Shown here: in pieces, positions 1 to 37,282 of the stretch | How the letters are laid out: each line of letters starts with the position of its first letter | Numbering within the stretch: the first letter of the stretch is position 1 | Virus record (IMG/VR): IMGVR_UViG_3300014153_000004 | Coordinates: 1-37,282 of that record | Strand: one strand, 5' to 3' | Source: a virus | Lineage: Duplodnaviria > Caudoviricetes | Length of the DNA: 37,282 nt | Made by a program: the position numbers and the translations under genes | The notes under the pieces: generated by a model | The model's input: the letters and a program-made list of their open reading frames with translations, nothing else | Told to the model about the DNA's origin: nothing | Database searches by the model: none

Positions 1-87
1 TCCTGGTGGCGTTTCGACAACTTCAGTTCCAGCTCCCGCACCGTCCGCTACCGCTGCTGTTCCTGCTCCCGCGATTTCTTCTGGCAT
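1..87 (-). CDS. 5' end of gene after portal (partial); possibly scaffold/head protein
   Basis: GGAGG SD then ATG at 87; reads MPEEIAGAGTAAVADGAGAGTEVVETPPG off the window edge; acidic Ala/Gly-rich start and position after portal. Confidence 0.5.
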   Translation of the reverse strand, partial: MPEEIAGAGTAAVADGAGAGTEVVETPPG

Positions 88-153
88 TTTTCTTTCCTCC
101 CCGATGTTTTACCTTCGCCCGATTCTACGCTAAAATAGCGGCTGAAGTCAGAC

Positions 154-170
154 TCCCATTCGAGGTGGGA
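154..170 (+). promoter_or_regulatory. Hairpin overlapping the SD of the HNH-AP2 gene
   Basis: TCCCAT-TCGAG-GTGGGA stem covers GAGGTG; candidate -10 TAAAAT at 131-136. Confidence 0.45.
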
Positions 171-172
171 AT

Positions 173-700
173 ATGAAATACCGTGTGAAACGCCACACAG
201 TCACTCAGCCGCTTGATAAACCTTACCGCTTTATCCCTCTGACACAAAATCAAAATGCCATCGTGGATGCTGCAGATTTCGAGTGGCTTTCTCAATGGAA
301 TTGGGTTGCAAACTGGAATCCTTTGGCGCAGTGCTTCTATGCAATGCGGACAGCTCCCAATCATCTTTTCATAGCGATGCATCGGCAAATACTCGGATGT
401 ACCAAAAGTGAAGAGGCGGACCACAGAAATCATAATACGCTCGACAATCGCAGAAAAAATATAAGAAAGTGTTCTCCTTCTCAAAATCAAGCCAACCGAA
501 GAATTCAGCGTAACAACACAAGTGGATTCTGTGGAGTTAGTTGGAACAAGAGAAACAGCAAATGGCGGGTCAGAGTCGTGGTAAATAGGAAAGAAATCCA
601 TGTCGGCACTTTCAATTCTGCCGAGGAAGGCGGTCATGCTTATGATATTGCTGCGACCAAGTATTTCGGTCCTTTTGCCCACCTGAATTTTCCTCACTGA
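173..700 (+). CDS. HNH homing endonuclease with C-terminal AP2 domain
   Basis: IPLTQ..AIVD, MHRQI, DHRNHNTLDNRRKNIR (HNH_3-type), NNTSGFCGVSW..KWRV...HVGTF..EE...AYD.AA (AP2). Confidence 0.9.
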   Translation: MKYRVKRHTVTQPLDKPYRFIPLTQNQNAIVDAADFEWLSQWNWVANWNPLAQCFYAMRTAPNHLFIAMHRQILGCTKSEEADHRNHNTLDNRRKNIRKCSPSQNQANRRIQRNNTSGFCGVSWNKRNSKWRVRVVVNRKEIHVGTFNSAEEGGHAYDIAATKYFGPFAHLNFPH

Positions 701-3294
701 ATCCTCGTTGGGGCTTGTTCTGGTACACCGGCAGGAATAGGTTCGGCTGGTCCTTTCGCTCCTGCGGGGGCAGGTACAGGAGGTGGTGCCTGCTCACCCG
801 CAGAAGGCGTAACACCGGCTTTCATTAGGATTTGCTTTGCGGCCCCTGCGTCCACGGGCACAACGTCCTTAAAGCCAATCGAGACACTTGGCGGCTTTCC
901 GACTTGCTGGGCTTGAGCCGCTTTGGCTTGAGCTGCTTCCACATGTGCGTCAAAATGGAGCGCACAATTTTCCCAGCCTTTAGGATTAGACCGTTTTTCT
1001 CTACGGCCATCGTCTCCATTTAGGAACATCCACACTGTCGCTGCTTCGGTCACGTTGTCATCGCGCTTCGCGTCAATCGGCAACGAACAAATCTCTTGAG
1101 GCATGGCCGCGACTTCCGCCTCTGCCTGTTGAAGCACTGCGGGGTCCACGCCCATTCCCTTCATCTGTTCGATCTTCGCTTGCGCTTCCATGACTGCGGG
1201 ATTCGGAATCGGCTGCTGTCCAAGCATCACCTGAATTTCACCCAGTTGTTTATTGTGTGAAGCCACTTGGGGAATGTACACGTCGCGTTGGCTGGTCATG
1301 GCCTGCATGTATTCGAGATTCGCGGCGTTAAACATCACTTCCGCAAGTTGCGGATTCTTCGCGGAGGCGTCGAATATCTGCATGAACGCGTTCTTGCGTT
1401 GCGTGAAGGTCTCGGGGAAATTCTCATCGCTTTCCGCGAAGCACAGGATATTCGCTTTCAGGTCGTTCACTTCGAGGCGGATGATCTGGCCCCCGGGAAT
1501 GCGCTCATTGATCGATCCATCGCGGCATTTCGCGCCCCAGCGCACCAGTTGCTTCATGCTCTTGGCTTCCGCGTTTTTGATCGAGTGCCAGGTTGGCGCG
1601 AGCCGGCCGAGAGCGGAGTCTCGCTGTGTGGCGATTGCGACACCGCTATCTGCGGTTCCGGTATCGCCACCAGCGAGTGCGGGATACGCTCCCGAGAGCA
1701 GCTCCGCGAGATCCCCGGCGTACTTGTTGATGAAGTCCGCAAGACTCACGGGCTGTGGCACGGCGGGTTCCACGAAGATCAATTCAGTAATGGGCTTGTT
1801 GGTCGTGTTCTTGAACGCTCCCACGTCACCAGGTACGTTGGTCTGCCCACGAATGGCGTCCACGTTGAACGCACGATTGTCCATCCACTTCTTCGGCACT
1901 GCGCGCACAAAGTAATCGTTCATCAAGTCAAGCCAGTTGTTGAGGCGTTTCTGCACGGGCAACGTCGAAGTGCCCATCGCGTTGCGGTTCTGCCCATCAC
2001 CTGAATACGCTTGCCCGAGTGCCCATGAATCATCCATCGATTCATTGCGCGCATAGCAGAAAGTCTCGCCGGCGTAGACCACGAGGCATCCGTTCGGGAA
2101 CATCTCGATCAGTTCATCGCGTACCGCTTCGTCCTTGATGTTCATCAGCCACGAAGGACGCATCCAAGCGCGCTGGATGGTCACATCCTCGGCCACGGAA
2201 TCACTGGTCACATAGGTAGACTGCATCCCGAGTTTCACATTCTGACGCGCGAGACGGCCGATCTCCCCTTGTGCGGACTGATTCACGCCTGCCTTGATGT
2301 CATCAGCAACCCACGGAAACATGCCCTTCGCTCTCGAGGTATCCACTTCCGTCTCGTAAATGAAGACATCCGCTTCGTCCAAGTTGTTTGCGGACATCGG
2401 CACAATCTTCGTTTCGAGTTTCCCGTGGGCTGTGCGAATCTCTTGGCCGCGGGGCGTGCGCTTGACGGGCTCCTCTTCTTCTTCGCCCTCTTCCGCTTGA
2501 TCCGCTTCGCCACCAGTTTCGCTCTCGGTGGCCGCTTCCTGCTCGACGTTGCTCAGTTCTTTCTGTGACTCTCCCGCGGCATCGCCTTCTTGCGCCGTCT
2601 CGGCCGCTTCGGGCGTGGCAGCGGCTGCAGCGCCTTCTGTGGCTGTTTGTCCCGCTTCGATCGGCTCGTTCTCGGGCACCAAGTCATCGGGTTCATCATC
2701 CTCTTCCCAACCGAACTTCTGGCCGTTCTTCTCATAACGCGACCAGTACGCGAAGCGCCCATCCGTCCAGAGATAGCGCGAAGCATCCGTCTGAATCATG
2801 ATGAGGTCGTTGTTGCGCGAGATTACTTTCACGAACTTGTCGGCGGATTCAGCGGCGGTGATTTGCGCGTCCGAGTCGGCACGCTGAGGAGCGAAGCGTG
2901 TGTTCGGCACGGTGCGCGTCAGCGCAGCGATAATCATCTGCGCGCGAGCGGAATAGATATTTGTGGGAAGCAGCGCGAGATCCATCTGCATTGAAGGACC
3001 ATAGCCAGTGGACTCACCAGGAATGATCCACCCGCCACCACGCTGAGGAATGAGGAACTGGAAACCGCGATAGAAGAGCGCGGCCTCCCATGCTGCAATC
3101 ACTTCTATGAGCCGAGCGGGCATGTCGCGTTTCTGCGCGCATGTCAAACGCTCTTTGATCGCGTTCTTCTGCGTGTCAGTGAGTTTCGCGTTGGGGACGG
3201 GAGACCATTCGACGCCCGCTAGGACCCCTAAACCATACTTGGGTTCGTCCTGCTCTTCGTCGTTTCCCGTGTAATTGTGGACCGCTGTCGCCAA
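694..3294 (-). CDS. Portal protein
   Basis: 866 aa, downstream of TerL; portal-like central region (SGVAIATQRD), Gln/Pro/Ala-rich C-terminal tail, acidic insertion. Confidence 0.8.
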   Translation of the reverse strand: MATAVHNYTGNDEEQDEPKYGLGVLAGVEWSPVPNAKLTDTQKNAIKERLTCAQKRDMPARLIEVIAAWEAALFYRGFQFLIPQRGGGWIIPGESTGYGPSMQMDLALLPTNIYSARAQMIIAALTRTVPNTRFAPQRADSDAQITAAESADKFVKVISRNNDLIMIQTDASRYLWTDGRFAYWSRYEKNGQKFGWEEDDEPDDLVPENEPIEAGQTATEGAAAAATPEAAETAQEGDAAGESQKELSNVEQEAATESETGGEADQAEEGEEEEEPVKRTPRGQEIRTAHGKLETKIVPMSANNLDEADVFIYETEVDTSRAKGMFPWVADDIKAGVNQSAQGEIGRLARQNVKLGMQSTYVTSDSVAEDVTIQRAWMRPSWLMNIKDEAVRDELIEMFPNGCLVVYAGETFCYARNESMDDSWALGQAYSGDGQNRNAMGTSTLPVQKRLNNWLDLMNDYFVRAVPKKWMDNRAFNVDAIRGQTNVPGDVGAFKNTTNKPITELIFVEPAVPQPVSLADFINKYAGDLAELLSGAYPALAGGDTGTADSGVAIATQRDSALGRLAPTWHSIKNAEAKSMKQLVRWGAKCRDGSINERIPGGQIIRLEVNDLKANILCFAESDENFPETFTQRKNAFMQIFDASAKNPQLAEVMFNAANLEYMQAMTSQRDVYIPQVASHNKQLGEIQVMLGQQPIPNPAVMEAQAKIEQMKGMGVDPAVLQQAEAEVAAMPQEICSLPIDAKRDDNVTEAATVWMFLNGDDGRREKRSNPKGWENCALHFDAHVEAAQAKAAQAQQVGKPPSVSIGFKDVVPVDAGAAKQILMKAGVTPSAGEQAPPPVPAPAGAKGPAEPIPAGVPEQAPTRIQ

Positions 3295-3337
3295 AGAAAA
3301 CGCCAGTTCTCACCCGATTACTTGCGCTTCTCGTGCC

Positions 3338-3532
3338 TTACCCGTGACGCGCGCTTGCAAATGCCAGCGCCAATCTCGCGCGCTTTCCAACTTTTCCGCT
3401 TGAGTGCTTGTGCTCTTCCGCGAATTCGTGCGTGCTCTTTCCCGCGCGCTTTGCAGCGGCCTTGAACACGCCCTTGTGACCGGAAGATTCGATCTTGCTC
3501 GCAACCTTGCCCATCCACCTATTAGTGGCCAT
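3338..3532 (-). CDS. Small basic protein
   Basis: SD GGGAG; K/R/H/A-rich 64 aa (GVFKAAAKRAGKSTHEFA...GKRARLA). Confidence 0.75.
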   Translation of the reverse strand: MATNRWMGKVASKIESSGHKGVFKAAAKRAGKSTHEFAEEHKHSSGKVGKRARLALAFASARHG

Positions 3533-3552
3533 CTGCTCCCCTCTCTACCCGA

Positions 3553-3759
3553 TCAACTCTTTTTCATCGCGCTTGCGATCCGCGACTTCTTCTCGAACAG
3601 TTTGCACCAGCCGCCCGGGTCAATGATTCCTTCCACTCTCGCGCAATGGCGCGGCGCGATACGCTCGAAGTAGGTACACGCTTTGCAATGCTCGGGACCA
3701 TGCGCTTCGTCTTCGTACTGCGCGGCGTCCTTGGAGATTTTCACGTAGGTCTCAGCCAC
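3553..3759 (-). CDS. HiPIP-like (4Fe-4S) small protein
   Basis: Y..CKACTYF.....CARVEGIIDPGGWCKLF matches the four-Cys HiPIP pattern; SD GGAGG; no signal peptide. Confidence 0.7.
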   Translation of the reverse strand: MAETYVKISKDAAQYEDEAHGPEHCKACTYFERIAPRHCARVEGIIDPGGWCKLFEKKSRIASAMKKS

Positions 3760-4042
3760 GCTTTAGCTCCTCCACGGGAATGGCGCGCGATCTCCCGAGG
3801 CCCGTGATCTTCGCGACGACCGCGTTATTCTCATCGCGAAAATGGACTTCGGATTCCGGCACGCCAGCGTCAACGTGAATATCCTTGCCCAGAAAACTCA
3901 TGAGGGAAAGCGGCGTGAGTTTCTTGATCTCTTGAACCTGTTCGTTCCCCATCGCGAGATACGCGATGCCTCTCGCGCGGCGAAGAACCTGCACGCCCAT
4001 CATGGGAGTGATTGACGCGCCGTTGGCTGAGATTTCAATCAT
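3752..4042 (-). CDS. Hypothetical protein
   Basis: ATGA overlap with upstream gene; colinear in operon. Confidence 0.65.
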   Translation of the reverse strand: MIEISANGASITPMMGVQVLRRARGIAYLAMGNEQVQEIKKLTPLSLMSFLGKDIHVDAGVPESEVHFRDENNAVVAKITGLGRSRAIPVEELKRG

Positions 4043-4206
4043 CGCCGCGCCTTCCTAAAAGCAGCGGCCATACGCGAGGAGCCCTTGCGCATGTGACCCA
4101 TCGCTGGGTTGGCGTGGAGTTCTGAGTGCATCTTCTCTTTCTGCTTGCCCGTGAGTGGTGAGCCAGAAGAGAAAAGATACTTCACTTGTCTGCGAGTCCA
4201 AGGCAC
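4039..4206 (-). CDS. Small basic protein, 55 aa (not in ORF track)
   Basis: SD AGGAG, GTG start; MPWTRRQVKYLFSSGSPLTGKQKEKMHSELHANPAMGHMRKGSSRMAAAFRKARR; stop overlaps next ATG. Confidence 0.7.
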   Translation of the reverse strand: MPWTRRQVKYLFSSGSPLTGKQKEKMHSELHANPAMGHMRKGSSRMAAAFRKARR

Positions 4207-4221
4207 AGCGCGCTCCTGAGA

Positions 4222-4647
4222 CTAGGCTTCGCTTACACCAGGCATCGAGCCGCTGGATTCGCCGCCACCGTATTCCTCGGCATTCTCATCCGGCGTTTCG
4301 GTCTCTTCGTTCTCGCCAGTCACGCCAAGCGCCTTGCCGAGATGCTCATGCACCTCTTCGTGGCTCTTGTGCCGACTGTGGTGGGGAGGCCCGTCGCCGT
4401 GATGTGACGTGACATGGTGAACGCCTGAGGCTTCGTGGTGCATGTGACCGATAGCGGTCGCTGGACCGTGAATCCCCACATGCTCTTCAATCGGCGTCTT
4501 GGTTGGCGCGTTGTGCGGCCCTGGATTTGGTGCAGCGCCCTTTGCGGGCTCTTCGGTCGCTGGGCCTTTCTTCGCGGAAAGTTCGTCGTGCAGCCGAGCC
4601 CTACTCGCTGAATGATGGACAGAACCATCTTGAGCTTGCATCGTCAT
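4222..4647 (-). CDS. His-rich hypothetical protein
   Basis: Clustered His (GHMHHEASGVHHVTSHHGDGPPHHSRHKSH), acidic tail; SD GAGGAG. Confidence 0.75.
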   Translation of the reverse strand: MTMQAQDGSVHHSASRARLHDELSAKKGPATEEPAKGAAPNPGPHNAPTKTPIEEHVGIHGPATAIGHMHHEASGVHHVTSHHGDGPPHHSRHKSHEEVHEHLGKALGVTGENEETETPDENAEEYGGGESSGSMPGVSEA

Positions 4648-5012
4648 GCTGGTTTCTCCTCTGCCGCCACCTTCGCAGCGGCTTCACTGGCTACCCGATG
4701 TGCGATTGAGTCTTGCTCTTGCTGGGCCTTGATTGAACGCTTCAAGATTCGTTGCCAAGGCGTGCCCACTTCCTGGTCATCGAGCGCTGGAGGTGGCGCG
4801 TCATCCGGCTTGAGCGAAACATTCTGCAATTGCGGGGTGAGCAGGTAGCGCGTTCTAGTCAGCTCATCGCGCAACTCATTGGAAATGGTTATAGCACGCT
4901 CCAGTTCCGAAGCGTGAGTCTTTTCTATGCGTGCGATCTCCTCGCGGTGGCGTTGCTCCTGCTTTTCGAGTTCTTGCTCAAGCCAGATGGTGTGACGCGA
5001 AGCGAATCTCAT
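4644..5012 (-). CDS. Coiled-coil hypothetical protein
   Basis: E/R/Q-rich helical sequence; ATGA overlaps at both ends. Confidence 0.7.
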
Positions 5013-5596
5013 TTCTGGGAACTCCTTGCTTTACGCTTGACCCAACCTGCTCTTATATTCGCCCTAGCTTGCTCGCTGCACGGACGCCGATTCAACCCCT
5101 GTTCAGAATGCGTCGCCCAGCGACAATTTCCGGGTTCATAGTTACCGTCGTTGTTGATTCGGTCAATGGTTAGTCCGATTGGCTTTCTTCCCATATCCAC
5201 AAAGAAATTCTCAAAGGACTCAAGCCAACGCGGGCAGATTTTGATTCCTCGTCCACCATAATCTTTGTATTTTTTGTTTCTGGGATTGAGGCATCGTTGG
5301 CGCATGGATTCCCATGTTTTATATTCACGAGTGATTCTTCCGTGGAAGGATTGTCCATGCTTCAATTGAGGAATGTTTTTGAGCATCAGAGCACGCGAAG
5401 TGTCACGTACTAAACATCCGCACGATTGTACTTGCCGTTGCGTCAAATGAGTTCCCTTGACAACTTTGAGATTCCCGCATTGGCAAAGAGTCAGCCAATG
5501 AACATGACGACCATTAATTCCCGCTGGCCACTGTGCAGTGAGACGTCCAAATCGTTTTCCTGTTAAGTCGTGCATTGGTCTTCCAGGGTATCTCAT
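5009..5596 (-). CDS. HNH-family homing endonuclease
   Basis: [58 protein letters not shown]. Confidence 0.85.
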
Positions 5597-7254
5597 TATT
5601 TTTTGAACCTCTGTTGCCAGGTCGGAATGATCTTGGGTGGACCGTCACCCTTTCTCTGCCGTGCCTGTTCGAGATTATACTCTTTAAATTGTTCAATATG
5701 GCGGCGAAATGGGTCCTTGATTCCTGCCAGCTTTTCCCTGAGCAACTGTTCTTTAGGCTTCTCGCCTTCGAGCAAAACACCAGCCACAGCATAGCGCAGA
5801 GAGTCAGCACAATCATCTTCTAAGCTACTGCCCTTCGGTTTTATCACGTCTTCCATCGAACACGTCGTACCATTCCCACGAACCAAGAGCGGAATGGAAT
5901 CAACGCAGGCAGGACATTCTCCCTGGAGCAAGAACCATTCGTCGGTATCTAGCATCTCGTACATTTTTGTCCATCCCGCGATGCGATCATTGTTTGAACG
6001 TGTCGGGCGTGGAAGTCCAGCGGCCTGAAGTAAATCTCCGATCTCATCAGCCACAGTTCGATTGCTGACCGTGCGATTAAAACGCTCCCATGAGAGATGA
6101 ATGCTGTCTATTTCCCAAGCGTAGCCAGTTTCACGACCCTCATCATCATGAAGACGGGGAATAGCCAAGATAAGAGCACTAGTTTGCTGCTCCACCGTTT
6201 TCTCTTCAAGAACCACTTCCTTCAGTGTGACATTTACAAGGCGCGGTTTCTCACCATCAAAACGTGGTTTCAACACAGCTTTGGTCCAGAAAGTCATCAC
6301 TGACGAATGCGAGAAACCCCAGTCGTAGCCCACCCAAACAGGTTGCCACTGTTCAAATATGAATGCGCTCTTCGGAAGAATGTGGCGCTTCGGGTCCCAA
6401 TTAGAGAAGTACTGCCCGCTGACCGTTTCGAGTTTGCCCCAACGGATCTTGTCGCGCAGCGGCGACTTCTCAAGCGAGCGTATATACCCTTTGTCGCGAA
6501 TCAGGATGGGATTCTGGTCCACGGTCGAGTGTATATATTGATAGTCCTTCGGGTCGTAAGCCGCTGGGTCCATCCCGTGACACGGCTGGTGGTCCACCCA
6601 CACTTTCTTGATCCAGCCCCACCCGATGCCCATGGGGTTGGTCACGCCGGCCATGCACGGCCGCGAGCCATGAATCGTGCAGCGGTTGCGCCCTTCCATC
6701 GCGTCATAGATCAGATAAGGAAATTCGCCCAGCTCCTCGAAGCCGATGAACACGAACTCAGTGGAGAGATATTTCCCCACGTCCTCAATGCGGTCGCACG
6801 CACCAAAGTAGAGTTTGCTCTGCTTCCATACTTTCTTTTGCTCGCCAGTTTCGGGATCAATAATGGGTGTGTCCGTGTCGGGGTCCCAGTCATCCACGAG
6901 AACGGGAGGGAAGTACACGATGTGGTCTGACTTGTTGTAGGTCCCGCGCTCTTGTGAACCGCGCTCGTACAGCGACTTAGGGATATCGTTCTCGAACTTA
7001 TCCAAAACGGTGCGCTTCAGATCGGGGATGGTGCGGCGAAGGATGATGCTGTTCGAGCCTGGAAATTCAATGCAGTGGATAATCGCTTCCATGAGCAAAG
7101 GACGCGACTTTCCAGAACCGAATCCGCCCACGTGCAACCTGTGCTTCGCGGGAAGACAGTGCCAGGCATTCTGGTGGGACCACGGTTTATAAAAGTCCGT
7201 GATTCTCAGCACTTCATCTTCGCGGTATTCGAGAGTGGGAGAAACGCTGGCCAC
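5596..7254 (-). CDS. terL: Terminase large subunit
   Basis: Walker A GGFGSGKS, Walker B FIGFEE, coupling motif TNP, nuclease GYDWG and [10 protein letters not shown]. Confidence 0.95.
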
Positions 7255-7280
7255 GCGAGAAGGGTATCACAAATAAAATG

Positions 7281-7337
7281 CGCCGCCCCGTATCGGAGTT
7301 CCTCTTTGGGGTTTCCTGACACGGTAAAAACGGCGCG
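7281..7337 (-). other. Long hairpin followed by U-rich tract upstream of terL (small RNA or terminator/attenuator)
   Basis: CGCGCCG/CGGCGCG outer stem; CCGUGUC/GAUACGG and GGA/UCC inner stems; followed by CAUUUUAUUU. Confidence 0.5.
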
Positions 7338-7341
7338 AGAA

Positions 7342-7394
7342 GAGTATATATCACTCTCGCGTGCCTAGCTCTGGATACTTTGGGATATATACTG
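7342..7394. promoter_or_regulatory. Operator pair (TATATA-core palindrome)
   Basis: GAGTATATATCA 7342-7353 and GGATATATACTG 7383-7394; - strand TATACT at 7343-7348. Confidence 0.65.
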
Positions 7395-7396
7395 CG

Positions 7397-7588
7397 CTAA
7401 GATGCACTCTGAAATTCTTTCCGCCGAATATGCCACGCTCGGCAATGCATCTGCGCGCTCTCGTAATCCTCTTGCTCTTTCACGTCTGAAGGGATGGGTT
7501 CGTAATGGCACCCACGACGCCCGAGGTCCCAATTCAAACGGCATCCCTCACAGAGTTTGTCGCACTCGGCTTTTTCTTCCGGGGTCAT
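7397..7588 (-). CDS. Small Cys/His hypothetical protein
   Basis: CDKLCEGC...CHY...HCRA; ATG overlaps the stop of the frameshift extension. Confidence 0.65.
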   Translation of the reverse strand: MTPEEKAECDKLCEGCRLNWDLGRRGCHYEPIPSDVKEQEDYESAQMHCRAWHIRRKEFQSAS

Positions 7589-7851
7589 TGGTTCTGCGTA
7601 ATCACTTGCGAAGCGGTATAGCTCGATGACGCTGTGGTTGGCGATGATGTGTATACTAAGCCCGCAAAGTTACCCGAGGTTGTTCCGAGTGTACGGACAG
7701 CTACATCAACGACTGGTTCGTGCCGTTCCCACCATTGCGGATTCAAGCTAGAGCGCTCAAGATACCCTGGAAGCGCTTGCCCCGCTTGTGATGCCTCTGG
7801 TTTTGGTTGCCGCTTTTCTTTCTTTTGCTCAAGCGGCTGAGCTAGAAAGGG
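7585..7851 (-). CDS. -1 frameshift extension of gene 7842..8066 (fusion 160 aa)
   Basis: 89 open codons starting at slippery CCC TTT; no ATG; TGA overlaps next ATG. Confidence 0.7.
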   Translation of the reverse strand, partial: PFLAQPLEQKKEKRQPKPEASQAGQALPGYLERSSLNPQWWERHEPVVDVAVRTLGTTSGNFAGLVYTSSPTTASSSYTASQVITQNQ

Positions 7852-8066
7852 CGGATGCAGATTTCCACGTCGTCAAGTTTGTCGTCGTAATCGGCAGGGA
7901 TCGACTTCGCGGCCAGCATCGCCACTTCCTTGTCGCTTCCCGCGAGGATGAACTTCGGCTCAGAGACAAGAATTGATTTCTTCGTCTCCAATGGATTCCC
8001 TGCCGCGTCTTTCTTTTCCTTGGGATGATAAAGCACCGCGTATTCAAACAGTTTTCCTCTGGCCAT
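7842..8066 (-). CDS. Hypothetical protein ending RPF at a slippery site
   Basis: SD TAAGGAG; 74 aa; ends C CCT TTC TAG. Confidence 0.85.
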   Translation of the reverse strand: MARGKLFEYAVLYHPKEKKDAAGNPLETKKSILVSEPKFILAGSDKEVAMLAAKSIPADYDDKLDDVEICIRPF

Positions 8067-8151
8067 ATTTTCTCCTTAGAGTTTGATAAATTCGCCCTCC
8101 ACGTCCTAGAACGAAAAGAACGAAAACCGTGATGAAAAAGAGCCACTTCAT
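8044..8151 (-). CDS. 35-aa membrane peptide (not in ORF track)
   Basis: MKWLFFITVFVLFVLGRGGRIYQTLRRKYGQRKTV; ATGA overlap with upstream stop. Confidence 0.5.
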   Translation of the reverse strand: MKWLFFITVFVLFVLGRGGRIYQTLRRKYGQRKTV

Positions 8152-8396
8152 TTCTGTCTCGCGCCAATCGCGATGAAATTGAATTTATTTCTCGCGAGTT
8201 CCACTTGCTTGAACTCCAGTCTCGGGAACTTCGCGTCAAGATGCTCGATCACGCGCTCCAGGGACGCTTCAATGTCCGCTGCGCTGTAGCCGCGCTGGGG
8301 CGGCGCGCGAAAGACGTGCGGCATTACCTTCTCGCCCACGATGATCTTCACTTCTAGGCGCTTCCAGAGTTTGCTTCCGTCTTTTGCTGGCTTCAT
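8148..8396 (-). CDS. Hypothetical protein
   Basis: 82 aa, globular composition, colinear in operon. Confidence 0.7.
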   Translation of the reverse strand: MKPAKDGSKLWKRLEVKIIVGEKVMPHVFRAPPQRGYSAADIEASLERVIEHLDAKFPRLEFKQVELARNKFNFIAIGARQK

Positions 8397-8432
8397 TGCG
8401 TGGTAAGGCGCGTCAGGCGCGTGGCCTGAATC

Positions 8433-9113
8433 TTACGCCGCTCGTGTTTCGTTCGCTAGTTTCAGGAACTCCGCTTCCGCCGCTTCGAGCAGTAACTTCT
8501 GACTGAGCGCGGTATCCTCTGGCGGAATCTCGTGCGCGTTGTGTGGATGGATGCAAAAATAGCTCTGCACTTTCTTTGTCTCTGGATGGAGACGTTCCAC
8601 GCGACATCCAGGCTTAACGCGATAGAGCCGACCGTTCACGTCCAGTTCAAAGACGCCTTCCTTCACGTATTGCTCGCGCTGTTTCTTCGAGAGCACGGAA
8701 CTGAGAGTCTTCTTGGCTTTCTCGCGCGCTTCCGCGGTCTTCTTCTGACGCTCTTGATAGGCGACTTGCGCTGCAGCTTCACGCTCTTCGCGGACAATAC
8801 GTTGTTCGTCTGTTTCCGCGTAGCCTTGACATGCAAGCATCTGGACGGTCTGGACCTGCGTTTGGCCGAAGCCATAATCGCCGTTCCATTGCACCCAAAC
8901 ATTCCCAGCGTTAGTGCCACCCGTGAGATAGTACTGATTCCATCCGCACCACACGGCATTCGCTGTGGTCCCAGCCGTAGTGCCTTGGATGTAGTTACTG
9001 TTCCAGTCTTGCCACACAGTGACAGCATTCGTCACGCAGTTCACGGTGTTTCTGGTCGTGTATCCTTGGTTCCAGGCGTCCCACATGACGCCTGTTGGGC
9101 TGAAGCCGACCAC
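8433..9113 (-). CDS. WxxWNxxY-repeat protein with C-terminal Cys-containing domain; partner of the GG-terminal protein
   Basis: Four repeats WDAWNQGY/WQDWNSNY/WCGWNQYY/WVQWNGDY, coiled coil, then FCIHP...IPPEDTALSQKLLLE...FLKLAN; starts 2 nt after upstream stop. Confidence 0.85.
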   Translation of the reverse strand: MVGFSPTGVMWDAWNQGYTTRNTVNCVTNAVTVWQDWNSNYIQGTTAGTTANAVWCGWNQYYLTGGTNAGNVWVQWNGDYGFGQTQVQTVQMLACQGYAETDEQRIVREEREAAAQVAYQERQKKTAEAREKAKKTLSSVLSKKQREQYVKEGVFELDVNGRLYRVKPGCRVERLHPETKKVQSYFCIHPHNAHEIPPEDTALSQKLLLEAAEAEFLKLANETRAA

Positions 9114-9115
9114 GG

Positions 9116-9373
9116 TCAGCCGCCGACCATCCGCGGAACCATAATGATGCGTTCCATGCTCGGATCGAACTTTGTGATTTGCTTCCCTTTGCGGCCATCG
9201 TCGCCCTCGGCTTGGAAAGCGAGATACTGCTTCTTGATAAGCGAATCGAACATCTCTTCGGCCGCATCTACCTCGACACGCTTTGTGCGATCCCAGATGA
9301 GTTTGGTGTCGCCGGATGGGTCAAGCATCTCCATCACGCCTTGCGTTGGTTCAAGAACCACGATTTCTTCCAT
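9116..9373 (-). CDS. Small protein with C-terminal Gly-Gly (ubiquitin-like candidate)
   Basis: 85 aa, SD GGGAGG, ends IIMVPRMVGG-stop. Confidence 0.8.
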   Translation of the reverse strand: MEEIVVLEPTQGVMEMLDPSGDTKLIWDRTKRVEVDAAEEMFDSLIKKQYLAFQAEGDDGRKGKQITKFDPSMERIIMVPRMVGG

Positions 9374-9412
9374 TACGTTCCTCCCGATATTTGAGATGAC
9401 TACTGGAAATCT

Positions 9413-9811
9413 TCAGCGGCCCCGTTTCTTCTTTTCCGGTTTCGCTAGTGGACCACCGCCAAGAGCTTTTCGTCTAAAGTCACATACGCCACATTGGCAA
9501 GAATCGGGGTGTCGCGCGGCGGCATAAGCGGCCTCGGCCGCAGGGCGAGCGGATGGCGCACTTCCACTTGGCTCATCAGATCGCGCAGATCCGCGAGCGC
9601 GCCGTCGAGCCAAAGGTAGGTCTCGAAGCCCAGCGGCGTCCTTCTGATCACGAACTTCATGGCCTGCCTCCTTCCTCGGCGCTGCGGTGTGTTTCGCACA
9701 CGCTTCACGTATCCATTCCGCGAATTTCATTCTTCGCGCTTTCGCGGCTTTCAGGAACTCCGCGTAAAGCGAGTCATCCAACTTCAACAAGTATGTTTTC
9801 ACGCGCCTCAA
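9413..9811 (-). CDS. Ribbon-helix-helix DNA-binding protein with C-terminal His/Cys motif
   Basis: KTYLLKLDDSLYAEFLKAAKARRMKFAEWIREAC; HPDSCQCGVC; directly downstream of promoter/operator. Confidence 0.7.
   Translation of the reverse strand: MRRVKTYLLKLDDSLYAEFLKAAKARRMKFAEWIREACAKHTAAPRKEAGHEVRDQKDAAGLRDLPLARRRARGSARSDEPSGSAPSARPAAEAAYAAARHPDSCQCGVCDFRRKALGGGPLAKPEKKKRGR
9445..9660 (-). CDS. Possible overprinted 71-aa gene inside the RHH gene
   Basis: AGGAGG 6 nt before ATG; MKFVIRRTPLGFETYLWLDG... in an alternate frame. Confidence 0.4.
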   Translation of the reverse strand: MKFVIRRTPLGFETYLWLDGALADLRDLMSQVEVRHPLALRPRPLMPPRDTPILANVAYVTLDEKLLAVVH

Positions 9812-9824
9812 CCTTCATCGAGAA

Positions 9825-9865
9825 GAGTATATATGGTAATCGGTTTGAGTCAAGAGTATATAAAG
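9825..9865 (-). promoter_or_regulatory. Sigma70-type promoter with two operators
   Basis: TTGACT-16-TATACT; sites GAGTATATATGG and GAGTATATAAAG. Confidence 0.75.
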
Positions 9866-9900
9866 AAGCACCAGCCCTGCCACGACCTGCAACCAACGGC

Positions 9901-10176
9901 TCATGGGCGCTCCGCTTTCCAAATAGCTTCTTCCGCTTTGGCAATCACAGCAGGTCTATTGCCGCCCCAGTTGTGCTCAACCATCCATTCTGCTTTTAGA
10001 AGTGCCTTTAGGGCTTCTAATAGCTCTGGTGCCGCAGCGCATAAAAGCGCGTTTGCTCGATTTCTGAAAATCTGAATAGGGATTGGCGGATAACCATCTA
10101 CGACAATACGGCGACCACCCTTATACTCATCCAATCGCCAAGGTCCAGGCGTGTACATGCTAATTTGCTCGCTCAC
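9901..10176 (-). CDS. Phage hypothetical protein (TPGPW...ANA.L.AAAPELLEAL type)
   Basis: YTPGPW and ANALLCAAAPELLEALK motifs typical of small phage early proteins; SD GGGAGG. Confidence 0.75.
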   Translation of the reverse strand: MSEQISMYTPGPWRLDEYKGGRRIVVDGYPPIPIQIFRNRANALLCAAAPELLEALKALLKAEWMVEHNWGGNRPAVIAKAEEAIWKAERP

Positions 10177-10358
10177 TGCCTGCCTCCCTGCCCCGCTGGG
10201 GGTTGCTGCGCGGGGTTATGGCACTCACAATCGCACTCCTCATCACACTGTTCTCTCTCGCACCTCTCACAAGGTTTCACATACCGGGAACACGATGGGT
10301 CATGCCCTCCACGTAAATCATGTTCACATTCGCTGCATTCGAGACTCACTTCCCCCAT
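10173..10358 (-). CDS. Cys-rich small protein
   Basis: CSEC...H..SC...CERC...C..EC.CECH; purine-rich SD; start 10358 or 10349. Confidence 0.6.
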   Translation of the reverse strand: MGEVSLECSECEHDLRGGHDPSCSRYVKPCERCEREQCDEECDCECHNPAQQPPAGQGGRQ

Positions 10359-10396
10359 CCTCTCTCCCGCTCCTCGGCGGGGCGCGTCACGGGCGG

Positions 10397-10603
10397 TCAA
10401 CTCCGAACAGACAACTGTTGCCCTGTTCGCATGACACCGCCACATCGCATACAAGTGCCACACGTATTTAAGTCTGGTTGTAAGCAACAGCATAGATAAG
10501 CATTCGTTTGACTTGTGACCGAATTTGGCAAAATGGGCTGATTATCCCCAAATTGGAACCACTTACCAATCTTCGACCAAATGCCCTCGTAAAAGTATTG
10601 CAT
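10397..10603 (-). CDS. Small Cys-containing hypothetical protein
   Basis: SD AGGAGG; CC...CGTCMRCGG. Confidence 0.6.
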   Translation of the reverse strand: MQYFYEGIWSKIGKWFQFGDNQPILPNSVTSQTNAYLCCCLQPDLNTCGTCMRCGGVMRTGQQLSVRS

Positions 10604-10627
10604 CTTTCTTCCTCCTTCTCCTGCGCG

Positions 10628-10879
10628 TCACCGCTCCAGCCACCAGGGCATGAACTTCAGCTTCCACCAGGCTAAAACTTCGTTGTTGCTCGCGCTCAAC
10701 TCAGGTGGCTCGGGTGGCAGATTTGCCATCATGCTCAGTGCGGACTCTTTTGGTTCCTTGTAGTCTTCCCGCAAATCCTGCGCCAATTCCGCAGAAAGCA
10801 TGGAAAGCGCAAGATCAAAACCATCTTTGTGGCCGTTGATGTAGACTCTACTATGCGTTCGTTCGTACTGACTGCTCAT
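10628..10879 (-). CDS. Hypothetical protein
   Basis: SD GGGAGG; stop lies in a junction motif. Confidence 0.65.
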   Translation of the reverse strand: MSSQYERTHSRVYINGHKDGFDLALSMLSAELAQDLREDYKEPKESALSMMANLPPEPPELSASNNEVLAWWKLKFMPWWLER

Positions 10880-11090
10880 CGCTCCTCCCTTCCCTTGGGC
10901 GTCAAAACGTGCCGGTTAACGTGTATGGCTGCTGATACCCGGCTCTTTCAGCCCTCACTCGTCTGAGCTTGGGCAGATAACCCAATAAAACACATCATCG
11001 CTAGGAAGTTTGCCAGGAAAGTATTGTATTTGGCAGCCTTCTCCAGAGACAACGATATTCGGTTTATGTACCGGCTCAGATTGTTTCGTG

Positions 11091-11339
11091 TCAAGTGGCC
11101 TCACCTCCTCTTTGTTGCGCGTCAAAACTTTGCGCTGCGGGGCCGCTTAACGAAGTTAGGGTCCCAAAGTGCCCTAACCTCTCAACGGCCCCCGCGCATC
11201 CGGTTGCTGGCCCGCTACCGCGTCCGTAGCTGCCCCCTGTGCTGCATGCCTCTCGGCACCCTCGATAGTGTGTTGCTACGTCGAGGTCTGCTACCAGGTT
11301 GGAGCGCAATGCAATAGGCCAGCAACCAAACTTTTTCAT
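11091..11339 (-). CDS. Hypothetical protein (uncertain)
   Basis: ATGA overlap with upstream gene; weak coding character. Confidence 0.35.
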   Translation of the reverse strand: MKKFGCWPIALRSNLVADLDVATHYRGCREACSTGGSYGRGSGPATGCAGAVERLGHFGTLTSLSGPAAQSFDAQQRGGEAT

Positions 11340-11521
11340 CTCTTGTCGTCCTTCTCGAAGTTGCGATCCAAACGCTCCAAAGCCACTAAAAGCAGAAACA
11401 CAATCAACTGTGAGGAAAGACTGTGTATTCCTTCACTCCACTGATCCAATAGCTTATTCATTTCTATTTCAATGTCACTGTTGCTCCAAGGCTTGAGCTT
11501 CATAGTTTCATCTCTTTCCAC
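11336..11521 (-). CDS. Hypothetical protein
   Basis: Short ORF colinear in the mini-gene array. Confidence 0.5.
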   Translation of the reverse strand: MERDETMKLKPWSNSDIEIEMNKLLDQWSEGIHSLSSQLIVFLLLVALERLDRNFEKDDKR

Positions 11522-11720
11522 CCGGCTCCGGCTTCTCCGGCTTACCGTGGCTCACGGTGATGGGGTCCAGATCGGAACGAGCTTCGAGCTGGCCCTTCCA
11601 GTCGGGATGCTTTAGCTCCAGTCCCTTTATGTGAGTTCCCGCAAAGTAGGGCGTCTTCCAGACCGTATTCGGACACGGGCTAATCTGCATGCCCTTGAAG
11701 TAGATTCGATAGTTGCTCAT
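11508..11720 (-). CDS. Hypothetical protein
   Basis: SD AGGAGG before ATG AGC at 11720 (MSNYRIYF). Confidence 0.6.
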   Translation of the reverse strand: MSNYRIYFKGMQISPCPNTVWKTPYFAGTHIKGLELKHPDWKGQLEARSDLDPITVSHGKPEKPEPGGKR

Positions 11721-11878
11721 CGTGTCTCCTCCTTCGCTCGCGCAGTTCTTCAAGCAAGGGCTTCAACCACTCCCATTGACGCGCTCGTTGCAAGTCCTAC
11801 CGGCTCGGCGCGTCCCCCGGCTAACAACCATTGGGCACCCATCGCTCTCTCTTTACCATTCCACCGCTTTGCAGCGTT

Positions 11879-12067
11879 TCATAGTATTGCTCTGTGTGCA
11901 TTCCGCCCATCACCTCCCTTCCCCTGCTGCTCACACTCGTCTTCCCGCCCGCACCCTTTACACTTCCACCGCTGGCTGGTGCCGAACTTCGATTGCAGCC
12001 ATTGAATGCCGCCGCAGCCGGGGCACAAGCGCTTGATGAACCAGTTGGTGCGCCAGCGGGCGGTCAT
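11879..12067 (-). CDS. Zinc-ribbon small protein
   Basis: CPGCGG...WKCKGCG; ATGA overlap. Confidence 0.55.
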   Translation of the reverse strand: MTARWRTNWFIKRLCPGCGGIQWLQSKFGTSQRWKCKGCGREDECEQQGKGGDGRNAHRAIL

Positions 12068-12462
12068 TTGCTGCCTCGCTCGCGCTCCAGAGCGGCGCAG
12101 ATGGCGTCTTGGATAAATGAACGAATAGCTTCACGGCCTTTGACGCCGGTGCGCCGAACATGACAGACGGTTACATAAAATTGGTAGAACCAATCCGGCG
12201 GCGTGGTATCCGGTCCCCACTTTTGCAGACCAACTGCGAACTCCTTAAACGGTGCGCTCATTTGTCTCCCTTCGCGTGGGCGAGAGAGCGAATCATCGCG
12301 CCATATCTCGTGAACCTGCCGCACCGTCAGCGCCGGGGGCTGCGCGGCGAGAAGTTCCAGCACTTTCAACTTACAAGCATTGAATCCTGCTTTATAGCTG
12401 GCATTGCGCGTACTGTCGCCGTCCCATAATTTCTCGACCGCTTCCCTCAACTTGTCGCTCAT
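12064..12462 (-). CDS. Hypothetical protein, apparently two fused cassettes
   Basis: SD GGGAGG; internal SD+ATG AGC near 12261 (MSAPFKEF). Confidence 0.65.
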   Translation of the reverse strand: MSDKLREAVEKLWDGDSTRNASYKAGFNACKLKVLELLAAQPPALTVRQVHEIWRDDSLSRPREGRQMSAPFKEFAVGLQKWGPDTTPPDWFYQFYVTVCHVRRTGVKGREAIRSFIQDAICAALERERGSK

Positions 12463-12492
12463 CGCTCTCCTCCCTCTGCCCCGTGGGGCGCG

Positions 12493-12705
12493 TCAGGCTC
12501 TCAACTCCATGACATACTTTTTGATTTCCGGACGCGCAAGAAAATTCCTTAACTTACGTGCATTTTCTTCTGATACCCGCTTCTTTGGTTCATCGTCAAA
12601 ATAAAGGAACTCAGCACGGAATATTTCCCAGGACATCTCACAGTCCATAAATTCCAAACAAGCCAGCAGAGCATCTTGCAATGATTTCATTTTTTTGTCG
12701 CTCAT
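12493..12705 (-). CDS. Hypothetical protein
   Basis: SD GGAGG before ATG AGC GAC. Confidence 0.65.
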   Translation of the reverse strand: MSDKKMKSLQDALLACLEFMDCEMSWEIFRAEFLYFDDEPKKRVSEENARKLRNFLARPEIKKYVMELRA

Positions 12706-12749
12706 CGCGTTCTCCTCCATCCTCCAGGTCCCGCTCTGCCCGCTGGGGG

Positions 12750-12950
12750 CTACGCTCGTCTGCTCTTTTTCTTGATGCGCATGATTTTCGTCTTCGCCGA
12801 TGGATGTACGTTGCGGCAATGTTCAATGGCATGCCTTTTGTAGTAGAACGTCGAGCAATGTCTCCACTTCGGCTTGTCCAACCACTCACGCCGGTAAAAA
12901 ACTTTCCAGCGCAACCTCGGGCCTTTTGCTGGTTTTATTGGGTCGCCCAT
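12750..12950 (-). CDS. Small basic hypothetical protein
   Basis: SD GAGG; first gene after the promoter at 12978-13006. Confidence 0.65.
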   Translation of the reverse strand: MGDPIKPAKGPRLRWKVFYRREWLDKPKWRHCSTFYYKRHAIEHCRNVHPSAKTKIMRIKKKSRRA

Positions 12951-12976
12951 CGTCTACCTCACTGGCTCCACGTGAA

Positions 12977-13021
12977 AAGTATATACTCGCGCTTTTGGCC
13001 ATTCAAGGGGAATATATACTC
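12977..13021 (-). promoter_or_regulatory. Sigma70-type promoter with two operators
   Basis: TTGAAT-17-TATACT; sites AAGTATATACTC and GAATATATACTC. Confidence 0.75.
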
Positions 13022-13558
13022 CTATTGCTGCGCTCTCGGATCTGCCGGCACGGGAAGGCGCGCGGCTTTCTGGGGAGTTACGTTGATCGCTTCGCGTGGT
13101 GGCCGCGGGATGTCCACCAAAATAACCTTGACGCCAACTTGCGCCGCGAGTTTCGGATCGACTGGAGGGAAAGCGTTCTGCAACTCAAACGCCATGCGCG
13201 TGCCGTAGCGCCGCGTGGTGAAGTCGGGAACTTTCACGCGCATCACATTACGCTTTCCGCGCTTTCCTTCACTCACAAATACTTTGGTCTCTTCCGCGAT
13301 GAGTAGAGGTTTTAGATGGTTTTCGATCAGCCCGGGAACTGTGAGCCCCAAGCGATCCATGATGTCGGGGGTTTTCTCGCGGATGGATTTCAACGCTTGA
13401 TTCGCGCTCTTTGTCGGCCACTTTCCCGAGAAGCCCGCGGCACGCGCCGCGTCTGCTTTGGTTTCCGCGCCGTTCGCGAACGCTTGAACCAAGCGGGATT
13501 GCTTCACCGTGAGTTCCGCGTGCCTGCCGCGCTTCTTACCCGATGTTTTCTTGGCCAT
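13022..13558 (-). CDS. terS: Terminase small subunit
   Basis: LTVKQSRLVQAF...KADAARAAGFS HTH pattern typical of TerS; C-terminal VKVILVD strand. Confidence 0.65.
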   Translation of the reverse strand: MAKKTSGKKRGRHAELTVKQSRLVQAFANGAETKADAARAAGFSGKWPTKSANQALKSIREKTPDIMDRLGLTVPGLIENHLKPLLIAEETKVFVSEGKRGKRNVMRVKVPDFTTRRYGTRMAFELQNAFPPVDPKLAAQVGVKVILVDIPRPPREAINVTPQKAARLPVPADPRAQQ

Positions 13559-13589
13559 GAGTCCCTACGCGAAGAAGTCTAGCACGCGT

Positions 13590-13772
13590 TCAGTTGAAAA
13601 ACCGCGAAAGAGCGAACCGTCTCTCTGTCGTGGACCACAACTTTTCCACTCTGGTGCGCGTGGCGTCATAGAGTTCGCGGCACGGGACGCACAGGAAAGT
13701 CCCAAGTCGGCCGCATCCTATACAAGAGTCAACGAATCTCGCGCGCTTGGTGGAGATGATCCTTATCGGCAT
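13590..13772 (-). CDS. Small CxxC protein
   Basis: CIGCG...CVPC; SD AAGGA. Confidence 0.55.
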   Translation of the reverse strand: MPIRIISTKRARFVDSCIGCGRLGTFLCVPCRELYDATRTRVEKLWSTTERRFALSRFFN

Positions 13773-13782
13773 ACACGCGTCC

Positions 13783-14187
13783 TTATTTTATACGCTTTGC
13801 CCAAGCGTTGCAGGCTTCGCGTATCCAGTGGGAAAGTGACTGCTGTTCACGTTTTGAACCTCGTTTGAAAATCCGTAGTTCATTGGCGTAAAGGCGAATA
13901 TGAAGATGTGCATTTCTCGGAAGACCCTGATGAGGAACATTTCTGCTAATGATTGCTTTGCCGCGCCGCACGTTGCATTTTTGGCAGACTGGTACTACCT
14001 CAAGAGGTTTGGCGTAATCGCGGTGATCATAATGATTGGCTCTTTCAGGGCAATCCGCACAACGAATCTTTTGAGTTTTCAGGTTTGGTAGTTCTCCGGC
14101 CAACACAGCACGATGAGTGATTTGTTGGGCTCGTCTTGCAGCGCGAACATACGGCAACCGCTTATCAGATTGCTGTGGATACTTCAT
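13783..14187 (-). CDS. HNH domain fused to a C-terminal ribbon-helix-helix domain
   Basis: CADC...DHRDYAKPLEVVPVCQKCN then HLHIRLYANELRIFKRGSKREQQSLSHWIREAC. Confidence 0.75.
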   Translation of the reverse strand: MKYPQQSDKRLPYVRAARRAQQITHRAVLAGELPNLKTQKIRCADCPERANHYDHRDYAKPLEVVPVCQKCNVRRGKAIISRNVPHQGLPRNAHLHIRLYANELRIFKRGSKREQQSLSHWIREACNAWAKRIK

Positions 14188-14357
14188 TGGTGCGCCACAG
14201 CAGTAAAGAGATGCGCTTCAAGTATCATCTCAACCGTGGAAGAAACGCTTCTATATTCACGTTTCGCTTTTGCGCGCACGGCTTTGTCTGTCTCCTCAGA
14301 GAGACGAATAAAGAGAACCTTGGTCTTTTTCTTTGGGGGTCTGCCTACGGTCGCCAT
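14184..14357 (-). CDS. Arc-like RHH repressor, 57 aa (not in ORF track)
   Basis: MATVGRPPKKKTKVLFIRLSEETDKAVRAKAKREYRSVSSTVEMILEAHLFTAVAHQ; stop overlaps next ATG. Confidence 0.8.
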   Translation of the reverse strand: MATVGRPPKKKTKVLFIRLSEETDKAVRAKAKREYRSVSSTVEMILEAHLFTAVAHQ

Positions 14358-14362
14358 ATCCT

Positions 14363-14440
14363 CTATATATACCCGTTGCTTCTTTCGTGCAAGCGTTAAA
14401 TAATTTCACTTGCACAAAGGGATATCGTGAGTATATACTC
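14363..14440. promoter_or_regulatory. Divergent promoters with operators (genetic-switch region)
   Basis: + strand TTGCAC-18-TATACT, - strand TTGCAC-17-TATATA; perfect palindrome GAGTATATACTC at 14429-14440. Confidence 0.8.
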
Positions 14441-14467
14441 GCCCTGTAAGTCAAGGAGCCAACCCCA

Positions 14468-14881
14468 ATGACCTCTCGAATCGATCACGCGTATTTGCGC
14501 TCCGCTGTCGCGGAAGGCGGCGGCGAGTGGGTGGGCATTCAGGAAGGAACACGCGAGCACCTAGTGCTCTTCAACGATCCCGTGGGACGCAGTACGCTTT
14601 CCTTGCGCGTGAGTGATGTCACTCCCGAAGCAGTAGGCGCGAGAATCCAGCAACAACGTGATTTGGAGATTCGCTATCTCAGCCAACTGAAGCGGCGCGT
14701 CACATCTGATGATTTGGTGGCTCAAGCGAAAGCACGCGAACAAGGTCACGCGTTCTGGGTACGCCAGTATACTTTCGAGCGGCGCGCGAAGAACATCTTC
14801 TTCGGCGTGATGGCACTCCTCCTCTTGCTTGCGGTGGCGATCCCCTGGATTCTGATTCTGTACGAAAAGGTTGGACACTGA
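14468..14881 (+). CDS. Hypothetical protein with C-terminal TM helix
   Basis: SD AAGGAG; IFFGVMALLLLLAVAIPWILIL. Confidence 0.75.
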   Translation: MTSRIDHAYLRSAVAEGGGEWVGIQEGTREHLVLFNDPVGRSTLSLRVSDVTPEAVGARIQQQRDLEIRYLSQLKRRVTSDDLVAQAKAREQGHAFWVRQYTFERRAKNIFFGVMALLLLLAVAIPWILILYEKVGH

Positions 14882-14883
14882 AT

Positions 14884-15288
14884 ATGCCAACATGGGTGAA
14901 TGACGAGCAAGGCATGATGCTTTCTTTTTTTCTCGCAGTACCAGTTGTTCCTCCGAGCGCGAATCGGACTGTCAGACATACGCGGCGAGGTCAGCATTAC
15001 GTTCCCAGCAATGTCAAAGCATTTGACCAAGCTGTACGTTTATTTGCGCGAGGTCATACCTTCACTACGCTAAAAGTTCCGCTCAAAGTGACGGCGAAGG
15101 TCTATCTTGCTAAGGGACAACGCGGGGATGCAGACAATTTCCAAAAGCCTCTTCTTGATGCACTCGTGAAGTGCGGCGTCATCGATACTGACGCCAGAGT
15201 GAGACAATGCACCATTCGGAAGGAACGCGACCCACGAGAACCGCGGACTGAAATCACAGTGGAGATATATAAGGAGCAGATGCTTTGA
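14884..15288 (+). CDS. rusA: RusA-like Holliday junction resolvase
   Basis: PPSAN; RGDADNFQKPLLDALVKCGVIDTDARV catalytic Asp pattern. Confidence 0.85.
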   Translation: MPTWVNDEQGMMLSFFLAVPVVPPSANRTVRHTRRGQHYVPSNVKAFDQAVRLFARGHTFTTLKVPLKVTAKVYLAKGQRGDADNFQKPLLDALVKCGVIDTDARVRQCTIRKERDPREPRTEITVEIYKEQML

Positions 15289-15410
15289 TTCGCGAATACT
15301 TCAAGCGCAGCACCTATGCTTTTCGCGTGCTCGTGATGGTCACTATCGTGGGCGCGCTTCTCGGGCTGCTCGCGGCTGAGGCCATGTTTTTCTATTTCAA
15401 ATACTACTAA
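15285..15410 (+). CDS. 41-aa membrane peptide (not in ORF track)
   Basis: SD AAGGAG, TTGA overlap; MIREYFKRSTYAFRVLVMVTIVGALLGLLAAEAMFFYFKYY. Confidence 0.55.
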   Translation: MIREYFKRSTYAFRVLVMVTIVGALLGLLAAEAMFFYFKYY

Positions 15411-15421
15411 GGAGGAACATC

Positions 15422-16291
15422 GTGGCAAGTAAATCGGGTATCACGCCGCAAGGCGCGACAGAAATCATTCCCTCAACGGAAATGCCTCAGTTCAACGAGG
15501 CACTCGCGAAGATGGACGGTTTGGAATTGGAGTTAGAGCCTCTCTCGAAGGAAGCACGCGAACTCAAGATCACGGATAAGCCTTCACGCGAACGCGCCGG
15601 CGTTCTCAACGCGCAATTCAAGGACATCCAGAAAACGGGTGACGCGACCCTCGCGACGTATGATGCCATCGTGAAGCGCGTAAAGGACTTCATCCAGACG
15701 CGAAAACTCCGCGTGAAGAATCGCGCGGAAGAAGCCCGCGGCATCCTTATGGGCAAGATGGGCGACTGGGATCGCGCTGAAGAGGCAGCGGCGAGGGCGG
15801 AAGAGGAGCGCAAGAAGCGCGAGCTGCAAGCAACATTGGACCGCCAAGCGGAAGAAAAGCGCCAAGCGGACGAACAGGCCGCAAGAGAACTCCGCGTGAG
15901 TCGCGTTGCCGAAATCCGCGCTGACCTCAAGGCGGGAAAGATCACCAAGCGCCAAGCGGAGAAGTTGCTCCGCGAAGCTGGCGCGATGGAAGAAGCGCTC
16001 AAAGCCAAGGCAGCGGCCGACCAGGAAGAAGCGAAGACGCAATCCGCTAAGGTCGTGGAGACCGTGAAGGTGGAAACGAACGTCCCGATAGTCCCCGGAA
16101 ATGTGCGTCGGAAAAATTGGCGCTTTCGCGTGGTCAACGCGCAGCAAGTGAAAGTGCGCTATCTCTGCCCGGATGAAGTGAAGATCGGTGCCGAAGTCCG
16201 CAAACTCACGAAGGATTCAACCGACACGGACAAAGCCGCGATAGAGATGGAAGTCGGCGGCATCGAAATATATGAAGACAGGTCCTATTGA
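15422..16291 (+). CDS. Long coiled-coil protein of the recombination module
   Basis: SD AGGAGG; long E/A/K/R helix; C-terminal RRKNWRFRVV...GGIEIYE. Confidence 0.75.
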   Translation: MASKSGITPQGATEIIPSTEMPQFNEALAKMDGLELELEPLSKEARELKITDKPSRERAGVLNAQFKDIQKTGDATLATYDAIVKRVKDFIQTRKLRVKNRAEEARGILMGKMGDWDRAEEAAARAEEERKKRELQATLDRQAEEKRQADEQAARELRVSRVAEIRADLKAGKITKRQAEKLLREAGAMEEALKAKAAADQEEAKTQSAKVVETVKVETNVPIVPGNVRRKNWRFRVVNAQQVKVRYLCPDEVKIGAEVRKLTKDSTDTDKAAIEMEVGGIEIYEDRSY

Positions 16292-16821
16292 TGGGCAGAA
16301 ACACTTCACACACATGGAAATCGGAGTACAGCAGGAAATGGTACGCCAAGAACAGAGAGCGGTTTCTCGCTTACTGTAAGGCACGCCGTCGTGGACCACG
16401 AAGAGAACACTTCCTTCGATTGGAACGGATCGCCAGCCATAAAAGGCAGATTGAAGGGAGGAGAAAAGTTACTCCAAGAGATAGAGAAATGATGAAGAGA
16501 TGTCGGCAGAAAAAAGGCGGGGCTTACATCTCATGGGATGCCATGGTTCAGCGATGTACAAATCGCAAAAATCCCAATTGGAAAAACTATGGCAGGCGTG
16601 GAATCAAAATCTGCCCGAGATGGAGAACATTCGCATTCTTTCTGGCAGATATGGGGCCACGCCCAGAGGGAAAAACTTTAGACCGTTTCCCTGACAACGA
16701 TGGCAACTATGAACCTGGGAATTGCCGCTGGGCTACTCGCAAAGAGCAGTTAGCAAATAGGAGGAAATATCGAACTTCGACTACTAGATCGATGGAAAGA
16801 CTACGCAGACGCGTGCGTTGA
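16288..16821 (+). CDS. HNH-family homing endonuclease
   Basis: [49 protein letters not shown]. Confidence 0.85.
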   Translation: MMGRNTSHTWKSEYSRKWYAKNRERFLAYCKARRRGPRREHFLRLERIASHKRQIEGRRKVTPRDREMMKRCRQKKGGAYISWDAMVQRCTNRKNPNWKNYGRRGIKICPRWRTFAFFLADMGPRPEGKTLDRFPDNDGNYEPGNCRWATRKEQLANRRKYRTSTTRSMERLRRRVR

Positions 16822-16834
16822 TAATCTCGCGAAG

Positions 16835-17050
16835 ATGGACCCGGGCCTCGCGAAGACGCCGGCAGAGCGCGAGGAGATCCGCAAAGCATTCTACGGTGGT
16901 GCGTGCTGCATCTTCAATATCATGAACGTGGATATGATGGATGAAACGAAGAGCGAGCGGGAACGCGAAGTCGTGCTGGATGACTTGGCGCGCGAGATTC
17001 AACTCTACATGCAGGAACTGCAAAGCGAACTTCGCCGCTTGCTGCAGTGA
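16835..17050 (+). CDS. Hypothetical protein (EIRKAFYGGA motif); true start probably further upstream
   Basis: Frame is open upstream to an AGGAGG at 16758-16763. Confidence 0.65.
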   Translation: MDPGLAKTPAEREEIRKAFYGGACCIFNIMNVDMMDETKSEREREVVLDDLAREIQLYMQELQSELRRLLQ

Positions 17051-17059
17051 GGAGGACGC

Positions 17060-17179
17060 GTGATTGCATTCATCCTTTGGTTCGCTCTCTTGCTCGTGAT
17101 CGTAAGGTTCACGCGAGGCTGGGTTCGCGGAATTCTGGTGACTCTCTATCTGGTCGGTTCAATTCTTGTGGCGCTCTAA
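17060..17179 (+). CDS. 39-aa two-TM peptide (not in ORF track)
   Basis: SD AGGAGG, GTG start; MIAFILWFALLLVIVRFTRGWVRGILVTLYLVGSILVAL. Confidence 0.55.
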   Translation: MIAFILWFALLLVIVRFTRGWVRGILVTLYLVGSILVAL

Positions 17180-17479
17180 ATGACGCTTGCCGACAAACTC
17201 CGCAAGTTAGGCTTCGAGGTTCACGCCTTTGACCGCTATCAGCATCGCGTGAATCGCGAGTTTGATTTCTGGCTCACAGACCACAATCGTGCGCTTGCTT
17301 GGCATGACCTGGTGACTGGCGAAAGAGGCCGAAAGCCAGAGCATCAGATAGTGAAGTTCATTGAAGAACGCTTAAAGAATCGGCCCACAGAAGTGAGCAA
17401 AGAATCATTCATCGCAAATTTGGTTGAAATCGGATGGTCGAAAGAGGAGGCAACACAGCAATGGAACGAACGAAAGTAA
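17180..17479 (+). CDS. Hypothetical protein
   Basis: Starts immediately after upstream TAA. Confidence 0.65.
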   Translation: MTLADKLRKLGFEVHAFDRYQHRVNREFDFWLTDHNRALAWHDLVTGERGRKPEHQIVKFIEERLKNRPTEVSKESFIANLVEIGWSKEEATQQWNERK

Positions 17480-17763
17480 CCAGCAAGAAACTCGCGAGTG
17501 TCGGATACGATCCCGCGACGAAGACTCTTGAAGTCGAGATCATCCCGTGGGCAAAACAAGGGCAACCCACGCCCAAGAATGTGGTATATACTTACTCACC
17601 CTTCACTCCTGAGCGCTTCGCGGAATTCATGGCTGCGGAGTCTCTTGGTAGCTATTTCCTCAAAAACATCGTGAAGGACAAAACTTTGCCGTACAAGAAA
17701 GTGGGTGAAGTCGATGCCAAAAAAGAAGAAGCACCCGAAGCGCCACCGCCCCAAGCTGCATAA
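17461..17763 (+). CDS. KTSC domain protein
   Basis: MERTKVTSKKLASVGYDPATKTLEVE...YTYS...FMAAESLGSYF. Confidence 0.85.
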   Translation: MERTKVTSKKLASVGYDPATKTLEVEIIPWAKQGQPTPKNVVYTYSPFTPERFAEFMAAESLGSYFLKNIVKDKTLPYKKVGEVDAKKEEAPEAPPPQAA

Positions 17764-19162
17764 CGCACCAGTTCAGAGCAACGCTATTGTTCGCATTGCT
17801 CCTGCGCCCGAGAAGCCATGGCAACTTGACCAGAAAGAAATCACTATCGTCAAGAACAGTATCGCCAAGGGTGCCTCTGACGTGGAATTGGAATTCTGTT
17901 TGACTGTGGCACGCCGTTATCGTTTGGACCCTTTTCGGCAACAAATATGGTTCGTGAAACGCTGGGACAGCAATGCGGATAACGGCGCTGGTGGGAGAGG
18001 CGCGAATGTCTGGACACCACAAGTCGGCATCAATGGATTGCTTTTTGCCGCTGCGCGCGATCACAAAACAGAATTTGGTGCCATCTCTAAGCCTGAGTAT
18101 GGCCCTATAGTGAACGGACACCCCGAATGGGCCAGCGTCAAGGTGACGAAAAAGAACGGCTCAATCACTGAGGCAGAGGCATGGTGGGAAGAGTACGCCC
18201 CAGCAGACCTGACGAAAGCACCATTCTGGAGAAAGATGCCACGACGCATGATTGGAAAGTGTGCGACAGCCCTCGCCATCCGAGAAGCCTACCCTGACTT
18301 GGGTGGACTCTATATTCCCGAAGAGTGCGAGCGCATGAACCAGGAGTTCGCGCAAGACGTGACACCGGAAGGCAGACGGATCTTGATTGACGGCAAATCG
18401 CCATCAGGCACGTACACCTCACCAGAGCGAAGGTATCAAGACGCGAAAGCCGCGCAAGGTGTCGTAGCAGAAGCCAAAGCCAAGGGGATCTGGTGCGAGA
18501 GGCACCAATGTCCCTTCCCGCAGTGCCCCGCAGACGAGCACAGCGACGGGGAGATGGAGATGATGGAGGCTGCAGAACGCGCCGCCAAAGCGCGGCCGGC
18601 AGAGGCTCAGGTTATGCCCCAGGGCCAAGGGAACGGCCAGGACGCACGAAACGTGACCCCTAAGCCCTCCCAGTCCACCCCACCCGCTAGGCCCGCTCAG
18701 GCACGCCCCGTGTCTCAGGGCGCTACCCACCAGCCGCCTACTGCAGTTCCCGAGGCGGAATTGGGCGGTATTTGGCCCAAGCGCCCGAAAAAGGATTCTG
18801 GCAAGCAGGAGGACGCGCCAGAAGCACGAAAGGCCGGCAAGGGGTCGGTGCTGGGCGGCTCGACCCCTTCTGGCCCTACTTTGCTCTGTGGCACGCTCCA
18901 CAATGCCGTGATCGGGCAGGCTAAGAATCAAGCGCCCTACGTGAACGCGAAGATCAATCAGGCGTGGTACTACTGCTGGACGCCAGCGCTTCATGACTTC
19001 TTGCTCGGCAAGCGCTATCCGCTAGTTGTGGAAGTGTGGCTCGACAAACGTTCGCAAATTGTTGGGCTCAAGAGAATCAATGATCTCCACTTCGATGAAG
19101 ACGGCCGCACACCAATCGTGCAACGCAGTGAACAGCAACCTGGACAGCGCACGCTCTATTGA
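17705..19162 (+). CDS. RecT/Bet single-strand annealing recombinase with long C-terminal extension
   Basis: ELEFCLTVARRYRLDPFRQQIWFV, VGINGL, FWRKMPRRMIGKCATALAIREAYP..GGLYIPEE. Confidence 0.9.
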   Translation: MKSMPKKKKHPKRHRPKLHNAPVQSNAIVRIAPAPEKPWQLDQKEITIVKNSIAKGASDVELEFCLTVARRYRLDPFRQQIWFVKRWDSNADNGAGGRGANVWTPQVGINGLLFAAARDHKTEFGAISKPEYGPIVNGHPEWASVKVTKKNGSITEAEAWWEEYAPADLTKAPFWRKMPRRMIGKCATALAIREAYPDLGGLYIPEECERMNQEFAQDVTPEGRRILIDGKSPSGTYTSPERRYQDAKAAQGVVAEAKAKGIWCERHQCPFPQCPADEHSDGEMEMMEAAERAAKARPAEAQVMPQGQGNGQDARNVTPKPSQSTPPARPAQARPVSQGATHQPPTAVPEAELGGIWPKRPKKDSGKQEDAPEARKAGKGSVLGGSTPSGPTLLCGTLHNAVIGQAKNQAPYVNAKINQAWYYCWTPALHDFLLGKRYPLVVEVWLDKRSQIVGLKRINDLHFDEDGRTPIVQRSEQQPGQRTLY

Positions 19163-19169
19163 GACGAAC

Positions 19170-19646
19170 ATGAACAAGACGCGCTTTGCCGTAAAGATTC
19201 AACATCCCGAATGGCTTAGTAGTTCCAAGCCGCAAGATTCAATCCGCCTGTATCTAGAAGGAAAGATGCCCGCGACGATTGCTGGGTGGTGCATTGTCGT
19301 GGGACTCAAGCATCCTCTTTGCGCTGTCTATGGAAGTGATTTCAAAGCCGCTCGTGCCCTTCTCTATCAAGCATTGCAAGACAAATGGGAAAACAGAATA
19401 ACCGAACCATCGACCAGGCTTTGGTATCACGTGCCGTTTGCCTATGCTTGGGTGTGGACATTCTTTGCCAGCAAATTGACAAAGTATCCCGTTTGGGGTC
19501 GCCGCGAATCTCCCGAAGCAATTCGTTGTGAGATGTGCGGATGGGCTGGGATGAGACGCTGGGCGATTCACGGTTATCAGGACGATGGTAGCGGTCAGGA
19601 TGTAGAGCCAGCGGATGAATGTCCGCGATGTGGCGATGAAGTATGA
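19170..19646 (+). CDS. Hypothetical protein with CxxC pairs
   Basis: CEMCGW...ECPRCG; stop overlaps next ATG. Confidence 0.65.
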   Translation: MNKTRFAVKIQHPEWLSSSKPQDSIRLYLEGKMPATIAGWCIVVGLKHPLCAVYGSDFKAARALLYQALQDKWENRITEPSTRLWYHVPFAYAWVWTFFASKLTKYPVWGRRESPEAIRCEMCGWAGMRRWAIHGYQDDGSGQDVEPADECPRCGDEV

Positions 19647-19909
19647 AAGAGCAACTCAGCGATGCTGACAAAGCCACATTTAAGGCAGCGGCCGAGCGCA
19701 GAAAAGCCAATAACATCAAACTCGGCCAGTTCCGCGTGCTGTGTGACACCAACCAAGTGGTGAGCCTCACGGAGTTCTATGAGGGGTTCGTCGCGCGATT
19801 AGGAAAGCAGCACGCGGTTGATTACATGATCGTGCTGATGCGGAAAGGTTCTGAAGCGCTGGATCGCGCAGTGGAAGCGAGGAAACTTGATCGAAAACAA
19901 AAGAGATGA
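19643..19909 (+). CDS. Hypothetical protein
   Basis: ATGA overlap; 88 aa. Confidence 0.65.
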   Translation: MKEQLSDADKATFKAAAERRKANNIKLGQFRVLCDTNQVVSLTEFYEGFVARLGKQHAVDYMIVLMRKGSEALDRAVEARKLDRKQKR

Positions 19910-20288
19910 GCAGGCCACTCTCGCACGCCACTTTCACAGCAAAGATTCTTATGTGTCTCTTGCTGGCCACGAGTATCTCGCGGGAGTTTTGGATCACGCT
20001 TTCCGGCGCGCCGAGGTCTACCGCCAAGCGGGCGGGGAAGTGCAGCTCATCATCGAGCCTGGGAAGCAGCGAATTCAACACTGGGTGAACGTCAGGAGCG
20101 CGCTATGTCAGGGATGCCCACGGCCTCATCCAGTCAGTTGGGTATTTGGTCAGTGGCACCACAACGTGAAAAGCTACGGCGGTCGAAGATGCGATTGTCT
20201 GAAGTGTGCGCTTTGGGTTTGTTCCCCGTGGCACGAGCAACATCATAATCGGGTGATCAAATGGACGAAGAAACCCTCAAATATATAG
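19887..20288 (+). CDS. HNH-like zinc-binding nuclease
   Basis: RRAEVY...CQGC...QWHHNV...WVCSPWHEQHH; SD GAGG. Confidence 0.6.
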   Translation: MIENKRDEQATLARHFHSKDSYVSLAGHEYLAGVLDHAFRRAEVYRQAGGEVQLIIEPGKQRIQHWVNVRSALCQGCPRPHPVSWVFGQWHHNVKSYGGRRCDCLKCALWVCSPWHEQHHNRVIKWTKKPSNI

Positions 20289-20455
20289 TGACCTGTCTTG
20301 ACGCTCAATTCCGCGGCGAAGAACTTTCTCCCGCCACGCACACGCGGCTGATTCAATTGGTGGACGCAGGCCTTGTGGGTATGGATGGCTTCAAGTATTG
20401 CTGGCCCGAAGTAGCGAAGGAGAACAGGAAAATCTTCCTTGAGCATCAACGCTAA
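20261..20455 (+). CDS. Hypothetical protein
   Basis: Short ORF colinear in operon. Confidence 0.55.
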   Translation: MDEETLKYIVTCLDAQFRGEELSPATHTRLIQLVDAGLVGMDGFKYCWPEVAKENRKIFLEHQR

Positions 20456-20630
20456 AATCAAAGTTTGCGGTAATCACCCGAAACGCGTGTACTACGACGG
20501 GAAGAAATGCCCTTGCTGCGAGCTAATGAAAGAAATGCCGAATCGCACGAGAGCAAGAGTATTTAGGTTGGAAGGGAAACTTGAGAGACTGAAAAAACGG
20601 CAGAAAAACCTAGTTGACAGGTTACAATAA
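20439..20630 (+). CDS. Small Cys/basic protein
   Basis: CGNH...CPCC; stop abuts the rep start. Confidence 0.55.
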   Translation: MSINAKIKVCGNHPKRVYYDGKKCPCCELMKEMPNRTRARVFRLEGKLERLKKRQKNLVDRLQ

Positions 20631-21391
20631 TGCGTAAACAATCCAGCCTGGAGGTTACAGGCGTGAATCCAAGATTCGGTCGTCGTTCGTGGGTAAAACT
20701 CTGGGTTAATGAATGGCTGGATGGAACCACAAGATTTGAGATGTCTGATGCTCAAAGAGCGTTTTGGATTGATCTTCTTGCTATGGCTGGCCGCTCTAGG
20801 TTCCCCGGAAAAATATGCGCTGGACAGGTTGACGGAACATTTGTCGGCTATCCCATTAATAAGTTTCAGTCCCTCATGGCCGAGCCTATTGATATTCAGG
20901 AAACTCTCCAGTTGTTTGAACGCACTGGCAAAGTCCGATTGACCACAACATCTGAGAAGCCGATTAAACTCGTGATGATTGAACTTGTGAATTGGGATCG
21001 CTACCAGTCTGAATATCAACGCCAAAAGAAGTATCGAGGGAAGTTACAGCAAAGTGACTCGCAAAGTGACACTCAAAGTAACAAGACAGAGACAGAGGGA
21101 GAAGTAGAAGGAGAAGTAGAAGAGAGGCAGAGGTTACACCCCCGCCGCCTCCGCGATGCTTTTCAACTTATCGGCTGTGAACCCTTTGGAAGTCAAACAT
21201 TTCAACTTCTTTGGGAATATGAAGCCGAGCATCACGATGGAAAGTCATCTTGGGCAGACGCTATGGAGCGAGTAATTCAGCAATGTCAAAAAGAGAAACC
21301 AAAAATCAAGGTCCCAGGAAGATTCTACGCGCACAAAAAAGAGGTAGAAAAAATCGAAGCTCAACAAACATACAAAAAGACCCCGTTGTGA
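20630..21391 (+). CDS. Phage replication initiator/replisome organizer-like protein
   Basis: RRSWVKLWVNEWLDGT...FWIDLLAMAG...NWDRYQ N-domain; repetitive ETEGEVEGEVE linker. Confidence 0.75.
   Translation: MRKQSSLEVTGVNPRFGRRSWVKLWVNEWLDGTTRFEMSDAQRAFWIDLLAMAGRSRFPGKICAGQVDGTFVGYPINKFQSLMAEPIDIQETLQLFERTGKVRLTTTSEKPIKLVMIELVNWDRYQSEYQRQKKYRGKLQQSDSQSDTQSNKTETEGEVEGEVEERQRLHPRRLRDAFQLIGCEPFGSQTFQLLWEYEAEHHDGKSSWADAMERVIQQCQKEKPKIKVPGRFYAHKKEVEKIEAQQTYKKTPL
21050..21082 (+). repeat. Three 12-bp-period direct repeats (candidate origin iterons)
   Basis: CAAAGTGAC-tcg-CAAAGTGAC-act-CAAAGTAAC inside rep, followed by purine repeats GGAGAAGTAGAA x2. Confidence 0.5.
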
Positions 21392-21415
21392 CCGATACGA
21401 TCAAAGGAAGAAAAA

Positions 21416-21760
21416 ATGGATGACCGGATGGTGCCACTCAGTAGCGTTTTGGATTTGATCGGAGACATCTGCTTGGATTGTCAATCGAAAATACGCCAGA
21501 GGCTAGGTAGCGCTCCACTCAAGGGCAATATCATGCGCGACAGAACGCGCGAGCTTCTTGAGCAGGCCAGCCGCGAAACTGGCATCACCATCACGCGCAT
21601 GCTCGAAAAGAGCAACGTCGCTTCTGTGGTAGCAGCGCGGCGCCGCTTCGCGATACTGGCACGCGCACAGAATTTCTCCTATCCCGAGATTGGCGCGGCC
21701 CTCGGGAAGCACCACACCACGATCATGCACCTGGTAAAGAGTCAGAACGGAGCGCATTAG
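21416..21760 (+). CDS. DnaA domain IV-like HTH protein
   Basis: ARRRFAILAR...SYPEIGAALGKHHTTIMHLV resembles DnaA S..EIG..FG.RDHTTV.H. Confidence 0.8.
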   Translation: MDDRMVPLSSVLDLIGDICLDCQSKIRQRLGSAPLKGNIMRDRTRELLEQASRETGITITRMLEKSNVASVVAARRRFAILARAQNFSYPEIGAALGKHHTTIMHLVKSQNGAH

Positions 21761-21764
21761 CCTC

Positions 21765-21793
21765 TTGACTCGCGAGGCCAAGAGTATATATTG
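21765..21793 (+). promoter_or_regulatory. Sigma70-type promoter with operator
   Basis: TTGACT-16-TATATT; site GAGTATATATTG at 21782-21793. Confidence 0.7.
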
Positions 21794-21861
21794 AGAACGC
21801 TCTTCCACGCGCCTTCCGAGGCGCTACGCCGGAAGGGAATCAAAAACACGAAAGGAACGCC

Positions 21862-22671
21862 ATGTCAGCCAAGAAAGCGAAGAAAGCAGCCCCGAAGTCC
21901 AAGCCCAAGGAGAAGCGCGGCCCTAGGCTCCCTAAGGCCCCGTCAATGCCCCCTGCAGCGCCCGAACCACCCGAAGCACAAGCGGGAGGCACAGAGGCCC
22001 CGGAGAACGCAGCGGAAGAGGAACATCCCGCGCCAAAGCCACCGCCCCCCAAAAGAAGCGGAAAGCGTGGCCTGACGCTCGCCAATGCGGTTCACAGCGC
22101 AGCGCTGGACGCGGACAAGGACTTCGACACGCCAACGCGCACGCAAGCCACAGTGCTTGGTGGTGCACAAGGTTCGCTCCTAATCGAACAGCCTCCCAAG
22201 CCGAAAGTGGTCGGGGACCGCTTCGAGGTTTTCTATCTCAAGCCCATTTTCGCGAAGACGCCAAAGGGCGACATCACCGTGTCTCTCGCGATCACCCTCC
22301 CGCTCGAGGACAGCCACGATGGCCTACTCCCGAAGATCATCCATGACGGGTATCGCGACATCACGAAGAAGGGCCGCAAGGGAATGACCTTCACGGAGCT
22401 GCCAGGTCAGCACGCGATGTTCTTCTTGACCTCGGACATTCGAGAAGAGTCGCTCGTTCTGCCGGCCGCGAAGATGATCAACGCGAGCCTCGCGCTAGTC
22501 CAGCGCAAGGGAGAAGGCGAAGCGCGCAAAGTGATCCGCCTCTCTTTCCGCCTCCAGGTGAAGCTCTCCAAGGAAGTCGCGCACTTCGCGGAGCAGAACC
22601 TTGGCAACAACTTCTGGCTCTCACTCAAGGAAACCGATGAGCCCTTGTTCGATGAAGAGGATGAGGACTAG
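21862..22671 (+). CDS. Hypothetical protein with K/P/A-rich N-terminus
   Basis: SD AAGGA; globular C-domain, acidic tail. Confidence 0.75.
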   Translation: MSAKKAKKAAPKSKPKEKRGPRLPKAPSMPPAAPEPPEAQAGGTEAPENAAEEEHPAPKPPPPKRSGKRGLTLANAVHSAALDADKDFDTPTRTQATVLGGAQGSLLIEQPPKPKVVGDRFEVFYLKPIFAKTPKGDITVSLAITLPLEDSHDGLLPKIIHDGYRDITKKGRKGMTFTELPGQHAMFFLTSDIREESLVLPAAKMINASLALVQRKGEGEARKVIRLSFRLQVKLSKEVAHFAEQNLGNNFWLSLKETDEPLFDEEDED

Positions 22672-22925
22672 TGGCCATTCCTGAAAAACGCGAGGACTTA
22701 CTCTCCGCTGGATACGTGTTCAGCGGAGAGTCTCGCTGTCGTGGATGCGGGGAGTATATGGAATGGTGGATTACTCCTCGAGGGAAGCGCATGCCAATGA
22801 GCGTTCAGGACGTGAAGGATGAATCCAAGATTTTCCCGCAGCCAATTCTCCGCACGATTCGCGTCCCTCACTGGGAGGTCTGTCCTAACGCTGCGGATTT
22901 CAGGAAACCGAAAGAGAAAAAATGA
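22671..22925 (+). CDS. Zinc-binding hypothetical protein
   Basis: CRGCG..MEWW.T..GKRMP...HWEVCP.A.DFR. Confidence 0.75.
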   Translation: MAIPEKREDLLSAGYVFSGESRCRGCGEYMEWWITPRGKRMPMSVQDVKDESKIFPQPILRTIRVPHWEVCPNAADFRKPKEKK

Positions 22926-23209
22926 ACGACACAATAAGTCCAGCTTTCTTCAACTTTATTTCCCAAGTAGCACACTGCGCCACCACTTATGCCATCACCT
23001 TCACTATCTACGCCAAGTGGGGATTTCACGGCTGGCTTATTGGAGCCATCGGCGTACTGTTGTATGCGGCTGTGAAGGAATTCTGGTATGACGCGAAATA
23101 CGAGAATGCCGCGACCCGCGGCAGTGACCTCGAGGACTTTTCCTTTCTCGTTGCTGGCCCGCTTCTCGCGCTGGTTATCGGGCACTATCTTTGCTCGTGG
23201 AAACTTTAA
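22922..23209 (+). CDS. Small membrane protein
   Basis: Three hydrophobic segments; AH...KEFWYD...D motif. Confidence 0.7.
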   Translation: MNDTISPAFFNFISQVAHCATTYAITFTIYAKWGFHGWLIGAIGVLLYAAVKEFWYDAKYENAATRGSDLEDFSFLVAGPLLALVIGHYLCSWKL

Positions 23210-23506
23210 TTGGAGAAGCCGCTCACCATCGATGACTTCGCGCCGCTCTCTCCCCTAGTGCGAGGCTATGAATTCCGCCCAGGTTGCGCGTATCTCATTC
23301 TCTGCGATGGCAAGGAATTCTCCGCAAGCGCAGCGTATGCCCTCATGCGCGATATCCGCCAGATGCACCCTGATGTCCAGATCGCGATTGTTGCCACACC
23401 AAAAGTGAAGAGTATCGAAGTGCGCGAGAAAGAGTTACCGCAACAGAGCGATGGGATGCCCGCCAGCGATCAAAAGCAAGAAGGCAAGCAATCCCGCAAA
23501 GAATGA
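23210..23506 (+). CDS. Hypothetical protein, last gene of the + arm
   Basis: TTG directly after upstream TAA. Confidence 0.6.
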   Translation: MEKPLTIDDFAPLSPLVRGYEFRPGCAYLILCDGKEFSASAAYALMRDIRQMHPDVQIAIVATPKVKSIEVREKELPQQSDGMPASDQKQEGKQSRKE

Positions 23507-23599
23507 AATCCGGCCTACTTCTTGGAGTTTCGGATTCGCGCTAAAGGCGTACATCAATAGGCCGACAAGAGCGACTAAGAGACTGAGAAATATAATCAT
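23435..23599 (-). CDS. 54-aa two-TM protein, holin-like (not in ORF track)
   Basis: SD GGAGG; MIIFLSLLVALVGLLMYAFSANPKLQEVGRISFFAGLLAFLLLIAGGHPIALLR. Confidence 0.7.
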   Translation of the reverse strand: MIIFLSLLVALVGLLMYAFSANPKLQEVGRISFFAGLLAFLLLIAGGHPIALLR

Positions 23600-23668
23600 G
23601 AATTCCTCCACGCTGAGACTATCGTGCGCTTACTCTTGCGTCTGTTCGTTTTGGTACAGCTTGCGATA

Positions 23669-23953
23669 TTACCCGGTTGTCAGTGGTGGCTTCCCGAGGC
23701 GCACCAGTTCCGCGTTGATCGCGGCAAGATCATCGTTGCTCAGTTTGTCCACCGCCAAGAGTTCCGCTTGGTCGCCGGCCACGAGCAATTGATAATCCTC
23801 GCTGTCCACGGAAGTGAGCGCGGATTTGATCTTCGTGACCACCGCTTTTCCAATCGGCACCAGCACTTCGCCAACCTGAATCGCGAGGCCCACGTAACCG
23901 CCGATCTGACTGAGTTGATCGAGAACAGACTTCGGTGTGACTGTGTTCGGCAT
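23669..23953 (-). CDS. Hypothetical protein of the lysis region
   Basis: Amphipathic N-terminal helix; follows the lipoprotein gene. Confidence 0.7.
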   Translation of the reverse strand: MPNTVTPKSVLDQLSQIGGYVGLAIQVGEVLVPIGKAVVTKIKSALTSVDSEDYQLLVAGDQAELLAVDKLSNDDLAAINAELVRLGKPPLTTG

Positions 23954-23968
23954 GTTCGTCTCTCTTTC

Positions 23969-24457
23969 TTAGAATGACAAAATCAGCGCGACGGCACCAG
24001 TGATTTCCGCGATCAACCCGTTGACCTTCTGCAAACTCGTCTGGTCCTTGATGCCGGTCACGCCCTGCGTGTTGAGCGTAAGGATTTGCGCGGAGATTTG
24101 CTGCATGTAATCTCTGATCTGCGCTTTAGTCGAATCATTGAAATTATTCGGCGATTGCTTCAGCACCGTACTTGCGGAAAGCTGAAGCTGATCAATCTTC
24201 CCGAGAACTTCCAGGGTTGTCGCGTAATTGTTGCCATCGGGGAAAAGTCCCGACTTGTTCAGTTCAATCACGGTCTGTCGTGCAGTCGAGGTGACATTCG
24301 CGATGGTGCTGAGATCCTGAACAGCAGAATCCCAGTTCTGCGCTTGAACTTGCGTGACCCCAGGTGGCAGATTCGTTACGGTCTTCACTCGAGCGGCGCA
24401 TCCGCCGAACGCGAGCGCAAAACAGAGAAACAATACTGCGAATGGCCGATTCTTCAT
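23969..24457 (-). CDS. Lipoprotein (possible spanin component)
   Basis: Signal peptide with lipobox FGG-C; helical body; SD AAGGAG. Confidence 0.7.
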   Translation of the reverse strand: MKNRPFAVLFLCFALAFGGCAARVKTVTNLPPGVTQVQAQNWDSAVQDLSTIANVTSTARQTVIELNKSGLFPDGNNYATTLEVLGKIDQLQLSASTVLKQSPNNFNDSTKAQIRDYMQQISAQILTLNTQGVTGIKDQTSLQKVNGLIAEITGAVALILSF

Positions 24458-24470
24458 GTTGGTTTGCTCC

Positions 24471-24677
24471 TTACTCGATGACTGTCACGTTCGCGGCTTG
24501 GGGGCCGCGTTCGCCTTTTACAATCTCGAATTCCACTTTCTGGCCTTCCTTCAATTGCCGGTAGCCTTCGCCATTGATCGCACTGAAATGGACAAAAACA
24601 TCGGGACCTTTTTCGCGCCCGATAAAACCGAACCCTTTCTGCGCGGAAAACCATTTTGTGATTCCAGTTTCTCTCAT
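24471..24677 (-). CDS. csp: Cold-shock domain protein
   Basis: KWF..QKGFGFI (RNP1), DVFVHFSAI (RNP2), [20 protein letters not shown]. Confidence 0.95.
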
Positions 24678-25129
24678 GCAGCTCTCCTTCGCAATCTCTT
24701 AAATTCCTTTGCTTTTTCTCGTCTGCATTTTAAGCAATCACGCCACCTTGGATGGTCCGGCCTATGATATGTATTTGCAGGAACAAATTCATGGCCGTTG
24801 GGACAATGTGTCTTTCTAAAATTTCTAGCGGAGCGGCCATTGCCTCTTAGAATGTTGATCCTCATAGTGACCGGCTCAAGATGGTTTGGATTACAACATC
24901 TGGGAACTCTACACAAATGATCCAATGTTAATCCTTCAGGTATAGGCTCTCGAAGTAGACTCCAGATGAACTTATGGGCTTCCCACTTTTTATAATGGAC
25001 TGTGATTTGTCCATAGCCATGACCATTAGGAGCCGTGTTTAGAAGCCAACAATCACTTTTCAAACTGGAAATTGGACATTTCACTGGGACGATTTTACGG
25101 CGGACAAAATCTGGAAGTCGTTCAAGCAT
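24674..25129 (-). CDS. HNH homing endonuclease
   Basis: CW...GYG...AH...[22 protein letters not shown]; KTHCPNGH zinc finger. Confidence 0.9.
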
Positions 25130-25622
25130 TCATTGATCCCGAACTGTCTGGCGGATTATAGTCCACAACCTCCCAAGAAGTATAGGGAGATAAATTATGG
25201 ACAGCTCCCTCCAACGCTTGACGCACGCCAGGTGCATCAAGGTTTAGCGAAACGTGAATGATACTCGATCCATCCACTGAGTGTTCAAAAATCACCTCGT
25301 GGAAAGGAATCGTGGGACTCGTGCGAATCCAGTCAAAAACCGCACGCACTGAGAGCATTGTCCCAAAAGTCGTGTTGAAGGTGAAGTCGGCCGCTATCTT
25401 CCGCGGCGTCCAGATGTGCTCGCTGTCTTTCACGCCATGCGTGGCGGTGTTGGTTGCCACTGAACGATATCCACTCGTGATCTCTAGAGGCCGATGGATG
25501 AACGCGCGAACTGGCTCCAAGATTTCCGCGCAGAATTGACGAAGCAGAGGCAAGCAATCATCGGGGATCGTGGTGCCATGCTCGAATTCAGAAACATCGA
25601 AGTGAGCGCTTACGTTTCCCAT
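25122..25622 (-). CDS. Endolysin, peptidase M15 family
   Basis: HF..SEF, ILEPVR, ITSGYRS..N, SEH, AADF, IHVS. Confidence 0.85.
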   Translation of the reverse strand: MGNVSAHFDVSEFEHGTTIPDDCLPLLRQFCAEILEPVRAFIHRPLEITSGYRSVATNTATHGVKDSEHIWTPRKIAADFTFNTTFGTMLSVRAVFDWIRTSPTIPFHEVIFEHSVDGSSIIHVSLNLDAPGVRQALEGAVHNLSPYTSWEVVDYNPPDSSGSMNA

Positions 25623-25628
25623 TTTCTT

Positions 25629-25943
25629 TCACTTCCTACTGGATTCGTCAGGCAACATCGGGCAACGCAATGAGACTGCCACAGATTCTAGATGCTCCAG
25701 CCGCTTTTCTGCGATGTCCACAAGGGTTGTGAGCTTGACGTTGGTTTTTTCTATCTCGCGAAGCAACGTATCGCGGTCATCGGCTTCGCCTTCGTGGATC
25801 TCCTTCCATCGCTTGAGTTCCTTGATATCTGCGGTGGCGGTACGTGCATCCACCAAGCGCGCGATGATCCACGCGCACGCGACGATTCCCCAAGTGAGAA
25901 CATTGCCTATATCGAAGTGCCAGAAAGGTTGTCCTTGTATCAC
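25629..25943 (-). CDS. Single-TM plus coiled-coil protein (holin/antiholin-like)
   Basis: GTG overlaps upstream TGA with SD AGGAG; GNVLTWGIVACAWII then heptads. Confidence 0.65.
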   Translation of the reverse strand: MIQGQPFWHFDIGNVLTWGIVACAWIIARLVDARTATADIKELKRWKEIHEGEADDRDTLLREIEKTNVKLTTLVDIAEKRLEHLESVAVSLRCPMLPDESSRK

Positions 25944-26368
25944 GGATGATTGGCTCCTGAAGGTGGGGGCGTTGTGACTGGCGCCGTTGAAGCGGGCGGA
26001 ACTAATGTCGGTTGATTTTTGCCGTTCGCAGGGATGCTCTCGGGCGTACTTGGAGCAGCGCCGTTGCCATTGCTCGTAGCCTTCGCGCCGATCGCGCCCA
26101 GGAACGCACCATTCACAGCGGAAAGAATTCCCACGATGGTGGTCTGGAGTTGCGCGTCGAACATTTTCCAGAAGTGAATCAGCAGGAGCAGCACTAAACC
26201 GTCTGAGACCCAAAGAAGCAGAAGCTGACCGCCCTTGGATTCAAAACTATCAAGAAACGCTTGCCACGCTGTGATGCTCGGGAACTTATGAAATCCGATG
26301 ATGTAAAACGCGAAGAACACAGCGAGGATGATCAGATAATTTGCTTCAAACCATTGTAGGAAATTCAT
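25940..26368 (-). CDS. Holin-like three-TM protein
   Basis: Three hydrophobic helices; Pro/Ser/Thr tail; upstream of endolysin. Confidence 0.65.
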   Translation of the reverse strand: MNFLQWFEANYLIILAVFFAFYIIGFHKFPSITAWQAFLDSFESKGGQLLLLWVSDGLVLLLLIHFWKMFDAQLQTTIVGILSAVNGAFLGAIGAKATSNGNGAAPSTPESIPANGKNQPTLVPPASTAPVTTPPPSGANHP

Positions 26369-26538
26369 TTCGTACCTTTCTTGGAACGACGAACACAATC
26401 ACAATCTGGACCTTGGCAGTTCTTGTGCGGTTTCACGCGCACTTCAGCCACCACGTAGGGAATCTGGATGATATTGGTAACTACGAGGCCGCTTTTCGTT
26501 ATCGTAGGCACCGCAAAACTCCAGATTCCCACTTTCAT
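26365..26538 (-). CDS. 57-aa hypothetical protein (not in ORF track)
   Basis: MKVGIWSFAVPTITKSG...HKNCQGPDCDCVRRSKKGTK; stop overlaps holin ATG. Confidence 0.5.
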   Translation of the reverse strand: MKVGIWSFAVPTITKSGLVVTNIIQIPYVVAEVRVKPHKNCQGPDCDCVRRSKKGTK

Positions 26539-26588
26539 CGCGTCATAGTCCCCACCACCAGCACCAAAAAGCGTACCACTTGCATTTC

Positions 26589-27035
26589 TTAATTGGAGGT
26601 GATGGACACGACTGGGGCGGCTGGCACACCGGGAAAGGTAGCGGAAACTTCGTTAGAGGGCACGCTTGGCGACGTGATCCCCGACGCAGTTTCCACCGCC
26701 TCAACATAGTAAAAATAGCTCTGAATCGAACTCGTCAGCGTGATCGCGTCCGTATATGTCAACGCCGTGAGAGGCGTCGAATTGAGCGGAGTTGAGGATT
26801 CTGCTCCCGCTGCTGTGCCCTTGAAGACATTGTAAGCGAACGTGCAGTTCGGTGCTACGCAAGCCGCTGCGCTCGTAGACGCGACCCATGTGAGCACAAC
26901 CGCATGACCCGTAGGCGGGGGAAGCATCGCGCTCGGAAGCGGGGGAAGCGGAAGAGGTTCCATTGCTGGAGCCGCTGCCACGATCCCGCCGAACAGCAAT
27001 AACGCGAGAACCATCACAACAATCTTGCTTTTCAT
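26589..27035 (-). CDS. Secreted fibronectin-III-like protein
   Basis: Signal peptide, Pro linker, VVLTWVAS...YNVFKGT...YTD...YFYYVEAV...S.PSNEV. Confidence 0.75.
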   Translation of the reverse strand: MKSKIVVMVLALLLFGGIVAAAPAMEPLPLPPLPSAMLPPPTGHAVVLTWVASTSAAACVAPNCTFAYNVFKGTAAGAESSTPLNSTPLTALTYTDAITLTSSIQSYFYYVEAVETASGITSPSVPSNEVSATFPGVPAAPVVSITSN

Positions 27036-27051
27036 TGAGAGTCTCCTTTTC

Positions 27052-28947
27052 TTAAAATCTGAATCTAAAATCGTAACCGAGGCCGCTACTGCCCGAGATA
27101 TTCGTCGTCGCTGAAAAGTTTACACCAGTGATGTCCGACCCGCTAATCGTTTCGCTTCTGCTGGTGGGCGAGAAGGTGTAGCCGGTCTTGGATGGAGTAA
27201 TTACGTAGCTGCCGAATGGAAGCAACGCTTCGCCTGTGTTGTAGTTGCCCGAGCCATCCGCAGTCACAGAGCCAGTCGAGTCACCCGTCCACGAAACTGT
27301 GGCTCCTGCGCCGCCTGCGCCCAATGCACCTTGTATCCCATTATCAGGGGCAGCTTGAAAGCCACCGGCGCTCCACGCGCTAATCTGGGCATCCGCTACA
27401 TCGGTATTTGATTGGATTGTTATACCCGGAGCGCCGCTCGCGATATTCGTATCCGTTGCCTGGGTAAACAAGAAACCTGGAGCCGCAGTCCCAGAAGGCG
27501 TCCAGTAAACATAGAGATTCGAGCCTACAACGGCTAAAGTAAAACTATCTCCGACATTTGCAGTTATAGTCCCCGAAGTCAAAGCATTGTAAGTGCCATT
27601 CACATACCTTTGCAGCGCCCACTGTCCGCTGTTCCCTAAGCTGCCACCATTGGCATACCAGTAAAACAAATAGTAGGTTGGGGTGTTGGTCCCACTGGCG
27701 GTTGCTCTTACAACAAGCCCAACTATAGAAACTCCCGTGCACGTCTTAACTACTGCTGTTGCCCACTGGTCATTGGGAAAGCTGCCGACATTGTAAAGGG
27801 CGGAACAGTTGGTGTTTGCAGCACCGGGTTGAACGTTGCCCGTGGAAAAAGCGAGAGAACTTCCCGCCCAATTGCCCGTTGTACCCAACATTGTCCAATT
27901 TGTGTCGCCGCTTGCAAAGGAGTCTGAGGCAATCGTCGTCAGGTTCAAATTAGAACCGGGAATGGGGACATTCAACACGCCTTCATAGCCCGTCACCAAC
28001 TGCGCTAGTGTTACGCCCGATGCAATATCACAAGCAATGCCACGTGATGCGCCGAGAACTGTTACCGTGTAATAAAGATATGTGCTTCCATTTACCTCTA
28101 AAATAGTCGGGTCAACGGGACAAGTATTTACGCCGCCAGAAATGAGTTCAGTCTCAAGAACGCTGTAACAAGTTGAAGTCGGCGTTTGTGTCCAAGGGCC
28201 GTTCGGGTTTGTGGCTTCAAAGCGGAACAGGGGGGAGTTCCAAAGAGTAGCTTGACGGGCTGCAGTATGGGGGTCATTAGGAAGTGGCGCACTTGACCAA
28301 CCATAGTACTTGCTGCCGACTTTAGCAAAACAGAAATTGGATGTGGAAACTTGAATGATGGGATTGTGCGCGTTGTCCTTCGTCCAGTTGACACCGTCCG
28401 AAGATGTGGCCAAACCCATATAAAACCAAGTCCACGGATCGCCGGAAGGATAGTTCGGACCAATCCCCGAGTAATAACCATACCAAGTGGTGGTGCTTCC
28501 AACCGTGATAACATCAACGACGTTCAGTTGAGTGACAAGACCACCCTCCCAAGTTTGGTTTGCGACGATGGCATTCGCTTTCGCAAGAGTCCAAGTAATG
28601 CCTGCACCGGCACCGGTGGCAGGAGATGTGTAAACATCAATAGCAGGACTCCCTACATATAAATAGTAGGTGCTGCCATTCTTGTAGACGTGGGGATAGG
28701 AGACATTGGTTCCCGACGCGAGCACGGGATTGCCGGAACCCGCCGTATACTGTGTCCAAGTCACACCATCGTTGGATTCAGCGTAGTAAATGCCGAAAGG
28801 ACCATACCACATCTTGAAGATCTTACCGTCACCGTTGGCAGACAGAATCTGGGGGTTGGTATCATAGAGGACTGTAGGATTTCCTGCAGCACCGCCGACA
28901 CCACTGATAACGATACCTTGCGGAGTCCATGTGTTGAATGACATCAA
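27052..28947 (-). CDS. Receptor-binding/depolymerase-like protein: glycosidase-type beta-propeller, lectin-like sandwich, Ig-like C-domain
   Basis: Repeated Asp-box/propeller motifs (YAESNDGVTW, ATSSDGVNW..NPI, VDPTI); YVITPSKTGYTFSP...ITGVNF. Confidence 0.65.
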   Translation of the reverse strand: MMSFNTWTPQGIVISGVGGAAGNPTVLYDTNPQILSANGDGKIFKMWYGPFGIYYAESNDGVTWTQYTAGSGNPVLASGTNVSYPHVYKNGSTYYLYVGSPAIDVYTSPATGAGAGITWTLAKANAIVANQTWEGGLVTQLNVVDVITVGSTTTWYGYYSGIGPNYPSGDPWTWFYMGLATSSDGVNWTKDNAHNPIIQVSTSNFCFAKVGSKYYGWSSAPLPNDPHTAARQATLWNSPLFRFEATNPNGPWTQTPTSTCYSVLETELISGGVNTCPVDPTILEVNGSTYLYYTVTVLGASRGIACDIASGVTLAQLVTGYEGVLNVPIPGSNLNLTTIASDSFASGDTNWTMLGTTGNWAGSSLAFSTGNVQPGAANTNCSALYNVGSFPNDQWATAVVKTCTGVSIVGLVVRATASGTNTPTYYLFYWYANGGSLGNSGQWALQRYVNGTYNALTSGTITANVGDSFTLAVVGSNLYVYWTPSGTAAPGFLFTQATDTNIASGAPGITIQSNTDVADAQISAWSAGGFQAAPDNGIQGALGAGGAGATVSWTGDSTGSVTADGSGNYNTGEALLPFGSYVITPSKTGYTFSPTSRSETISGSDITGVNFSATTNISGSSGLGYDFRFRF

Positions 28948-29015
28948 AACACCTCAAGCATCAGCGCACTGTACGTGAGAGCGGAGATAACGGGATTCGG
29001 CATCAGCGCGAGCCG

Positions 29016-29078
29016 CTACGACAACAAAATTTTCCCGATGATCGTGGGCACTGTTCCGCCACCAGTAGCGGTGACATT
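29016..29078 (-). pseudogene. Stranded duplicate 3' end of gene 29484..30170
   Basis: NVTATGGGTVPTIIGKILLS* versus NITATTGGTVPTIIAKILLA*; 16/20 aa identical. Confidence 0.9.
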
Positions 29079-29473
29079 CAATTGATCCTCGCCCAATGTT
29101 CATACACCCTACAAATCCAATCTCGAAAATCAGATTGGGTTGTCTTCAACTTGGCCTTATTACATGTTTCACAACACGGAACACAATTGCCCAGAACATA
29201 TCCTTTAGTGCTATCGATACGATCAATTCCGTACCCTGTTTCTGGGAGTGTTCCACCGCAATACTCACAGGGCTTGCTTCGTAATTTTTTAAATTCTTCA
29301 AGCGACAAACCGAGTTCTATTCCGCGCTTCTTCGCCCAATAGACCAAACATGAATACCGGACGCCATCTTTGCGCGAATTCTTATATTGCGCCAGACGCG
29401 CTCTCTCTGGATGACGAAGGCGCCATCTCTTCGCTCTGATGCAATCATCTTTTCTGCGTTCTGCAAGTGTCAT
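29078..29473 (-). CDS. HNH-type homing endonuclease
   Basis: AKKRGIEL.LS.EEF..L...CEYCG...GIDRIDSTKGYVLGNCVPCCETCNKAK. Confidence 0.85.
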   Translation of the reverse strand: MTLAERRKDDCIRAKRWRLRHPERARLAQYKNSRKDGVRYSCLVYWAKKRGIELGLSLEEFKKLRSKPCEYCGGTLPETGYGIDRIDSTKGYVLGNCVPCCETCNKAKLKTTQSDFRDWICRVYEHWARIN

Positions 29474-29483
29474 CTTGGAACCC

Positions 29484-30170
29484 TTACGCTAGGAGTATTT
29501 TCGCAATGATGGTTGGGACGGTCCCTCCCGTCGTTGCCGTAATGTTTACCCTTAGAAAATTGACAAGGTTCGGCACTTGTGCGACCGTCTCCACCCAGCC
29601 GGAAGCGGTGGTCTTGGAAGTGCCGATGATGGTGTACTCGCCATCCACATCATTCACAGCGCCTTCGAGTTGAATCGCGATGGTGGACGGCGCGGAAACG
29701 CAATCATAGGCCCACGTGATTCCGTAGCCTCTCCCGATGGTGTTCTGGATCGCGAAGGCGCGGCTCGCGATGGCTGAGAGCGCTTCTGGAACTTCGGGCA
29801 CTGCAACATAGGCCATTCCCGTATCCGCTGTTGTGAGTTGAGCGCCCGCTGTCGCAGCATACGTGACTGTGCCTTTTCCCGTGAGCGCGGTGATCGTCAC
29901 GGAGGCGAGTGCAACATTCGCTACGTTCGCGGCACCGCTGTCCGTGGTCGTGTTCACGACAGTGATGAGATCCCCAACTGCGGGGATATAGCCGTCCATG
30001 ATCGTGACGCCAAGTGTAATCACATTGGCCGCGGCCGCCACCGAAGTGACGCTCATCTTCACGGTGGGACACGAAGTGTTCTTGCTCCCGAAAGCGTAGG
30101 CTGGCTGCCCGGGGATGAGCATCTGGACTGGCGTGTTCGTGGTGGCCGGGCGAGTAATATAAGCGGGCAT
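29484..30170 (-). CDS. Thr/Ala/Val-rich virion structural protein
   Basis: Beta-rich composition; SD GAGGAGG; late block. Confidence 0.65.
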   Translation of the reverse strand: MPAYITRPATTNTPVQMLIPGQPAYAFGSKNTSCPTVKMSVTSVAAAANVITLGVTIMDGYIPAVGDLITVVNTTTDSGAANVANVALASVTITALTGKGTVTYAATAGAQLTTADTGMAYVAVPEVPEALSAIASRAFAIQNTIGRGYGITWAYDCVSAPSTIAIQLEGAVNDVDGEYTIIGTSKTTASGWVETVAQVPNLVNFLRVNITATTGGTVPTIIAKILLA

Positions 30171-30182
30171 TTGAATTCCTCC

Positions 30183-30551
30183 TCAGTCGTGAATCGCGAT
30201 AGTGTGCAGTGTGATGACATCACCGGGAGTGGTCGCACCATTCACATAGATTTGAGCGGTCATTCCACTTGCGGTGACAAGATGATTTTCGCCTGGACTC
30301 ACAGCGTTGATTACGTCCAGCGCTGCGCTATTCGTGATGGCTTGAGATATCGTGTAATTTGTGTCTGCAAAAGGGATCGGAAAAACGATGGGGATGTTCG
30401 CGTAGCCGTTATTTATGTCCGTCTGCGTGATGGTATAGGTAGTGCGAACAGTCTGAATCAGTCCAGAGGGACCATAGATGGAATCATTCGGAGTGATCCC
30501 GCGGTTTGTCGAGGCTCCCCAGATAATCGGTTGAAGCGTTGCGCCAGCCAT
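30183..30551 (-). CDS. Virion structural/fibre-associated protein
   Basis: IVFPIPFADTNYTI motif typical of tail-fibre (H-lectin/gp53-like) domains; SD GGAGG. Confidence 0.6.
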   Translation of the reverse strand: MAGATLQPIIWGASTNRGITPNDSIYGPSGLIQTVRTTYTITQTDINNGYANIPIVFPIPFADTNYTISQAITNSAALDVINAVSPGENHLVTASGMTAQIYVNGATTPGDVITLHTIAIHD

Positions 30552-30605
30552 GAATCCTCCAAAAGCGAGAGATCACGTGCGCTGCCCGACTTCAACGCCT
30601 TGCGA

Positions 30606-31565
30606 TTAGGAAGATAGCACAATTTCCGCTTCACGGGGAAGATTTACAGAGTTCACCTTCCGCGGAAGACTGCCGATGGAAAGTTCCGAAGTAAATTCAC
30701 TGCTCCAGCCATCTGGAAGTGTCACGCGATATTTGAACTGGCGCGGCAGAAGTTCGTGGCCGATCTCGCGTTCCACATTACTGCGCTCCATGACACTTGC
30801 GCGCCAGTAGGGATCATGGGCAAAGCATTCCACTTTGGCCACGCGACTCGCGAAGGTCGGACAGTCATCGAAGAAAGCCTCGTACTGAATGAATCCCCCG
30901 CGGTTGTAACCGCCCCAGCCCTGATGTTGGACCTTCGCTGTCGCGCACCAAGCGACTTGGAGTTTCTCTTTCATGATGATGCGCTGCAGGAGCCCGTCAA
31001 GCTCGTAATGAACCACATCGGGATAAAGTTTGTTGATCGGATTCTCGGGGAAGTTCTCCGCAACGTACTTCCACATATCCGCGTAGTAGAGCGGCCCGAG
31101 GTAGGGCACCACCAGCGCAAGTTTCTCGCGGCGAATCGAGAATTGCGGTATATATATCCAGGGCACGAAGTATATATCTTCAGTGAACGGCATGTGGTGA
31201 TTGAACACCCATCCGCACGTGCAGAAAATATCGTCCCACTCTTCGTGCGTTGCGCGAGTCCACGCAAGAAGATCCGGCTTGGCAAAGGCATCATCTTCCA
31301 CGTAATGCACGAGTTCAAATCCCGCGTTGTATGCGAAACGCAGAGCTTCTCCAGCGTTGAAGGAGTTCCCGAGGAACTCGTGCTTCGGTTGAAGGATGAG
31401 TGTCGCCCCAAATTTTTGGCAGATTTCTTCCAGTTCAGGACTTGTCTCGCCGCGGTCGGAGAACACCACGATAGGCACGTCGCTGTCCTGACCGCGCAGC
31501 CGACGAAGACAACCGTGGAGAAGTTCTGGCCGGCGATATGTGGGCACCACACAACATTCTTTCAT
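30606..31565 (-). CDS. Glycosyltransferase (GT-A/GT2-like)
   Basis: VVPTYRRPELLHGCL, VVFSD, YVEDD. Confidence 0.85.
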   Translation of the reverse strand: MKECCVVPTYRRPELLHGCLRRLRGQDSDVPIVVFSDRGETSPELEEICQKFGATLILQPKHEFLGNSFNAGEALRFAYNAGFELVHYVEDDAFAKPDLLAWTRATHEEWDDIFCTCGWVFNHHMPFTEDIYFVPWIYIPQFSIRREKLALVVPYLGPLYYADMWKYVAENFPENPINKLYPDVVHYELDGLLQRIIMKEKLQVAWCATAKVQHQGWGGYNRGGFIQYEAFFDDCPTFASRVAKVECFAHDPYWRASVMERSNVEREIGHELLPRQFKYRVTLPDGWSSEFTSELSIGSLPRKVNSVNLPREAEIVLSS

Positions 31566-32326
31566 TTTGCCTCCAAGTACAGCGCCTCGTAACGCTTAAG
31601 ATCCTGAGACCAATATCCAGTCATGAGGAATAGTCTATCCATCCGCTGGATCACTTGATCGTGCAATTCCTGAGGAGTCCAAGGGTGAAGTTCCACGTAC
31701 ATGAATTTCACTTGCTTGAGTTTCTCTTCCGACACGGACATCAGTATCTCGGCCTCGCCGCCCTCAATGTCCATCTTGATGCAGTCCCAAATCTTGTCTC
31801 CGAGGGCTTCGTCAAAGGACAGGCACGGAACTTCAATAAATTCGATGGTTCCCGGCAGATCGTGAACCCCTGGGCAGGAAGCCCTTCCGTTATGCCAGAT
31901 GATTTCGCTGCCCTCATCAGGAACGGTATGGCTCTCGAAGCGGACGGTGCCACTTCGCGTGTAGATAGCAACACAGCGCGCTTCCACTTTAGGAAATTGA
32001 CGGACCACCGTTTCCAAAACGCGATAGGTAGAGGGATCGCATTCATAAGCTGTCACCAAAGCGCCGTTCGCCGCGCAGAAGGCGGTGTAGATGCCCACGT
32101 TGGCTCCGACATCCATCACGCGCTTACCAGGCGCGGGCTTGAAGAGCTTATTGGCTGGTGCCCAAGTCCTAGAATCTCCTAGCACGATTTCCCGCACCAT
32201 GTGATAGTTGTTCGTCACGTCCATGGCCTTGGTGAACTCGGGATGCTCCGTTGCGATCCGTGCCCAGACTGAATCTCTATCCCTTGATTGTTCTTCTCGC
32301 AAGCATCCTCCCGGCCGCGCCGGCAA
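31562..32326 (-). CDS. FkbM-family methyltransferase
   Basis: VMDVGANVG, IKMDIEGGE, YVELH. Confidence 0.9.
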   Translation of the reverse strand: MPARPGGCLREEQSRDRDSVWARIATEHPEFTKAMDVTNNYHMVREIVLGDSRTWAPANKLFKPAPGKRVMDVGANVGIYTAFCAANGALVTAYECDPSTYRVLETVVRQFPKVEARCVAIYTRSGTVRFESHTVPDEGSEIIWHNGRASCPGVHDLPGTIEFIEVPCLSFDEALGDKIWDCIKMDIEGGEAEILMSVSEEKLKQVKFMYVELHPWTPQELHDQVIQRMDRLFLMTGYWSQDLKRYEALYLEAK

Positions 32327-33239
32327 GCGCTATGTGTTTGTCGCGGCATTTCAGCAAACGGGCCACCCATTGGGGATTGTCTTCGGTTTTGCTTTTCTCT
32401 TCGCACTTGCCCGCCCATCCTCTCGCCCACTCGATCTCCAGTGCCAATCGTTCTTGTTCGTTGTTGGCTGAGGATGCAGCGTTGCGGCGGTCAAATAAGG
32501 GGAACATGTCATCCAGTCCATATATCGGCTGCGTACCGTCCAGCTTGAGCGGGCCATAGTTGGCTACCGAAGGGCGCTCTCCCATCTCGATTTCATAGGT
32601 CAATGCCCACGCCAAGGCTACGTTGCTGAATCCCGTGTACTCCTCAAATGCGCCTCCGGTCGCTTCGTGAGCTTGATGAACGGCTTTCGCGTCTATTTGC
32701 ACCACGGGAATGCCGCGGCGATTGAGCAGCCAAACAAAGAAACTGTCTTCGCAGCCGTACCCGAAAAACTGTTCCTCGAAACCGCCCATGGCCTCGAATG
32801 TGCCACGCCTCAATGCCTGGGGCCTAGCACCTACGATCCCAGTGACGTAATGACCCTCGGGCATCTTGGCCTGGGCCACCGCTAGACAGTCCTGAGATCG
32901 AACGGTTTCCGCGAGTGGCGCAATAACGCTTCCTTCATGATAAGTTTCTCCATCGTGCATCACGAGAATGTCACCCGTTGACGCTTTCACGCCAAGGTTG
33001 CGCACCACAGCGATGCTCTGAAATGCCGGATAGTATTCGGCTCTAACGTGACGGACGTACTTTGCTCCATATTCACGCGCGATCTCTTCGGTGAGCCCAT
33101 CGTCATCGTCTTCCGCGACAACGATTTCCAAACCGGGATAGTTCTGCTCGTGAATTGATCGCAACGTGGGACCGAGTTGCTTGGCGCGATTGAAGCAGAG
33201 AAGAATTATGGAAACGCTAGAAAACGAGTCGATCATCAA
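32277..33239 (-). CDS. Glycosyltransferase family 2 (GT7C-like C-terminus)
   Basis: SIILLCFNR, EIVVAEDD, RNLGV..STGDILVMHDGE, MGGFEEQFFGYGCED. Confidence 0.9.
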   Translation of the reverse strand: MMIDSFSSVSIILLCFNRAKQLGPTLRSIHEQNYPGLEIVVAEDDDDGLTEEIAREYGAKYVRHVRAEYYPAFQSIAVVRNLGVKASTGDILVMHDGETYHEGSVIAPLAETVRSQDCLAVAQAKMPEGHYVTGIVGARPQALRRGTFEAMGGFEEQFFGYGCEDSFFVWLLNRRGIPVVQIDAKAVHQAHEATGGAFEEYTGFSNVALAWALTYEIEMGERPSVANYGPLKLDGTQPIYGLDDMFPLFDRRNAASSANNEQERLALEIEWARGWAGKCEEKSKTEDNPQWVARLLKCRDKHIALAGAAGRMLARRTIKG

Positions 33240-33948
33240 ATTTGCATTCCCCCGCCCGTCCGTTGCTATGCCCGCTTCGCCTCATATTCTGTCCCGTGCC
33301 CTCGGGGTCGTAGACCGTGAGCTTCCAATCTTCCCAGGCGCCATAGCAACAGGATGAATATATCGCGTCCTCGATGAAGGTGCGGCACTGTGGCGAAAAG
33401 TGCGCTTTCAATTTCGCGCGGTAGAAATCGGCTGAGGCGAGATGAGGCCGCTGGTGCCACTGATTGGTTTTTATCAGATACGGAGTCAAGTTGCCCAGCA
33501 TCATGTGCTGGTGATCGGGATGAATCGTTTCGTCATAGTGCAAACGGATATGGTTCGTCGCGTGGGAAGCGAGCATGCTTTTGAGCATATCCCAGTGGAT
33601 GAAAGCGTTCACGAGCGGCGTATCATGCTCGACAAAGAGTATATACGGAGCGGTCACGAGTTCCAGCGTCTTCATAGTCATGGCCGCTTGGTGCGTGAAC
33701 TCCTCGAAAGGCACCAGCGAGATATTCTTCCATTTGAACACGGAGAGTCCCACGAGGCGCTTGATGTATTCGAGATAAGCCGCTTCGCGATCTTTCTGCT
33801 CTTCGCGGAGGCCGTCCAGCATGATGTACACGCGCGACTCGGGAAGATGATAGCGAATCGAGGCCAACGTCTCTTCGATAATCGCCGTGCTCGGATGGCT
33901 GGGAATGACCGAGGAAGAGATGAGCACCGCTATGTCTTTGTCAGGCAT
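33217..33948 (-). CDS. Putative glycosyltransferase (GT-A)
   Basis: SSVIPSHPST.II, IMLDG, YILFVEHD; within the GT cluster. Confidence 0.7.
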   Translation of the reverse strand: MPDKDIAVLISSSVIPSHPSTAIIEETLASIRYHLPESRVYIMLDGLREEQKDREAAYLEYIKRLVGLSVFKWKNISLVPFEEFTHQAAMTMKTLELVTAPYILFVEHDTPLVNAFIHWDMLKSMLASHATNHIRLHYDETIHPDHQHMMLGNLTPYLIKTNQWHQRPHLASADFYRAKLKAHFSPQCRTFIEDAIYSSCCYGAWEDWKLTVYDPEGTGQNMRRSGHSNGRAGECKFDDRLVF

Positions 33949-34796
33949 TGAATATCCTTTTCCAGCCAGGTGTTCCAATCCGCGAGATATCCTTCCCACC
34001 AGGTCAGACACTTATCCCGTAGAACTTCGTAATTGGGGAGCCACTCTGTTTTGAATTGGTGCGGAAATGCGGACCAGTCAGTGACAACAGGGAGAGGATG
34101 ATCGCCGAGCACCAAAGACCAAAAACCGCCAGTGACTTCGTGCAATCCTTCATACCCGCCGCGTGAATCCAGAATTGGAATCGCTCCGCATTGCAAGGCT
34201 TCCCACGGCCGGGCCGAGTCTGGCGAACTGGGGCCGCATGGACACGGTACGAATTTCGCGCGGCTCATCATGCGAAAATACTCTTCGCGGCCTACTCCCA
34301 GCGTGTATCCCTTCGAGAGAACCATGACGACATCCCAATCGAATTGATCGCGCAGTGCGTTCACGCATTCTTTGCGCCTCAAATGTGTATCTTGCCCCCC
34401 GAAAAAGAGAGATAGGTCTTTGGGGACATCAGCCCGTTTGCATCCAAACGTCCAGCCATCGAGGATGTAGCGGTCTGCTTCGTACACTCTGGGCACGGGC
34501 TCTTGGAGCCAAAGCCTTTTGTTTTCGTGGCGGATAAATTCTGGATTGACCATGTGCGTTTCATCGCCAAGCAACACGACGATCACCCACTTTAGTTTTG
34601 CCAGCGAAGCGTTGAGACGAAGTATCTTGTTAAAGCACGATTCTCCATGCACGACCACGACGGCCCCCTCCAAACCATCGGGAATGTCGAGATAGTCATG
34701 CTGGCAATCGTAGGTACTCAGCATTTCGCGCAGCATCACCGTGCAGTTTTTGTGCTCCTGTCCCGCCAAAAGGCCGTACCAGATAACCGGGATCAT
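33930..34796 (-). CDS. Exostosin-like (GT47) glycosyltransferase
   Basis: FFGGQ...Y..MMSRAKFVPCPCG...SARPWEALQCGAIPI. Confidence 0.8.
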   Translation of the reverse strand: MIPVIWYGLLAGQEHKNCTVMLREMLSTYDCQHDYLDIPDGLEGAVVVVHGESCFNKILRLNASLAKLKWVIVVLLGDETHMVNPEFIRHENKRLWLQEPVPRVYEADRYILDGWTFGCKRADVPKDLSLFFGGQDTHLRRKECVNALRDQFDWDVVMVLSKGYTLGVGREEYFRMMSRAKFVPCPCGPSSPDSARPWEALQCGAIPILDSRGGYEGLHEVTGGFWSLVLGDHPLPVVTDWSAFPHQFKTEWLPNYEVLRDKCLTWWEGYLADWNTWLEKDIQCLTKT

Positions 34797-35506
34797 ATCT
34801 GACCTCCCGGCTTGACCCAACACTTCCGGGTGGAATCAAATTCGATGGCGCCATAAGGCTCAAAAAGAAAATGTTCCTCCTGGTCACTGTTCAAAAGAGT
34901 GCGCTTGTAAAAATAATAGTCCATGAACGCATAGAGGTCTTCCGCCTTCTGACCGAAACGTTCTTGCATGAATTGCGGATGCACGGAAATCCAAAAAAGC
35001 GGCCGGATTCTAGTCAGTGTGTGTTTCGCCCCGAGTAGCGCCTGCAATTCCGAGCCTTCCACGTCCATGGTGATTCCGAGTTTTGTGGATGCCAATTGAT
35101 TCACTATGGTATCAATGGTCAAGCGAGGAAGCGCAGCGCAACTTTCGTCTTCGTTCACGTAGTGCAGCCAGCGGAAATCTAACTTGTCATCTGTCCGCAT
35201 GGGATTGCCGCACTGTGGAGGCCATTCGCCAATGTAGAAGCGGGAATTTGGTTTGTCTTCCGACGCGACGAAGCCGGGAAACGCAGCTAGGGGCATCTGC
35301 GAACCATATTTCTTTTCCCAGTTGAGTTTGATGGTGGGCCAGTTGTATTCAGCGGGCTCCACGATCACGAGATTCTCAGGCCCCACTTTGTCAGCGACGA
35401 TGAGGCTGGTCGTGCCATCATAGGCCCCGATGTCAATGAACGTATCCCCTTCGCGCATGTGCTCCAACACGCTGCCAAAGTGTTCCGGCTCGTAAGCGAG
35501 AGTCAT
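34793..35506 (-). CDS. FkbM-family methyltransferase
   Basis: YEPE, FIDIGAYDG, ITMDVEGSE..AL.GA, ISVHP. Confidence 0.85.
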   Translation of the reverse strand: MTLAYEPEHFGSVLEHMREGDTFIDIGAYDGTTSLIVADKVGPENLVIVEPAEYNWPTIKLNWEKKYGSQMPLAAFPGFVASEDKPNSRFYIGEWPPQCGNPMRTDDKLDFRWLHYVNEDESCAALPRLTIDTIVNQLASTKLGITMDVEGSELQALLGAKHTLTRIRPLFWISVHPQFMQERFGQKAEDLYAFMDYYFYKRTLLNSDQEEHFLFEPYGAIEFDSTRKCWVKPGGQI

Positions 35507-36246
35507 GGCGTCACCACTTTCATGCACAGATCACAGTTGGGATTGATGATTCCTCTTTGAAGGTGCCATCGAGTATGAGCACCGAATGGGCCACCGATTT
35601 TCCCACCGATTTTCCCATATTGTCTTTGTTGTTCAGGAGTTCTTAATCTCATTGCCGCACGACCACCCATAACCTGTATTTCGTGAGTTAAGATTTTCCC
35701 GCTTTGATATCTTTTGCGCGCGGCCAAACACATGCTTCTGTGTCCTTCAACAGACATTGGTCTTCGATTCTGCAACTGTTCTCTCCTGGTGGCCCATTTA
35801 CAATTTCCCGGTTCATAACCAAGATCATTATTTTTTCTCTCTATGGTCAATTTCGGATTGAGCTTTAATCCCATGTCTCTCAAAAAATCGGGAAATGACT
35901 TCCTCCATCGCGGACAAACGCATATTCCCCGAGCACCGTAGTTCTTGTAGTTGGTGGATTTTGGATTATGACAACGCTGAATCATGGCATTCCACGTCCG
36001 GTATTCTGGACTAGCCATCCCAAAATGGGTCACTCTATTGTGTCCATGCTTTATATGAAGAGTTCCTCTTCTGCAGCCACAACTGGTACGATCACCCATT
36101 TTCAAAACCCAACCAAGAACAGCCATTTCTTTTCCGCAGCGACATCTACACCACCACAGTCTTCCACGTTTGCTCGCTTTATAATCTCTGAGGACTGTGA
36201 GCCAGCCGAATTCAGTCCGTACCGGCACTTTCAGTGCTTTCGTCAT
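35503..36246 (-). CDS. HNH-family homing endonuclease with C-terminal extension
   Basis: FG.LTV, CRCRCG, SCGC, W.AMIQRCHNP, YGARGICVCPRW, TIERKNND.GYEPGNCKWAT; tail HTRWH...CDLC. Confidence 0.85.
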   Translation of the reverse strand: MTKALKVPVRTEFGWLTVLRDYKASKRGRLWWCRCRCGKEMAVLGWVLKMGDRTSCGCRRGTLHIKHGHNRVTHFGMASPEYRTWNAMIQRCHNPKSTNYKNYGARGICVCPRWRKSFPDFLRDMGLKLNPKLTIERKNNDLGYEPGNCKWATRREQLQNRRPMSVEGHRSMCLAARKRYQSGKILTHEIQVMGGRAAMRLRTPEQQRQYGKIGGKIGGPFGAHTRWHLQRGIINPNCDLCMKVVTP

Positions 36247-37282
36247 GAATAGTTCCCAGTACTGATCTCAATCTTTCTGTCCACGTATCGAATCGCCTTG
36301 CATATTCAGCGCACTCTATTACCTTGGCACGTCTTTCATTTTCATGCGAGAGCCAGTATTCTATTTTCTCGTGAAGGTCAAGCAAATCTTCTGGCCTGAA
36401 GGTGGCAAGTGGAATATTCAGTCCCTCAATCTCTGGCGAGAGAAGAAATCCATAACGCATCGGAGTCTCTACCATTCTGTCAGAAAAATAGAACGGAATT
36501 TTTCCTCCACCGAAACAGTCTCCAATGCACACGCGACATGAAGCGTAGAAATCATTCAAATCATGACCGCGGATTCCCTCAACTAATTTGAACCTATCGC
36601 CGTAGGTCTGTTCGAGAAATTCTATGAGTACGGTTCTGAACTGGTGCTCTTGGTGATACCCTCTCGCGCCAACGAAGGCCACATCGCAACGGAAATTCTC
36701 TCTTGGACAACCTCGATGCGAATAAACTTCGCTCGCAGCGGCAGGCATCCAAATGTGGTTGATTCCAAACTTCTTGAAGTCCTCTTGGCGCGATCCATCT
36801 GCGGTGAATAGATATTGGAGTTTCCAGAAGGGAATCTTTCCGATGAGTTTTTCGCGCTCGGGAATGCCCCAAAATTTGTCCAAATGTACGCCAAAGCTCG
36901 GGATCTTGCGCGCTCGAAGCGAATCAAGGAACGCGAACATCTCGCTATCGGGCACCTTGAGCCAGGTTGGCGTGCGGACCCAGAGGAAGAAGTCGTTGAA
37001 CTCGCTTGCGTCCTCTAGTGCGCGAAGATTCGTTTCGTTCTCTTGGAGCGCTTCCACTTCGTAGCCGAGGCGCTCTTCAAGTGCCCAGCGAATCATGTTT
37101 TCGGTGCTCTCGACGTTCTGGAAGTTCCCGAGGAAGAGGATATTCTTTCCGCTTCTCACTCGCGTGGGTCGCGCTTTCTTCCCGCGCTTCTCTAGGTCCG
37201 CGAGTTGCTCGGCAAAGCGCATCTTAAAATCATCGTTCGCGGAAAGGAACTTGGAGCGCGTGTCTTCTTGGCACTCGGCCAA
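36212..37282 (-). CDS. GT-B glycosyltransferase (CgeB/Glyco_trans_1_2-like), 5' end may lie outside the window
   Basis: CDVAFVGA, R..LIEFL, DLNDFYAS, FSDRMVET...GFLL, TWTERL. Confidence 0.85.
   Translation of the reverse strand: MAECQEDTRSKFLSANDDFKMRFAEQLADLEKRGKKARPTRVRSGKNILFLGNFQNVESTENMIRWALEERLGYEVEALQENETNLRALEDASEFNDFFLWVRTPTWLKVPDSEMFAFLDSLRARKIPSFGVHLDKFWGIPEREKLIGKIPFWKLQYLFTADGSRQEDFKKFGINHIWMPAAASEVYSHRGCPRENFRCDVAFVGARGYHQEHQFRTVLIEFLEQTYGDRFKLVEGIRGHDLNDFYASCRVCIGDCFGGGKIPFYFSDRMVETPMRYGFLLSPEIEGLNIPLATFRPEDLLDLHEKIEYWLSHENERRAKVIECAEYARRFDTWTERLRSVLGTIHDESTESAGTD

Follow-up and report, generated by a model that had tools for sequence, protein, structure and literature searches.

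We describe here two adjacent genes of a tailed phage, one encoding a small protein that ends in a free Gly-Gly (ORF-A) and the other a protein whose C-terminal domain carries an invariant cysteine (ORF-B), which, judged by their sequences, form a real, large and unnamed two-gene family whose members are inherited together. Tentatively, and at somewhat less than an even chance, we propose that a host E1 enzyme of the MoeB/MoeZ (ThiF) type would activate the Gly-Gly end of ORF-A and that Cys187 of ORF-B would take over the thioester for onward conjugation, ORF-B being then an analogue of E2/E3 enzymes with an unmatched fold. The initial annotation of this DNA, which had read the pair as a ubiquitin-like modifier with a cysteine partner, is partly supported by the results presented below.

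The gene pair and its source phage

The window, i.e. the whole stretch of 37,282 nucleotides that was analysed, is a fragment of a tailed phage (the record is 56%-complete) encoding RecT, RusA, an M15 endolysin, glycosyltransferases and the large terminase subunit (5596-7254). An identical ORF-A/ORF-B pair is also found on the IMG/VR contig G001, which is 62,921 bases long and 94% complete. Both genes lie on the minus strand. ORF-A (9116-9373) encodes 85 aa and ends in VPRMVGG followed by the stop codon, the two glycine codons occupying 9124-9119. ORF-B (8433-9113) encodes 226 aa and its GTG start lies 2 nt past the TGA of ORF-A, exactly as the initial annotation had described; translation of ORF-B may be coupled to that of ORF-A.

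The pair had also been placed in a putative repressor-controlled operon behind a promoter at 9826-9853. A sigma-70-like match (10/12) is indeed present there on the minus strand (9853-9826), the window holding 5 such sites compared with 2.4 ± 1.6 in shuffled sequences. This promoter, like the presumed operon, is a local feature that is not conserved with the pair: among 39 viral loci no flanking gene is conserved with it, and the promoter context is not common to the relatives. The -10 box is overlapped by 16 bases (9819-9834) that recur identically at 7336-7351, upstream of the terminase gene and in a stretch that also has inverted repeats; this repeat is possibly a shared operator or a late-promoter element. 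An ORF at 9413-9811 (minus strand), which overlaps another at 9445-9660, has no Pfam hit, and its first 45 residues are presumably those of a ribbon-helix-helix repressor-like protein. Elsewhere, the 37 kb carry six HNH/endonuclease-type genes (5009-5596, 13783-14187, 16288-16821, 24674-25129, 29078-29473 and 35503-36246), the last of them inside a minus-strand cluster of glycosyltransferase and FkbM methyltransferase genes (30606-37282) that is likely to serve glycosylation of the virion or of DNA.

ORF-A ends in a conserved Gly-Gly

With a profile of 19 ORF-A sequences, the family comes to no fewer than 2,269 clusters at 50% identity (873 at E ≤1e-10), mostly from phages. It has no name in four libraries, neither ORF-A nor ORF-B belonging to a family of Pfam, NCBIfam, PHROGs or PADLOC (for ORF-A, PHROGs was scanned with the window copy). 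Among 167 relatives, which comprise the best 150 of the profile search and the ORF-A relatives collected earlier and which were counted by eye, 141 end in GG, a figure that leans upward because the profile itself contains GG. Five more end in xG, the motif is absent in two, and GG is followed by 1-4 residues in 15 and by a long extension in four. With search patterns that contained no GG, 31 of 35 loci still ended in GG, three in AG and one was a broken copy; the background is 16 GG ends in 2,212 ORFs of 60-130 aa. The terminal Gly-Gly, from which the initial annotation had started, is thus a conserved character of the family.

The tail follows a wider pattern, with Pro at -6 (102/110), a hydrophobic residue at -4 and then GG, the whole being present in 99/110. 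In five pair-bearing host genomes, the ThiS-family carriers have Pro at -6 in 9/13 and the whole pattern in 7/13, these 13 being the GG-ended tails, with 3 of the 16 matches left out for want of a GG end. The ORF-A tail aligns in register with these host ThiS/MoaD tails, and this is the main positive hint, drawn from sequence, that an E1 of the MoeB/MoeZ type might read it. The closest named Atlas cluster to ORF-A is also ThiS (score 0.75, to be taken as a lead only), and its Atlas neighbourhood is mostly viral. The ThiS/MoaD family PF02597 was not among the Pfam matches listed for 148 ORF-A members (E up to 1; 25 of 72 families), there was no NCBIfam match, and a comparison of ORF-A and ORF-B with PDB sequences returned nothing meaningful.

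In the predicted model (pLDDT 83), ORF-A has the order strand-strand-helix-strand-strand-strand (E11-18, E21-28, H32-47, E51-55, E63-66, E75-79) of a minimal beta-grasp, with a free tail. Foldseek gave no significant match (best E 0.026), its non-significant top rows being SUMO, PB1, FAT10, RA, NEDD8 and ubiquitin. In a wide fold search, about 40 of the best 50 rows were beta-grasp proteins as judged by their titles, and they covered residues 6-85. The best row had Z 4.7, rmsd 3.8 and 62 aligned residues; BubA (Z 3.7), MoaD (3.4-3.6), TtuB (3.5) and SUMO were also among the rows. A second fold search placed protein L on top (Z 5.3, rmsd 3.4, 58 aligned), and the solved shapes nearest to ORF-A are beta-grasp domains that do not conjugate (protein L, Raf RBD, PB1). 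ORF-A is therefore likely to belong to the beta-grasp fold class, with middling scores that lie within reach of a common arrangement and with no close relative found in these searches. Tandem two-domain ORF-A proteins also exist (P0199, P0214, P0216), and two loci (L033, L060) contain two complete pairs or two nearby GG genes.

ORF-B combines a conserved cysteine domain with a variable N-terminus

ORF-B begins with four V/M-W-x-x-W-N repeats (W11, W34, W55, W73; 8883-9089, minus strand) in a region that is rich in Thr, Asn and Gln and of low confidence in the model; residues 1-123 contain no lysine at all. A long charged helix (residues 102-140; 8694-8810, minus strand) is predicted to form a stalk from the repeats to the conserved Cys domain (residues ~126-226; 8436-8738, minus strand), which is modelled as helix, helix, four strands, helix, helix, strand with pLDDT 86-98. 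Cys187 ends the fourth strand and Asp200 starts the next helix.

The initial annotation had noted an FCIHP followed by a downstream motif, and both are present. The cysteine of FCIHP had been called the only one of the C-terminal domain, which does not hold: two of the five cysteines of ORF-B lie there (170 and 187), and Cys187 alone is invariant. In the 110 paired partners, Cys187 (codon 8553-8555, minus strand) and Asp200 (codon 8514-8516, minus strand) are both found in 110/110, Pro197 in 109, Ala220 in 108 and Asn221 in 103. For Cys187 this count is largely not circular because most loci had been chosen through the ORF-A gene, and this residue is the candidate nucleophile. A lysine had been expected to be invariant as well, but Lys206 is present in only 51/74 and was ruled out as an obligatory acceptor; likewise, His189 (57/74) was ruled out as an obligatory base, being replaced in 17/74 and in most Chloroflexota copies. 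A divergent bacterial subfamily keeps the cysteine, has Glu near the place of Asp200 and has no Asn, so that the cysteine is the sole residue never seen changed. Across the 110 paired partners there is no other conserved Cys or His that could complete a metal site, and the Cys domain of about 100 residues has no evident nucleotide-binding motif.

Fold searches left this domain without a known counterpart. Foldseek found no match for ORF-B in the PDB and one significant row in BFVD, a 268-aa protein without a name (E 2e-5; the homologue of virus Rctr197k has the same length). A wide fold search was run with the full-length query, and its list was filled by the long helix; with the domain searched within the full-length model, the best domain-level row was a phage P1 head chain (Z 4.7, rmsd 3.7, 70 aligned), and the rows listed included no chain of an E2, a HECT enzyme or a protease. 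No E2 family was among the Pfam or NCBIfam matches listed for 65 members, and family scans showed that ORF-B is not MoaE, ThiG or CysM. The spacing from Cys to Pro to helix is one that we take to be reminiscent of E2 enzymes; an E2-like reading of it was unsupported by hhalign, in which the match to an 8-sequence alignment of Prok-E2_E had a probability of 0.2%. Since these searches gave the Cys domain no E2 or HECT match, a structural precedent for acyl transfer is lacking; with the domain searched within the full-length model, an E2-like relation is still conceivable. A beta-grasp fold, which the initial annotation had proposed to look for, is predicted for ORF-A; an E2- or HECT-like fold was not among the matches of ORF-B.

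The N-terminal region, on which the initial annotation had not commented, behaves differently. In 58 ORF-B relatives, W-x-x-W occurs 83 times when 9.9 are expected from shuffles, at least once in 34/58. The motif is found in 58/70 of the paired viral partners, of which 0/70 have a membrane-type helix, whereas such a helix is present in 15/18 of the paired partners from bacterial genomes. This exchange of a Trp motif for a membrane helix indicates that the N-terminus is a swappable module. The Trp repeats and the helix may both be membrane anchors; alternatively, the repeats could be a binding site for ORF-A or for a host protein. The Cys domain is also found in a longer fusion protein of 271 aa, and in two loci (L183:2227-3294 and L184:2985-4073) it is fused behind a Cys/His zinc-finger-like region, presumably SWIM-like, without a GG gene detected alongside.

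The two genes are inherited together in phages and Chloroflexota

An ORF-B relative lies downstream of 110 of the 121 distinct ORF-A genes (ending within 1.7 kb), and its start is within 30 bases of ORF-A in 98/110 pairs. Ten of the 11 unpaired genes are less than 500 bases from the end of their locus and the other is a broken copy, which bears out the fixed adjacency expected of a two-gene module. In one protein, P0183, the two parts are naturally fused in the order ORF-A, GG, linker, Cys domain. Programmed read-through from ORF-A into ORF-B was ruled out, as the gaps between them occur in all three frames. Beyond these two, no gene recurs widely in the 39 non-redundant viral loci (49 minus 10 duplicates or broken copies) or in 40 bacterial stretches. 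The distances of the two proteins correlate (0.61), which speaks for co-inheritance only, and an underpowered co-variation analysis (110 pairs, effective 81) gave L17-L203 as its top inter-protein pair, with z 7.4 compared with 4.5-6.4 in 8 shuffles. What speaks against strict pairing is that a Cys domain lacks a GG gene in L183, L184, L186 and L215 and, as an extra copy, in the phage loci L010, L017 and L090. The last of these, from virus Rctr197k (KX853510.1:110803-119535), carries the pair together with another Cys-domain gene in the interval that separates two annotated CRISPR arrays, and its ORF-A ends in Pro-Gly. In one phage group (L022, L023, L025, L029-L032), the pair is inserted within the replication block, between two genes that we take to be SSB-like and RecA-like.

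The pair is present in many uncultured phages and in some bacteria. ORF-A matches were found in 2 of 50,697 GenBank phage records, both uncultured, and this scarcity might explain the family's lack of a name. A search for RNA evidence listed no record that carries the pair. We found no published description of the pair in the full-text literature, and supplementary family tables could hold it under another name. A narrow pattern picked up three bacterial genomes. A profile search detected the Cys domain, in up to four copies, in 54 of 251 genomes of Chloroflexota, the phylum of the Chloroflexia record G040 (the tally takes in G079, which is marked unpublished). Of the 20 best Chloroflexota loci, 19 have the GG gene directly upstream, and the remaining one is cut by the end of its contig. 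These bacterial pairs often occur in several copies per genome and are presumably membrane-anchored for the most part.

No activating enzyme is linked to the pair

In Pfam scans, none of 118 ORFs, taken from the window and from the remainder of G001, matched an E1, an E2 or a JAB peptidase, which extends to the scanned ORFs of G001 what the initial annotation had stated for the window. ThiF was above the cut-off in 3/40 virus records and JAB (PF14464) in 3/39; these are the same three records, and in none does either gene adjoin the pair. In G035 the ThiF and JAB genes lie 5.7 kb from the pair, together with an 89-aa protein of their own that ends in Gly-Lys, and in the two other records they are about 60 kb away. 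A cognate E1 encoded by the phage was thus ruled out, ThiF being found in 3/40 records, never adjacent, and the G035 copy having its own partners. That copy belongs to a cassette of a large phage (L130, G035:C1:127060-129843) composed of a ThiF-like E1, the 89-aa Gly-Lys protein, a JAB peptidase and a 311-aa protein; in W01 and W02, ThiF and JAB are a few kb apart. PADLOC gave no hit for the pair.

On the host side, ThiF was detected in 45/45 of the pair-bearing Chloroflexota genomes tested (of 54), and since it was also detected in 12/14 control genomes, a host ThiF indicates availability only. The best host E1 matches lie mostly within open frames of 350-470 aa, presumably the size of ThiF-rhodanese fusions.

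Proposed mechanism and alternatives

The mechanism that we propose starts from two genes whose coupling and joint inheritance are shown by their sequences, and from an ORF-A that is predicted to fold as a beta-grasp-type protein and to leave its tail free. The carrier-like tail and the missing linked E1 suggest that a housekeeping E1 of the host would supply the ATP-dependent activation. Cys187 might then accept the acyl group with the aid of Asp200 and Asn221, a role to which the invariance of these residues points. In the weakest step, the N-terminal module may bring ORF-B to its site of action, probably the membrane, and the tag would there be handed on to a target or end up on ORF-B. Without activation, a free carboxylate is unable to acylate a thiol. 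Given this need for activation, the conservation of GG and Cys without a linked E1 argues for a borrowed enzyme, and because ATP chemistry is apparently absent from both small proteins, this enzyme would be a housekeeping E1. MoeZ-type E1s usually end in a thiocarboxylate and not in a handoff to a partner cysteine. In Thermus, the single E1 TtuC activates TtuB, MoaD and ThiS and is required for the formation of TtuB-protein conjugates, according to the part of the report available (PMC3980101). An E1 can also be strict: in the available part of another report, Uba4 did not activate ubiquitin, SUMO or GFP bearing the Urm1 tail (PMC9574740). Against activation by a borrowed E1 followed by transfer to Cys187 stand the 15/167 ORF-A relatives with 1-4 residues past GG and no linked JAB, as well as the existence of Cys domains lacking a GG gene. 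A broader version of the proposal, i.e. a phage-dominated two-gene tagging system whose ubiquitin-like protein hijacks the sulfur-carrier E1 of the host and whose Cys enzyme, unrelated to E2, HECT or RBR enzymes, is held by interchangeable membrane anchors, is possible if doubtful.

The register of the ORF-A tail with ThiS-family carriers, the ThiS label of the nearest named Atlas cluster (0.75, a lead only) and the 350-470 aa of the host E1 frames, which we assume to be ThiF-rhodanese size, would also fit a sulfur relay of the Urm1/CysO type. In such a relay the host E1 would thiocarboxylate ORF-A and the sulfur would pass to Cys187 as a persulfide, conjugation being a by-product, and one invariant cysteine is enough for it. 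Indeed, thiocarboxylated Urm1 conjugates without E2 or E3 and persulfidates target cysteines, as stated in the available part of PMC9574740. Nevertheless, we hold a sulfur relay to be unlikely: in the 39 viral loci and 40 bacterial stretches, the pair has no conserved neighbour that acts in sulfur metabolism, tRNA thiolation or a cofactor pathway, PF02597 is not among the matches listed for 148 ORF-A members, and the invariant Asp200 and Asn221 would have no explained role. It is quite unlikely that ORF-B is a cysteine hydrolase, either maturase or deconjugase, and that the pair is a sink or decoy for host E1s including those of Bil, Bub and CBASS Cap2. The Cys-x-His with Asp and Asn of most phage copies does resemble a protease set, the Atlas clusters are mostly viral, and 15 short and 4 long extensions past GG in the 167 relatives (one of the long ones being the Cys-domain fusion) have no linked JAB to trim them. 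However, His189 is replaced in 17/74 and in most Chloroflexota copies, a protease fold match is absent from the ORF-B fold searches, and 141/167 relatives need no trimming. Moreover, the multi-copy, membrane-anchored pairs of bacteria (54/251 genomes) fit poorly with a purely anti-defence role, which weakens the decoy function that the initial annotation had offered.

Two further explanations dispense with the host E1. If the Gly-Gly tail docked non-covalently in a narrow pocket of ORF-B, with Cys187 being structural, redox-sensing or metal-binding, this would be in keeping with the unlinked E1, the non-conjugating nature of the nearest solved beta-grasp shapes and the existence of ORF-A proteins in tandem form and of Cys domains that stand alone. 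We regard this as very unlikely, since a terminal GG with Pro at -6 in distant relatives and a single invariant Cys are the marks expected of acyl chemistry, and since a metal site would lack a second conserved Cys or His. An E1-free ligase, in which ORF-B would activate or transpeptidate the ORF-A tail with another source of energy, appears highly improbable: its domain has about 100 residues and no evident nucleotide-binding motif, and 141/167 relatives end in a free carboxylate that is unable to acylate a thiol unaided. What speaks for it is that the activator is unlinked in every set examined and that the Cys domain is unmatched in fold searches; in a minority, the extensions past GG could be leaving groups.

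Comparison with known systems

The pair is outside the Bil, Bub, CBASS and ThiS/MoaD families. ORF-A resembles the carriers ThiS, MoaD and CysO (PF02597), which work with ThiF, MoeB or MoeZ (PF00899), in being small and of predicted beta-grasp type, with a tail that is hydrophobic at -4, has Pro at -6 and ends in a free GG. Unlike them, it has no PF02597 match among those listed and no linked E1 or gene of a sulfur or cofactor pathway, and its partner is not MoaE, ThiG or CysM. ORF-B shares with the E2, HECT and RBR thioester carriers the possession of one invariant cysteine (110/110 by sequence).

In Bil (BilABCD) and Bub (BubABCDE), as in our pair, a ubiquitin-like protein with a terminal Gly precedes a partner that has a residue of catalytic type. 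According to the available part of PMC11601596, BubAB is a fusion of a ubiquitin-like protein with an E2, and BubB has Ser-x-His plus Asp; the Cys-x-His and Asp of ORF-B echo this arrangement, and the domain order of P0183 is that of BubAB. However, Bil and Bub encode their own E1, mostly a peptidase, and an E2 of the UBC fold, whereas the pair comes without E1, JAB, PADLOC hit or Prok-E2_E match. According to the available part of PMC1779556, the lambdoid TAPI is ubiquitin-like, is encoded by a phage and ends in a conserved glycine, and to this extent it is like ORF-A. TAPI sits in the tail operon by the JAB/NlpC protein TAPK, in contrast to the pair, which has no PHROG hit, no fixed position and no tail-gene neighbours.

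TtuB-TtuC of Thermus, SAMP-UbaA of Haloferax and Urm1-Uba4 each combine a ubiquitin-like protein with a shared housekeeping E1 and, as far as the available parts of PMC3980101 and PMC9574740 go, conjugate without a classical E2. These systems have no dedicated, coupled single-Cys partner, and the ORF-A/ORF-B pair differs from them also in being largely phage-borne (TtuB gave Z 3.5 against ORF-A). Most plausibly, the pair works like conjugation of the TtuB/SAMP/Urm1 type to which a dedicated Cys acceptor of unmatched fold has been added. Within the parts of the sources available, the bacterial systems compared here fall into two kinds: host defence operons (Bil, Bub, CBASS Cap2), which bring along an E1 and an E2 of the UBC fold, and carriers (TtuB, SAMP, Urm1), which rely on a shared housekeeping E1. 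If our reading is correct, the pair would represent a third design, in which a GG-ended beta-grasp protein is coupled to a single-Cys domain of unmatched fold. The system would be small, comprising two small genes and one host enzyme. Phages themselves would then perform ubiquitin-like chemistry, and the Cys enzyme would be an independent invention of the conjugating step, which bears on how this step arose from sulfur carriers.
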